From positions 1 through 38,914 of the forward strand of contig JAISXK010000029.1 of the NCBI GenBank assembly GCA_031270585.1: a stretch of DNA of 38,914 nucleotides, written 5' to 3'. The DNA is from Clostridiales bacterium (GTDB lineage: Bacteria > Bacillota > Clostridia > Christensenellales > CAG-138). A program made the translations under genes and the position numbers. Positions 1 through 38,914 of this stretch are shown in pieces (the stretch's first letter is position 1; each line of letters opens with the position of its first letter). The notes beneath the pieces are model-generated. The model saw nothing but the letters and a program-made list of their open reading frames with translations, made no database searches and was not told where the DNA came from.

Positions 1-19
1 CGTAACAGCAAAAGAGAGG

Positions 20-1105
20 ATGAAAGGAATGCGGAAGAATTATATCGACAATCTGCGCTCCCTTTTTGTCCTTTTGCTTTTCGTTTATCACACTTTTATG
101 ATTTACAATTCTTTTGGGGAGAATTTCTATATTAAGGGACAGGAAATTTTACTGACTACGGGCTTTATGGTCGCTTTGTGGCCATGGTATATGCCCCTGC
201 TCTTTGTTTTGGCGGGCGTGAGCGCGGCGTTTGCCCTGGAAAAGCGGGACACGGGGCAGTATGTGAAAGAGAGAGTGTACAGGCTGCTGATCCCTCTGCT
301 TTTTGGGGTTTTGCTGTTGGTTCCCGCGCAGACATTTTTCGCCGAGCGGTTTCACAATGGTTACGGCGGCGGCTATTGGGAACAATACGCCCTGTTCTTT
401 ACAAAGCCTACCGATTTGACCGGTTACACAGGCGGTTTTACACCGGGGCATCTTTGGTTTTTGGCGTATCTCTTTGTCATTTCTTTGGTTGCTTTGCCGG
501 TTATTTATTTGTTTCGTAATTTATCCGGCAAAAAGGGGCCGGCGCTTTCGCCGGATAAAATGCCGGCATTGGCGCTTATCCCTTTGTTTGTGCTCCCGCT
601 TTTATTTGCGCCTGTTCTCAATATCGGCGGAAAGAGTTTGGGAGAATACTTCGCGTATTTCTGTTTGGGATATTTTGTTTTATCGCGCGAGCGTATCATC
701 GACCGATTGGAAAAATACCGTTTTTTCTTTTCCGCTTTTGCTCTTGCGGGTATGATTTTATATGTGGCGTGGTGGCGCTATGGCCGGGGCTATTCTTCCG
801 GGCTGCCGCTAGATTGCTTTGAGCGCCTGTACGCGTGGGTAGCCATTCTCGCGTTGCTTGGCATGGGAAAACGGCACTTGAATTTTAAAAACCGCGCGAC
901 AGATTATTTTTCCAGAGCGTCTTTCTCCGTGTATATTTTTCACCAGACCTGCCTGGTCGCCGCCGCATATATGGTGTTTCAAATTACAGGCGACGCGTTT
1001 ATCCAGATTGTTTTCATTATGGGTATCAGCATTGCAAGCACTTTTGCGGTATATGAAATTATAAAGCGCATACCTGGCTTACGGCTTTTGTTCGGCATCA
1101 AATAA
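20..1105 (+). CDS. Acyltransferase family 3 (OpgC/OatA-like) integral-membrane O-acyltransferase
   Basis: 361-aa ORF with about 10 hydrophobic segments. The N-terminal RKNYIDNLRSLFVLLLFVYH resembles the conserved start of acyltransferase-3 proteins. A GAGAGG SD abuts ATG-20, so the ATG at 29 (M4) may be the real start. The gene is visibly more AT-rich than most of the window. Confidence 0.7.
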   Translation: MKGMRKNYIDNLRSLFVLLLFVYHTFMIYNSFGENFYIKGQEILLTTGFMVALWPWYMPLLFVLAGVSAAFALEKRDTGQYVKERVYRLLIPLLFGVLLLVPAQTFFAERFHNGYGGGYWEQYALFFTKPTDLTGYTGGFTPGHLWFLAYLFVISLVALPVIYLFRNLSGKKGPALSPDKMPALALIPLFVLPLLFAPVLNIGGKSLGEYFAYFCLGYFVLSRERIIDRLEKYRFFFSAFALAGMILYVAWWRYGRGYSSGLPLDCFERLYAWVAILALLGMGKRHLNFKNRATDYFSRASFSVYIFHQTCLVAAAYMVFQITGDAFIQIVFIMGISIASTFAVYEIIKRIPGLRLLFGIK

Positions 1106-1131
1106 CAAATACAATATTCAGGAGTTAGCGT

Positions 1132-3183
1132 ATGTCTCAATCCAGAAAAAAAGCCAACAAGAGCAAGAAGAGCCGCAACTATAAAAAACCGCCAACTATT
1201 TCTCAACCTGTTAAACAGGCGGCACCGCTCGATTTTGATACGACCGAAAAGATCAGGGCCGAACAAAATCTCAACAATTATCTTACGTTGCTGTCTTTGG
1301 TTCGCACGCAGATATTTTTAGTTGTTTCTACTTCCGACACCCCGTGCGGGCTTGCACCGGCGCAATTGTTTACTTCCTTTCAACAAAAATTAGGGGCGCG
1401 GGTTTACCTTGGCGATAAATTCCGTTGCCCATACATTTTTGTTTTAGATAGTGGCAAAGTCGTCTATGAAAATATAGTTCACCCATCGACCGGCGCTCTT
1501 AGCATTGACCGGAAATTCGGCGAGTACCATATTCAGGCTCGTGCTTGCAGCTTTCTGAAACTTTCAGTTCTTGGTGCAAGTATATCCGTTAACAATACAT
1601 TTTCGGATTCAATAGGGAGAGGACTCAATTTTGCGGTATTTGACAAGGCTAATGGAGAAGTAATAGACTTTGTCAACTTTGATACGTATTGCGCCGAAGT
1701 TCCTGTCAGGCGGGCTTCGGTATTAAGGAATTTACTATCAAAATTTACACACTATTGTAAAGCGATAGGGGTAATTTATATTTCTGTCGGTAATTTATCT
1801 ATACCGAAAGAAGAACGCCTTCAAACCGAAAACGAGCGCAACATTTTGAAATACGGAATATTGCGGGAAGCGATTGCAATCAGTAAGGATGTTAACGCTT
1901 CGGCACTTGGCGCGTTCTATCATGACCAATCCGATATCGCTGATGTATTAACGGCTCCGAAATCTTACTCTAACCATAACGGCGTACGAAGATTTGAGGA
2001 TTACTATGGCCGGCGCGTAACCTGTATCGGTGGCATAAGAAAAACTGCAGGAGTCCCAAACGCCGCAAGCCGCAGCATATTCATGTTTGGCGGTTGTAAG
2101 ATTTTCGGCGTTGGAAATGCAGACGAAGACACTGTTTCTTCTAAATTGCAAGAACTCCTTAACGCTAACGGGCATTTGATACGCGTATACAATTACGGTT
2201 TCTATCAGAAGAGGGCCGGGGCTGCAAGCTACGAAGAGATAGAAAAGTTGCTTTATTCATTGCCTGTGAAAGCGGGAGACATCATCGTTTCTGATACTTA
2301 CGCTGAAAATTGCGGTCATATTGATTTGAGCAAAGTTATAGAAGAATTGCGCGGAAAAGGCGAAAAAGGGCCGGAATTATTTTTTGATTTACATGCTCAC
2401 TATACACCCGCAGCAAACACAATCATAGCACATAAAATATTTGAAAATCTCATTGAAACCGGTTATTTTATGACCGGTGATAAAATTCCGGCTCAGACCG
2501 CTGATGCCCTCCTCCCCCCGCGAAATGTTACAAATAGCGGCGAACCAGAGTATTTGCGTAAGTATAAATCCTTGCTTCGCGCATTATACTCGTCAGTCGG
2601 CAAGCCGCAAAATTGTGGCGCAATCGTAATGAATTGCAATCCATTTACAAACGGGCACCGGTATTTGATTGAAACTTGCGCCAAAAGGGTTGATTATCTG
2701 TTCGTGTTTGTAGTGCAAGAAGATAAAAGCTACTTTAAGTTTGATGACCGTTTTGATATGGTACTTGGCGGTATTAGCGATATAAAACATGTAATCGCAA
2801 TACCGAGCGGTCAATACGTTCTTTCTTCACTGACTTTTTCGGAGTACTTCAATAAATCCGCGTTACAGGATAAGAAGATAGATGCATCGCAAGACATACG
2901 GATATTTGCGGAAGAAATCGCTCCGATTTTAAAGATCAAAATTCGGTTTGCCGGTGAAGAGCCTCTTGACGCTGTCACGAAACAATACAACGAAGCGATG
3001 TCCGTTTTGCTTCCGCAGTACGGAATTATATTTGAAGAAATACGAAGGATTGAGCAAGACGGTCAGGTTGTTTCAGCTTCACGGGTTCGCGCGTTGCTTA
3101 ACGATGAGAATTGGGAGAAAATTGCCTTGCTTGTTCCGCCTGCGACCCTGGCGCATTTAAGAAAGCAGACGCCGCATTCTTGA
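1132..3183 (+). CDS. Multidomain protein: unassigned ~490-aa N-terminal region fused to a citrate-lyase-ligase (CitC)-type adenylyltransferase domain
   Basis: 683-aa ORF with a CAGGAG SD. The C-terminal ~190 aa (from about nt 2610) read AIVMNCNPFTNGHRYLIE..VFVVQEDKSYFKFDDRFDMV..IPSGQYVLSSLTFSEYF..RFAGEEPLD. This matches the CitC C-terminal domain, including the (T/H)xGH nucleotidyltransferase motif. The N-terminus has a Lys/Arg-rich tail (MSQSRKKANKSKKSRNYKK) and regions I cannot assign. The gene is very AT-rich for this window. Confidence 0.65.
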   Translation: MSQSRKKANKSKKSRNYKKPPTISQPVKQAAPLDFDTTEKIRAEQNLNNYLTLLSLVRTQIFLVVSTSDTPCGLAPAQLFTSFQQKLGARVYLGDKFRCPYIFVLDSGKVVYENIVHPSTGALSIDRKFGEYHIQARACSFLKLSVLGASISVNNTFSDSIGRGLNFAVFDKANGEVIDFVNFDTYCAEVPVRRASVLRNLLSKFTHYCKAIGVIYISVGNLSIPKEERLQTENERNILKYGILREAIAISKDVNASALGAFYHDQSDIADVLTAPKSYSNHNGVRRFEDYYGRRVTCIGGIRKTAGVPNAASRSIFMFGGCKIFGVGNADEDTVSSKLQELLNANGHLIRVYNYGFYQKRAGAASYEEIEKLLYSLPVKAGDIIVSDTYAENCGHIDLSKVIEELRGKGEKGPELFFDLHAHYTPAANTIIAHKIFENLIETGYFMTGDKIPAQTADALLPPRNVTNSGEPEYLRKYKSLLRALYSSVGKPQNCGAIVMNCNPFTNGHRYLIETCAKRVDYLFVFVVQEDKSYFKFDDRFDMVLGGISDIKHVIAIPSGQYVLSSLTFSEYFNKSALQDKKIDASQDIRIFAEEIAPILKIKIRFAGEEPLDAVTKQYNEAMSVLLPQYGIIFEEIRRIEQDGQVVSASRVRALLNDENWEKIALLVPPATLAHLRKQTPHS

Positions 3184-3190
3184 TTATGAA

Positions 3191-3217
3191 AGCCCGCCGA
3201 ACCCCGGCGGGCTTTTC
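3191..3217. terminator. Bidirectional rho-independent terminator between convergent genes
   Basis: AGCCCGCCG (3191-3199) pairs with CGGCGGGCT (3205-3213) around a 5-nt loop. It is followed by TTTT on the + strand and TTTCAT on the - strand. Confidence 0.7.
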
Positions 3218-3252
3218 CATGCTCCAGAAATTTCGAACTTATCGGCCTGCCA

Positions 3253-5187
3253 TCATTGACCAAGCGCGCGGCCCAACGCCATTCCGTCGGCAAAAGAGCT
3301 CAACGCGGCGCCGCCAACCGTTACCTCGCCAACGGCATATAAGCCTTCGATCGGCTGTCCCTGCCCGGTTATCACGTTACAGTTCTGGTCAAACAGCAAT
3401 CCGCCCAGCGTGATATGCACCGAAGGGGCGCAGGGCGAGGCGTAAAAAGGCCCTTCGGTCAGTATTTCGGTTCCGTTGAAAACGCTGCGCCCGAATTCCG
3501 CGTCGGTATGTGATGTTACGGCGGCGTTAAACGCCTCTACGGTGTTTTTTAAAGTGGCGGCGTCAACGCCCATTTTACCCGCCAGTTCCTCAAGCGTGTC
3601 CCCCGCTATGACAGTCCCTTTTTCAATCAGGTCGCCCACGGGATACCCGCCCGCCATTCCATCGACAACGCCGCTGTTGTTCGCGTCCGCGATAGAATAG
3701 GCCATACCGCCCGGCTGGTTCAAAATCGCGTTGGACATATCGTTGCGTGATCTTGTTTCGTCTACAAACCGCTTGCCCTCTTTGTTGACCAACAGCGCCC
3801 CGTTTGGGTTGATGCCGCCGCTCAGACTCCCGTCTTTGGGGTTCGCTATCGGGAAGAGCATATACTGATCCATGAGGGCCACACCCGCCCCCAACTCCTG
3901 CGCCATCAGAATGCCGCTGCCGACCTGCGCTTTCGTATTCGTTGATTTAATGGTTTCATCAAGGCTTTCCCACTGCGTATTATACTGCGCCAGCATCTTT
4001 CCGTTTGCGGAAAAACCGCCGGTGGCAAGAACGACGCCCCGCTTCGCGCGAACGGTATATGTCGTGCCGTCAACGCCTTTGGCCGTCACGCCGACAACTT
4101 TTCCTCCTTCTTCGATCAGCGATACCGCAGATGTTTCCGTCATGATCTCAATGGGAAGTTTTTTTTGCGCCATCTCGTTTTCAAGCGCCTTGAAATAGCC
4201 TACCCCCATGATCCCGCCCTTTACGGTGCTCCAGCGGGGCCATGGAAAACCGATTATGATTTGAAGCTGTTGGAACTCGGCGCCCATCTCTTCAAACCAG
4301 CGGCATACCTCGCCGCTTTTTGTGGCGTACCCTATCAAAGAGTCGTCGGGTCTTCCCAGCATCAAAAGATGGTATTGCATGGCGAGAAGCTCCTTGGAGT
4401 CAAAAACATAGTCCGCCCCGGATTTTAAATATGCCGCGTAGTCCTCTTTTACTTTCTTTTGCCATTCGCTCATCAGCGCGTTATCGCCGGTATCAAGGGC
4501 AAGCAGCGACTCCAGTTCGGCCGCGTATCCCTCATTTGTAGGCGGGCGTAATGCCTCCGGCGCGTCCATGTATTCCAAAAAGCCGCCGCTTACGATGGCG
4601 TTTCCGCCGATAGTGGATTGCGTTTCCAATACGACGACGGATTTCCCGCTCGCTTGTGCGAAGCTTACCGCAGTGGACATGCCGGACGCCCCGGCGCCTA
4701 CGACGACCAGTTCCGCCTCTTTTTCAACGACCGCGTCGCTTTTTTCACGCAATGCCGGCGCGCTGATTTTATCCATATCCGCGCAGTAGTCGGAAACGGC
4801 GTCCTTTACGGCGTCCATGATGGCGTAGGATGTGACCGTCGCACCGGATAATGAGTCTACCCGCACGCTCTGCTTTTCTACGATGCGGCCGGGAACTTGC
4901 TCCAAAGCCGCATCCGTGACGCCTATTGTTTCATTCTGGGAAACAATCTTTACATCAACAATCTCTTCCTCGGTCACGATTACTTCTACCGTTACGTCTC
5001 CGTTTCTCCCCATCGCGCTGCCTGTGTAGGTTCCCGGTTCAAACAAGCGCGAAGAGGGTATGGCTTCCGCCGACGGCGTCTGCGCCGCAGGCGCCTCGGC
5101 TTCGCCGGCCGGGTCTTGCGCAACAGAGCACCCGAAAGAGCCAATCACAAGCAATACCGCGATAAAAATAGCTATCCGTTTTTTCAC
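3253..5187 (-). CDS. Extracytoplasmic lipoprotein flavoprotein reductase (FMN_bind domain + FAD-binding fumarate/urocanate-reductase-like domain), paralog 1
   Basis: The lipoprotein signal peptide ends in the lipobox GSFGC. The FMN-binding domain carries the flavinylation motif DSLSGAT (nt 4837-4857). The FAD dinucleotide fold is VVVGAGASGMSTAV, and the C-terminal motifs are HITLGGL and GLYAVGE. The ORF track starts at 5208, but AGAGGAGG sits 7 nt before a GTG at 5187, so 5187 is the likelier start. Confidence 0.8.
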   Translation of the reverse strand: MKKRIAIFIAVLLVIGSFGCSVAQDPAGEAEAPAAQTPSAEAIPSSRLFEPGTYTGSAMGRNGDVTVEVIVTEEEIVDVKIVSQNETIGVTDAALEQVPGRIVEKQSVRVDSLSGATVTSYAIMDAVKDAVSDYCADMDKISAPALREKSDAVVEKEAELVVVGAGASGMSTAVSFAQASGKSVVVLETQSTIGGNAIVSGGFLEYMDAPEALRPPTNEGYAAELESLLALDTGDNALMSEWQKKVKEDYAAYLKSGADYVFDSKELLAMQYHLLMLGRPDDSLIGYATKSGEVCRWFEEMGAEFQQLQIIIGFPWPRWSTVKGGIMGVGYFKALENEMAQKKLPIEIMTETSAVSLIEEGGKVVGVTAKGVDGTTYTVRAKRGVVLATGGFSANGKMLAQYNTQWESLDETIKSTNTKAQVGSGILMAQELGAGVALMDQYMLFPIANPKDGSLSGGINPNGALLVNKEGKRFVDETRSRNDMSNAILNQPGGMAYSIADANNSGVVDGMAGGYPVGDLIEKGTVIAGDTLEELAGKMGVDAATLKNTVEAFNAAVTSHTDAEFGRSVFNGTEILTEGPFYASPCAPSVHITLGGLLFDQNCNVITGQGQPIEGLYAVGEVTVGGAALSSFADGMALGRALGQ

Positions 5188-5235
5188 AAGCCGACCTCCT
5201 CTTTTCATAACATATTGGGCACGTACCTAAGGTTT

Positions 5236-5266
5236 AACATAAGGCACAACCCCGGTTTGAGGTCAA
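5236..5266 (-). promoter_or_regulatory. Candidate promoter of reductase paralog 1 with a 19-nt spacer (MerR-type geometry)
   Basis: On the minus strand: TTGACC (5266-5261), a 19-nt spacer, then TATGTT (5241-5236). The spacer contains the imperfect palindrome AACC-GG-GGTT. Confidence 0.35.
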
Positions 5267-5304
5267 GCATAATTTCATAACGGCAACTTCGGCCGGCGGC
5301 AGTA

Positions 5305-6134
5305 TCAATCAATAGGTATCCATGCCAATACGTAATCCGAGGGGTCTTCCGGCGCTATGCGCGTAACCACTTTATTTGCTATCGAAATGCTCAGTATATC
5401 TCCGGTTACACGCAATCCATTCGCTTCCATCAATTTTAGACTTGGCACCGTCATGGAATAATAATCCCTGGCGTGGCCGCTGACGCGGACAATCGTCTTC
5501 ACGCAGCGTCTCGGATGATAATATGTTATGTACGGGCTGTTTACTGTGGAAAGAAAGCCGATCTCTCCGGCAAAAATCGCCAGTCCGGGTTCCACTACGT
5601 TATCCGGCCCTATATCTTCTTTTTTCGCAAGGCCGGAAAGCATGGTGATGGGCAACAAGCCGGTCCATTCGCCGATAAACTTGCGCGCGTCTTTGCTTTG
5701 CAACGCTTTCCTGTTGTTTGTGCAGGTTAGCCTGTAAAGCGGAGGTCTGTCTTCAATTGTTATTTTTTCGCACAATTCGGAAATTTCCGCGAGCCACGCG
5801 CGCTGCCGCGCAATCGCCCGTAAAAAGGCGATATTTTTGTCCACCTTCTTCTCTATTTCCCGTTTTTGACGTTGAAGCGCCGCGTCTATTCCGTTTATGT
5901 CGGCGCCGGCGACAATTTTTGCCGCTTGCCGTATGGGTATGCCCAGTTTGATGTAATTGCGCAATTGTATGCCGCGCTGCAACTCCGGGAAATGAGATAG
6001 TATCTGTAACCATTTTTCTCGTCCTTTACGTTTGGGAGCGCCCCCTTTTTTTCGTACATGCGTATTGCCTGTTGTGACACGCCCATCAGGAGGCAAAGAT
6101 CGCTCATTGTCAGAATCAAATCATGTTCCAGCAT
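5305..6134 (-). pseudogene. MerR-family regulator with GyrI-like effector domain, disrupted by a frameshift
   Basis: The HTH part MLEHDLILTMSDLCLLMGVSQQAIRMYEKKGALPNVKDEKNGYRYY is read from ATG 6134 (GGGGGGA SD) in one frame. The remainder, ..SHFPELQRGIQLRNYIKLGIPIRQAAKIV...YVLAWIPID, continues in the frame offset by one nucleotide (ORF 5305..6096). The two frames switch around nt 5994-6003. Both halves align with the intact paralog at 20601..21401. Confidence 0.7.
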
Positions 6135-6200
6135 ACGTATCCCCCCATATGTAAACTGCAAACCGGGTTGGGTGTTGGTGTTTCAGAAAGCCGCCTGCAT

Positions 6201-6215
6201 AAGCATAGTACGCCA
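6201..6215 (+). repeat. Copy of the 15-nt intergenic motif AAGCATAGTACGCCA
   Basis: Exact copy, lying between the divergent merR-like gene and the T-box promoter. Confidence 0.8.
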
Positions 6216-6248
6216 TGAAACCGCTATCGTAAAGACGAAAAAAAATTA

Positions 6249-6280
6249 TTGACATTTCGCGGGAACTTTGCTACTATAAT
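6249..6280 (+). promoter_or_regulatory. Sigma-70-type promoter for the T-box/asnB transcript
   Basis: TTGACA (6249-6254), a 17-nt spacer, TACTAT (6272-6277), overlapping TATAAT (6275-6280). Confidence 0.5.
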
Positions 6281-6289
6281 TTTCGTATT

Positions 6290-6584
6290 ATTTAGTGGCG
6301 TTGATGGAGAGAAGTACCTCTGGAGATCGGTTTTCAGTGAGCGGGAGAGAGTGCGAACCTCGCGGCCAGAGCCTTTGGGAATAACACTCCGGAGCTTCGA
6401 TCCGAACCCCGTGGCGGTATCCGGTTCCCCGGGCAGTAGGTGAGACGTGGGCGGCGCGTTACGTTGCGTGGGTTTGATGGAACCCGAGAGTGACCGGCGA
6501 CGGTAAATTAGGTGGCACCGCGGATTTTCAGCGATTCGTCCTAAAATATATATTTTAGGACGCTGAGGAGACGGAGGTGTTTTT
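6290..6584 (+). promoter_or_regulatory. T-box riboswitch leader, asparagine (AAC) specifier
   Basis: The stem I base GUUGAUGGAGAGAAGUA contains the AGAGA/AGUA elements. The specifier-loop context is GGGAAUAACACUCCGGAG, with AAC at 6383-6385 followed by a purine. The conserved T-box AAAUUAGGUGGCACCGCGG lies at 6505-6523. A long AT-rich hairpin spans 6529-6566, and T5 at 6580-6584 lies directly upstream of asnB. Confidence 0.8.
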
Positions 6585-8165
6585 ATGTGCTCTATTATGG
6601 GTTATGCAGGCACGGATATTTCCCCACAGGAATTGCTGGACGCGTTTGAGCGATCCAAATCCCGCGGGCCGGACCGTACCCGTATGGAGAAGTTTTCGCG
6701 GGGCAGCTTGCTTTTCCACCGGCTGGCGATTATGGGACTGGAGGAAGCGGGCATGCAGCCCTTTACGCGCGGTAAAACCTCTGTGGTGTGTAATGGCGAG
6801 CTATACGGCTTTCGCGAGCTGAAAGAGCAACTCATAAAGGAGGGATACCGCTTTAACAGCGGGTCCGACTGCGAACTGTTGCCGCCCCTTTACGAAAAGC
6901 ACGGGCTTGCCATGTTTAAGCTCTTAGACGCGGAGTTCGCCCTGATATTGCACGACGCGAAGCAGGGCGGGCTTATCGCCGCGCGGGATCCTATAGGCAT
7001 ACGCCCGCTGTATTACGGCTACAGCCGCAGCGGGCAAATACTGTTCGCGAGCGAGCCCAAATGCCTGACCGGTCTTGCGGATATCATACACCCCTTCCCG
7101 CCGGGCCACTACTACGCGAACGGCGCGTTCACCGCCTACTGCGATATCACGCGGGTAAGCGCCTATTCCCACGACAGCCTGGACGACATCTGCGCCGAAA
7201 TAAACGCGCGGCTGACGCGCGGCATTGAAAAGCGGCTGGACGCGGACGCGCCGCTGGGCTTTTTGCTTTCGGGCGGGCTCGATAGCTCGCTGGTTTGCGC
7301 CGTGGCCGCAAAAACGCTGAAAAAGCCCATCCGCACATTCGCCATCGGCATGCAAAAAGACGCTATAGACCTCAAGTACGCACGGACTGTCGCGCGGCAT
7401 ATCAAAAGCTGCCACACGGAAGTTCTCATCACGAAAGAAGACGTTACAGGGGCGCTGGAGGATGTCGTATACACCTTGGGCACCTATGATATCACGACCA
7501 TTCGCGCCAGCATCGGCATGTATCTGCTTTGCCGGCACATCCATGAGCATACGGATATCCGCGTGCTGCTGACGGGGGAAATATCCGACGAGCTGTTCGG
7601 CTATAAGTACACCGATTTCGCGCCGGACGCCAACGCCTTTCAGCTGGAATCGCAAAAGCGGCTGCGGGAACTGCATATGTACGATGTGCTGCGCGCGGAT
7701 CGCTGTATATCCGCCAACTCCATGGAAGCCCGCGTGCCGTTCGGCGATCTGTCGTTTGTGCGCTATGTGATGGCTATCGACCCCGCGAAGAAAATAAACA
7801 CATACGGCAAAGGCAAATACCTGCTGCGCCGCGCGTTTATGGGGGATTATCTGCCCCAAAGCATACTTCAACGGGAAAAGGCCGCCTTCAGCGACGCCGT
7901 TGGGCATTCCATGGTGGATCACCTGAAGGCATACGCGCAGACCCTGTACAGCGACGGCGCATTTCGCTCCAAATGCGCGCAATACGCCCACGCGCGGCCG
8001 TTCACCAAGGAATCCCTCCTGTATCGGGAGCTGTTTGAAAAGTATTATCCCGGCCAGTCTCACATGGTCGCGGACTTTTGGATGCCCAACCGCGAGTGGG
8101 AGGGCTGCGACGTGGATGACCCATCCGCGCGGGCGCTTGCCAACTATGGCGCGAGCGGCGTGTGA
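6585..8165 (+). CDS. asnB: Asparagine synthase (glutamine-hydrolysing)
   Basis: 526 aa. The sequence starts MCSIMGY, so Cys2 is the Ntn amidotransferase nucleophile. The synthetase domain carries the PP-loop motif FLLSGGLDSS. A GGAGG SD precedes the start. Confidence 0.9.
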   Translation: MCSIMGYAGTDISPQELLDAFERSKSRGPDRTRMEKFSRGSLLFHRLAIMGLEEAGMQPFTRGKTSVVCNGELYGFRELKEQLIKEGYRFNSGSDCELLPPLYEKHGLAMFKLLDAEFALILHDAKQGGLIAARDPIGIRPLYYGYSRSGQILFASEPKCLTGLADIIHPFPPGHYYANGAFTAYCDITRVSAYSHDSLDDICAEINARLTRGIEKRLDADAPLGFLLSGGLDSSLVCAVAAKTLKKPIRTFAIGMQKDAIDLKYARTVARHIKSCHTEVLITKEDVTGALEDVVYTLGTYDITTIRASIGMYLLCRHIHEHTDIRVLLTGEISDELFGYKYTDFAPDANAFQLESQKRLRELHMYDVLRADRCISANSMEARVPFGDLSFVRYVMAIDPAKKINTYGKGKYLLRRAFMGDYLPQSILQREKAAFSDAVGHSMVDHLKAYAQTLYSDGAFRSKCAQYAHARPFTKESLLYRELFEKYYPGQSHMVADFWMPNREWEGCDVDDPSARALANYGASGV

Positions 8166-8205
8166 AGCATAAAAATTTTATATACTGCGAAAAGGAGAAC
8201 AAATT

Positions 8206-10290
8206 ATGTCTGAAGCAACGGAACTTTTTGGAAGCATGGTGTTCCACCGCGGGGCCATGAAGGTAAGGCTTCCCAAGGATGTCTATCACGTGCTGCAGGA
8301 TACCATCCGCCTCGGAAAGGAGCTTGACCCCGCCATTGCGGACGTGGTGGCAAACGCCATGAAGGATTGGGCGGTTGAAAAAGGCGCCACGCATTTTACC
8401 CACTGGTTCCAGCCCATGACGGGCATTACCGCAGAAAAGCACGACGGGTTTTTGTCGCCCTGCAAGGATGGCGGCGCCATGATGGAGTTTTCCGGCAGGG
8501 AATTGATTAAGGGGGAGCCGGATGCCTCAAGCTTTCCATCGGGCGGGCTGCGCGCTACGTTTGAGGCGCGCGGCTACACGGCGTGGGATCCTACCAGCCC
8601 CGCGTTTATCAAAGATGAAACGCTCTATATCCCCACCATATTCTGCGCCTATGGCGGCGAAGCGCTCGATAAAAAAACGCCGTTGCTGCGCTCTATGGAA
8701 GCGCTCAACAGGCAGGCGCTGCGCATCCTGCGTCTGCTGGGGGATACCGCCACACGGCGTGTCATGAGTATGGCCGGCCCCGAACAGGAGTATTTTTTGG
8801 TGGATGAGGCGCTTTTTGCCCAACGGCCTGATCTGAAATTTTGCGGCAGAACGCTCTTTGGCGCGCCCCCGCCCAAGGGGCAGGAACTGGAAGACCATTA
8901 CTTCGGCGCGCTCAAACCCCGCGTAAAGGCTTTTATGCGCGATCTGGACAGGGAACTGTGGCGTGTGGGCGTGCACGCAAAAACCGAGCACAACGAGGTG
9001 GCGCCGGGACAACACGAGCTCGCCACCATATACTGCAACGCCAACACTGCGGCGGATCATAACCAGCTCGTGATGGAGCTGATGCAAAAAATCGCGAAGC
9101 GCCACGAGCTCGTTTGCCTGCTGCACGAAAAGCCCTTTGCGGGCGTAAACGGCAGCGGCAAGCATAACAATTGGAGCCTGGCCACCGATACCGGCGTAAA
9201 CCTGATGAACCCCGGCGCCACCCCGCAGGAGAACCGGCAGTTTTTATTATTTCTTGCCGCCATTATCCGCGCGGTGGACGAGCATCAGGATCTGCTGCGC
9301 CTGTGCGCCGCTTCCGCAGGCAACGACCACCGCCTGGGCGCCAACGAGGCGCCGCCCGCCATCGTATCCATATTTTTGGGCGACGAGCTATACGGCGTGC
9401 TGCAGGCGATTATAAACAAAGAGGAGTACCAGGGCGGCCAATACGAGGATATGGCCATGGGCGTGGACGCGCTGCCGCATATCCCGCGGGATACGACCGA
9501 CCGCAACCGCACATCCCCCTTCGCGTTTACGGGAAACAAGTTCGAATACCGCATGCTGGGCTCCTCCTTTTCCATCGCGGGGCCGAACATGGTGCTCAAC
9601 ACCATCGTGGCGGATGCCCTGCGGGAGTTTGCCGACACGCTGGAGGGTACGCAGGCGCTCGACCACATGCTCGGCAAGTTGGTTCGCCGCACGCTGCGTG
9701 ACCACGGCCGTATACTTTTTAACGGCAACAACTATACAAGCGATTGGGTGGATGAAGCCAAAAAGCGCGGCCTGCTAAACCTTGCTTCCACGGTGGAGGC
9801 GCTGCCGGTATTCACATCCGAAAAAAGCATCGCGCTCTTTACCCGGCACGGCGTGTTCAGCGAGACGGAAATACGGGCGCGCCATGAAATACTGCTGGAA
9901 TGCTATTGCAAAACCATTCACATCGAGGCCGCCACCGCGCTCATGATGCTGCGCGGGCAGATAGCGCCCGCCATAACGCGGTATATGGGGGAACTTGCGG
10001 CCTGCATGGCGCAGCAACAGGCGTTCGGCGCGGATATTACCGCAGAACAGGCGGCGCTTATGCGGCTATCCTCATTAAAAGCCGCCATGTATGAAGCGTT
10101 TCACACGACGGAAGATGCCGCCGGCGCCGTTGCCGCGCTTCCCGATGCCGAGGCCCGCGCCAAAGCATACAGGCAAACGGTGCTGCCCGCCATGCAGGCC
10201 CTGCGCGAAGCCGTGGACGCGCTGGAGCAATTGCTGCCGGAGGATTGCTGGCCGCTGCCGTCTTACGCAAAACTTCTGTTTGACGTGTAG
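8206..10290 (+). CDS. glnN: Glutamine synthetase type III
   Basis: 694 aa, the length typical of GSIII. The N-terminal ...FGSMVF...LPKDVY..L...[34 protein letters not shown] is characteristic of GSIII. An AAAGGAG SD precedes the start. Confidence 0.85.
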
Positions 10291-10299
10291 GAGGTATGG

Positions 10300-11898
10300 A
10301 TGACAAAGTATATTTTTGTAACCGGCGGGGTGGTCTCGGGGCTTGGCAAGGGGATCACCGCCGCATCCCTGGGGAGGCTGCTCAAGCAAAGGGGATTGCA
10401 TGTGACGGCGCAGAAGCTTGATCCCTATATGAATGTCGATCCCGGAACCATGAGCCCCTACCAGCATGGCGAGGTTTTCGTTACGGATGATGGCGCGGAG
10501 ACCGACCTGGACTTGGGGCATTACGAGCGCTTTATCGACGAAAGCCTGACGCGGCTTTCCAACCTGACCGCCGGCAAGGTGTATTGGAACGTATTGAGCC
10601 GCGAGCGCGCGGGAGGTTACCTGGGCGAAACGGTGCAGGTGATCCCCCATATCACGCAGGAGATAAAGGCGTTTATCTACGCGGGCGCGCAAAGCAGCCA
10701 TGCGGATATTCTGATCGTTGAAATAGGCGGCACGACGGGGGATATCGAAAGCCAGCCGTTTTTAGAGGCTATCCGCCAGGTATCGCTGGAAAAAGGGCAC
10801 GAGAACTGTTTGTTTCTTCATGTAACGCTTGTTCCTTATTTAAAAAGCTCGGGCGAACACAAATCCAAGCCCACGCAGCATTCCGTAAAAGAACTGCGGG
10901 CGATGGGCATCTCGCCGGATATCATCATCACCCGCGCGGACGAACCGCTCGACGACAACATCAAAAGAAAGATAGCCCTGTTCTGCAATGTGGCGCCGGA
11001 CTGCGTGATTGAGAACACCACGCTGCCATCCTTATACGGCGCGCCCCTTATGTTGCACCGCCACGGCCTGGACGAAGTTGTGTGCCAAAAGCTTCATGTA
11101 TCCGTTCCCCGGCCGGATTTGACCGAGTGGCTGACGATGGCCGGCAGGATGGAAAAACGGGGGGAAGAAGTCACCATTGCTATAGTGGGCAAATACGTAA
11201 AGCTGCATGACGCGTATCTATCCATTATAGAAAGCCTGCACCACGCGGGGTTTGAAACGGGCGCGCAAGTAAACATACGCTGGGTGGACAGCCAAACCGT
11301 CACGGAGGAGAATATCAGCGAAGTCATGCGGGGGGCGCATGGCGCTATCATCCCCGGCGGGTTTGGCGACAGGGGTATAGAGGGCAAAATTATCGCCTGC
11401 CGCTTTGCGCGGGAGCGCGATATCCCCCTGCTTGGCATTTGTTTGGGCATGCAGATGGCCGTTATAGAATATGCCCGGCATGTTTGTAAGCTTGCGGGGG
11501 CAAATTCCACCGAGTTTGACGCGGACTGTGCGCACCCTGTTATCGATTTTATGCCGGGGCAGACAGGCGAGGTCAATAAGGGGGGTACCATGCGCCTCGG
11601 CGCTTACCCCTGCGAGATCACGCCAAACACCCTGCTGCATAAGCTGTATGAGCAAAACGAAATCAGCGAGCGCCACCGCCACAGGTTTGAGTTTAACAAC
11701 AAGTACCGCGACACCATGGCGGCACAGGGGCTTGTGATAAGCGGCGTCTTTCCCGGCGGCGGTCTTGTGGAAGCCATAGAGCTTCCTTCCAACCGTTTTT
11801 TTGTGGGCGTGCAGTTCCATCCCGAGTTCAAAAGCCGCCCCAACAGGCCGCACCCCTTGTTTATGGGGTTGGTTCGCGCGGCGTTGCAAACAACATAA
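10300..11898 (+). CDS. pyrG: CTP synthase
   Basis: 532 aa. The sequence reads [29 protein letters not shown]... The GATase motifs GICLGMQ and QFHPEF are present. The start lies 9 nt after the glnN stop. Confidence 0.95.
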
Positions 11899-11907
11899 AG
11901 GGGAAGG

Positions 11908-13149
11908 TTAGAGCCCGTTCCAGCTTGCCATATACGCTTCCTGCCTGTCGCTGATTAGATCGATGGTGTATCCGTCGTATTTTAGCTTGCGGCGGGCTAC
12001 GTCCATATCTATTTCATACGGCACGGAAATGATGCTTTTTGTGGGGCGCCGCTCTACCAAATACCGCGCGCAAAGCGCCTGCACCGCAAAGCTCATATCC
12101 ATAATCTCCACGGGATGCCCATCCCCCGCCGCCAGGTTGACCAACCGCCCGTCGCCCAGCAGGGAAAGCGTGCGCCCGTTTTGCAGCGTATACCCCTCGA
12201 TATTGGGGCGTTGCCGCGCGGTCTTCACGGCGACGCGTTTTAAGGCGGCTACATCCACCTCCACATCGAAATGGCCGGCGTTGCAGAGCAGCGCGCCATC
12301 CTTCATGCGCCCAAAATGCCGCTCGGTGATGACATCCCGGCAGCCCGTTACCGTTATGAATACGTCGCCTGTCACGCACGCGTCGTCCATAGGCATCACG
12401 CGGTAGCCGTCCATCACCGCCTCCAGGGCCTTCACAGGATCCACCTCGGTAATGATCACATGCGCGCCCTGACCGGCCGCCCGCATGGCCACGCCCTTGC
12501 CACACCAGCCGTAGCCGCTCACGACCACGGTTTTGCCCGCAACCAGCAAATTGGTTGTACGGTTGACGCCATCCCACACGCTTTGGCCGGTGCCGTAGCG
12601 GTTATCAAACAAATGCTTGCATCTGGCGTCGTTCACCAGCACCATGGGGAAGCGCAGCGCGCCCTCTTTATGCATGGATACAAGCCTGCGCACGCCGGTG
12701 GTCGTCTCTTCGCAACCGCCGATCACATTTTCACACAGCTCCGGAAAATCGTTGTGCAGCGCGTTGACAAGATCGCCCCCGTCGTCGATGACGATATCGG
12801 GGCCCGCCTGCACCGTCCGGCGGATGTGGCGCGCATATTCTTCCGGCGTGGCGGCGTGCCAGGCGTTTACCTCCATGCCCTCCTCGGCAAGCGCGGCCGC
12901 AACGTCGTCCTGCGTGGAAAGCGGGTTGCTGCCCGTTACATGCATGATGGCCCCGCCCGCCGCCAGCACTCTGGAAAGGTGCGCGGTTTTTGCCTCCAGG
13001 TGCACCGAGAGGGCGATTTTTATCCCCTTAAAGGGTGCAAGCCCGCAAAATTCCTCAAGTATGCTGTTCAACACGGGCATATGCGCCCGTGCCCATTCAA
13101 TTTTTTGTTTGCCGCGCGCGGCAAGGCCAATATCACGTATTTCGCCCAT
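11908..13149 (-). CDS. ahcY: Adenosylhomocysteinase
   Basis: MGEIRDIGLAARGKQKIEWARAHMPVL..., plus the NAD-binding VVSGYGWCGKG. A GGGAGGA SD favours the ATG at 13149 over the track start at 13173. Confidence 0.9.
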   Translation of the reverse strand: MGEIRDIGLAARGKQKIEWARAHMPVLNSILEEFCGLAPFKGIKIALSVHLEAKTAHLSRVLAAGGAIMHVTGSNPLSTQDDVAAALAEEGMEVNAWHAATPEEYARHIRRTVQAGPDIVIDDGGDLVNALHNDFPELCENVIGGCEETTTGVRRLVSMHKEGALRFPMVLVNDARCKHLFDNRYGTGQSVWDGVNRTTNLLVAGKTVVVSGYGWCGKGVAMRAAGQGAHVIITEVDPVKALEAVMDGYRVMPMDDACVTGDVFITVTGCRDVITERHFGRMKDGALLCNAGHFDVEVDVAALKRVAVKTARQRPNIEGYTLQNGRTLSLLGDGRLVNLAAGDGHPVEIMDMSFAVQALCARYLVERRPTKSIISVPYEIDMDVARRKLKYDGYTIDLISDRQEAYMASWNGL

Positions 13150-13201
13150 AAATCCTCCCGGTTTCAATATCATTTAAACCGCGTGGCCCTCACGCCATAT
13201 T

Positions 13202-14488
13202 TTAAAGCAACGCTTTTCGTATCCGCGCCACTTCCGCGTAAACCCGTTCCTCATCTATGGTTTTTATGTTTCCCTTTTCCATAACAACCTGCCCGTCGAT
13301 CAGCACGGTTTCCACCTCCGCCCCGCTGGCCGCGTATACAAGCGACGCTGCGATATCGTTTATGGGCTGAAACTGCGGGCAGTCCAGGTTAAGCAGTATG
13401 ATATCCGCGAGCGCCCCCGGCTGCAGGATACCCGCCGCTCCCCGCAAGCCAAGCGCATCGGCGCCCGCCGCCGTAGCGCAGTGCAGCACGCGCCTTGCCG
13501 GCAAAACCCTGGGGTTTTTGGTGAGGCCCTTATGAATCAAGGACAGCGTACCCATCTCTTTAAAAAGGTTCAGGTTGTTGTTGCTCGCCGCGCCATCCGT
13601 GCCGATGCAAACGTTTATGCCGGCGTCGATTAATCTGTCCGCCGGCGCGAAACCGTTGCCCAGCTTCATATTGCTGATGGAATTTATGGCGACGTTTACG
13701 CCGCGCGCTTTTAAAATGTCGATATCCCCCGGCGTTAGATACACGCAATGCGCGGCGACGGCGGGCGCGTCAAATAAGCCCAGCCGCGCCACATATTCCG
13801 TGGGCGTGCAACCGTATTTTTGCATGGCTGTGTCAAACTCGTTTTGCGTTTCGGCAAGATGTATGTGCACGCGCATCCCGCGCTCTTGCGCCAGCTCCGC
13901 GATATGGCGCAGCAGGCGCTCGCCGCAACTGTATATGGCGTGCGGGCCCAGCGCGCAACGCAATCTGCCGCCGTATGGTTTGCAAGCATCCTCATCTTCA
14001 AACAGCTCGTTAAGGTGCCGGATCGCCGCGGGATCGTCCGGCCCTTCCCCCGCGATACCGCGGGAGAGCACCGCGCGCATGCCGCTTTTTGCGGCGGCGC
14101 GCAGGCATTGGCCCTTGAACATATGCATATCCAAAAAACAGGTTGTGCCGGATTTTATCATCTCCAGGCAGGCAAGCAGCGTGCACCAATAAGCGTCCTC
14201 GGGCGCAAGCATATCCTCCTTTGGCATGATTCGCCCAAAAAGCCACTCGTCGAAGGCAAGATCATCCGCGTAGTTGCGGAATATGGTCATATACGCATGG
14301 GTATGGCAGTTGACAAGCCCCGGCATGGCAAGCTTACGCGCGCCGTCTATCACCCTGTCCGGCACGAAGCCGGGGGGCTTTTTGCCCACAGCCAATATGG
14401 TGTTGCCCGCGACGCTGATATCTCCCGTTTGCACGAACCCTCCGGCGCAATCCGCAAGTATGGCCGCGCCCTTTATAAGCGTATTCAT
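13202..14488 (-). CDS. mtaD: Amidohydrolase, 5-methylthioadenosine/S-adenosylhomocysteine deaminase-like
   Basis: 428 aa. The metal-binding HxH is present (NCHTHAYMT), as are HLAE and GTDGAASNN, motifs of the MtaD/guanine-deaminase-type amidohydrolases. The gene lies directly upstream of ahcY. Confidence 0.75.
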   Translation of the reverse strand: MNTLIKGAAILADCAGGFVQTGDISVAGNTILAVGKKPPGFVPDRVIDGARKLAMPGLVNCHTHAYMTIFRNYADDLAFDEWLFGRIMPKEDMLAPEDAYWCTLLACLEMIKSGTTCFLDMHMFKGQCLRAAAKSGMRAVLSRGIAGEGPDDPAAIRHLNELFEDEDACKPYGGRLRCALGPHAIYSCGERLLRHIAELAQERGMRVHIHLAETQNEFDTAMQKYGCTPTEYVARLGLFDAPAVAAHCVYLTPGDIDILKARGVNVAINSISNMKLGNGFAPADRLIDAGINVCIGTDGAASNNNLNLFKEMGTLSLIHKGLTKNPRVLPARRVLHCATAAGADALGLRGAAGILQPGALADIILLNLDCPQFQPINDIAASLVYAASGAEVETVLIDGQVVMEKGNIKTIDEERVYAEVARIRKALL

Positions 14489-14505
14489 GGTGCTTCTCTT
14501 CTTTC

Positions 14506-14543
14506 GTTATATACTGCCGCCGCGCGGCCTGTATACCAGTATA
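14506..14543. other. Nested palindrome in the mtaD 5' region
   Basis: TATATACTG (14506-14514) pairs with CAGTATATA (14535-14543). These arms enclose the GC palindrome GCCGCGCGGC. The element lies 18-55 nt upstream of the mtaD start. Confidence 0.5.
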
Positions 14544-14663
14544 TAGGATATCGCGCAAAACGACAATCCGGTTGGCGTTTTTTCGGCAAGCCAATCAAAC
14601 GCGCGTACACAATCGACCAGCAGAATAAGAACCCGTTCTCAACAGACACGGCATTTATCCGCA

Positions 14664-14672
14664 TGCTATAAT
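14664..14672 (+). promoter_or_regulatory. Extended -10 element (TGcTATAAT) upstream of cobQ
   Basis: TGCTATAAT lies about 70 nt before the cobQ ATG. No good -35 hexamer is present. Confidence 0.35.
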
Positions 14673-14739
14673 AGGGTGAACGCCCGTGTTTATTGGGAAC
14701 GGGCTTTTGAATTCTCGCAGGCGATAAAAGAGGCGCTCT

Positions 14740-16035
14740 ATGGCTAAGGCAATTATGGTTCAAGGCACAATGAGCAACGCGGGCAAAAGCATACTCTGCG
14801 CCGCGCTGTGCCGGATTTTTAAACAGGACGGCTATCAGGTCGCGCCGTTTAAGCCGCAGAATATGGCTCTTAACTCGTTCATCACCGACGAAGGTTTGGA
14901 GATGGGCCGCGCGCAAGCCGTACAGGCGGAAGCGGCGGGCGTTTCTCCAAGCGTGAGAATGAATCCGATTTTGCTAAAACCAACGACGGACACAGGCTCA
15001 CAGGTAATTGTAAACGGCGTCGCCCGCGGGACTATGTCCGCGCGTGAATATTTCAAAATCAAGCGGTCGCTCATTCCCGACATCATGAACGCCTATCACG
15101 CGCTTGCCGCCGCGTTTGACATTATTGTCCTGGAAGGCGCCGGCAGCCCTGTTGAACTCAACCTGAAATCGGACGATATCGTGAATATGGGTATGGCCAT
15201 GCGCGCAAAATCGCCTGTGGTGCTTGTCGGCGATATTGACCGGGGCGGCGTGTTCGCGCAGCTTTTCGGCACGGTAAAACTGCTCGAACAAAGCGAACAG
15301 GCCCTTGTTAAGGCGTTAATCGTAAATAAGTTTCGGGGAGACGTTACCCTTTTCGGCGATGGGAAAAAAATGCTTGAAGAATTGACGGGCAAACCGGTCG
15401 CGGGCGTTGTGCCGTACTTAGATATAGATATTGACGATGAGGACAGTCTGTCCTCACGCCTTGAGAGCAAAGAGGGGAATATCGCCGTTATCCGTTTGCC
15501 TAAAATTTCTAACTTCACCGACTTCACCGCGCTGAAATCGGTGCGGTATGTGTCAAAACCATCCGAACTCGGCGAGCCGGAAATGGTTATACTTCCCGGA
15601 ACGAAAAACACAATCGCAGATCTGGTCTGGCTCAGGCAAAGCGGTCTTGCCGATAAGATAATTGAATTGGCGCGGCGCGGCGTTAAAATTTTCGGCATTT
15701 GCGGCGGGTATCAAATGCTCGGCGAGAGCATATCCGACCCCGAAGGTATCGAAGGCGGCGGCGAGGCGACCGGGCTTTGTCTGCTCCCAATCAAAACCGT
15801 GCTCTCGGCACAAAAAATAACAAAGAGGACCGAAAGAGGCTACGAAATACACCACGGCGTATCGACCTGTGACGCGTACACGCGCGGCAATGTTTCGGGA
15901 ACCTACACGCACGGCGTATTTGACACGCCCAGGTACAAACTCCATAAAGAAAAGCAGTATGATTTACTTGCCGAAGGCGTAAGGGCCGCGCTGAATATGG
16001 AACTGATTTATAAAATTTTGCGGGCGGGCATATGA
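14740..16035 (+). CDS. cobQ: Cobyric acid synthase-like amidotransferase (CobQ/CbiP family)
   Basis: [46 protein letters not shown]...[12 protein letters not shown], plus the GATase part ICGGYQMLG...YEIHHG. At 431 aa it is shorter than the usual ~490-510 aa. Confidence 0.8.
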
Positions 16036-16068
16036 AGAGAGCACGTTTGGCGCCCGGTAAAACAGAAC

Positions 16069-16098
16069 GCATAGGGTACTATGAAGCATAGTACGCCA
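16069..16098 (+). repeat. 15-nt motif copy plus an abutting partial inverted copy
   Basis: The exact motif AAGCATAGTACGCCA lies at 16084-16098. GTACTATG (16076-16083) and CATAGTAC (16087-16094) form an 8-bp palindrome. GCATAGGGTAC at 16069-16079 is a degenerate half-copy. Confidence 0.75.
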
Positions 16099-16099
16099 C

Positions 16100-16162
16100 T
16101 CTTAAAAGAAAGAAATACCACACATGCGCTTAAAGCAAACCCCCTATCGCGCCGTGTGGTAT
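16100..16162 (-). terminator. Putative hppA terminator
   Basis: ATACCACAC (16115-16123) pairs with GTGTGGTAT (16154-16162). On the minus strand this hairpin is followed by TTTCTTTCTTTT. The loop is long (30 nt). Confidence 0.45.
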
Positions 16163-16188
16163 ATAGAGTACCGGTTACCGGCCTGCGG

Positions 16189-18141
16189 CTATTTGATCAA
16201 GGGCGCGATCAGCAGCGCCACAATGCTCATCAGCTTGATGAGTATATTCATCGAGGGGCCCGCCGTATCCTTCAAAGGGTCGCCCACGGTATCGCCGATT
16301 ACCGCCGCGTTGTGCTCAGGCGTGCCTTTTCCCACCTTCTCGATCGCTTTTTTCGCGTTGTCCCACGCGCCGCCGCTGGTGCTCATCATCAACGCCAGCA
16401 GCACGCCGGAAATGGTGGCGCCTGTCAGCATGCCCGCAAGCGCGGCTTTGCCCAGCAGCAACCCCACCAGAACAGGGCTGGCTACGGCCAGCAGCCCCGG
16501 GACGACCATCTGCCGCAATGCGGAGACTGTGGAAATATCCACGCAGCGCGCGTAATCGGGCTTCGTTTCCCCTTTGAGAATGCCGGGGAACTCTTTAAAT
16601 TGCCTGCGCACCTCCTGTATCATATCCCCTGCGGAGCGGCTGACCGCCTCGATAGCCATGGCGGAGAAAAGGTATACCAGCATCGCGCCGATAAACGCCC
16701 CGCCTATTACATACGCGTCCAGCAGGTTTACGGTTTCGAGCCCGATGATGGTGTTGTAGGAAGAAAGCAGCGCCAGCGCCGTCAGCGCTGCGGAGCCGAT
16801 GGAAAACCCTTTGCCGATGGCGGCGGTGGTGTTGCCGATAGAATCGAGCCGGTCGGTAATGGCGCGCACTTCCTTTGGCATATCCGCCATCTGCGCGATG
16901 CCGCCGGCGTTATCCGCTATGGGGCCGTAAGCGTCCACCGCGATCACCGCGCCAACAACGGCCAGCATGCCCAGCGCCGAAAGCGCCACGCCAAACAGCC
17001 CCGCCGTAAGGAAGGAAACGATGACCGCCGCCGCAATCACGAGCACGGGCGGCATAGTAGAGCGCATGCCTATGGAAAGCCCCGAAAGAATGTTGGTGGC
17101 GGGGCCGGTTTTGCTTTGCGCCACAATGTTCTTCACATGCTTAAAGGCATCCGACGTATAGTATTCCGTAATGAAGCCTATGACGCCGCCTGCGGCTACG
17201 CCCGTAAGAATGGCCCAGAAGTTGTTTAAACCCTGAAACATACTTCTATCCAGCAGCAGACTGCCGGCGAGCAGCAGCGCCATGCTGATGTAGGTGCCCA
17301 GCATGATGGTACGCTGGGAGTTTTCGCTCTTGATATATTTTACCGCCAGCACGCCCACGACAGACGCCGCCACGCCCAGCCCCGCAATCGCCACCACAAA
17401 CAGTACCCCCGTTTGCCCAAAGCCAAACGCGCCCAGTATGATGGCCGAAACGATGGAGCCCACATAGCTTTCAAAAAGATCCGCGCCCATGCCGGCGACA
17501 TCGCCCACGTTATCGCCCACGTTATCCGCTATAACGGCGGGGTTGCGGGGATCATCCTCGGGAATGCCCGCCTCCACCTTGCCTACAAGGTCTGCGCCCA
17601 CATCCGCCGCCTTCGTGTAAATGCCGCCGCCCACGCGCGCAAACAGCGCCACAGAGCTGGCGCCCAGCGAAAAGCCCGTCACGACGGATACATCCTCAAA
17701 CACCAGATAGCACGCGGTCACACCCAGCAGCCCCAGCCCCACAACGCACATGCCCATAACGGCGCCGCCGGTAAAGGCAACATGCAGCGCGTGGCGCTCC
17801 CCTTGCAGGGCGGATTGCGCCGTGCGCGCGTTGCTCAGCGTAGCGCTTTGCATGCCGATATACCCCGCCAGCACGGAAAGCAGCGCCCCCGCCAGAAAAC
17901 TTAGCGCCACGCGATAGCCCATGCCGGGCAGCAGAAACAACAGCACGCACATGCCCGCCGCGAATATGGCGATCACCCGGTATTCCCGCTTTAAAAAGGC
18001 CATGGCGCCTGTGCGGATGTAGCCGGATATTTCCGCCACACGCTCGTTTTCAACGCGTATCTTTTTGTTGGACCGCAGGAAAAAGGCGGCCAGCAGCAAA
18101 GCGATGACGGCCGCCGCCAGCGCAAGGTAGAACAACGTCAT
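16189..18141 (-). CDS. hppA: Membrane-integral ion-translocating pyrophosphatase
   Basis: About 650 aa and polytopic. The motifs [29 protein letters not shown] and [10 protein letters not shown] are present (Ala in the last motif indicates the K+-dependent subfamily). GGAGGGGG followed by 8 nt then ATG supports a start at 18141 rather than 18288. Confidence 0.9.
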
Positions 18142-18472
18142 AATCAAACCCCCTCCAAACATAAAATATGTGTGCCCGCGCAGAAAAAGGAAAAGCAACC
18201 CCCGGAGGATACCGATTCTTTTTAAACGAATACCCTTATCATTGCAGATGTGTTTTGAAATGTCAATCCGCGACGGCGATTGAACCATGGCGCTTTTATT
18301 GTATCATAAGCCCATAAGCATAGCGGCTTAAAGCATGGCGCATAAACCGGCGGAAAGCCGCAAAACAACAACATGGGGCCGCCTCGGGAGCGGGCTATTC
18401 CCCTCCCCCATCAAGGCTGCCCCATGTTTTTCCGTCTGTTTTATGCCATACGCGGCCTATCCTTCGCCGCGC

Positions 18473-20452
18473 TTACGCGCCTTTGGCGGCGTTGCCGCCA
18501 GCTATTTTACCGTTTACAAAGATATCCGCAATGGCGTTGCCGCCCAGGCGGTTGCCCGCGTGGAAGCCGCCCGTCACTTCGCCCGCCGCATAAAGGCCGG
18601 GGATGATTTCGCCAGATTCACTCAATACATGCGTGCCGGTGTCGATGTTTAGCCCGCCCATGGTATGGTGAATGGCCGGCGCGCGCGGTGTTGCGTAATA
18701 GGGCGCGGTATCCACCTTCAGGTTGAAGTTGGTTTTTCCCGTGTCCTCATCCTTGGCGCCATCCACATAGCTATTGTATTTTTCCATCTCTTCCACAAGC
18801 ACGGCGGGATCGATATCGATCAAACGCGCCAGTTCCTCCAGCGTATCCGCGCGGTGAACGCGCCCGTTCTTCACTTCTACCTCGGGGTCGGTCAGCCATT
18901 TGGCCTCCTCCGCGATATCCGCGTCCGCAATCATGTAAAACATGCCGTCCGGCTGCTTAAACGCTTCAATCGCCAGCGTGTCGCGCGGGGATACCTCGTC
19001 CACAAAGCGGCGGCCTTCGTTGTTTATGAAGATATAGTTCGCCGCAAAGCGCGGGATCAGCCCCGTAAAGAGGTCGCCTGTCTTCAGGTCGGATGTGGGC
19101 ATCATCTGCGCGTAACCCATGCCCACAAGGCCCGCCCCCGCTTCAAGGCCCATCGCAATGCCGTCGCCGGTAGAACCGGATGCGTTTGTGGTCTTCGCGT
19201 TATCGGGGATATCGCCCCAATAGTTGTCATATTCCTGCACCATTTTTGTGTTGCTGCCAAACCCGCCCGTCGCCAGCACGACGCCTTTGCCGGCTTTGAG
19301 CGTAACCTTCGTTCCGTCCGCCTGCGTGGCGTTCACGCCGATCACCTTGCCGTCTTCGATTATGAGCGATTTGGCGGCGGTCTCCAGCATGTATTCGTTG
19401 CCCGAATCGAGTATCAGCCGCCCCAGCTTTACCGCGTACTCCTGCCCCTTGGGGTAATCCGCCGGCGTGTGCCCGCGCCGCCACATGGCGCCGACAGGCT
19501 GGCTGACGGTGGGCTGCCAGCTGATACCCTTTTCGGAAAGCCAGTTCACCGTATCGAGCGCGTTGAGGCACATGCTCTGCACGAGATCGAATATGCCATA
19601 GATTTCGGTGCCATCCAACCCTTTGCGCGCGCCGTAATAGTAGGTGTTGATGATGTGCAGCTCGGGGGAGTCAAACAGGTAAGAGCGATCCGTCGCCAGG
19701 TACTCCTTGAGCTGCCCCTGAAGGGTTTTGAATGTTGCGCGGTATTCCTCGGGGAAGGCGTTCGCGTCCATATCCATAAACATCTGCAGCGTTTCCGCCT
19801 CGCCCGCGTCTGCGGGATGCCCCTTTTGCCATTCGGGTTCGGCCGCGTTCAGCACGCCGCCGGAAAGCATGGTGTTGCCACCCAACGCCGCCGTCTTTTC
19901 GATCAGGATAACCTTAGCGCCCTCGTCGATGGCGGATACCGCCGCCGCGAGACCGGCGCCGCCGCCGCCCACTACGATTACATCCGCCGTTTTCTCCACA
20001 TCGGCGCCCGCTTGCTTATGCTGCCCCGCGCGTTGCCGCCATTCTGCGGGGTCGCCGCCGGCTTCCGCGACACAATCGGCCACTGCGGAAATGATGGCGT
20101 ATTGCGTGATGGTGGCGCCCGTCACCGTATCCATTTGTAAGGACTGGTATTCCATGATGTTCGCGGGTACCCGTTCAAACGCCGGATCGGATATGATGGA
20201 ACTCTCCTCATGCTCCGCGACGCTGATAGCGGTGATGCCGTTTTCATCAAACGTAACATCCACCACCACCATGCCGTTTCGGCCCGTCGCCGTGCCCTGG
20301 TATGTGCCGGGCGTGAGTCCCGCCGCAGGAACTGGAGTGGCTTGCGGCGCCGGCGCAGTTTCCTGCGGCGCCGGCGCGGGCGTTTCCCGCTGGCACGCGG
20401 CCAGTGAAAGCGCAAGTAACAGAACCATCGATATGGCTATCAACCGTTTCAT
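18473..20452 (-). CDS. Extracytoplasmic lipoprotein flavoprotein reductase (FMN_bind + FAD-binding domain), paralog 2
   Basis: The signal peptide carries the lipobox LAAC. The flavinylation motif DTVTGAT lies at nt 20111-20131. VVGGGGAGLAAAV, HHTMGGL and GLYAAGE are present. A GAGGAGG SD precedes the start. Confidence 0.8.
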   Translation of the reverse strand: MKRLIAISMVLLLALSLAACQRETPAPAPQETAPAPQATPVPAAGLTPGTYQGTATGRNGMVVVDVTFDENGITAISVAEHEESSIISDPAFERVPANIMEYQSLQMDTVTGATITQYAIISAVADCVAEAGGDPAEWRQRAGQHKQAGADVEKTADVIVVGGGGAGLAAAVSAIDEGAKVILIEKTAALGGNTMLSGGVLNAAEPEWQKGHPADAGEAETLQMFMDMDANAFPEEYRATFKTLQGQLKEYLATDRSYLFDSPELHIINTYYYGARKGLDGTEIYGIFDLVQSMCLNALDTVNWLSEKGISWQPTVSQPVGAMWRRGHTPADYPKGQEYAVKLGRLILDSGNEYMLETAAKSLIIEDGKVIGVNATQADGTKVTLKAGKGVVLATGGFGSNTKMVQEYDNYWGDIPDNAKTTNASGSTGDGIAMGLEAGAGLVGMGYAQMMPTSDLKTGDLFTGLIPRFAANYIFINNEGRRFVDEVSPRDTLAIEAFKQPDGMFYMIADADIAEEAKWLTDPEVEVKNGRVHRADTLEELARLIDIDPAVLVEEMEKYNSYVDGAKDEDTGKTNFNLKVDTAPYYATPRAPAIHHTMGGLNIDTGTHVLSESGEIIPGLYAAGEVTGGFHAGNRLGGNAIADIFVNGKIAGGNAAKGA

Positions 20453-20600
20453 TATTTTCTTTCCTCCTCATAACATTCCTGGTAACCGTCCGCGGACACA
20501 GAATCAGAATAAGCCTATCTGCCGTTGAGCTTATCACATAAAGCAACTTTACCCGCAAGGGGTTTTGTGAAAAAAAGTATCTTAAAATGTCTTAAAAAAA

Positions 20601-21401
20601 TCAGCCGATGGGTATCCACAATTCCACATAGGGCTTCAGATGCGCCTCGGGGGCGACCTCTACCAGTAGGATGTGCCCCCAGGGCTTTCCCCGCAGCGCA
20701 AACCCGCGTGAGCGCGCGTAGGCGATGGGCTTTTCAAACACGATATGCGGCGCCTCCGTAAAAGCCTCGCTTGTGGCCACAATGGTGTGCAGGCAGGATA
20801 CGGCCGGCATTTCCTGCACGTGCAGATCCATAGGCAGCGCAAGCTCTTTGGCCTGTTGGAACGTTACGGCGTAGCCAAAGCAGGCGTCAAACGTATCGAC
20901 GGAATGCAGCGTCACCACAAGCCGCATGGCGGGCATGGCTTTTACCCATTTTTGGGCGATTCTCTGCGCTTTGCGGCTCTTTGATACCCAACCGCACTCC
21001 TCATCGTGCAAAATCAGCGTATGCGGGGATTGGGTGAATTCGTATTGATCCAGCAAATCCTCAATGCGGTTGGCGCTTTGTATATGCGCGTCGATGTATT
21101 GCGCAAGCTTGGCATAGTACGCCGCCTTCTTCTGCGCATCCGCTTTTTGTTGACGCAATCGCTCATAAATCAGATAGCGGTCGTTTTCCACGCCGCTGAA
21201 CTGCCGTACCACGGTTTTGAGCGGAAACCCCATGGAGCGGTATTTCGTGTAGGAAAGAAAGCGGAATACATCCACTACAGTATAGTACCGGTGGCCGTTT
21301 TCATCCCGCTTCACGTTGATGAGGTTTTCTTTTTCGTAAAAATGTAAGGCGCTGGATGTCAGCCCCAGCATTTCCGATACATCCGAAACGCTGTATTTCA
21401 C
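20601..21401 (-). CDS. MerR-family transcriptional regulator with GyrI-like effector-binding domain
   Basis: 266 aa with a GTG start after a GAGGGGG SD. The HTH reads YSVSDVSEMLGLTSSALHFYEKENLINVKRDENGHRYY. The ~150-aa C-terminal domain ends ...YVELWIPIG. Confidence 0.8.
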   Translation of the reverse strand: MKYSVSDVSEMLGLTSSALHFYEKENLINVKRDENGHRYYTVVDVFRFLSYTKYRSMGFPLKTVVRQFSGVENDRYLIYERLRQQKADAQKKAAYYAKLAQYIDAHIQSANRIEDLLDQYEFTQSPHTLILHDEECGWVSKSRKAQRIAQKWVKAMPAMRLVVTLHSVDTFDACFGYAVTFQQAKELALPMDLHVQEMPAVSCLHTIVATSEAFTEAPHIVFEKPIAYARSRGFALRGKPWGHILLVEVAPEAHLKPYVELWIPIG

Positions 21402-21419
21402 AAAAACCCCCTCTTTTTG

Positions 21420-21436
21420 CCTAAAGCGGCTTTAGG
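21420..21436. other. Short hairpin between the motor-like operon and merR
   Basis: CCTAAAG-CGG-CTTTAGG forms a 7-bp stem. There is no U-tract, so terminator function is uncertain. Confidence 0.3.
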
Positions 21437-21446
21437 TAACCGCCGC

Positions 21447-21965
21447 TTACCGCTCTACAAACACAACGGCGCAATCCATAAGCGCCGCCTTTACCTGATC
21501 GTATGTCGCTTTGATGGCATGGTTATCAATCAACTGCCACACGCCGCCCGGCGTATCGTTTTGCAGTATGGCATACTTTAAGTCTTGCAGCGGCACGACC
21601 TCGCCGTTAAAGCGCACGGCGTCCTCGTCCACCTCCAGCACGAGCGCCGCGTCCTTTGCGGGAGCCGGCGTTTCTATGGCGGGCGTTACGGGCGGCGTGG
21701 ACAAAGCCTCGCCTGTGGCGGGCGTTTCGGCCTGCAGGGACGCAGGCGCTCCCGCAGCCGGCCCAAACACGGGCAGCCCGCCGCCGCCAAACAGGCCAAG
21801 CGCGTAGGCCGCGACGCCAAGCAGCAGGGCAATCGCGAGCAACGCCGGCCATTTTACGCCTTTGCGCCTTTTTCTTTTGTTCGCGGGCTTCTCTTTACTT
21901 CCCCTTTTATCCGGCGACGCTGTGTTTCCTTCACTATTTGGCGCTTCCATCGTTTCCTCCTCCAT
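21447..21965 (-). CDS. Membrane-anchored protein: basic N-tail, one TM, Pro/Ala-rich linker, ExbD-periplasmic-domain-like C-terminus
   Basis: 172-aa ORF; the start may instead be M6 at 21950, after GGAGGAGG. It has KRKRRKGVK followed by the TM segment WPALLAIALLLGVAAYALGLF. Next comes a linker PAAGAPASLQAETPATGEALSTPPVTPAIETPAPA. The C-terminal LVLEVDEDAVRFNGEVVPLQDLKYAIL....WQLIDNHAIKATYDQVKAALMD resembles the ExbD/TolR soluble domain pattern. Confidence 0.5.
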   Translation of the reverse strand: MEEETMEAPNSEGNTASPDKRGSKEKPANKRKRRKGVKWPALLAIALLLGVAAYALGLFGGGGLPVFGPAAGAPASLQAETPATGEALSTPPVTPAIETPAPAKDAALVLEVDEDAVRFNGEVVPLQDLKYAILQNDTPGGVWQLIDNHAIKATYDQVKAALMDCAVVFVER

Positions 21966-22005
21966 CCTGATGCGTTTTTATTAAAACGCGTTTATATGTA
22001 TGGTC

Positions 22006-22554
22006 TTATTGCGAATCATACTCCGCCGCGTACACATGCGCAAGGTGCTTTTGCGATTGTACGGCGTTTGCAACCAGGACGTAATCCGCCTGATAAATCT
22101 TGTTTCTGTCGTATAAAAACACGATAAGCACCACCTGCGCGTCACTTTTTTCTATCTGCGCGCGCAACGCCGCGCATAGCGCGTCGGCGGCGTATTCTCT
22201 GTTCTGCCAATCAAGACCGATGGCGGGCAGGCGCTCTTCGTCCGCCTCCATCAATATGCCGCGCGCGCCGGCGTCCTCCCGCACGCTGATGGTGAGCACA
22301 AGGCTGTTTTCTTCCAGCGCGGCGCGGCCCGTCTCCATGCGTAAAAACGCCCTGTTTTCATCGAGCAATCTCTCGTTCTCGCGCCTTAGCGCACTCAGTT
22401 TGGCATTGGCCGTCCGCCACGCCGCAGTCTGCGCTTCGGCTGCGGCGTTTAGTTCGTTTAATTTGTCCCCCGTTTGCGCAAGTATGACGAATACGATGAT
22501 GAGTATGACATCCAGCAGCGCCGTCAGCTCGATGGTTATGCCTTTGTTTCGCAC
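22006..22554 (-). CDS. ExbD/TolR-like protein with inserted coiled-coil-like segment
   Basis: GTG start after a GGGAGGAAG SD. ITIELTALLDVILIIVFVIL resembles the ExbD/TolR TM helix with its conserved Asp (D15, nt 22510-22512). An Ala/Glu/Leu/Arg-rich segment of about 55 aa follows, then a C-terminal domain. The gene overlaps the upstream gene by 19 nt. Confidence 0.55.
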   Translation of the reverse strand: MRNKGITIELTALLDVILIIVFVILAQTGDKLNELNAAAEAQTAAWRTANAKLSALRRENERLLDENRAFLRMETGRAALEENSLVLTISVREDAGARGILMEADEERLPAIGLDWQNREYAADALCAALRAQIEKSDAQVVLIVFLYDRNKIYQADYVLVANAVQSQKHLAHVYAAEYDSQ

Positions 22555-23069
22555 GGCGCTTCCTCCCTGAGCTTTTGGCTCCGCTCCAAATACAGCGAGA
22601 TGTTGCTGTTGTTTTCTTCCATACGGGGCGCAAGGAAACCATCCAAAAACTTAAACGCGATGCCGAATACCAGCCCCCAGAACGTGGATGTCAGCGCCGC
22701 AAAAAAGTTTTGCCGCAGGTTGACCAAATCCTCCACCATGGGGATGAGCGACACCACCGTGCCCAATATGCCAAGCAGGGTAAATATGCCGGTGAGGTTT
22801 TCGTATATGGCGTATATGCCGTTTACGCGCTTTCGCATGGCTACAAGCTCGCCCTCGGAAACTTCCTGAAACGCGCGTTTCATTTCATCATTTTTCAGCA
22901 CATGCTCAGGCAAAAATATGGTTTTGTGCAGTTTATTGTGCAGACCCCCCGCAAGTTTGCGCGCCGTTGTATAGCAGCAGGCGTTTATGCACGCCACCAG
23001 GAATATGATGATGTCGTATCCCAAAAGATTGTCCCACACCACGGAAAAAACGCCCGCCCAATCGCTCAT
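22536..23069 (-). CDS. MotA/TolQ/ExbB-family ion channel protein
   Basis: 177 aa with three TM segments. LTGIFTLLGILGTVVSLIPMV and FFAALTSTFWGLVFGIAFKFL match the MotA_ExbB signature (LGLLGTV ... AL.tT..GL). A GAGGT SD precedes the start. Confidence 0.7.
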   Translation of the reverse strand: MSDWAGVFSVVWDNLLGYDIIIFLVACINACCYTTARKLAGGLHNKLHKTIFLPEHVLKNDEMKRAFQEVSEGELVAMRKRVNGIYAIYENLTGIFTLLGILGTVVSLIPMVEDLVNLRQNFFAALTSTFWGLVFGIAFKFLDGFLAPRMEENNSNISLYLERSQKLREEAPCETKA

Positions 23070-23096
23070 GCATACCTCGCAGTCCTGTATCTGTCG

Positions 23097-24092
23097 TCAT
23101 TTGTCGCCCATTGTCAACCGCGCGCCGTTCACCGCACCATTGCCGGTTTCCCCATTGCCGGTTTTCTCCTTGCCGGTTTCCCCATTGCGGGTTGCCTGCC
23201 GCCCCATTGCCCGTCGTCCTTCCCCCAGTTCGCTTATCACAATGGCGCCGGCAATCAAAAGCGCGCCTATGACAAACCGCAGCGAAAACGGCTCGCCCAA
23301 AAACACCACGCCCGCCAAAAAGCCAAACAGCGCTTCGGTGCCCAAAAGCAAGGACACGTGCGAAGATTGCACATAGCACATGCCGATGTTTTGCACGCCA
23401 AGCGCGTATACCGTGCCCAGCAACACCAAATATGCCATGGAAAACACCACGTTGTCCGAAAACAGCGCCGCTCTGGAGGGCGGCGCTTCAAACGCCGCGC
23501 CCGTCAGCAATCCAAGCGCGCCCACCGATAAAAACTGTATTGCCGTTAGCGGCATCACATCCACGCCCGATTGCGTATAGCGCTCCACCGCTATCATATG
23601 CAGCGCAAAGAATATGCCGCAGCTCAGCGTCCACAAATCGCCCGCGTATACCCGCAGCCCTTCGTTGAGCGCGATGACGCCCACGCCCAAAAAGCAAACG
23701 ACGGCCGCTATCATAGCGCGCGCGCCGGGACGTTTTTTAGATAGCAGCAGGTGGAAAAACGGCACCAGCACCACATATGTGGCCGTAAGGAAAGCGTTGT
23801 TGCCGGCCGTCGTGCCCAATAGCCCAATGGTTTGCGTTAGGAACGCGCAAAAGAGCAAAACGCCCGCCAACAGCCCGCCCCTCAGGGTGCGTTTATCGGC
23901 CTTTTTTAGCTTTTTAAAGCAAATGACGCCCAATATAAGGCCCGCCGCCGAAAAGCGCACGCCCAGCAGCCAAGTGATGGGCAGATAGTCCAGCGAGGCT
24001 TTCATAATAACAAACCCGCCGCCCCATATGACGCCGCAGCTCAGCAGCCCGATTTCCGCCAATATCACTTTTTTCCTGTCGGATAGTTTCAT
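23097..24092 (-). CDS. EamA/DMT-family transporter with repetitive C-terminal tail
   Basis: 331 aa with about 10 TM segments in two EamA-like halves. The C-terminal tail reads ATRNGETGKEKTGNGETGNGAVNG. Confidence 0.8.
   Translation of the reverse strand: MKLSDRKKVILAEIGLLSCGVIWGGGFVIMKASLDYLPITWLLGVRFSAAGLILGVICFKKLKKADKRTLRGGLLAGVLLFCAFLTQTIGLLGTTAGNNAFLTATYVVLVPFFHLLLSKKRPGARAMIAAVVCFLGVGVIALNEGLRVYAGDLWTLSCGIFFALHMIAVERYTQSGVDVMPLTAIQFLSVGALGLLTGAAFEAPPSRAALFSDNVVFSMAYLVLLGTVYALGVQNIGMCYVQSSHVSLLLGTEALFGFLAGVVFLGEPFSLRFVIGALLIAGAIVISELGEGRRAMGRQATRNGETGKEKTGNGETGNGAVNGARLTMGDK
23137..23216. repeat. Imperfect ~15-nt tandem repeat inside the EamA 3' end
   Basis: About five units related to CCCATTGCCGGTTTC are present. 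They are in frame (5 codons each) and encode the GNGET-type repeats of the tail. Confidence 0.7.
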
Positions 24093-24109
24093 TCGTATAC
24101 CCTGGGCCC

Positions 24110-25423
24110 TTATTTAAACGCCTCGTAAATCGCCCGCACGGCAATTTCAAACTCATTGCTTTCCACGCCTACTATGATGTTCATCTCGCTGGAGCCCTGA
24201 TCGATCATGCGCACGTTTACGCCGGCCCTCGCCAGCGCCGTAAACAGCTTTGCCGATACGCCCACGGCGTTTACCATATCGCGCCCCACCACGGCGATGA
24301 GCGCCAGGTTGTCGTAAATTTCCACACTGTCCACGCTGCAAGCTTTTATGATGCCGTCTATGAGCGCCTTGCGCTTGCCCTCTATCTGCGCGTCCGACAA
24401 TACCAGCGACATGGTGTCTATGCCCGTGGGGATATGCTCGAAGGATATCGCAAGGTCGTTGAGAACCGAAAGCAGCCGGTAACCAAAGCCTATTTCGTTG
24501 TGCATATTGTCCTTCTCTATGGCGATGATGGTAAAGCCCGTGCGCCCGGCGATGCCCGTTAATTTGCCGCCATGCTCGCTCTCGCTGGAGTCGGGCACGA
24601 TAAACGTGCCGGCTTCATCCGGCGCGTTGGTGTTGCGCACATTGATGGGTATGCACGCCTGCCGCACGGGGAATATGGCGTCCTCATGCAATACGGTAGC
24701 GCCCATATAGGCAAGCTCGCGCAGCTCGGAATACGTAACGGTACCGATGAATCTGGGGTTTTTCACTATGCGCGGGTCGGCCATCAGGAAGCCCGACACA
24801 TCCGTCCAGTTTTCATATACATCTGCGTTCACGCCTCTTGCCACCACCGAACCCGTAATATCAGACCCCCCGCGCGGGAACACCTTGATGCCGCCGCCGG
24901 GAAGCGATCCGTAAAAGCCCGGTATCACCACGCGGCGCTTGTGGGCGACCTCCGTCTGGAAGGTTTTTTGGGTTTTTTCGGCGTCAAACTTGCCGTTTTC
25001 GCGGAAGAATATCAAACCGGCCGCGTCCATAAACGCAAAATTGAGATAGTCGGCCAGCAGCAGCCCGTTGAGATATTCGCCGCGGCTGGCGGCATAGTCG
25101 GCGGACGCGCCGTCGTTGATATCCTGCCATACGGTTTTCAGGTGGCTGCGTATATCCACGCCAAGCCGCAGTTCCTCGGCGATATCGATATACCGCTGGG
25201 CGATGATGTCAAACTCCTCTTCAAAGAGCCGGCCCTCGCTTGCCTTCGCCTGGCAGCGGTATAAAAGATCCGTTACCTTTTCATCCTTATAGGTGCGTTT
25301 GCCGGGCGCCGACGGCACCACAAACAGGCGGCCCTCATCCGCCTCGACAATACTTTTTACCTTTATAAATTGTTTGGCGTCAGCGAGCGAGCTTCCGCCA
25401 AATTTTACTACCTTCAGCTTCAT
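24110..25423 (-). CDS. Aspartate kinase (monofunctional, with C-terminal ACT domains)
   Basis: MKLKVVKFGGSSLADAKQF... carries the kinase KFGG motif, and the C-terminus is ACT-like. GGGGGA followed by 5 nt then the ATG at 25423 marks the start. The track ORF extends to 25579 but overlaps the upstream gene. Confidence 0.9.
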   Translation of the reverse strand: MKLKVVKFGGSSLADAKQFIKVKSIVEADEGRLFVVPSAPGKRTYKDEKVTDLLYRCQAKASEGRLFEEEFDIIAQRYIDIAEELRLGVDIRSHLKTVWQDINDGASADYAASRGEYLNGLLLADYLNFAFMDAAGLIFFRENGKFDAEKTQKTFQTEVAHKRRVVIPGFYGSLPGGGIKVFPRGGSDITGSVVARGVNADVYENWTDVSGFLMADPRIVKNPRFIGTVTYSELRELAYMGATVLHEDAIFPVRQACIPINVRNTNAPDEAGTFIVPDSSESEHGGKLTGIAGRTGFTIIAIEKDNMHNEIGFGYRLLSVLNDLAISFEHIPTGIDTMSLVLSDAQIEGKRKALIDGIIKACSVDSVEIYDNLALIAVVGRDMVNAVGVSAKLFTALARAGVNVRMIDQGSSEMNIIVGVESNEFEIAVRAIYEAFK

Positions 25424-25439
25424 GCGTAATCCCCCAATG

Positions 25440-26780
25440 CTAAATGATCCTCCTGCATTCCATGTAATAACGTTTTTCGTTGGCTTCGCCCATAGAAAAC
25501 GTTTTGCGGGGCAAAGCGCCATCATAAACCACGGTTTTAAACAGCGCGGATTTTTGCATGGAGGGCAGCAAAAACCCAATGGCGCCGGGTTGCCCGGCCA
25601 GGTTTTTCATAACGAACTCCCCATGGATATAATCCACCTCGCCGGGGGCTTGCACCACGGCGTCTATTGCGCTTTGCAGCGTGCCCACGGCAAGCTGCCG
25701 GGCGGGACGGTCTACGCGTATAAACCCGCAACGCTCCCCGGTATAAAACGGCAGTATATGCGCGGAGGACATATCGCCCTTTGCGCTTTCCGCAGCGGCG
25801 CTGCACAGATCGCTATTTTGGCAATACGTAAGCGTGGCGCCGCCGTTTTCCGCCTGCATGCGGGCGGTGATGGCCCGCAGGGTTTCTTCCGGCCGGACGC
25901 GCAGCAGTATGCGGTGGATGGGCTCGAACTCTATGCCGTCGTCGTGCACGTTTTCAATTTCCACCAGCGCGTAGCGCGCGGGGTGGTCGTTTAGGGCAGT
26001 ATGCGGCAACGTTTTTTTGATATTCTCCCAGACGGTTTTCGCTGTGGCGAACGAATGGTTGCCGTCGCCCATGGCAAACAGCAGCGGAGCCTGCCCCGCC
26101 CCATACCGCGCGGCAAAGGCGTCTTTATCCGCAAGGGCTTCAAGCGCCGCTATCACGGCCTCAATACGCGCCGTATCGTCCACCAGATACCCCGTTACAC
26201 GCCCGCCCCGCTGCATCAAATCGGTATCGTACAGCACGCGCGGCTGCCCTGCGGCGTATAGCGGTTCGATCACCGTGCGGCCGGGGTCGTCTATGAGCAC
26301 GAGTATGTGCGGTAATTCTATCGGCGCCCCTTCGCGTATGCGAAGCCGGGGCGGTATGCGCTCCACCACGGTGCCCTCCGTGGCGCGTATAAGCGTTTTC
26401 GCGCCCTTTTGAAAATCGTAACGCTCCAGATCCAGCGCCAGCATAAGGCCCAGCCGTTCTTTTTTGGATACGCGGCGGCGCACCAGTATAAAGCCCTGCG
26501 GCAAATTTTCAAGCAAGCCTTCGTCCAAATACGATTGCATTGTGCGTTTCACCCGCGCGATGCGCTCGGTTTCTCCCGGTTTGTTGAGGTACGCTTCGGG
26601 CAAAATAAGCTTGAGCGCGGAGGGCGCTTCGCCCACGATCCGCCCGGTTTCTTCCCAATATTCCGTCTGGGCGGTATACTGGTCGCAGGCGACCACCGCC
26701 CACTTGTATAAATCCACGCCCTCTTTGGGCAGCAATACGGACGGCACCTGCACGCCTATCGTATTTTCATACCGTTTCAT
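25440..26780 (-). CDS. DUF1015-family protein (function unknown)
   Basis: 446 aa with a GGGAGG SD. I assign it to DUF1015/COG4198 by recollection of the family, which is often found next to serA. The assignment needs an HMM check. Confidence 0.6.
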   Translation of the reverse strand: MKRYENTIGVQVPSVLLPKEGVDLYKWAVVACDQYTAQTEYWEETGRIVGEAPSALKLILPEAYLNKPGETERIARVKRTMQSYLDEGLLENLPQGFILVRRRVSKKERLGLMLALDLERYDFQKGAKTLIRATEGTVVERIPPRLRIREGAPIELPHILVLIDDPGRTVIEPLYAAGQPRVLYDTDLMQRGGRVTGYLVDDTARIEAVIAALEALADKDAFAARYGAGQAPLLFAMGDGNHSFATAKTVWENIKKTLPHTALNDHPARYALVEIENVHDDGIEFEPIHRILLRVRPEETLRAITARMQAENGGATLTYCQNSDLCSAAAESAKGDMSSAHILPFYTGERCGFIRVDRPARQLAVGTLQSAIDAVVQAPGEVDYIHGEFVMKNLAGQPGAIGFLLPSMQKSALFKTVVYDGALPRKTFSMGEANEKRYYMECRRII

Positions 26781-26874
26781 GACCGCGCCTCCCTTATTTT
26801 TATTTTATCTGTTTTGCCTTTATTACCATCTCTATCCCTCTGCCGTATGGCACGCGTTGCCCAATTGCGCAATT

Positions 26875-28056
26875 TTACCCTTCCGCGTTGCCGTTGGTAT
26901 TGATGGTGCGTATACGTATCACGCCGTCTATAGCCTGTATTTTCGCCGTAACGGCCTCGGGCAGGGCGTCATCCAGATCCATCAGCGTGTAGGCTATCTC
27001 GTTGCGGCTGGCGTTGATCATGTTGGCAATATTGCCGTTGGCCGCCGCCACGGCGCTTGATATTTGCCCCACCATATTTTTGGCGTTTTTGTGCAGCGCG
27101 CAAAGCCTGTAACTGCCGGTGGGCGTCATGCCGCACTGCGGCATGTTTACGCTGTTCTGTATATTGCCGTAACGCAGGTAAGCGTCAAGCTCTTTTGCCG
27201 CCATGCGCGCGCAGTTCTCTTCGCTTTCGGGGGTTGTGGCGCCAAGATGCGGCACGCATACAACGCCCTTGCGGTTTAAAAGCTCCTCCGTTGGAAAATC
27301 GGTGACGTATTTTTTAACGACGCCCTTCTCAATGGCCGCAAGCAGCGCCGCGTTATCCACCAATTCGCCGCGGGCAAGGTTGAGTACAATGGCGCCGGGC
27401 TTCATGATGGAAAACGCGCGCCAGTTGAGGAAATGGCGGGTTTTTTCCATCAAAGGGATATGCACGCTCACATAATCGCATTGCGGCAGTATCTCTTCAA
27501 GCGAGTTGCCGCGGTGTATGGCGCGCGAAAGGCCCCACGCATGCTCTATGGATACATACGGGTCGTAGCCAATGACACGCATGCCTATGGCGTGCGCGTC
27601 GTTTGCCACCATCACGCCAATGGCGCCAAGCCCTATAACCGCCAGCGTTTTTCCGGCAAGCTCATGGCCTAGAAACCTGCGCTTGCCCTGCTCTACCTGC
27701 AAGGGGATATCCGCGCCCGTGAGCTTGTTTACCCATTCCACGCCCTCTATCACGTTGCGCGAAACCATGAGCATGCAACACAGCGCCAGCTCGTTTACAG
27801 CGTTGGCGTTGGCGCCGGGGGTGTTAAACACAGCGATGCCGGCCCTGGCGCAACGCTCCAGCGGGATGTTGTTGACGCCGGCGCCCGCGCGGGCGATGGC
27901 TAAAAGCTCCGGCCCAAATTCCATATCACGGCAGTCTGCGCTGCGCACCAGTATGCCCACGGGCGACGCGGCGTCGCCGGATACGGCGTAGCGCGCGGGC
28001 TCTAAATAGTCGAATATCGAGTCGGCGATGGGGTTGAGTGTGCGGATGTTCATCAT
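26875..28056 (-). CDS. serA: D-3-phosphoglycerate dehydrogenase (2-hydroxyacid dehydrogenase + ACT domain)
   Basis: The NAD fold is GKTLAVIGLGAIGVMVA. The catalytic region reads LARGELVD...HLGATT. A C-terminal ACT-like domain is present. Confidence 0.85.
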   Translation of the reverse strand: MMNIRTLNPIADSIFDYLEPARYAVSGDAASPVGILVRSADCRDMEFGPELLAIARAGAGVNNIPLERCARAGIAVFNTPGANANAVNELALCCMLMVSRNVIEGVEWVNKLTGADIPLQVEQGKRRFLGHELAGKTLAVIGLGAIGVMVANDAHAIGMRVIGYDPYVSIEHAWGLSRAIHRGNSLEEILPQCDYVSVHIPLMEKTRHFLNWRAFSIMKPGAIVLNLARGELVDNAALLAAIEKGVVKKYVTDFPTEELLNRKGVVCVPHLGATTPESEENCARMAAKELDAYLRYGNIQNSVNMPQCGMTPTGSYRLCALHKNAKNMVGQISSAVAAANGNIANMINASRNEIAYTLMDLDDALPEAVTAKIQAIDGVIRIRTINTNGNAEG

Positions 28057-28162
28057 GGCGGGTTTGTGTGCCTTTCAAAATTTATATTACGCGCGCCTGT
28101 TGGCGGCGCGTATGTATCATCATAGTATAGCCGGCCCGTTTCCGGAAAAAACCCGGCCCCCT

Positions 28163-28191
28163 ATTATACCGTTTAAAAAGCAATTGCGCAA
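28163..28191 (-). promoter_or_regulatory. Sigma-70-type promoter for the serA operon
   Basis: On the minus strand: TTGCGC (28191-28186), a 17-nt spacer, then TATAAT (28168-28163). Confidence 0.5.
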
Positions 28192-28311
28192 GGCGGGCCG
28201 CCGGACCGGGGCCTGCGCCGGGGACTGTGTCGGGGCTCGCTCGCTGTCACCCATTTTCCCCCCGCTTCATACATTAAAAGCAGGGTTGGCATAAGGCGGG
28301 GTGATCTAAAA

Positions 28312-28968
28312 GTGGTCTATGTTTTTGATTTTTCAAATGGCGAATGGATTATGAAGGACGCCGCGCCCGGCGACCCCATGCCCGGCACCTGCCGCCACAG
28401 TATATCCGTAGCGGAATTTTTGGGGCCTTGCCGCACGGATATATGCTGGAGCGACCTTGGCGCGCTCAAGGCGCTGCAAAAATTGCAGGATTACGGCACG
28501 CCTGCGGATACGCGGGTGCGCTACGCCTTTCGCCGCGCGGCGGATGGCGCGCACAAGGGCCAGTCGGCCCATTATGCGGGGCTGGCGTTTGATGTGGGCA
28601 AGCGCCTCACCACCCGTGAGCAGACGCGCCTGATGCGGATAGCTTTGGAGCGCTGCGGCTTTGACAGGGTGGAACCCCCGTATTCCACCCCCGGCTGGCT
28701 GCATGTGGAAAAGCGTGTCGCGCCGCCCGCGAGTATGCTGGGCGAATATCCCACGCTGCGCGAACGTGACAAGGGCGTGCATGTGCTGCTGCTACAGGAT
28801 GTTTTATCGCTGCACGGGTTTTATAAAGGTATGCTGACGGGCGTATTTTCGCCCGCCACGGCAAGCGAGCTCATGCGGTTTCAAAAGGAAGGGCATATGG
28901 GCATCACCGGCATTGCGGATGGCGAAACCTGGCACGCGCTTATGCAAACGCCGGGTAAACGCTCATAA
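28312..28968 (+). CDS. Zn peptidase M15 (VanY/LAS-fold) fused to a PG_binding_1 domain; no signal peptide visible
   Basis: SAHYAGLAFD fits the SxHxxGxAxD motif, and WLHVEK supplies the third His ligand. The C-terminal peptidoglycan-binding repeat reads GVHVLLLQDVLSLHGFYKG...GVFSPATASELMRFQKEGHMGITGIADGETW. The start is uncertain (GTG at 28312 or ATG at 28351). Confidence 0.7.
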   Translation: MVYVFDFSNGEWIMKDAAPGDPMPGTCRHSISVAEFLGPCRTDICWSDLGALKALQKLQDYGTPADTRVRYAFRRAADGAHKGQSAHYAGLAFDVGKRLTTREQTRLMRIALERCGFDRVEPPYSTPGWLHVEKRVAPPASMLGEYPTLRERDKGVHVLLLQDVLSLHGFYKGMLTGVFSPATASELMRFQKEGHMGITGIADGETWHALMQTPGKRS

Positions 28969-29010
28969 AGGGCATTGCACAAAACGGGGTTCAGGAGCCG
29001 GTAAGCAGAG

Positions 29011-29036
29011 CGGCCGGTTTTTAACGGCCGGTTTTA
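29011..29036 (+). terminator. Putative terminator after the M15 peptidase gene
   Basis: CGGCCG (29011-29016) can pair with CGGCCG (29025-29030). The hairpin is followed by GTTTT. Confidence 0.4.
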
Positions 29037-29055
29037 CAAAAAGCGCCTTTACATG

Positions 29056-29100
29056 AAGCATAGTACGCCAATCCGGGTTTAATATTGGCGTACGATGCTT
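29056..29100. repeat. Inverted pair of the 15-nt motif (45-nt palindromic unit)
   Basis: AAGCATAGTACGCCA (29056-29070), 15 nt, then TGGCGTACGATGCTT (29086-29100). The second arm is the reverse complement with one mismatch. The right arm overlaps the murI stop codon. Confidence 0.8.
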
Positions 29101-29890
29101 ATTCCAATTCTAATTTTTGTTGTAACAGGAACCGGAAGAGGGGCTCGGTTTTTTCCGGCCGGCCGCTCGTGAAGAACGATACGCCGCCGTTTCCGTCGCC
29201 GTTAAAAAGGCCGTGCCGCCGCAGCGACGCTTTCAGGCGTTGCGCCGCCAGCTTTGATCCGTCAAAAAAGCGCGGCGCGCCCTGAAAGTGCGCCCGCGCA
29301 TAGCGCGCAATCTGTTTTTGTATAAAGGGGTAATGCGTGCAGCCCAGCACAATGCCGCGCACATCAAGCCCTTCGTAGGGGCGCAGCACGGTTAAAAGCA
29401 GGTCGTCATAGCCGTCCATATCGAATATGCCAAGCTCAATGCGCTCCACAAACGCCTTGGGGCAGGGTACATCGTGTACGCGCGCGGGCTCTTTGAGTTC
29501 CCCGCGCAGCGCCCGGTAACGCTCCTGGCGCACGGTGGCTTCAGTGGCCATCGCCAATATATGTCCCGCGGGCAGCTTGGCTTCCGCCCTGCATATGGCA
29601 GGCTCTATACCCACCACCGGCATGGGCAGCGCCTGCCGCAACAGATGCAACGCGGAGGATGTGGCCGTATTGCAGGCGACAAGCAGCGCCTTTACGTCAC
29701 GCGAAAGCATGACGCGCCCGCAGTTTTGCGCAAGCGCTTGTATCTCTTGCGTGCTGCGGCTGCCATAGGGGCCGTTGCCGCAATCGCTGTAGTATATATA
29801 GTTTTCGCGCGGCAGGGCTTTTAGCACTTCTATGAGCGTTGAAGCGCCGCCCAGGCCGCTGTCCAGCACGCCGACGGGGCGTTTATCCAT
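29099..29890 (-). CDS. murI: Glutamate racemase
   Basis: MDKRPVGVLDSGLGGAST... is followed by the catalytic motifs ACNTA and GCTHYP. GGAGG lies 10 nt before the ATG at 29890, which favours M4 of the track ORF as the start. Confidence 0.9.
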   Translation of the reverse strand: MDKRPVGVLDSGLGGASTLIEVLKALPRENYIYYSDCGNGPYGSRSTQEIQALAQNCGRVMLSRDVKALLVACNTATSSALHLLRQALPMPVVGIEPAICRAEAKLPAGHILAMATEATVRQERYRALRGELKEPARVHDVPCPKAFVERIELGIFDMDGYDDLLLTVLRPYEGLDVRGIVLGCTHYPFIQKQIARYARAHFQGAPRFFDGSKLAAQRLKASLRRHGLFNGDGNGGVSFFTSGRPEKTEPLFRFLLQQKLELE

Positions 29891-29925
29891 AAAAAGCATA
29901 CCTCCGGGGAGATCGCGGGGTGAAT

Positions 29926-31002
29926 TTATTTTTTGCTCCAGTCGATCTTCTTTAATTGCTCTTCGCCGCGCAATACGCGCAGGCCGCCTTCGGCCAGCGC
30001 TTCCATTTCATATTCGCCGGCGATCACTATTACGGGCGCAATCCAATCCACATATTCCGTAAGGCGGTCGGTCAGCTTTTTGGAGTGGGCAATGCCGCCT
30101 GTCAGTATAATGCGATCCACCTTGCCAAACACCACCGTCGCCAGGTCGCCAATGTTTTTCGCGATGCCGTTTATAAAGGCTTCCCACACCAGGGCGGCGT
30201 ATTCGTCGCCGGCGTCTATGCGGCGCTGCACCTCAAGCATGTCGGACGTGCCCAATAGCGCGCGAAAACCGGCGTTGCCGCGCACCTTGTTCATCATCTC
30301 CTGAAAATTGTATTTGCCGGAATAGCACATGCGCACCAATTCCAGCGCCTGTATGCGGCCGCACCGCTCGGGGCAGATGGCGCCGTCGTCGTCGCTGTAT
30401 AAATCGGGGGATACGCCCTTGTCGATCAGCCACACGCTGCAACCGCCGCCCAGGTGGGCCACGATGAATGTGCACGCCTCCACGGGCTTACGCATAACCT
30501 CTTTGGCGCAGCGCCTGGCCACGGCGTGCGTGTTAAGCGCGTGGCCGCGGCTTACCTTCGGCACATCCGGCATGCCGGTGATGCGCGCCACAGGCGAGAG
30601 CTCGTCCACGCTCACAGGATCGTAAATATAGGCGGGTATATGGAGCCTCGCCGCGATATCGTAGGCGATGATGGCGGCGATGTTGCTGATATGCGATCCC
30701 TCGCGCAGGCCGCTTAAAAAATCCACCATGGTTTTATCGACGGCGAACGCGCCCGTGGGCACCGGCGGCACCTGCCCGCCGCGCGCCATAACGCATGTAA
30801 GCGTGCTGCTATCGATATGCTGGTCTTTTAGACAATTGAGTATAAACTCCTTGCGGTATTCCGCCTGATCCACCACCCAGGTAAACCGTGTGAGTTCAGC
30901 GTCGGGGTGGCGCAGCGTTTCGTTCAATATCTTTTTTTCATCTTCAAACACCGCGATCTTGGTGGAGGTGCTGCCGGGATTGATTACCAGTATTTTTTCC
31001 AT
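29926..31002 (-). CDS. buk: Butyrate kinase
   Basis: MEKILVINPGSTSTKIAVFEDEK... The protein is 358 aa and lies immediately downstream of ptb. Confidence 0.9.
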   Translation of the reverse strand: MEKILVINPGSTSTKIAVFEDEKKILNETLRHPDAELTRFTWVVDQAEYRKEFILNCLKDQHIDSSTLTCVMARGGQVPPVPTGAFAVDKTMVDFLSGLREGSHISNIAAIIAYDIAARLHIPAYIYDPVSVDELSPVARITGMPDVPKVSRGHALNTHAVARRCAKEVMRKPVEACTFIVAHLGGGCSVWLIDKGVSPDLYSDDDGAICPERCGRIQALELVRMCYSGKYNFQEMMNKVRGNAGFRALLGTSDMLEVQRRIDAGDEYAALVWEAFINGIAKNIGDLATVVFGKVDRIILTGGIAHSKKLTDRLTEYVDWIAPVIVIAGEYEMEALAEGGLRVLRGEEQLKKIDWSKK

Positions 31003-31014
31003 GATACGCCTCCT

Positions 31015-31908
31015 TTATACGCAGCCCGCGCCCAGCGCCAGCGAAAAGTATTTTTCATCCGCAGATGATCCGCGCGACGTTAATACAATGGGCACCTTGC
31101 AGCCCAGCACCAGTCCCGCCATGCGGCCGCCGGCGGTGTACACCAGGCATTTGCCAAGGATATTGCCCGCCGTAATTTCCGGTACAAGCAGTATATCAAA
31201 ATCACCCGTGACGGGGCTGCTGTAGCCCTTCACCGGCGAAAGCTGCGGCACCATGGCAAGGTCGTAGGATATGGGGCCCTCTATATAGCAGTCGCCGAAC
31301 ACGCCCTTTTCCGATAGCTCCTTGAGCGCGGCGGCATCCACGGTTTCGGGCATTTTGGGGTTGACCTTTTCTATGGCGCACAGGGCCGCCACATGGGGTC
31401 TTATATAGCCCAGGCTATGGAAAAAGCCGACGGCATTTTCAACGATTTGCTTTTTCTGTTCCAGATCGGGATACGTAACCATGCCGCCATCCGTCACGGC
31501 TAAAAGCTTTGGATACTTGGGCATTTCGGTGAGTTGTATATGGCTCATCAGCCCGCCCTTGCGCAGACCGCTTTCGGGCTTTAACACGCCTTTGAGCATA
31601 TCGCCGGTCATAAGCTTGCCCTTCATCAAAAAATCTGCCCGGCCCGCGTGAATAAGGCCCGCCGCGCAAACGGAAGGATGCGTGTCCCCTTCGGGCTCCA
31701 CAATTTCATAATCCGCAGGGTTTTTACCAAGGGAAGTGAGCACGGGCGCAATCTTCTCTTTGCTGCCCACGAGTATGGCGTTTACGATATCGCCGGCGTG
31801 TATCACGGCCTGCAACGCGTGCTCGTCGTGCGCTTCCACCAGCGCCACGGTGCGTTTGCGGCCGCCCTTTACTTTGTCAATCAGCTCTTGAAAATTCCGT
31901 ATCGGCAT
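31015..31908 (-). CDS. ptb: Phosphate butyryltransferase
   Basis: The PTA_PTB fold is about 300 aa and the gene is paired with buk. AAGGAG followed by 10 nt then ATG favours the start at 31908 (M8 of the track ORF 31015..31929). Confidence 0.85.
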   Translation of the reverse strand: MPIRNFQELIDKVKGGRKRTVALVEAHDEHALQAVIHAGDIVNAILVGSKEKIAPVLTSLGKNPADYEIVEPEGDTHPSVCAAGLIHAGRADFLMKGKLMTGDMLKGVLKPESGLRKGGLMSHIQLTEMPKYPKLLAVTDGGMVTYPDLEQKKQIVENAVGFFHSLGYIRPHVAALCAIEKVNPKMPETVDAAALKELSEKGVFGDCYIEGPISYDLAMVPQLSPVKGYSSPVTGDFDILLVPEITAGNILGKCLVYTAGGRMAGLVLGCKVPIVLTSRGSSADEKYFSLALGAGCV

Positions 31909-32103
31909 ACTTGTACAACTCCTTTTCATACTATTCTCAATGGGGATCGCAACGGAAACCGCACATGTGCCGCCATGCGGTAACCGAGGATGGTTTCATG
32001 ATACCCAATTGGCACAGGCAACGCAATAAACTTACATGTTGTACATAATATATTTGCGCAAGCGCCTTTTGCGTTTAAAGGCCCGGGCACAGCGCGCTGG
32101 AGC

Positions 32104-33504
32104 TTATTGCGCGGGCTTTATAAATTTGCCGCCGGGCTTGCCGATAATTTGGCCGTCCTTTGCGACGGTGCGTCCGCGCAGTATGGTCTGTACCGCCTTG
32201 CCGCGCAGCTTCCATCCGTCATAGGGCGAAAGCTTTGTGCGTGAATGCAGTTCTTCCTGGTGGAATGTGTAGCTCCTGTTCATATCCACAATCACGATAT
32301 CGGCATCGGCGCCCACCAATAGCGCGCCCTTTTGCGGATATGTGCCGTAAAGCTTCGCCGGCGTCATACTCATCACGTCGGATAGCTTGTTGAGCGTCAG
32401 CTTGCCCGCGTTTACGGCGTTGAGCATGATCATGCTCATGGTTTCCACCGTGGCCATGCCTGCCGGCACCTCCCACAGCGGCTTTTGTTTTTCTTCGAGC
32501 GCATGCGGCGCGTGGTCCGAGCAAACGTGCGCCAGCACGCCCTCGTTAAGCCCCCGCCATAATAAATCCTGGTCATACTGCGTGCGCACGGGCGGGTACC
32601 CCTTCATCAGCGCGCCAAGCGTTATGGCGTTTTGGTCTGTCAGCGCCAGGTAATGCGGGCATGTCTCCGCCGTTACATAGAGTCCTTCCCGCTGCGCGCG
32701 CCTGACGAGAGCCACGCCGTCGCCCGCAGCCAGATGCAGTATATGCAGACGCGTATGCACCTCGCGCGCAATGTTGATGGCCGTTTCGATGATGGTGGTT
32801 TCGCTCATGCTGGGGCGCGCGCGCAGCATGGCGGCGTAGCTTGTGTCGCCGGTAGCCTTGACCTCCTCCGTGAGGGTTTTGATGATGTCGAAGTTTTCCG
32901 CGTGGATACCCACGATCTTGCCGGTTTTCGCCACCTCGCGGAATATTTTATATACCTCGCCTTCGTCCAGAGGGGGTATCACATCCTTCATGCTTTCGTC
33001 GTAATTGTAAATCAGCTGGTAGGTTTTCGCGTCGATAGCGTATCCCCAGAAGAATTTAAAGCCGATTACGCCGGCTTCGCGCAATGCCATCAACTCGCTG
33101 TTGTTCAGACCGCCCAGGCAAAGGCCCCACACCGCAAAATCCACATGCGCCTTGGGGGTAATGCAGTCCACCAGTTTATTTAAATTTTCTACATTGTATA
33201 CGGCGGGGTTGCAGTTGGGCATTTCATACATGGTGGTGACGCCGCCCGCCGCCGCCGCCGCCGAGGAATGCGAAAAATCCTCTTTATAGTGCGCGCCGTT
33301 ATACCCGTCTCTCGAGTGCGTGTGCGTATCGATAAAGCCCGCCATCACATGCTTGCCCGCAGCGTCGGTTACCTCTTCGGCGTCGCCCCCAAGCGCCCAA
33401 GCGCTGATGGCGGCGATTTTGCCGTCCTTCACGTATATGTTGCCTTTGTAGCTTTCGTTGGGCGTAACGATTGTGCCGTTTTTGATTACATGATCCCAGT
33501 TCAT
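32104..33504 (-). CDS. Cyclic amidohydrolase (dihydropyrimidinase/allantoinase/hydantoinase family)
   Basis: 466 aa. The N-terminal beta-sandwich reads IKNGTIVTP...IYVKDGKIAAI. The HxH motif is DTHTHS. GFKFF fits the carbamylated-Lys context, and later metal ligands lie in HAEN and CSDHAP. Substrate cannot be called from sequence. Confidence 0.7.
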   Translation of the reverse strand: MNWDHVIKNGTIVTPNESYKGNIYVKDGKIAAISAWALGGDAEEVTDAAGKHVMAGFIDTHTHSRDGYNGAHYKEDFSHSSAAAAAGGVTTMYEMPNCNPAVYNVENLNKLVDCITPKAHVDFAVWGLCLGGLNNSELMALREAGVIGFKFFWGYAIDAKTYQLIYNYDESMKDVIPPLDEGEVYKIFREVAKTGKIVGIHAENFDIIKTLTEEVKATGDTSYAAMLRARPSMSETTIIETAINIAREVHTRLHILHLAAGDGVALVRRAQREGLYVTAETCPHYLALTDQNAITLGALMKGYPPVRTQYDQDLLWRGLNEGVLAHVCSDHAPHALEEKQKPLWEVPAGMATVETMSMIMLNAVNAGKLTLNKLSDVMSMTPAKLYGTYPQKGALLVGADADIVIVDMNRSYTFHQEELHSRTKLSPYDGWKLRGKAVQTILRGRTVAKDGQIIGKPGGKFIKPAQ

Positions 33505-33743
33505 AGTATGCCTCCCTTATAGTGTATAGTTGCGCCGCGTATGGTGAAAAGGTATGAAAAATGGCTGCCCGGCCAAAACATCGTACGCTATGCTTTAGCT
33601 ATATGCGCGCCATACTTAAGCGCGCGCTTTGGCCATCACTACAAAGTATAACAGCATATTATAAAGCTGCAAATAGCGCCTTTGCCATGAACCGCTTCAA
33701 TTTACGGGGCGTTACGCTATTTTAGCGTGATATGATATATTAT

Positions 33744-33772
33744 TTGCCGTTTGCGCATGCCGGGAGTATAAT
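33744..33772 (+). promoter_or_regulatory. Sigma-70-type promoter for the AEC transporter gene
   Basis: TTGCCG (33744-33749), a 17-nt spacer, then TATAAT (33767-33772). Confidence 0.5.
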
Positions 33773-33861
33773 GGTGGCGCCGTTTGTACTATACGAACGA
33801 ATTTTTAGGCGCAGCGCGCTATGCTTATGCGTGTTTTATTCGCCCTTAAGGAGTAAATAGT

Positions 33862-34803
33862 GTGGTCGCCAGCATTGTTTTTCAGCAATTGTTGATATTG
33901 TTCGGCATTATGTTCGCGGGCCTGTTTCTATCCAAAAAAGGTATCATCGATGAGCGCGTGTGCAAGGGGCTTACCGATTTGCTGACCTACGCCATGCAGC
34001 CGGCCTTCCTGCTGGGGGCGTTGCAGCAACCCCGCACGCCAAAAAACACCGCCATACTGCTTACGGGCATGGGCGGCATGTTTTTTTTGGTTGTGTTGGG
34101 CATGCTGCTGGCGTTTTTATTGTGCAAGCTATTAAAGGTGCGGCGATACGAGGCGTATGTATGGATGTGCCTGACGGGGCTTTCCAATCTTATATATGTC
34201 GGCAAGCCCATTGTGGAGGCGCTTTACGGCGGCGAATCGCTCTTTGTGTTATCCGCCGCCGCCATCACCTTTAACATTGCCGGCTTTACGGTGTGTGTGC
34301 TGATGGTGACATCCGGCGCAGAAATGGGCCGCCCCAAGGGGTTTCGCGCGTATGCGGGCAGGCTCTTAAACCCCACCGCGATCGCGGGTATACTGGCCGT
34401 TTCCCTGTATTTTTTGGATATACAGTTTCCCTTGCCCGTCGCCGGCCTGTTTCATATGATGTCCTCGCCGCTCACGCCGCTGAGCATGCTGATCATAGGT
34501 TTCTCGCTTTCGCGCGTGCGTTTCAAAGAGTTGCTGACGGATTGGAAGCCCTACGCTTTAACGGTTTTGCGGCTCTTCGTCTGCCCCATACTCGCATACC
34601 TCATGATGCGCGAAATCGTGCACGACCGCTTTATACTTACCATATTGTTTGTGGGAGCCGCCATGCCCGCCGGCGCCATAACGGGCGTCATCTGCGAGCA
34701 ATGCGGCAGCCCCTACCGCGCGTTTGCCTCCAAGAGCATTGTGATAAGCACGCTGTTTTGCCTTATCAGCGTGCCGCTTCTCATGCGTTTATTGGGGATA
34801 TAG
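33862..34803 (+). CDS. AEC (auxin efflux carrier) family transporter
   Basis: 313 aa and polytopic, with a GTG start 8 nt after AAGGAG. The Mem_trans-like profile shows two hydrophobic halves. Confidence 0.75.
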   Translation: MVASIVFQQLLILFGIMFAGLFLSKKGIIDERVCKGLTDLLTYAMQPAFLLGALQQPRTPKNTAILLTGMGGMFFLVVLGMLLAFLLCKLLKVRRYEAYVWMCLTGLSNLIYVGKPIVEALYGGESLFVLSAAAITFNIAGFTVCVLMVTSGAEMGRPKGFRAYAGRLLNPTAIAGILAVSLYFLDIQFPLPVAGLFHMMSSPLTPLSMLIIGFSLSRVRFKELLTDWKPYALTVLRLFVCPILAYLMMREIVHDRFILTILFVGAAMPAGAITGVICEQCGSPYRAFASKSIVISTLFCLISVPLLMRLLGI

Positions 34804-34815
34804 CGATGGATCGGT

Positions 34816-35002
34816 AAGCATAGTACGTCAATCTTAGAACCCGTATTCACAAGGGACAAAGTGCTATAATTGCGGCATGAGAGAATATAAAAAGCGCGAG
34901 TTGACGTATCCGAGCGACTTGACAGATGAGCAATGGGCAGAGATAGAGCCGATGTATTCGGGAATGCGGGAGTACAGATGGCCAAAGCGGGAACGTGATT
35001 GA
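34816..35002 (+). mobile_element. IS5-family insertion sequence remnant: terminal-repeat-like motif plus a 41-codon transposase N-terminal stub
   Basis: AAGCATAGTACGTCA (34816-34830) is a 1-mismatch copy of the 15-nt motif. TATAAT lies at 34865-34870. The ORF 34877..35002 reads MREYKKRELTYPSDLTDEQWAEIEPMYSGMREYRWPKRERD*. The YPSDLTDEQW..IEP signature matches the N-terminus (DUF4096 region) of IS5-family transposases. No DDE domain follows. Confidence 0.6.
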
Positions 35003-35027
35003 GATTTGCCCGCGAGAAGGGTATAAT
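34999..35027 (+). promoter_or_regulatory. Near-consensus promoter in front of the PIN-like fragment
   Basis: TTGAGA (34999-35004), a 17-nt spacer, then TATAAT (35022-35027). Confidence 0.5.
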
Positions 35028-35049
35028 AATGGTGGAAGGATGGTTGCCC

Positions 35050-35280
35050 ATGAAGATATATTTGGATAACTGCTGTCTGAACCGCCCATTCGATGATTTA
35101 AATAATGATATGGTGCGAATGGAAGCCGAAGCGGTCATGTCGATTATTGACAGATGTGAGCGTGGTGAGGATGTTCTTGCCAGCAGCGATGTATTGTTTG
35201 ATGAAATTGACAGCAATCCCAACCTTGCAAGAAAGCAAAAAGTGCTTGTGTTGTACCAGTCAGCGAAAGCACATATATAA
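35050..35280 (+). pseudogene. Truncated PIN-like (toxin-type) gene, N-terminal half only
   Basis: 76 codons reading MKIYLDNCCLNRPFDD...EAEAV..II...E.GE..L..S.VL..EI. The beta1-Asp start is typical of PIN-domain proteins. The ORF stops where the second half, with the remaining acidic residues, should begin, and only 42 nt separate it from the next gene. A GGAAGGA SD precedes the start. Confidence 0.45.
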
Positions 35281-35322
35281 AAATAATGAATCCATTGGTA
35301 TGGCTGACGGAGGTGTTATATA

Positions 35323-35532
35323 ATGAACGCTAACTTGAATACAATTCGTGAAGAAGGTTTCCGTGTGCTGGTGAATGGGCTGGGTACAACGGGAACGGTG
35401 ACATTTCTGCGCCAGTTCGATAGCGGCAGTGGCAACTATACCGAAGAACGCGAAAAGTTGTTTGAAGGCGTGACGATTGATGAAATCGCTGACCGCATCC
35501 AAAAGCGCAAGGCACAGGGCAACAAGCCGTAA
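35323..35532 (+). CDS. Small (69-aa) protein, possible antitoxin-like partner of the PIN-like gene
   Basis: A GGAGG SD lies 8 nt upstream. The protein MNANLNTIREEGFRVLVNGLGTTGTVTFLRQFDSGSGNYTEEREKLF... resembles small proteins I recall next to this PIN-like family. I can make no firm family assignment. Confidence 0.45.
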   Translation: MNANLNTIREEGFRVLVNGLGTTGTVTFLRQFDSGSGNYTEEREKLFEGVTIDEIADRIQKRKAQGNKP

Positions 35533-35592
35533 GTTCTTGTGAATTGCCCGTTTTACACAATAGGAGGAAATGTGGCGGTAACAGTATTGGCA

Positions 35593-35625
35593 AAGCAGGG
35601 GTATATGCCGCCCCTGCTTTTGCTT
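35593..35625 (+). terminator. Rho-independent terminator
   Basis: AAGCAGGGG (35593-35601) pairs with CCCCTGCTT (35611-35619). The hairpin is followed by TTGCTTGTT. Confidence 0.6.
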
Positions 35626-35657
35626 GTTGGTGCAACCGCCTCAATAAGACAAAGCCC

Positions 35658-35686
35658 GGGCTGTATCGATACAGCCCCTTTCATTT
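35658..35686 (+). terminator. Second hairpin/terminator
   Basis: The perfect 20-nt palindrome GGGCTGTATCGATACAGCCC (35658-35677) is followed by CTTTCATTT. Confidence 0.5.
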
Positions 35687-35781
35687 ACAACGCGCTCATC
35701 TATCATATAAAAGCATAAAACCGGGTATACTTCCATACATCGCACCCTTTGGGGCGGATATGGATAACGAGGGATGAATGT

Positions 35782-36789
35782 ATGCGTTTTAGTCTTTTTG
35801 GCCGCGATGTCGGCATCGATATTGGCACGGTAAACACGTTGATCGCGCGCCGCGACAGCGGCATTGTGCTGCGCGAGAGCACCGCCGTTGCGCTCGACCG
35901 TGAAAAAAGGCTGGTGGCCGTGGGAGAGGAAGCCTACCATATGCTGGGCCGCACGCCGGGCGACGTGCGGGTGATGCATCCCCTGCAGGATGGGGTGGTG
36001 GTGGATTTTCAGCTTTGCGAGGCCATGCTGCGCCATTTTTTATTGCAGGCGGCGGGGCACCCCGCCGGGCGCTTTGGCGCGCGCGCGGTGCTGTGCGTGC
36101 CCGGCTGCGTAACGAAAGTGGAAAAACGGGCGTTGGAGGACGCAGCGCGAAACGCCGGCGCGCGCGCCGCGTTTATGCTGGATGAACCGGTAGCCGCCGC
36201 GCTTGGCGCGGGGCTGCCCGTGGAGGAACCTTTGGGCACGCTGGTTGTGGATATCGGCGGCGGCACGACCGACGCCGCCGTGATAGCGCTTGGCGGCATT
36301 GTCGTCAAGCGCTCGATACGCGCGGGCGGCACGCATATAGACGCCGCCATCATGCAGCACGTGCGCCGGACATATGGCATCGTAATAGGCGCGCGCACGG
36401 CGGAATTGATCAAAATCGGTATGGGTTCGGCGCTGCCCGCAGGCTTTGGCAGCATGCAGGTGCGCGGCAGGGATATGGGCACCGGATTGCCCTGCACGCT
36501 CAACGTGAGCGCCATGGAGGTTTACCGCGCCATACAGCCGCAGGTGCGCGCCATACTGGGCTGCGTGCGCGAGGTGCTTTCGCTCACCCCGCCCGAGCTT
36601 GCGGGCGATATTTATGAGCGGGGTATGTGGCTTACGGGCGGAGGCGCGCTTTTAAACGGCGTCGCGGATCTGTTTGCGTCCGTTACCGGCATCAGCACAT
36701 ATATCGCCGAGCGGCCGCTTGACTGCGTGGCCGAAGGCGCGCGGCGCGCGGTTGAAAATATTGCCTTCTACCGGGAAAGGGCCGTATAG
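35782..36789 (+). CDS. mreB: Rod shape-determining protein MreB
   Basis: MRFSLFGRDVGIDIGTVNTLI...LDEPVAAALGAG...VVDIGGGTTD... carries the actin-fold motifs. A GAGGGA SD favours the ATG at 35782; the track ORF starts at 35749. Confidence 0.9.
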   Translation: MRFSLFGRDVGIDIGTVNTLIARRDSGIVLRESTAVALDREKRLVAVGEEAYHMLGRTPGDVRVMHPLQDGVVVDFQLCEAMLRHFLLQAAGHPAGRFGARAVLCVPGCVTKVEKRALEDAARNAGARAAFMLDEPVAAALGAGLPVEEPLGTLVVDIGGGTTDAAVIALGGIVVKRSIRAGGTHIDAAIMQHVRRTYGIVIGARTAELIKIGMGSALPAGFGSMQVRGRDMGTGLPCTLNVSAMEVYRAIQPQVRAILGCVREVLSLTPPELAGDIYERGMWLTGGGALLNGVADLFASVTGISTYIAERPLDCVAEGARRAVENIAFYRERAV

Positions 36790-36898
36790 CGCGGCGCTTT
36801 TACAGCTTTTATGACAACCTTGTAAACGTTTCGCTTCCTGTATCGCGGAGCATACCGCTTATGCTATAATTAAAACAGGTTTACACGATTTTTACGCT

Positions 36899-37765
36899 GT
36901 GCCGGATACGGAGGCGCCGTTGCGGAATATACTGAAAAACAGGCCGTTGATGATCGCGCTCATCGCCATATTTTTATTGCTTATTTTGGCGTTGGCCCCT
37001 TCGGGCGACCGCGTGCTTACGTTTATCGAAACCGCGGCCGGCGGCATATTGCAGCCCGCGCAGACATTCGCCACCAACGCGTCCAACGCTATTATCGACT
37101 TTATCAGGGGCGTGTTCAACACGACAGACGCCGATATTGAAAACCAGGGGCTCAAGGCGCAGTTGGCGCAGCTTGAGCAGGCCGTAACCGAAATGGAAGC
37201 GCTGCGCAAGGAAAACGAGCGGCTGAAAGCATTGCTGGATTTTACCGAAGCCACGCCCGAACTCAGCTATGTTACCGCCACCATCATCGCGCGAAACTCC
37301 ACCGTGTGGTACGACACGTTTACGCTTAACGTGGGCCGCGCGCAGGGCGTTAAAAGGAATATGGCGGTCGTCAGCGGCAAGGGGCTTGTAGGCCGCGTAA
37401 GCCAGATTGGCGCGACATATTGCAAGGTCATAGCCATCATAGATAAGAGCATGAGCGTCAGCGTAATGGTAGACCGCACACGCGACGGCGGCATGGCGCG
37501 CGGCTTGCTTGAAATAGGCAACGACGTGGATACCATGGAGCTTTATTATCTGCCCAGCGACAGCGACCTTGTGCCGGGCGATAAAATCGTAACAAGCGGC
37601 GTGGGCGGTATTTACCCAAAGGGCATCAGCGTGGGCGAGGTGCGCGAAGTAAGCCGCGACGGCGCCACAGAACGCAACGCCACCATTACCCCCACCGTAG
37701 ATTTCAGGCGGCTCGAAGAAGTGATGGTGATCGTGGGCATGCCGACGGAGGATACGGATGAATAA
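36899..37765 (+). CDS. mreC: Rod shape-determining protein MreC
   Basis: An N-terminal TM segment is followed by the coiled-coil ENQGLKAQLAQLEQAVTEMEALRKENERLKALL. The beta-barrel region contains GKGLVGRV and VTSGVGGIYPKGI.VG.V. The start is uncertain; a TTG at 36923 after GGAGG is plausible. Confidence 0.85.
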   Translation: MPDTEAPLRNILKNRPLMIALIAIFLLLILALAPSGDRVLTFIETAAGGILQPAQTFATNASNAIIDFIRGVFNTTDADIENQGLKAQLAQLEQAVTEMEALRKENERLKALLDFTEATPELSYVTATIIARNSTVWYDTFTLNVGRAQGVKRNMAVVSGKGLVGRVSQIGATYCKVIAIIDKSMSVSVMVDRTRDGGMARGLLEIGNDVDTMELYYLPSDSDLVPGDKIVTSGVGGIYPKGISVGEVREVSRDGATERNATITPTVDFRRLEEVMVIVGMPTEDTDE

Positions 37766-38273
37766 AAAGATCATTTTCGCCGTAAGCGCCGCTGTATGTT
37801 TGTATCTTGATTCCATACTCTTTGCGCGCTTATTCACGTTCGATATACTGCCAAGCGCGCTGTTGGCGGCCACCGTTTCGCTTTCCATATTGAACGGCCC
37901 AAGGCCCGGCGCGCTGTTTGGCGGCATAACGGGGCTGCTGCTCGATATGCTGGCGAATACGCGCCTGGGCTTTTCTGCCGCGATGTTTGTGGGTGCGGGC
38001 CTTGCTGCGGGGTTTTTTCAAAAAAAATATTATGCCGACAATATCGTCGTTCCGGCTCTCACGGCGTCCGTGCTGTTTTTTATAAAGGAGCTTATCATGG
38101 CGGCGGCCGCTTCTATCGGCGGCGGACGTTTTTCTATAGCGGCGGTGTTGCTGCGCTCCATACTGCCCGGCGCCGTATGCTGCGGCGCGCTGTGCGCGTT
38201 GTTTCACCTTGTGCTCAAGCCCCTGATGGCAAGGCAGGTGAAACGAAGGCGGGCGGAAAAGCCGGCGCGTTAA
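37758..38273 (+). CDS. mreD: Rod shape-determining protein MreD
   Basis: 171-aa polytopic membrane protein. It overlaps the mreC stop by 8 nt and sits in the canonical position. Confidence 0.7.
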   Translation: MNKKIIFAVSAAVCLYLDSILFARLFTFDILPSALLAATVSLSILNGPRPGALFGGITGLLLDMLANTRLGFSAAMFVGAGLAAGFFQKKYYADNIVVPALTASVLFFIKELIMAAAASIGGGRFSIAAVLLRSILPGAVCCGALCALFHLVLKPLMARQVKRRRAEKPAR

Positions 38274-38312
38274 GAACCTTATCACATACCCCTTTCAGAA
38301 AGGAGATTGCCC

Positions 38313-38914
38313 ATGAAAACAAAACCGCGTTTTCGCTTTATTATACTCGGTACGCTCATGCTTGGCATGATGGGTTTGCTCATCTGGCAGCTTGGCAACA
38401 TCACGCTTGCCGAAGGCGATTATTATGCCGAAAAGGCCGAGAGCCGCCGCACCACTACCATATACACCACCGGCGCGCGCGGCAGGATACTCGACCGCAA
38501 CGGCATACCGCTGGCCTATGATGAAACGAGCTTTAACGTGCAGTTTACGCGCAACCCCGAAAAGCTTTCCGACGCGGACAGCGCCATCTACACCGAAACC
38601 CTGATGACCGCCATATCCATCATAGAAGAGGGCGGCGGCACGACCATAGACAGCTGCTATATCAAGCAGGATGAAGAGAGCCCCGGCAGCTACCGCTATG
38701 ACTGGGGTGTTACGCTTGCGGACTCGCAGGAGGCGCGCTTTCGCAATTTCTGCCTGAATATGGGGCTGCGCATGGGCAACGAGAATGACATGAGCACCTG
38801 GATTACCGCAGACGACGCCTATAAAATATTGCGTAAATCCTGGCACATCCCGGATGAAATGCCCTACGAGGAGGCCGTTAAGATCATGTCCATCCGGCAG
38901 GAACTCAACATGAA
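38313..38914 (+). CDS. mrdA: Penicillin-binding protein 2 (elongation transpeptidase), N-terminal part; runs off the window
   Basis: This ORF is absent from the ORF track because it has no stop inside the window. An AAGGAG SD precedes the ATG at 38313. The sequence MKTKPRFRFIILGTLMLGMMGLLIWQL is a TM anchor, followed by ...TTGARGRILDRNGIPLAYDE, the PBP dimerisation-domain motif RG.I.DRNG..LA. The frame stays open for 200 codons to the end of the window. Confidence 0.85.
   Translation, partial: MKTKPRFRFIILGTLMLGMMGLLIWQLGNITLAEGDYYAEKAESRRTTTIYTTGARGRILDRNGIPLAYDETSFNVQFTRNPEKLSDADSAIYTETLMTAISIIEEGGGTTIDSCYIKQDEESPGSYRYDWGVTLADSQEARFRNFCLNMGLRMGNENDMSTWITADDAYKILRKSWHIPDEMPYEEAVKIMSIRQELNM

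Follow-up and report, generated by a model that had tools for sequence, protein, structure and literature searches.

A conserved three-gene operon of Clostridia encodes a putative small membrane motor driven by protons

To our knowledge, the only ion-driven motors of the 5:2 type that are understood are those with a known load, namely the motors of the flagellum, TonB-dependent uptake, Tol-Pal, gliding/T9SS and Zorya. The ExbB-ExbD-TonB and TolQ-TolR-TolA systems each combine, in this order, a channel gene, an Asp-bearing bitopic protein and an anchor-plus-linker protein. In GldLM/PorLM, the B-type subunit is a long dimeric shaft that passes work outward from the membrane, and GldLM is confined to Bacteroidota (PMC9389320). 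Non-flagellar MotAB homologues with condensed cytoplasmic domains, no plug and diverse add-on domains have been described as “generic ion transporter” (GIT) clades of unknown function (PMC12505986). In single-membrane (monoderm) bacteria, Ton components were termed “likely non-functional” in another recent survey (PMC12204202).

Here we describe three adjacent genes, A, B and C, arranged in the same order as the Ton and Tol genes, in a window of 38,914 nucleotides (the whole stretch of DNA that was analysed; contig JAISXK010000029.1 of a Clostridiales bacterium). Hundreds of Clostridia of the gut and rumen, all with a single membrane, keep the trio as an operon on its own, and its products resemble a small membrane motor, driven by protons, of the flagellar-stator/Ton-Tol superfamily. 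The reading that we favor, with a probability of about one half, is that it is a working 5:2-type ion-driven motor with its output directed outward into the Gram-positive wall.

The operon and its conservation in Clostridia

The ORF list of the window contains the trio as three tightly packed ORFs on the minus strand:

22536..23069, minus strand: gene A, 177 aa from an ATG; MotA/TolQ/ExbB-family membrane protein, presumed pentameric ion-channel subunit
22006..22554, minus strand: gene B, 182 aa from a GTG; bitopic protein, presumed dimeric axle subunit
21447..21965, minus strand: gene C, 172 aa from an ATG, more likely 167 aa from the ATG at 21950; bitopic protein

A and B overlap by 19 nt, B and C are separated by 40 nt, and 27 nt lie between the neighboring EamA gene and the trio. 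These distances, the gene coordinates and the position of the Asp15 codon of B had been given by a sequence-only reading of the window, and all were correct on re-reading. The N-terminus of B (MRNKGITIELT) agrees with the starts of its homologues. C probably starts at its second ATG (21950), which directly follows GGAGGAGG.

The sequence-only reading had listed GSIII, an H+-PPase (HppA), ptb-buk and a T-box as window context. The first three were confirmed; the T-box was not, as no Rfam family reaches its gathering score anywhere in the window. The sequences preceding the trio, searched in 12 loci, likewise gave no Rfam family. Pfam and neighbor annotation bear out that the window has no TonB-dependent receptor, Pal/TolB, flagellar or OmpA-like partner, and the families common to related loci include neither a TonB-dependent receptor nor TolB or Pal.

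An alignment-based scan of GTDB contigs with two very family-specific patterns found relatives of A in 460 species genomes (a single-protein scan of genome contigs found nothing). The best 80 are all from Clostridia, in agreement with the setting proposed earlier from gene content, and the hosts, which have no outer membrane, include Ruminococcus albus, R. flavefaciens and Lachnospiraceae. Comparative genomics supports conservation of the whole trio across Clostridia: A, B and C stand side by side at 82-87 of the 89 loci, so their arrangement is not due to chance. C is homologous across 60-82 loci, and the start/stop overlap between A and B is kept in relatives, where it mostly measures 4 nt.

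No fourth conserved gene was found. The ORFs clustered were those of 110 aa or more within ±6 kb and those of 35-115 aa within about 1 kb. Apart from A, B and C, no family was found at over 21 of these 89 loci, and no small ORF beside the trio was conserved. The next commonest neighbor families (patatin, metallophosphoesterase, M20 peptidase and shikimate enzymes) reflect lineage synteny, and no candidate target of the motor was identified across the 89 loci. A link of the trio to the EamA gene, or to the MerR/reductase genes, had been floated as speculation and is rejected. Only 4 of 88 loci have an EamA relative near the trio; these four share one gene arrangement, and three of them are contigs with the identical A protein. 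Relatives of the MerR, reductase and aspartate-kinase neighbors were found at none of the 88.

Purifying selection acts on each of the three genes, with median dN/dS values of 0.09 (A), 0.15 (B) and 0.22 (C) over 47 close pairs. A strong sigma-A-type promoter is present within 120 nt upstream of A in 40 of 76 loci, compared with 5 ± 2 in shuffled sequences. The upstream regions carry ordinary sigma-A-type –35 and –10 boxes, and inspection by eye gave no special motif that would point to an alternative sigma factor.

These observations bear on whether the trio could be a relic, that is, the decaying and no longer functional vestige of Ton or Tol machinery inherited from a double-membraned Firmicutes ancestor. 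Such an origin would fit the survey verdict on monoderm Clostridia quoted above (PMC12204202), the lack of a visible receptor or Pal/TolB partner, and a Thr in the window's A at a near-universal Pro. Against it stand the purifying selection on all three genes, functional residues that are invariant across hundreds of clusters, and the retained operon structure and sigma-A-type promoter. The derived architectures of B and C are themselves conserved rather than decayed, and we regard a relic as very improbable.

Protein A and its relation to flagellar stators

The sequence-only reading had recognized a MotA/TolQ/ExbB channel signature in A. The Pfam model MotA_ExbB (PF01618) matches residues 59-153 with 34.3 bits (E = 2.3e-8), above the gathering score of 22.9, placing A in the MotA/TolQ/ExbB family. 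More than 646 homologues of about 169 aa were found. The three membrane segments predicted earlier are recovered as three hydrophobic segments by Kyte-Doolittle analysis:

22962..23033, minus strand: hydrophobic segment 1, residues ~13-36 (Kyte-Doolittle window analysis)
22734..22799, minus strand: hydrophobic segment 2, residues ~91-112, containing IFTLLGILGTVVSL (hydropathy and homologue alignment)
22632..22706, minus strand: hydrophobic segment 3, residues ~122-146, in which ALTSTFWGL is invariant (hydropathy, alignment and PDB profile search)

Positive residues follow segment 1, suggesting an N-out topology. The cytoplasmic part is condensed, with a loop of only ~55 aa and a tail of ~30 aa. 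This three-segment, N-out layout is like that of ExbB/TolQ, and A falls short of the length of E. coli ExbB/TolQ by ~60-70 residues.

Invariant residues in the family alignment include T104, T127, S128, T129, E72 and R79. From the alignment to MotA, we take the conserved Thr/Ser residues and the Pro to correspond to functional residues of ExbB and MotA, which line the ion path in the last two membrane helices. In the window's A, Thr97 (22779-22781) stands where 119 of 120 database homologues have this Pro, just before LLGILGT, and this particular copy could be impaired.

In a profile search of PDB sequences, the best solved relatives of A were MotA/PomA (E = 3.5e-5 to 1e-2), aligned over the TM3-TM4 core of these stators with segment 2 on MotA TM3 (aPafGmiGT), and no ExbB/TolQ chain was found at E < 1. 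The sequence-only reading had called the trio a Ton/Tol-like motor. Membership of the MotA/ExbB superfamily, the Asp-bearing helix of B and the layout of C support a motor of this general kind, whereas the specific Ton/Tol label is only partly earned, because by sequence the nearest solved relatives of A are MotA/PomA.

The trio could then be a divergent flagellar stator of the MotAB/MotPS type, powering a flagellum encoded elsewhere in the genome. Shared features are the superfamily, the TM3-TM4 core, the membrane Asp of B and the adjacent, overlapping genes; NCBIfam adds weak MotA/MotP matches, and many Lachnospiraceae are motile. However, A has three rather than four hydrophobic segments, and its torque-generating domain is missing, since the cytoplasmic loop spans only ~55 aa. 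B lacks the plug and the OmpA-like peptidoglycan-binding domain of the stator, and its long helix ends in an unrelated head. The trio also includes a third conserved gene and has no flagellar gene context: apart from A, B and C, the annotated families shared by at least 6 of the 89 loci include no flagellar one. It is present in R. albus and R. flavefaciens, which are described as non-motile. Taken with this evidence, a flagellar role is highly unlikely.

The trio fits the description of the GIT clades in PMC12505986. The searched parts of that survey, which sampled 205 genomes, mention neither Clostridia nor a coiled coil nor a conserved third gene. In the present case A has two defined partners, B and C, in a family that is widespread in Clostridia.

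Proteins B and C

B belongs to a family of 821 clusters at 50% identity (E ≤ 1e-3), and neither B nor C matches a curated family. Its features are:

22474..22533, minus strand: membrane helix, residues 8-27, with the motif ELTALLDVILIIVF and Asp15 at 22510-22512 (hydropathy and alignment)
22306..22473, minus strand: helical stalk, predicted to be extracytoplasmic, residues 28-83, with abundant Ala, Leu, Glu and Arg (AlphaFold2, pLDDT 82-94 over the stalk block)
22009..22305, minus strand: C-terminal alpha/beta head, residues 84-182, with the order strand-strand-helix-strand-helix-strand (AlphaFold2)

The helix motif ELTxLLDVILIxxF is invariant; in alignments of 40 and 59 sequences E9, L10, T11, L13, L14, D15, I17, I19 and F22 do not vary, and Asp is found at position 15 in all 187 motif-matching homologues. 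The likeness to ExbD/TolR suggested earlier holds for this helix and was not recovered for the head. In an hhalign comparison, B aligns with the membrane helix of E. coli ExbD, essential Asp included (E = 8e-4), and PF02472 (ExbD) matches 32 of 40 B-family members (best E = 2.4e-6), as well as one cluster representative with a precomputed match and the membrane-helix region of the protein P0255. The window's own B scores below the cut-off (11.6 bits against 25.4, E = 0.3), and over the membrane helix only. The B profile also matched the 2998-aa protein P0299 at 13 places, but this is a low-complexity repeat protein and irrelevant.

The long extra helical segment noted after the membrane helix is supported by an AlphaFold2 monomer model built on 59 homologues (pLDDT 89.6), in which residues 3-83 form a single helix, followed by a compact head. 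The stalk is ~56 residues long here (~8 nm) and up to ~170 in relatives, and the whole protein ranges from 171 to 302 aa. ExbD/TolR have no such insertion. GldLM/PorLM share with B the concept of a B-type subunit as an outward shaft, although the GldM shaft consists of four globular domains and B of one long helix and one head; no Gld/Por family in Pfam matches A, B or C at E ≤ 1.

Two residues of the head, Y148 and D149, are near-invariant. A profile search of the head against PDB sequences found nothing, and Foldseek against the PDB returned no ExbD, TolR or MotB among the top 50. Neither search thus identifies the head as an ExbD/TolR or MotB domain. The marginal RNase-H-like matches that Foldseek gave (E ~1e-3, TM 0.3-0.49) were treated as generic alpha/beta topology. 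No OmpA-family Pfam match was found in B or its relatives. A wall-binding role for the head is a guess, since the head has no convincing structural relative.

The long helix of B loosely recalls the elongated parts of Zorya, which is mentioned as a distant relative in PMC12505986 and provides a precedent for MotAB homologues in defense. An anti-phage module of this kind, or another accessory or mobile system with a MotAB-like sensor, nevertheless seems scarcely plausible here. PADLOC gives no match for A, B or C at E ≤ 1, no ZorC/D-like or nuclease partner is conserved among the loci, and the neighbors are housekeeping genes in lineage-stable synteny. A also lacks the long cytoplasmic tail of ZorA, and the long helix of the trio belongs to the B subunit and is predicted to be external.

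The third protein comprises a Lys/Arg-rich cytoplasmic tail (11 Lys/Arg among the first 38 residues) and three further parts:

21780..21851, minus strand: membrane helix, residues 39-62, no Asp (hydropathy and alignment)
21651..21779, minus strand: low-complexity Gly/Pro/Ala/Thr linker, residues 63-105, variable in length and sequence among homologues
21450..21650, minus strand: C-terminal domain of ~65-67 aa, weakly ExbD-periplasmic-domain-like (sub-threshold PF02472 matches)

The tail, the Asp-free helix and the linker are thus as described before from the sequence, with Ala, Pro, Gly and Thr as the abundant linker residues by composition. A Gly-rich motif of the GLGxG type follows the helix. 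A match of the N-terminus to FliL (E = 2e-4) reflects a similar Lys-rich tail and membrane helix, not homology.

As the third gene, and with a cytoplasmic tail, one helix, a Pro/Ala-rich linker and a small C-terminal domain, C has the TonB/TolA layout that had been claimed for it, and also the gene position of tonB/tolA. It differs from them in its domain and helix. No TonB_C or TolA domain matches the window's C in Pfam at E ≤ 1, and none is among the 25 top families of 40 relatives. The anchor helix of TonB/TolA carries a conserved Ser/His motif (SHLS-type), and the C helix, WPALLAIALLLGVAAYALGLF, has neither Ser nor His.

The accompanying proposal of an ExbD soluble domain at the end of C fared less well. 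PF02472 matches 16 of 40 C-family members, all below threshold (best E = 3.6e-4); of ten members scanned singly, six match model positions ~28-113 of 128 with 12-21 bits (cut-off 25.4), and the window's own C does not match. A profile search of PDB sequences with this domain recovered no ExbD/TolR, and hhalign placed it in register with approximate E. coli ExbD/TolR sequences at non-significant E values (0.09-0.34). The domain carries the family motif DDHAIKAxYDEV (DNHAIKATYDQV in the window), and its resemblance to the ExbD periplasmic domain is weakly supported.

B and C are not detectable paralogues (hhalign of the two family profiles, probability 0.5%). A fused B+C profile search for joint homologues returned B proteins only, and C was therefore folded without an alignment, giving a single-sequence model that is unreliable (pLDDT 58.7). 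The lengths of the B stalk and the C linker correlate weakly (Spearman rho 0.37, p = 0.004), in a comparison that is uncontrolled for phylogeny and in which the regular expressions misplace some boundaries, and we do not count it as evidence.

A possible motor of the Gram-positive envelope

We propose that the trio encodes a self-contained ion-driven machine suited to an envelope with a single membrane. A would form the channel-bearing ring, presumably a pentamer, whose last two helices keep their conserved Thr and Ser residues, and B would be the central axle, presumably a dimer, its membrane Asp15 being alternately protonated as H+ or Na+ flows inward. That A and B make up a working ion-conducting ring-and-axle unit appears likely to us. 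As A has almost no cytoplasmic domain, the work would not be passed to a cytoplasmic rotor (as by MotA) or to a cytoplasmic tail (as by ZorA). Instead, the B stalk would extend from the membrane as a rigid helix, capped by the conserved alpha/beta head and reaching the wall zone. C would contribute its own membrane anchor, a flexible linker and the small ExbD-like end domain, in keeping with its TonB/TolA position and layout. Either the B head or the C end domain might grip the wall, so that rotation of A relative to B would pull or wind the other partner, as in current Ton/Tol models. Proton-motive force would in this way be turned into mechanical work on a wall-associated target, such as peptidoglycan, its remodeling machinery or a wall-bound protein. 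We put forward this outward, wall-directed transmission of force through C tentatively, at somewhat less than even odds.

The same external domains admit another reading. A and B might form a gated ion channel or sensor that conducts H+ or Na+ on an envelope signal, such as wall stress or pH, sensed by the B head or by C, with no mechanical output. The B head and the C end domain are conserved and could bind a ligand, no target is encoded nearby, and the near absence of a cytoplasmic domain in A would suit a channel. The characterized members of the superfamily, however, all couple ion flow to mechanical work (PMC9389320). Despite its varying length, the stalk is helical in every homologue and so resembles a spacer or shaft more than a sensor, and a constitutive leak would be costly. 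We consider such a channel improbable.

A more specific form of the motor reading is rather doubtful. In it, the trio would be a hitherto unrecognized proton-driven rotary unit, the equivalent of Ton/Tol in Gram-positive bacteria, with the B shaft and the TonB-like C delivering work into the thick wall. If this form were correct, the system may serve wall remodeling at division or the movement of material through the wall, as a housekeeping function in hundreds of gut and rumen Clostridia, and envelope-energizing 5:2 motors would not be limited to double-membraned bacteria. More generally, a load in the cell wall would amount to a new way of energizing the Gram-positive envelope.

The trio bears on the question of Ton components in monoderms, as an ExbD-type partner exists in a large group of Clostridia; with no part but the membrane helix recognizable, B has escaped annotation. 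It adds to this partner a conserved third protein, purifying selection on all three and, in about half of the loci, a housekeeping-type promoter of its own. The question is now testable, as the trio is a defined three-gene unit with an obvious site for a point mutant (Asp15 of B). Cultivable hosts among the genomes include Ruminococcus albus KH2T6, Ruminococcus sp. XPD3002 and Hominimerdicola aceti. Bacteria that carry the trio are abundant in gut and rumen communities.

The three genes and their products

The three neighboring minus-strand genes that the sequence-only reading had described as an orphan Ton/Tol-like ion-motor trio were found by ORF calling and direct reading of the sequence at exactly the coordinates that it had assigned to them.

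22536..23069, minus strand: A, channel-type protein, 177 aa
22006..22554, minus strand: B, Asp-bearing bitopic protein, 182 aa, GTG start
21447..21965, minus strand: C, anchor-plus-linker protein, 172 aa as the longest ORF

The 19-nt overlap of A and B, the 40-nt spacing from B to C, the 27 nt between the stop of the EamA-family gene and the start of A, and the codon for Asp15 of B (22510–22512) all agreed with the earlier description. The GTG start of B is backed by an upstream GGGAGGAAG box and by an N-terminus, MRNKGITIELT, that agrees with the starts of its homologues, while C more likely starts at its second ATG (21950), giving 167 aa, because GGAGGAGG lies directly 5′ of that codon. By hydropathy, A contains three hydrophobic segments; B and C each contain a single one.

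A scored 34.3 bits on Pfam MotA_ExbB (cut-off 22.9), as expected from its proposed MotA/TolQ/ExbB-type identity, and NCBIfam returned weak MotA/MotP matches only. The database contains more than 646 homologues of ~169 aa with 45–66% identity, the few named ones being annotated as “MotA/TolQ/ExbB proton channel family protein” and originating from Lachnospiraceae. In A, segment 1 follows a short external N-terminus. About 55 cytoplasmic residues, among them E72 and R79, which are invariant in the family alignment, then lead to segments 2 and 3, which bear the invariant motifs LLGILGT (T104) and ALTSTFWGL (T127, S128, and T129). A is like ExbB and TolQ in topology and size and unlike the four-helix MotA, yet MotA is nearest to it by sequence among solved structures: in a PDB search, the A family profile aligned with the TM3–TM4 core of the flagellar proteins MotA and PomA, at best with E = 3.5e-5, and at E < 1 it retrieved neither ExbB nor TolQ chains. 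Sequence comparison therefore does not mark A out as “Ton/Tol”; this label, like the ExbD soluble domain ascribed to C, is weakly supported in an interpretation that otherwise proved largely right.

The A of the window carries Thr97 (codon ACC, 22779–22781, minus strand, just before LLGILGT), where Pro is found in 119 of 120 database homologues and in all 86 motif-matching locus homologues. A single base substitution (A to C) would turn this codon back to Pro. The base may reflect an error in the assembly; alternatively, the function of this copy may be altered. In a Ruminococcus group of loci (L040, L042, L053, L055, L058, L060, L066, L074, L079, L081, L084, and L086), the longest A ORF has 227–276 aa rather than ~170, and in L040 the A-homologous region stops ~65 codons short of the stop codon, which suggests a possible extra cytoplasmic C-terminal tail. 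Lengths of 199–243 aa in some other loci may reflect over-extended starts of the ORF calls.

B matched Pfam ExbD over the membrane helix only (11.6 bits, E = 0.3, vs. a cut-off of 25.4), and NCBIfam gave nothing meaningful, with two matches at 14–16 bits vs. cut-offs above 320. Among 40 B family members, 32 matched ExbD (best E = 2.4e-6), the match beginning at the membrane helix wherever its region was reported, and hhalign aligned the B helix with its E. coli ExbD counterpart (E = 8e-4). E9, L10, T11, L13, L14, D15, I17, I19, and F22 of B are invariant, the Asp at position 15 occurring in 187/187 motif-matching homologues. An AlphaFold2 monomer model built on 59 homologues (pLDDT 89.6) shows a single helix spanning residues 3–83, followed by a strand-strand-helix-strand-helix-strand head containing the near-invariant Y148 and D149. 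The length of the helix is highly variable among homologues, which range from 171 to 302 aa. Foldseek comparison of the head with the PDB yielded only marginal RNase-H-like folds (E ~1e-3); ExbD, TolR, and MotB were absent from the 50 best matches, and the B sequence profile matched no PDB entry. Of the earlier reading of B, the ExbD-type membrane helix with its invariant Asp and the long helix that continues it are supported; the protein as a whole falls below the Pfam cut-off, and its head retrieved no ExbD or TolR.

C of the window has no Pfam or NCBIfam match. Its Lys-rich tail leads into a helix and then a GLGxG-type motif rich in Gly; a low-complexity linker, variable in length, connects these to an end domain of ~67 aa, whose family motif is DDHAIKAxYDEV. 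The suggestion that this end domain resembles the ExbD soluble domain is consistent with Pfam ExbD matches in 16 of 40 C family members; in the members scanned singly, the match covered profile positions ~28–113 (the periplasmic part) at only 12–21 bits, below the cut-off of 25.4. Against it, the end-domain profile retrieved no ExbD or TolR from PDB sequences, and its hhalign alignment to E. coli ExbD/TolR, in register, was not significant. The AlphaFold2 model of C, from a single sequence, is unreliable (pLDDT 58.7).

No relationship between B and C was detectable. The length of the B stalk correlated weakly with that of the C linker (rho 0.37, uncontrolled). Of the 56 loci measured for these lengths, the Lachnospiraceae locus L012 has the longest B (254 aa), together with a C of 198 aa with a very long linker (a PTQA-repeat region); the longest C in any locus (228 aa) is that of L033.

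Distribution and selection

On three contigs with A homologues, A is followed by a ~190–200-aa protein and then by a ~140–160-aa protein without a Pfam match on record, and the flanking genes of the three are unrelated to one another. An alignment-based scan that covered each GTDB species with one genome detected A relatives in 460 of them. Clostridia account for all of the best 80 (Lachnospiraceae, Oscillospiraceae, and many Ruminococcus), and isolates with an A relative include R. albus KH2T6, Ruminococcus sp. XPD3002, and Hominimerdicola aceti. Across 89 loci, namely the window and 88 others, a B homologue lies downstream of A in 87 and a C homologue in 82, and no other family is common to more than 21. 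The commonest other neighbors (patatin, metallophosphoesterase, M20 peptidase, and shikimate enzymes) represent lineage synteny, and no small ORF conserved beside the trio was found across loci. Clostridia conserve the trio as a stand-alone operon.

Of 76 non-redundant loci, 40 have a strong sigma-A-type promoter in the 120 nt preceding A, vs. 5 ± 2 in shuffles; the distance from its end to the start codon is typically ~26 nt. The same scan found none upstream of A in the window, where the trio is probably transcribed by read-through from the EamA gene. Rfam searches of the sequence preceding the trio in 12 loci found no element. In L012, an RT-5 RNA (Rfam RF03026, 93.8 bits; 4958–5063, minus strand) lies ~1 kb upstream and is probably unrelated to the trio.

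Median dN/dS values (Nei–Gojobori, 47 close locus pairs) of 0.09 (A), 0.15 (B), and 0.22 (C) indicate that all three genes are functional. This purifying selection and the invariance of functional residues contradict the view of the trio as a vestigial remnant. An exhaustive B profile search reached 821 clusters (50% identity) at E ≤ 1e-3, 368 of them at E ≤ 1e-10, with lengths of 165–225 aa for nearly all of the 150 matches listed. Given this abundance and the selection on the trio, B and C are real, populous families without a curated model. A role in defense is contradicted by the housekeeping character of the neighborhood and by PADLOC, in which A, B, and C matched no anti-phage model, Zorya included.

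Proposed mechanism

The conserved core of A and the invariant Asp helix of B are the hallmark of ion-driven ring-and-axle units (reviewed in PMC9389320), and the trio is a variant, widespread in Clostridia, of this known kind of machine. Numerous clades of “generic ion transporters”, non-flagellar and with no known function, have been described (PMC12505986 and its preprint); the passages searched there do not mention the Clostridial trio, and literature searches that paired TolQ/ExbB/MotA with Ruminococcus, Lachnospiraceae, or Clostridia returned nothing specific. Ton components in monoderms have been considered likely non-functional (PMC12204202); the trio has a conserved, so far unannotated ExbD-type partner and a conserved third component.

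Since A is almost devoid of cytoplasmic mass, and B and C have conserved external parts, the output is predicted to be one that must lie outside the membrane. We propose an A5B2 unit in which the paired B helices would form a shaft at least ~8 nm long, placing the head in the wall zone, and C would occupy the TonB/TolA position as a flexible transducer or anchor. Proton flow through Asp15 would drive relative rotation of A and B, which would pull on a wall-associated target, one part presumably being anchored. In a variant of this arrangement, B and C helices may pair within the ring. A regulated channel or sensor with no mechanical output is a possible alternative. The reading as a flagellar stator is contradicted on four counts: A has no cytoplasmic torque domain, an OmpA-like anchor is absent, the loci lack flagellar context, and the trio occurs in Ruminococcus species described as non-motile.

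Surroundings in the window

The window is an ordinary chromosomal region, with asnB, pyrG, ahcY, aspartate kinase, mreBC, and the previously noted type III glutamine synthetase, H+-pyrophosphatase, and ptb-buk; the T-box leader also proposed was not recovered, no Rfam family reaching its gathering score anywhere in 1–38914. Neither neighbor link holds: the trio has an EamA relative close by in 4 loci only, all of one gene arrangement, and relatives of the MerR, reductase, and aspartate-kinase genes in none. The repetitive EamA tail is real, a 15-nt tandem repeat at the 3′ end of the gene (23137–23193, 3.8 copies, 83% matches) encoding an NGETG-type C-terminal tail.

Two flavin-reductase-like paralogues of ~650 aa share 34% identity.

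3253–5208, minus strand: flavin-reductase-like paralogue
18473–20452, minus strand: flavin-reductase-like paralogue

Both combine a lipoprotein-like signal sequence with FMN_bind and FAD_binding_2 and so resemble extracytoplasmic flavin reductases of the fumarate/urocanate-reductase type. Clear paralogy does not extend to the genes preceding them, ORF 5305–6096 ahead of the first and the MerR gene ahead of the second. The aspartate-kinase ORF, when read from its TTG, shares 140 nt with the upstream DUF1015 gene (24110–25579 and 25440–26780, both minus strand); since the Pfam kinase domain first appears at residue 54, translation probably begins at an internal Met, at MKLKVVKFGGSS. A 683-aa ORF (1132–3183, plus strand), with no Pfam match at E ≤ 1e-5 in its first ~495 residues, matches the citrate lyase ligase C-terminal domain over its last ~180.
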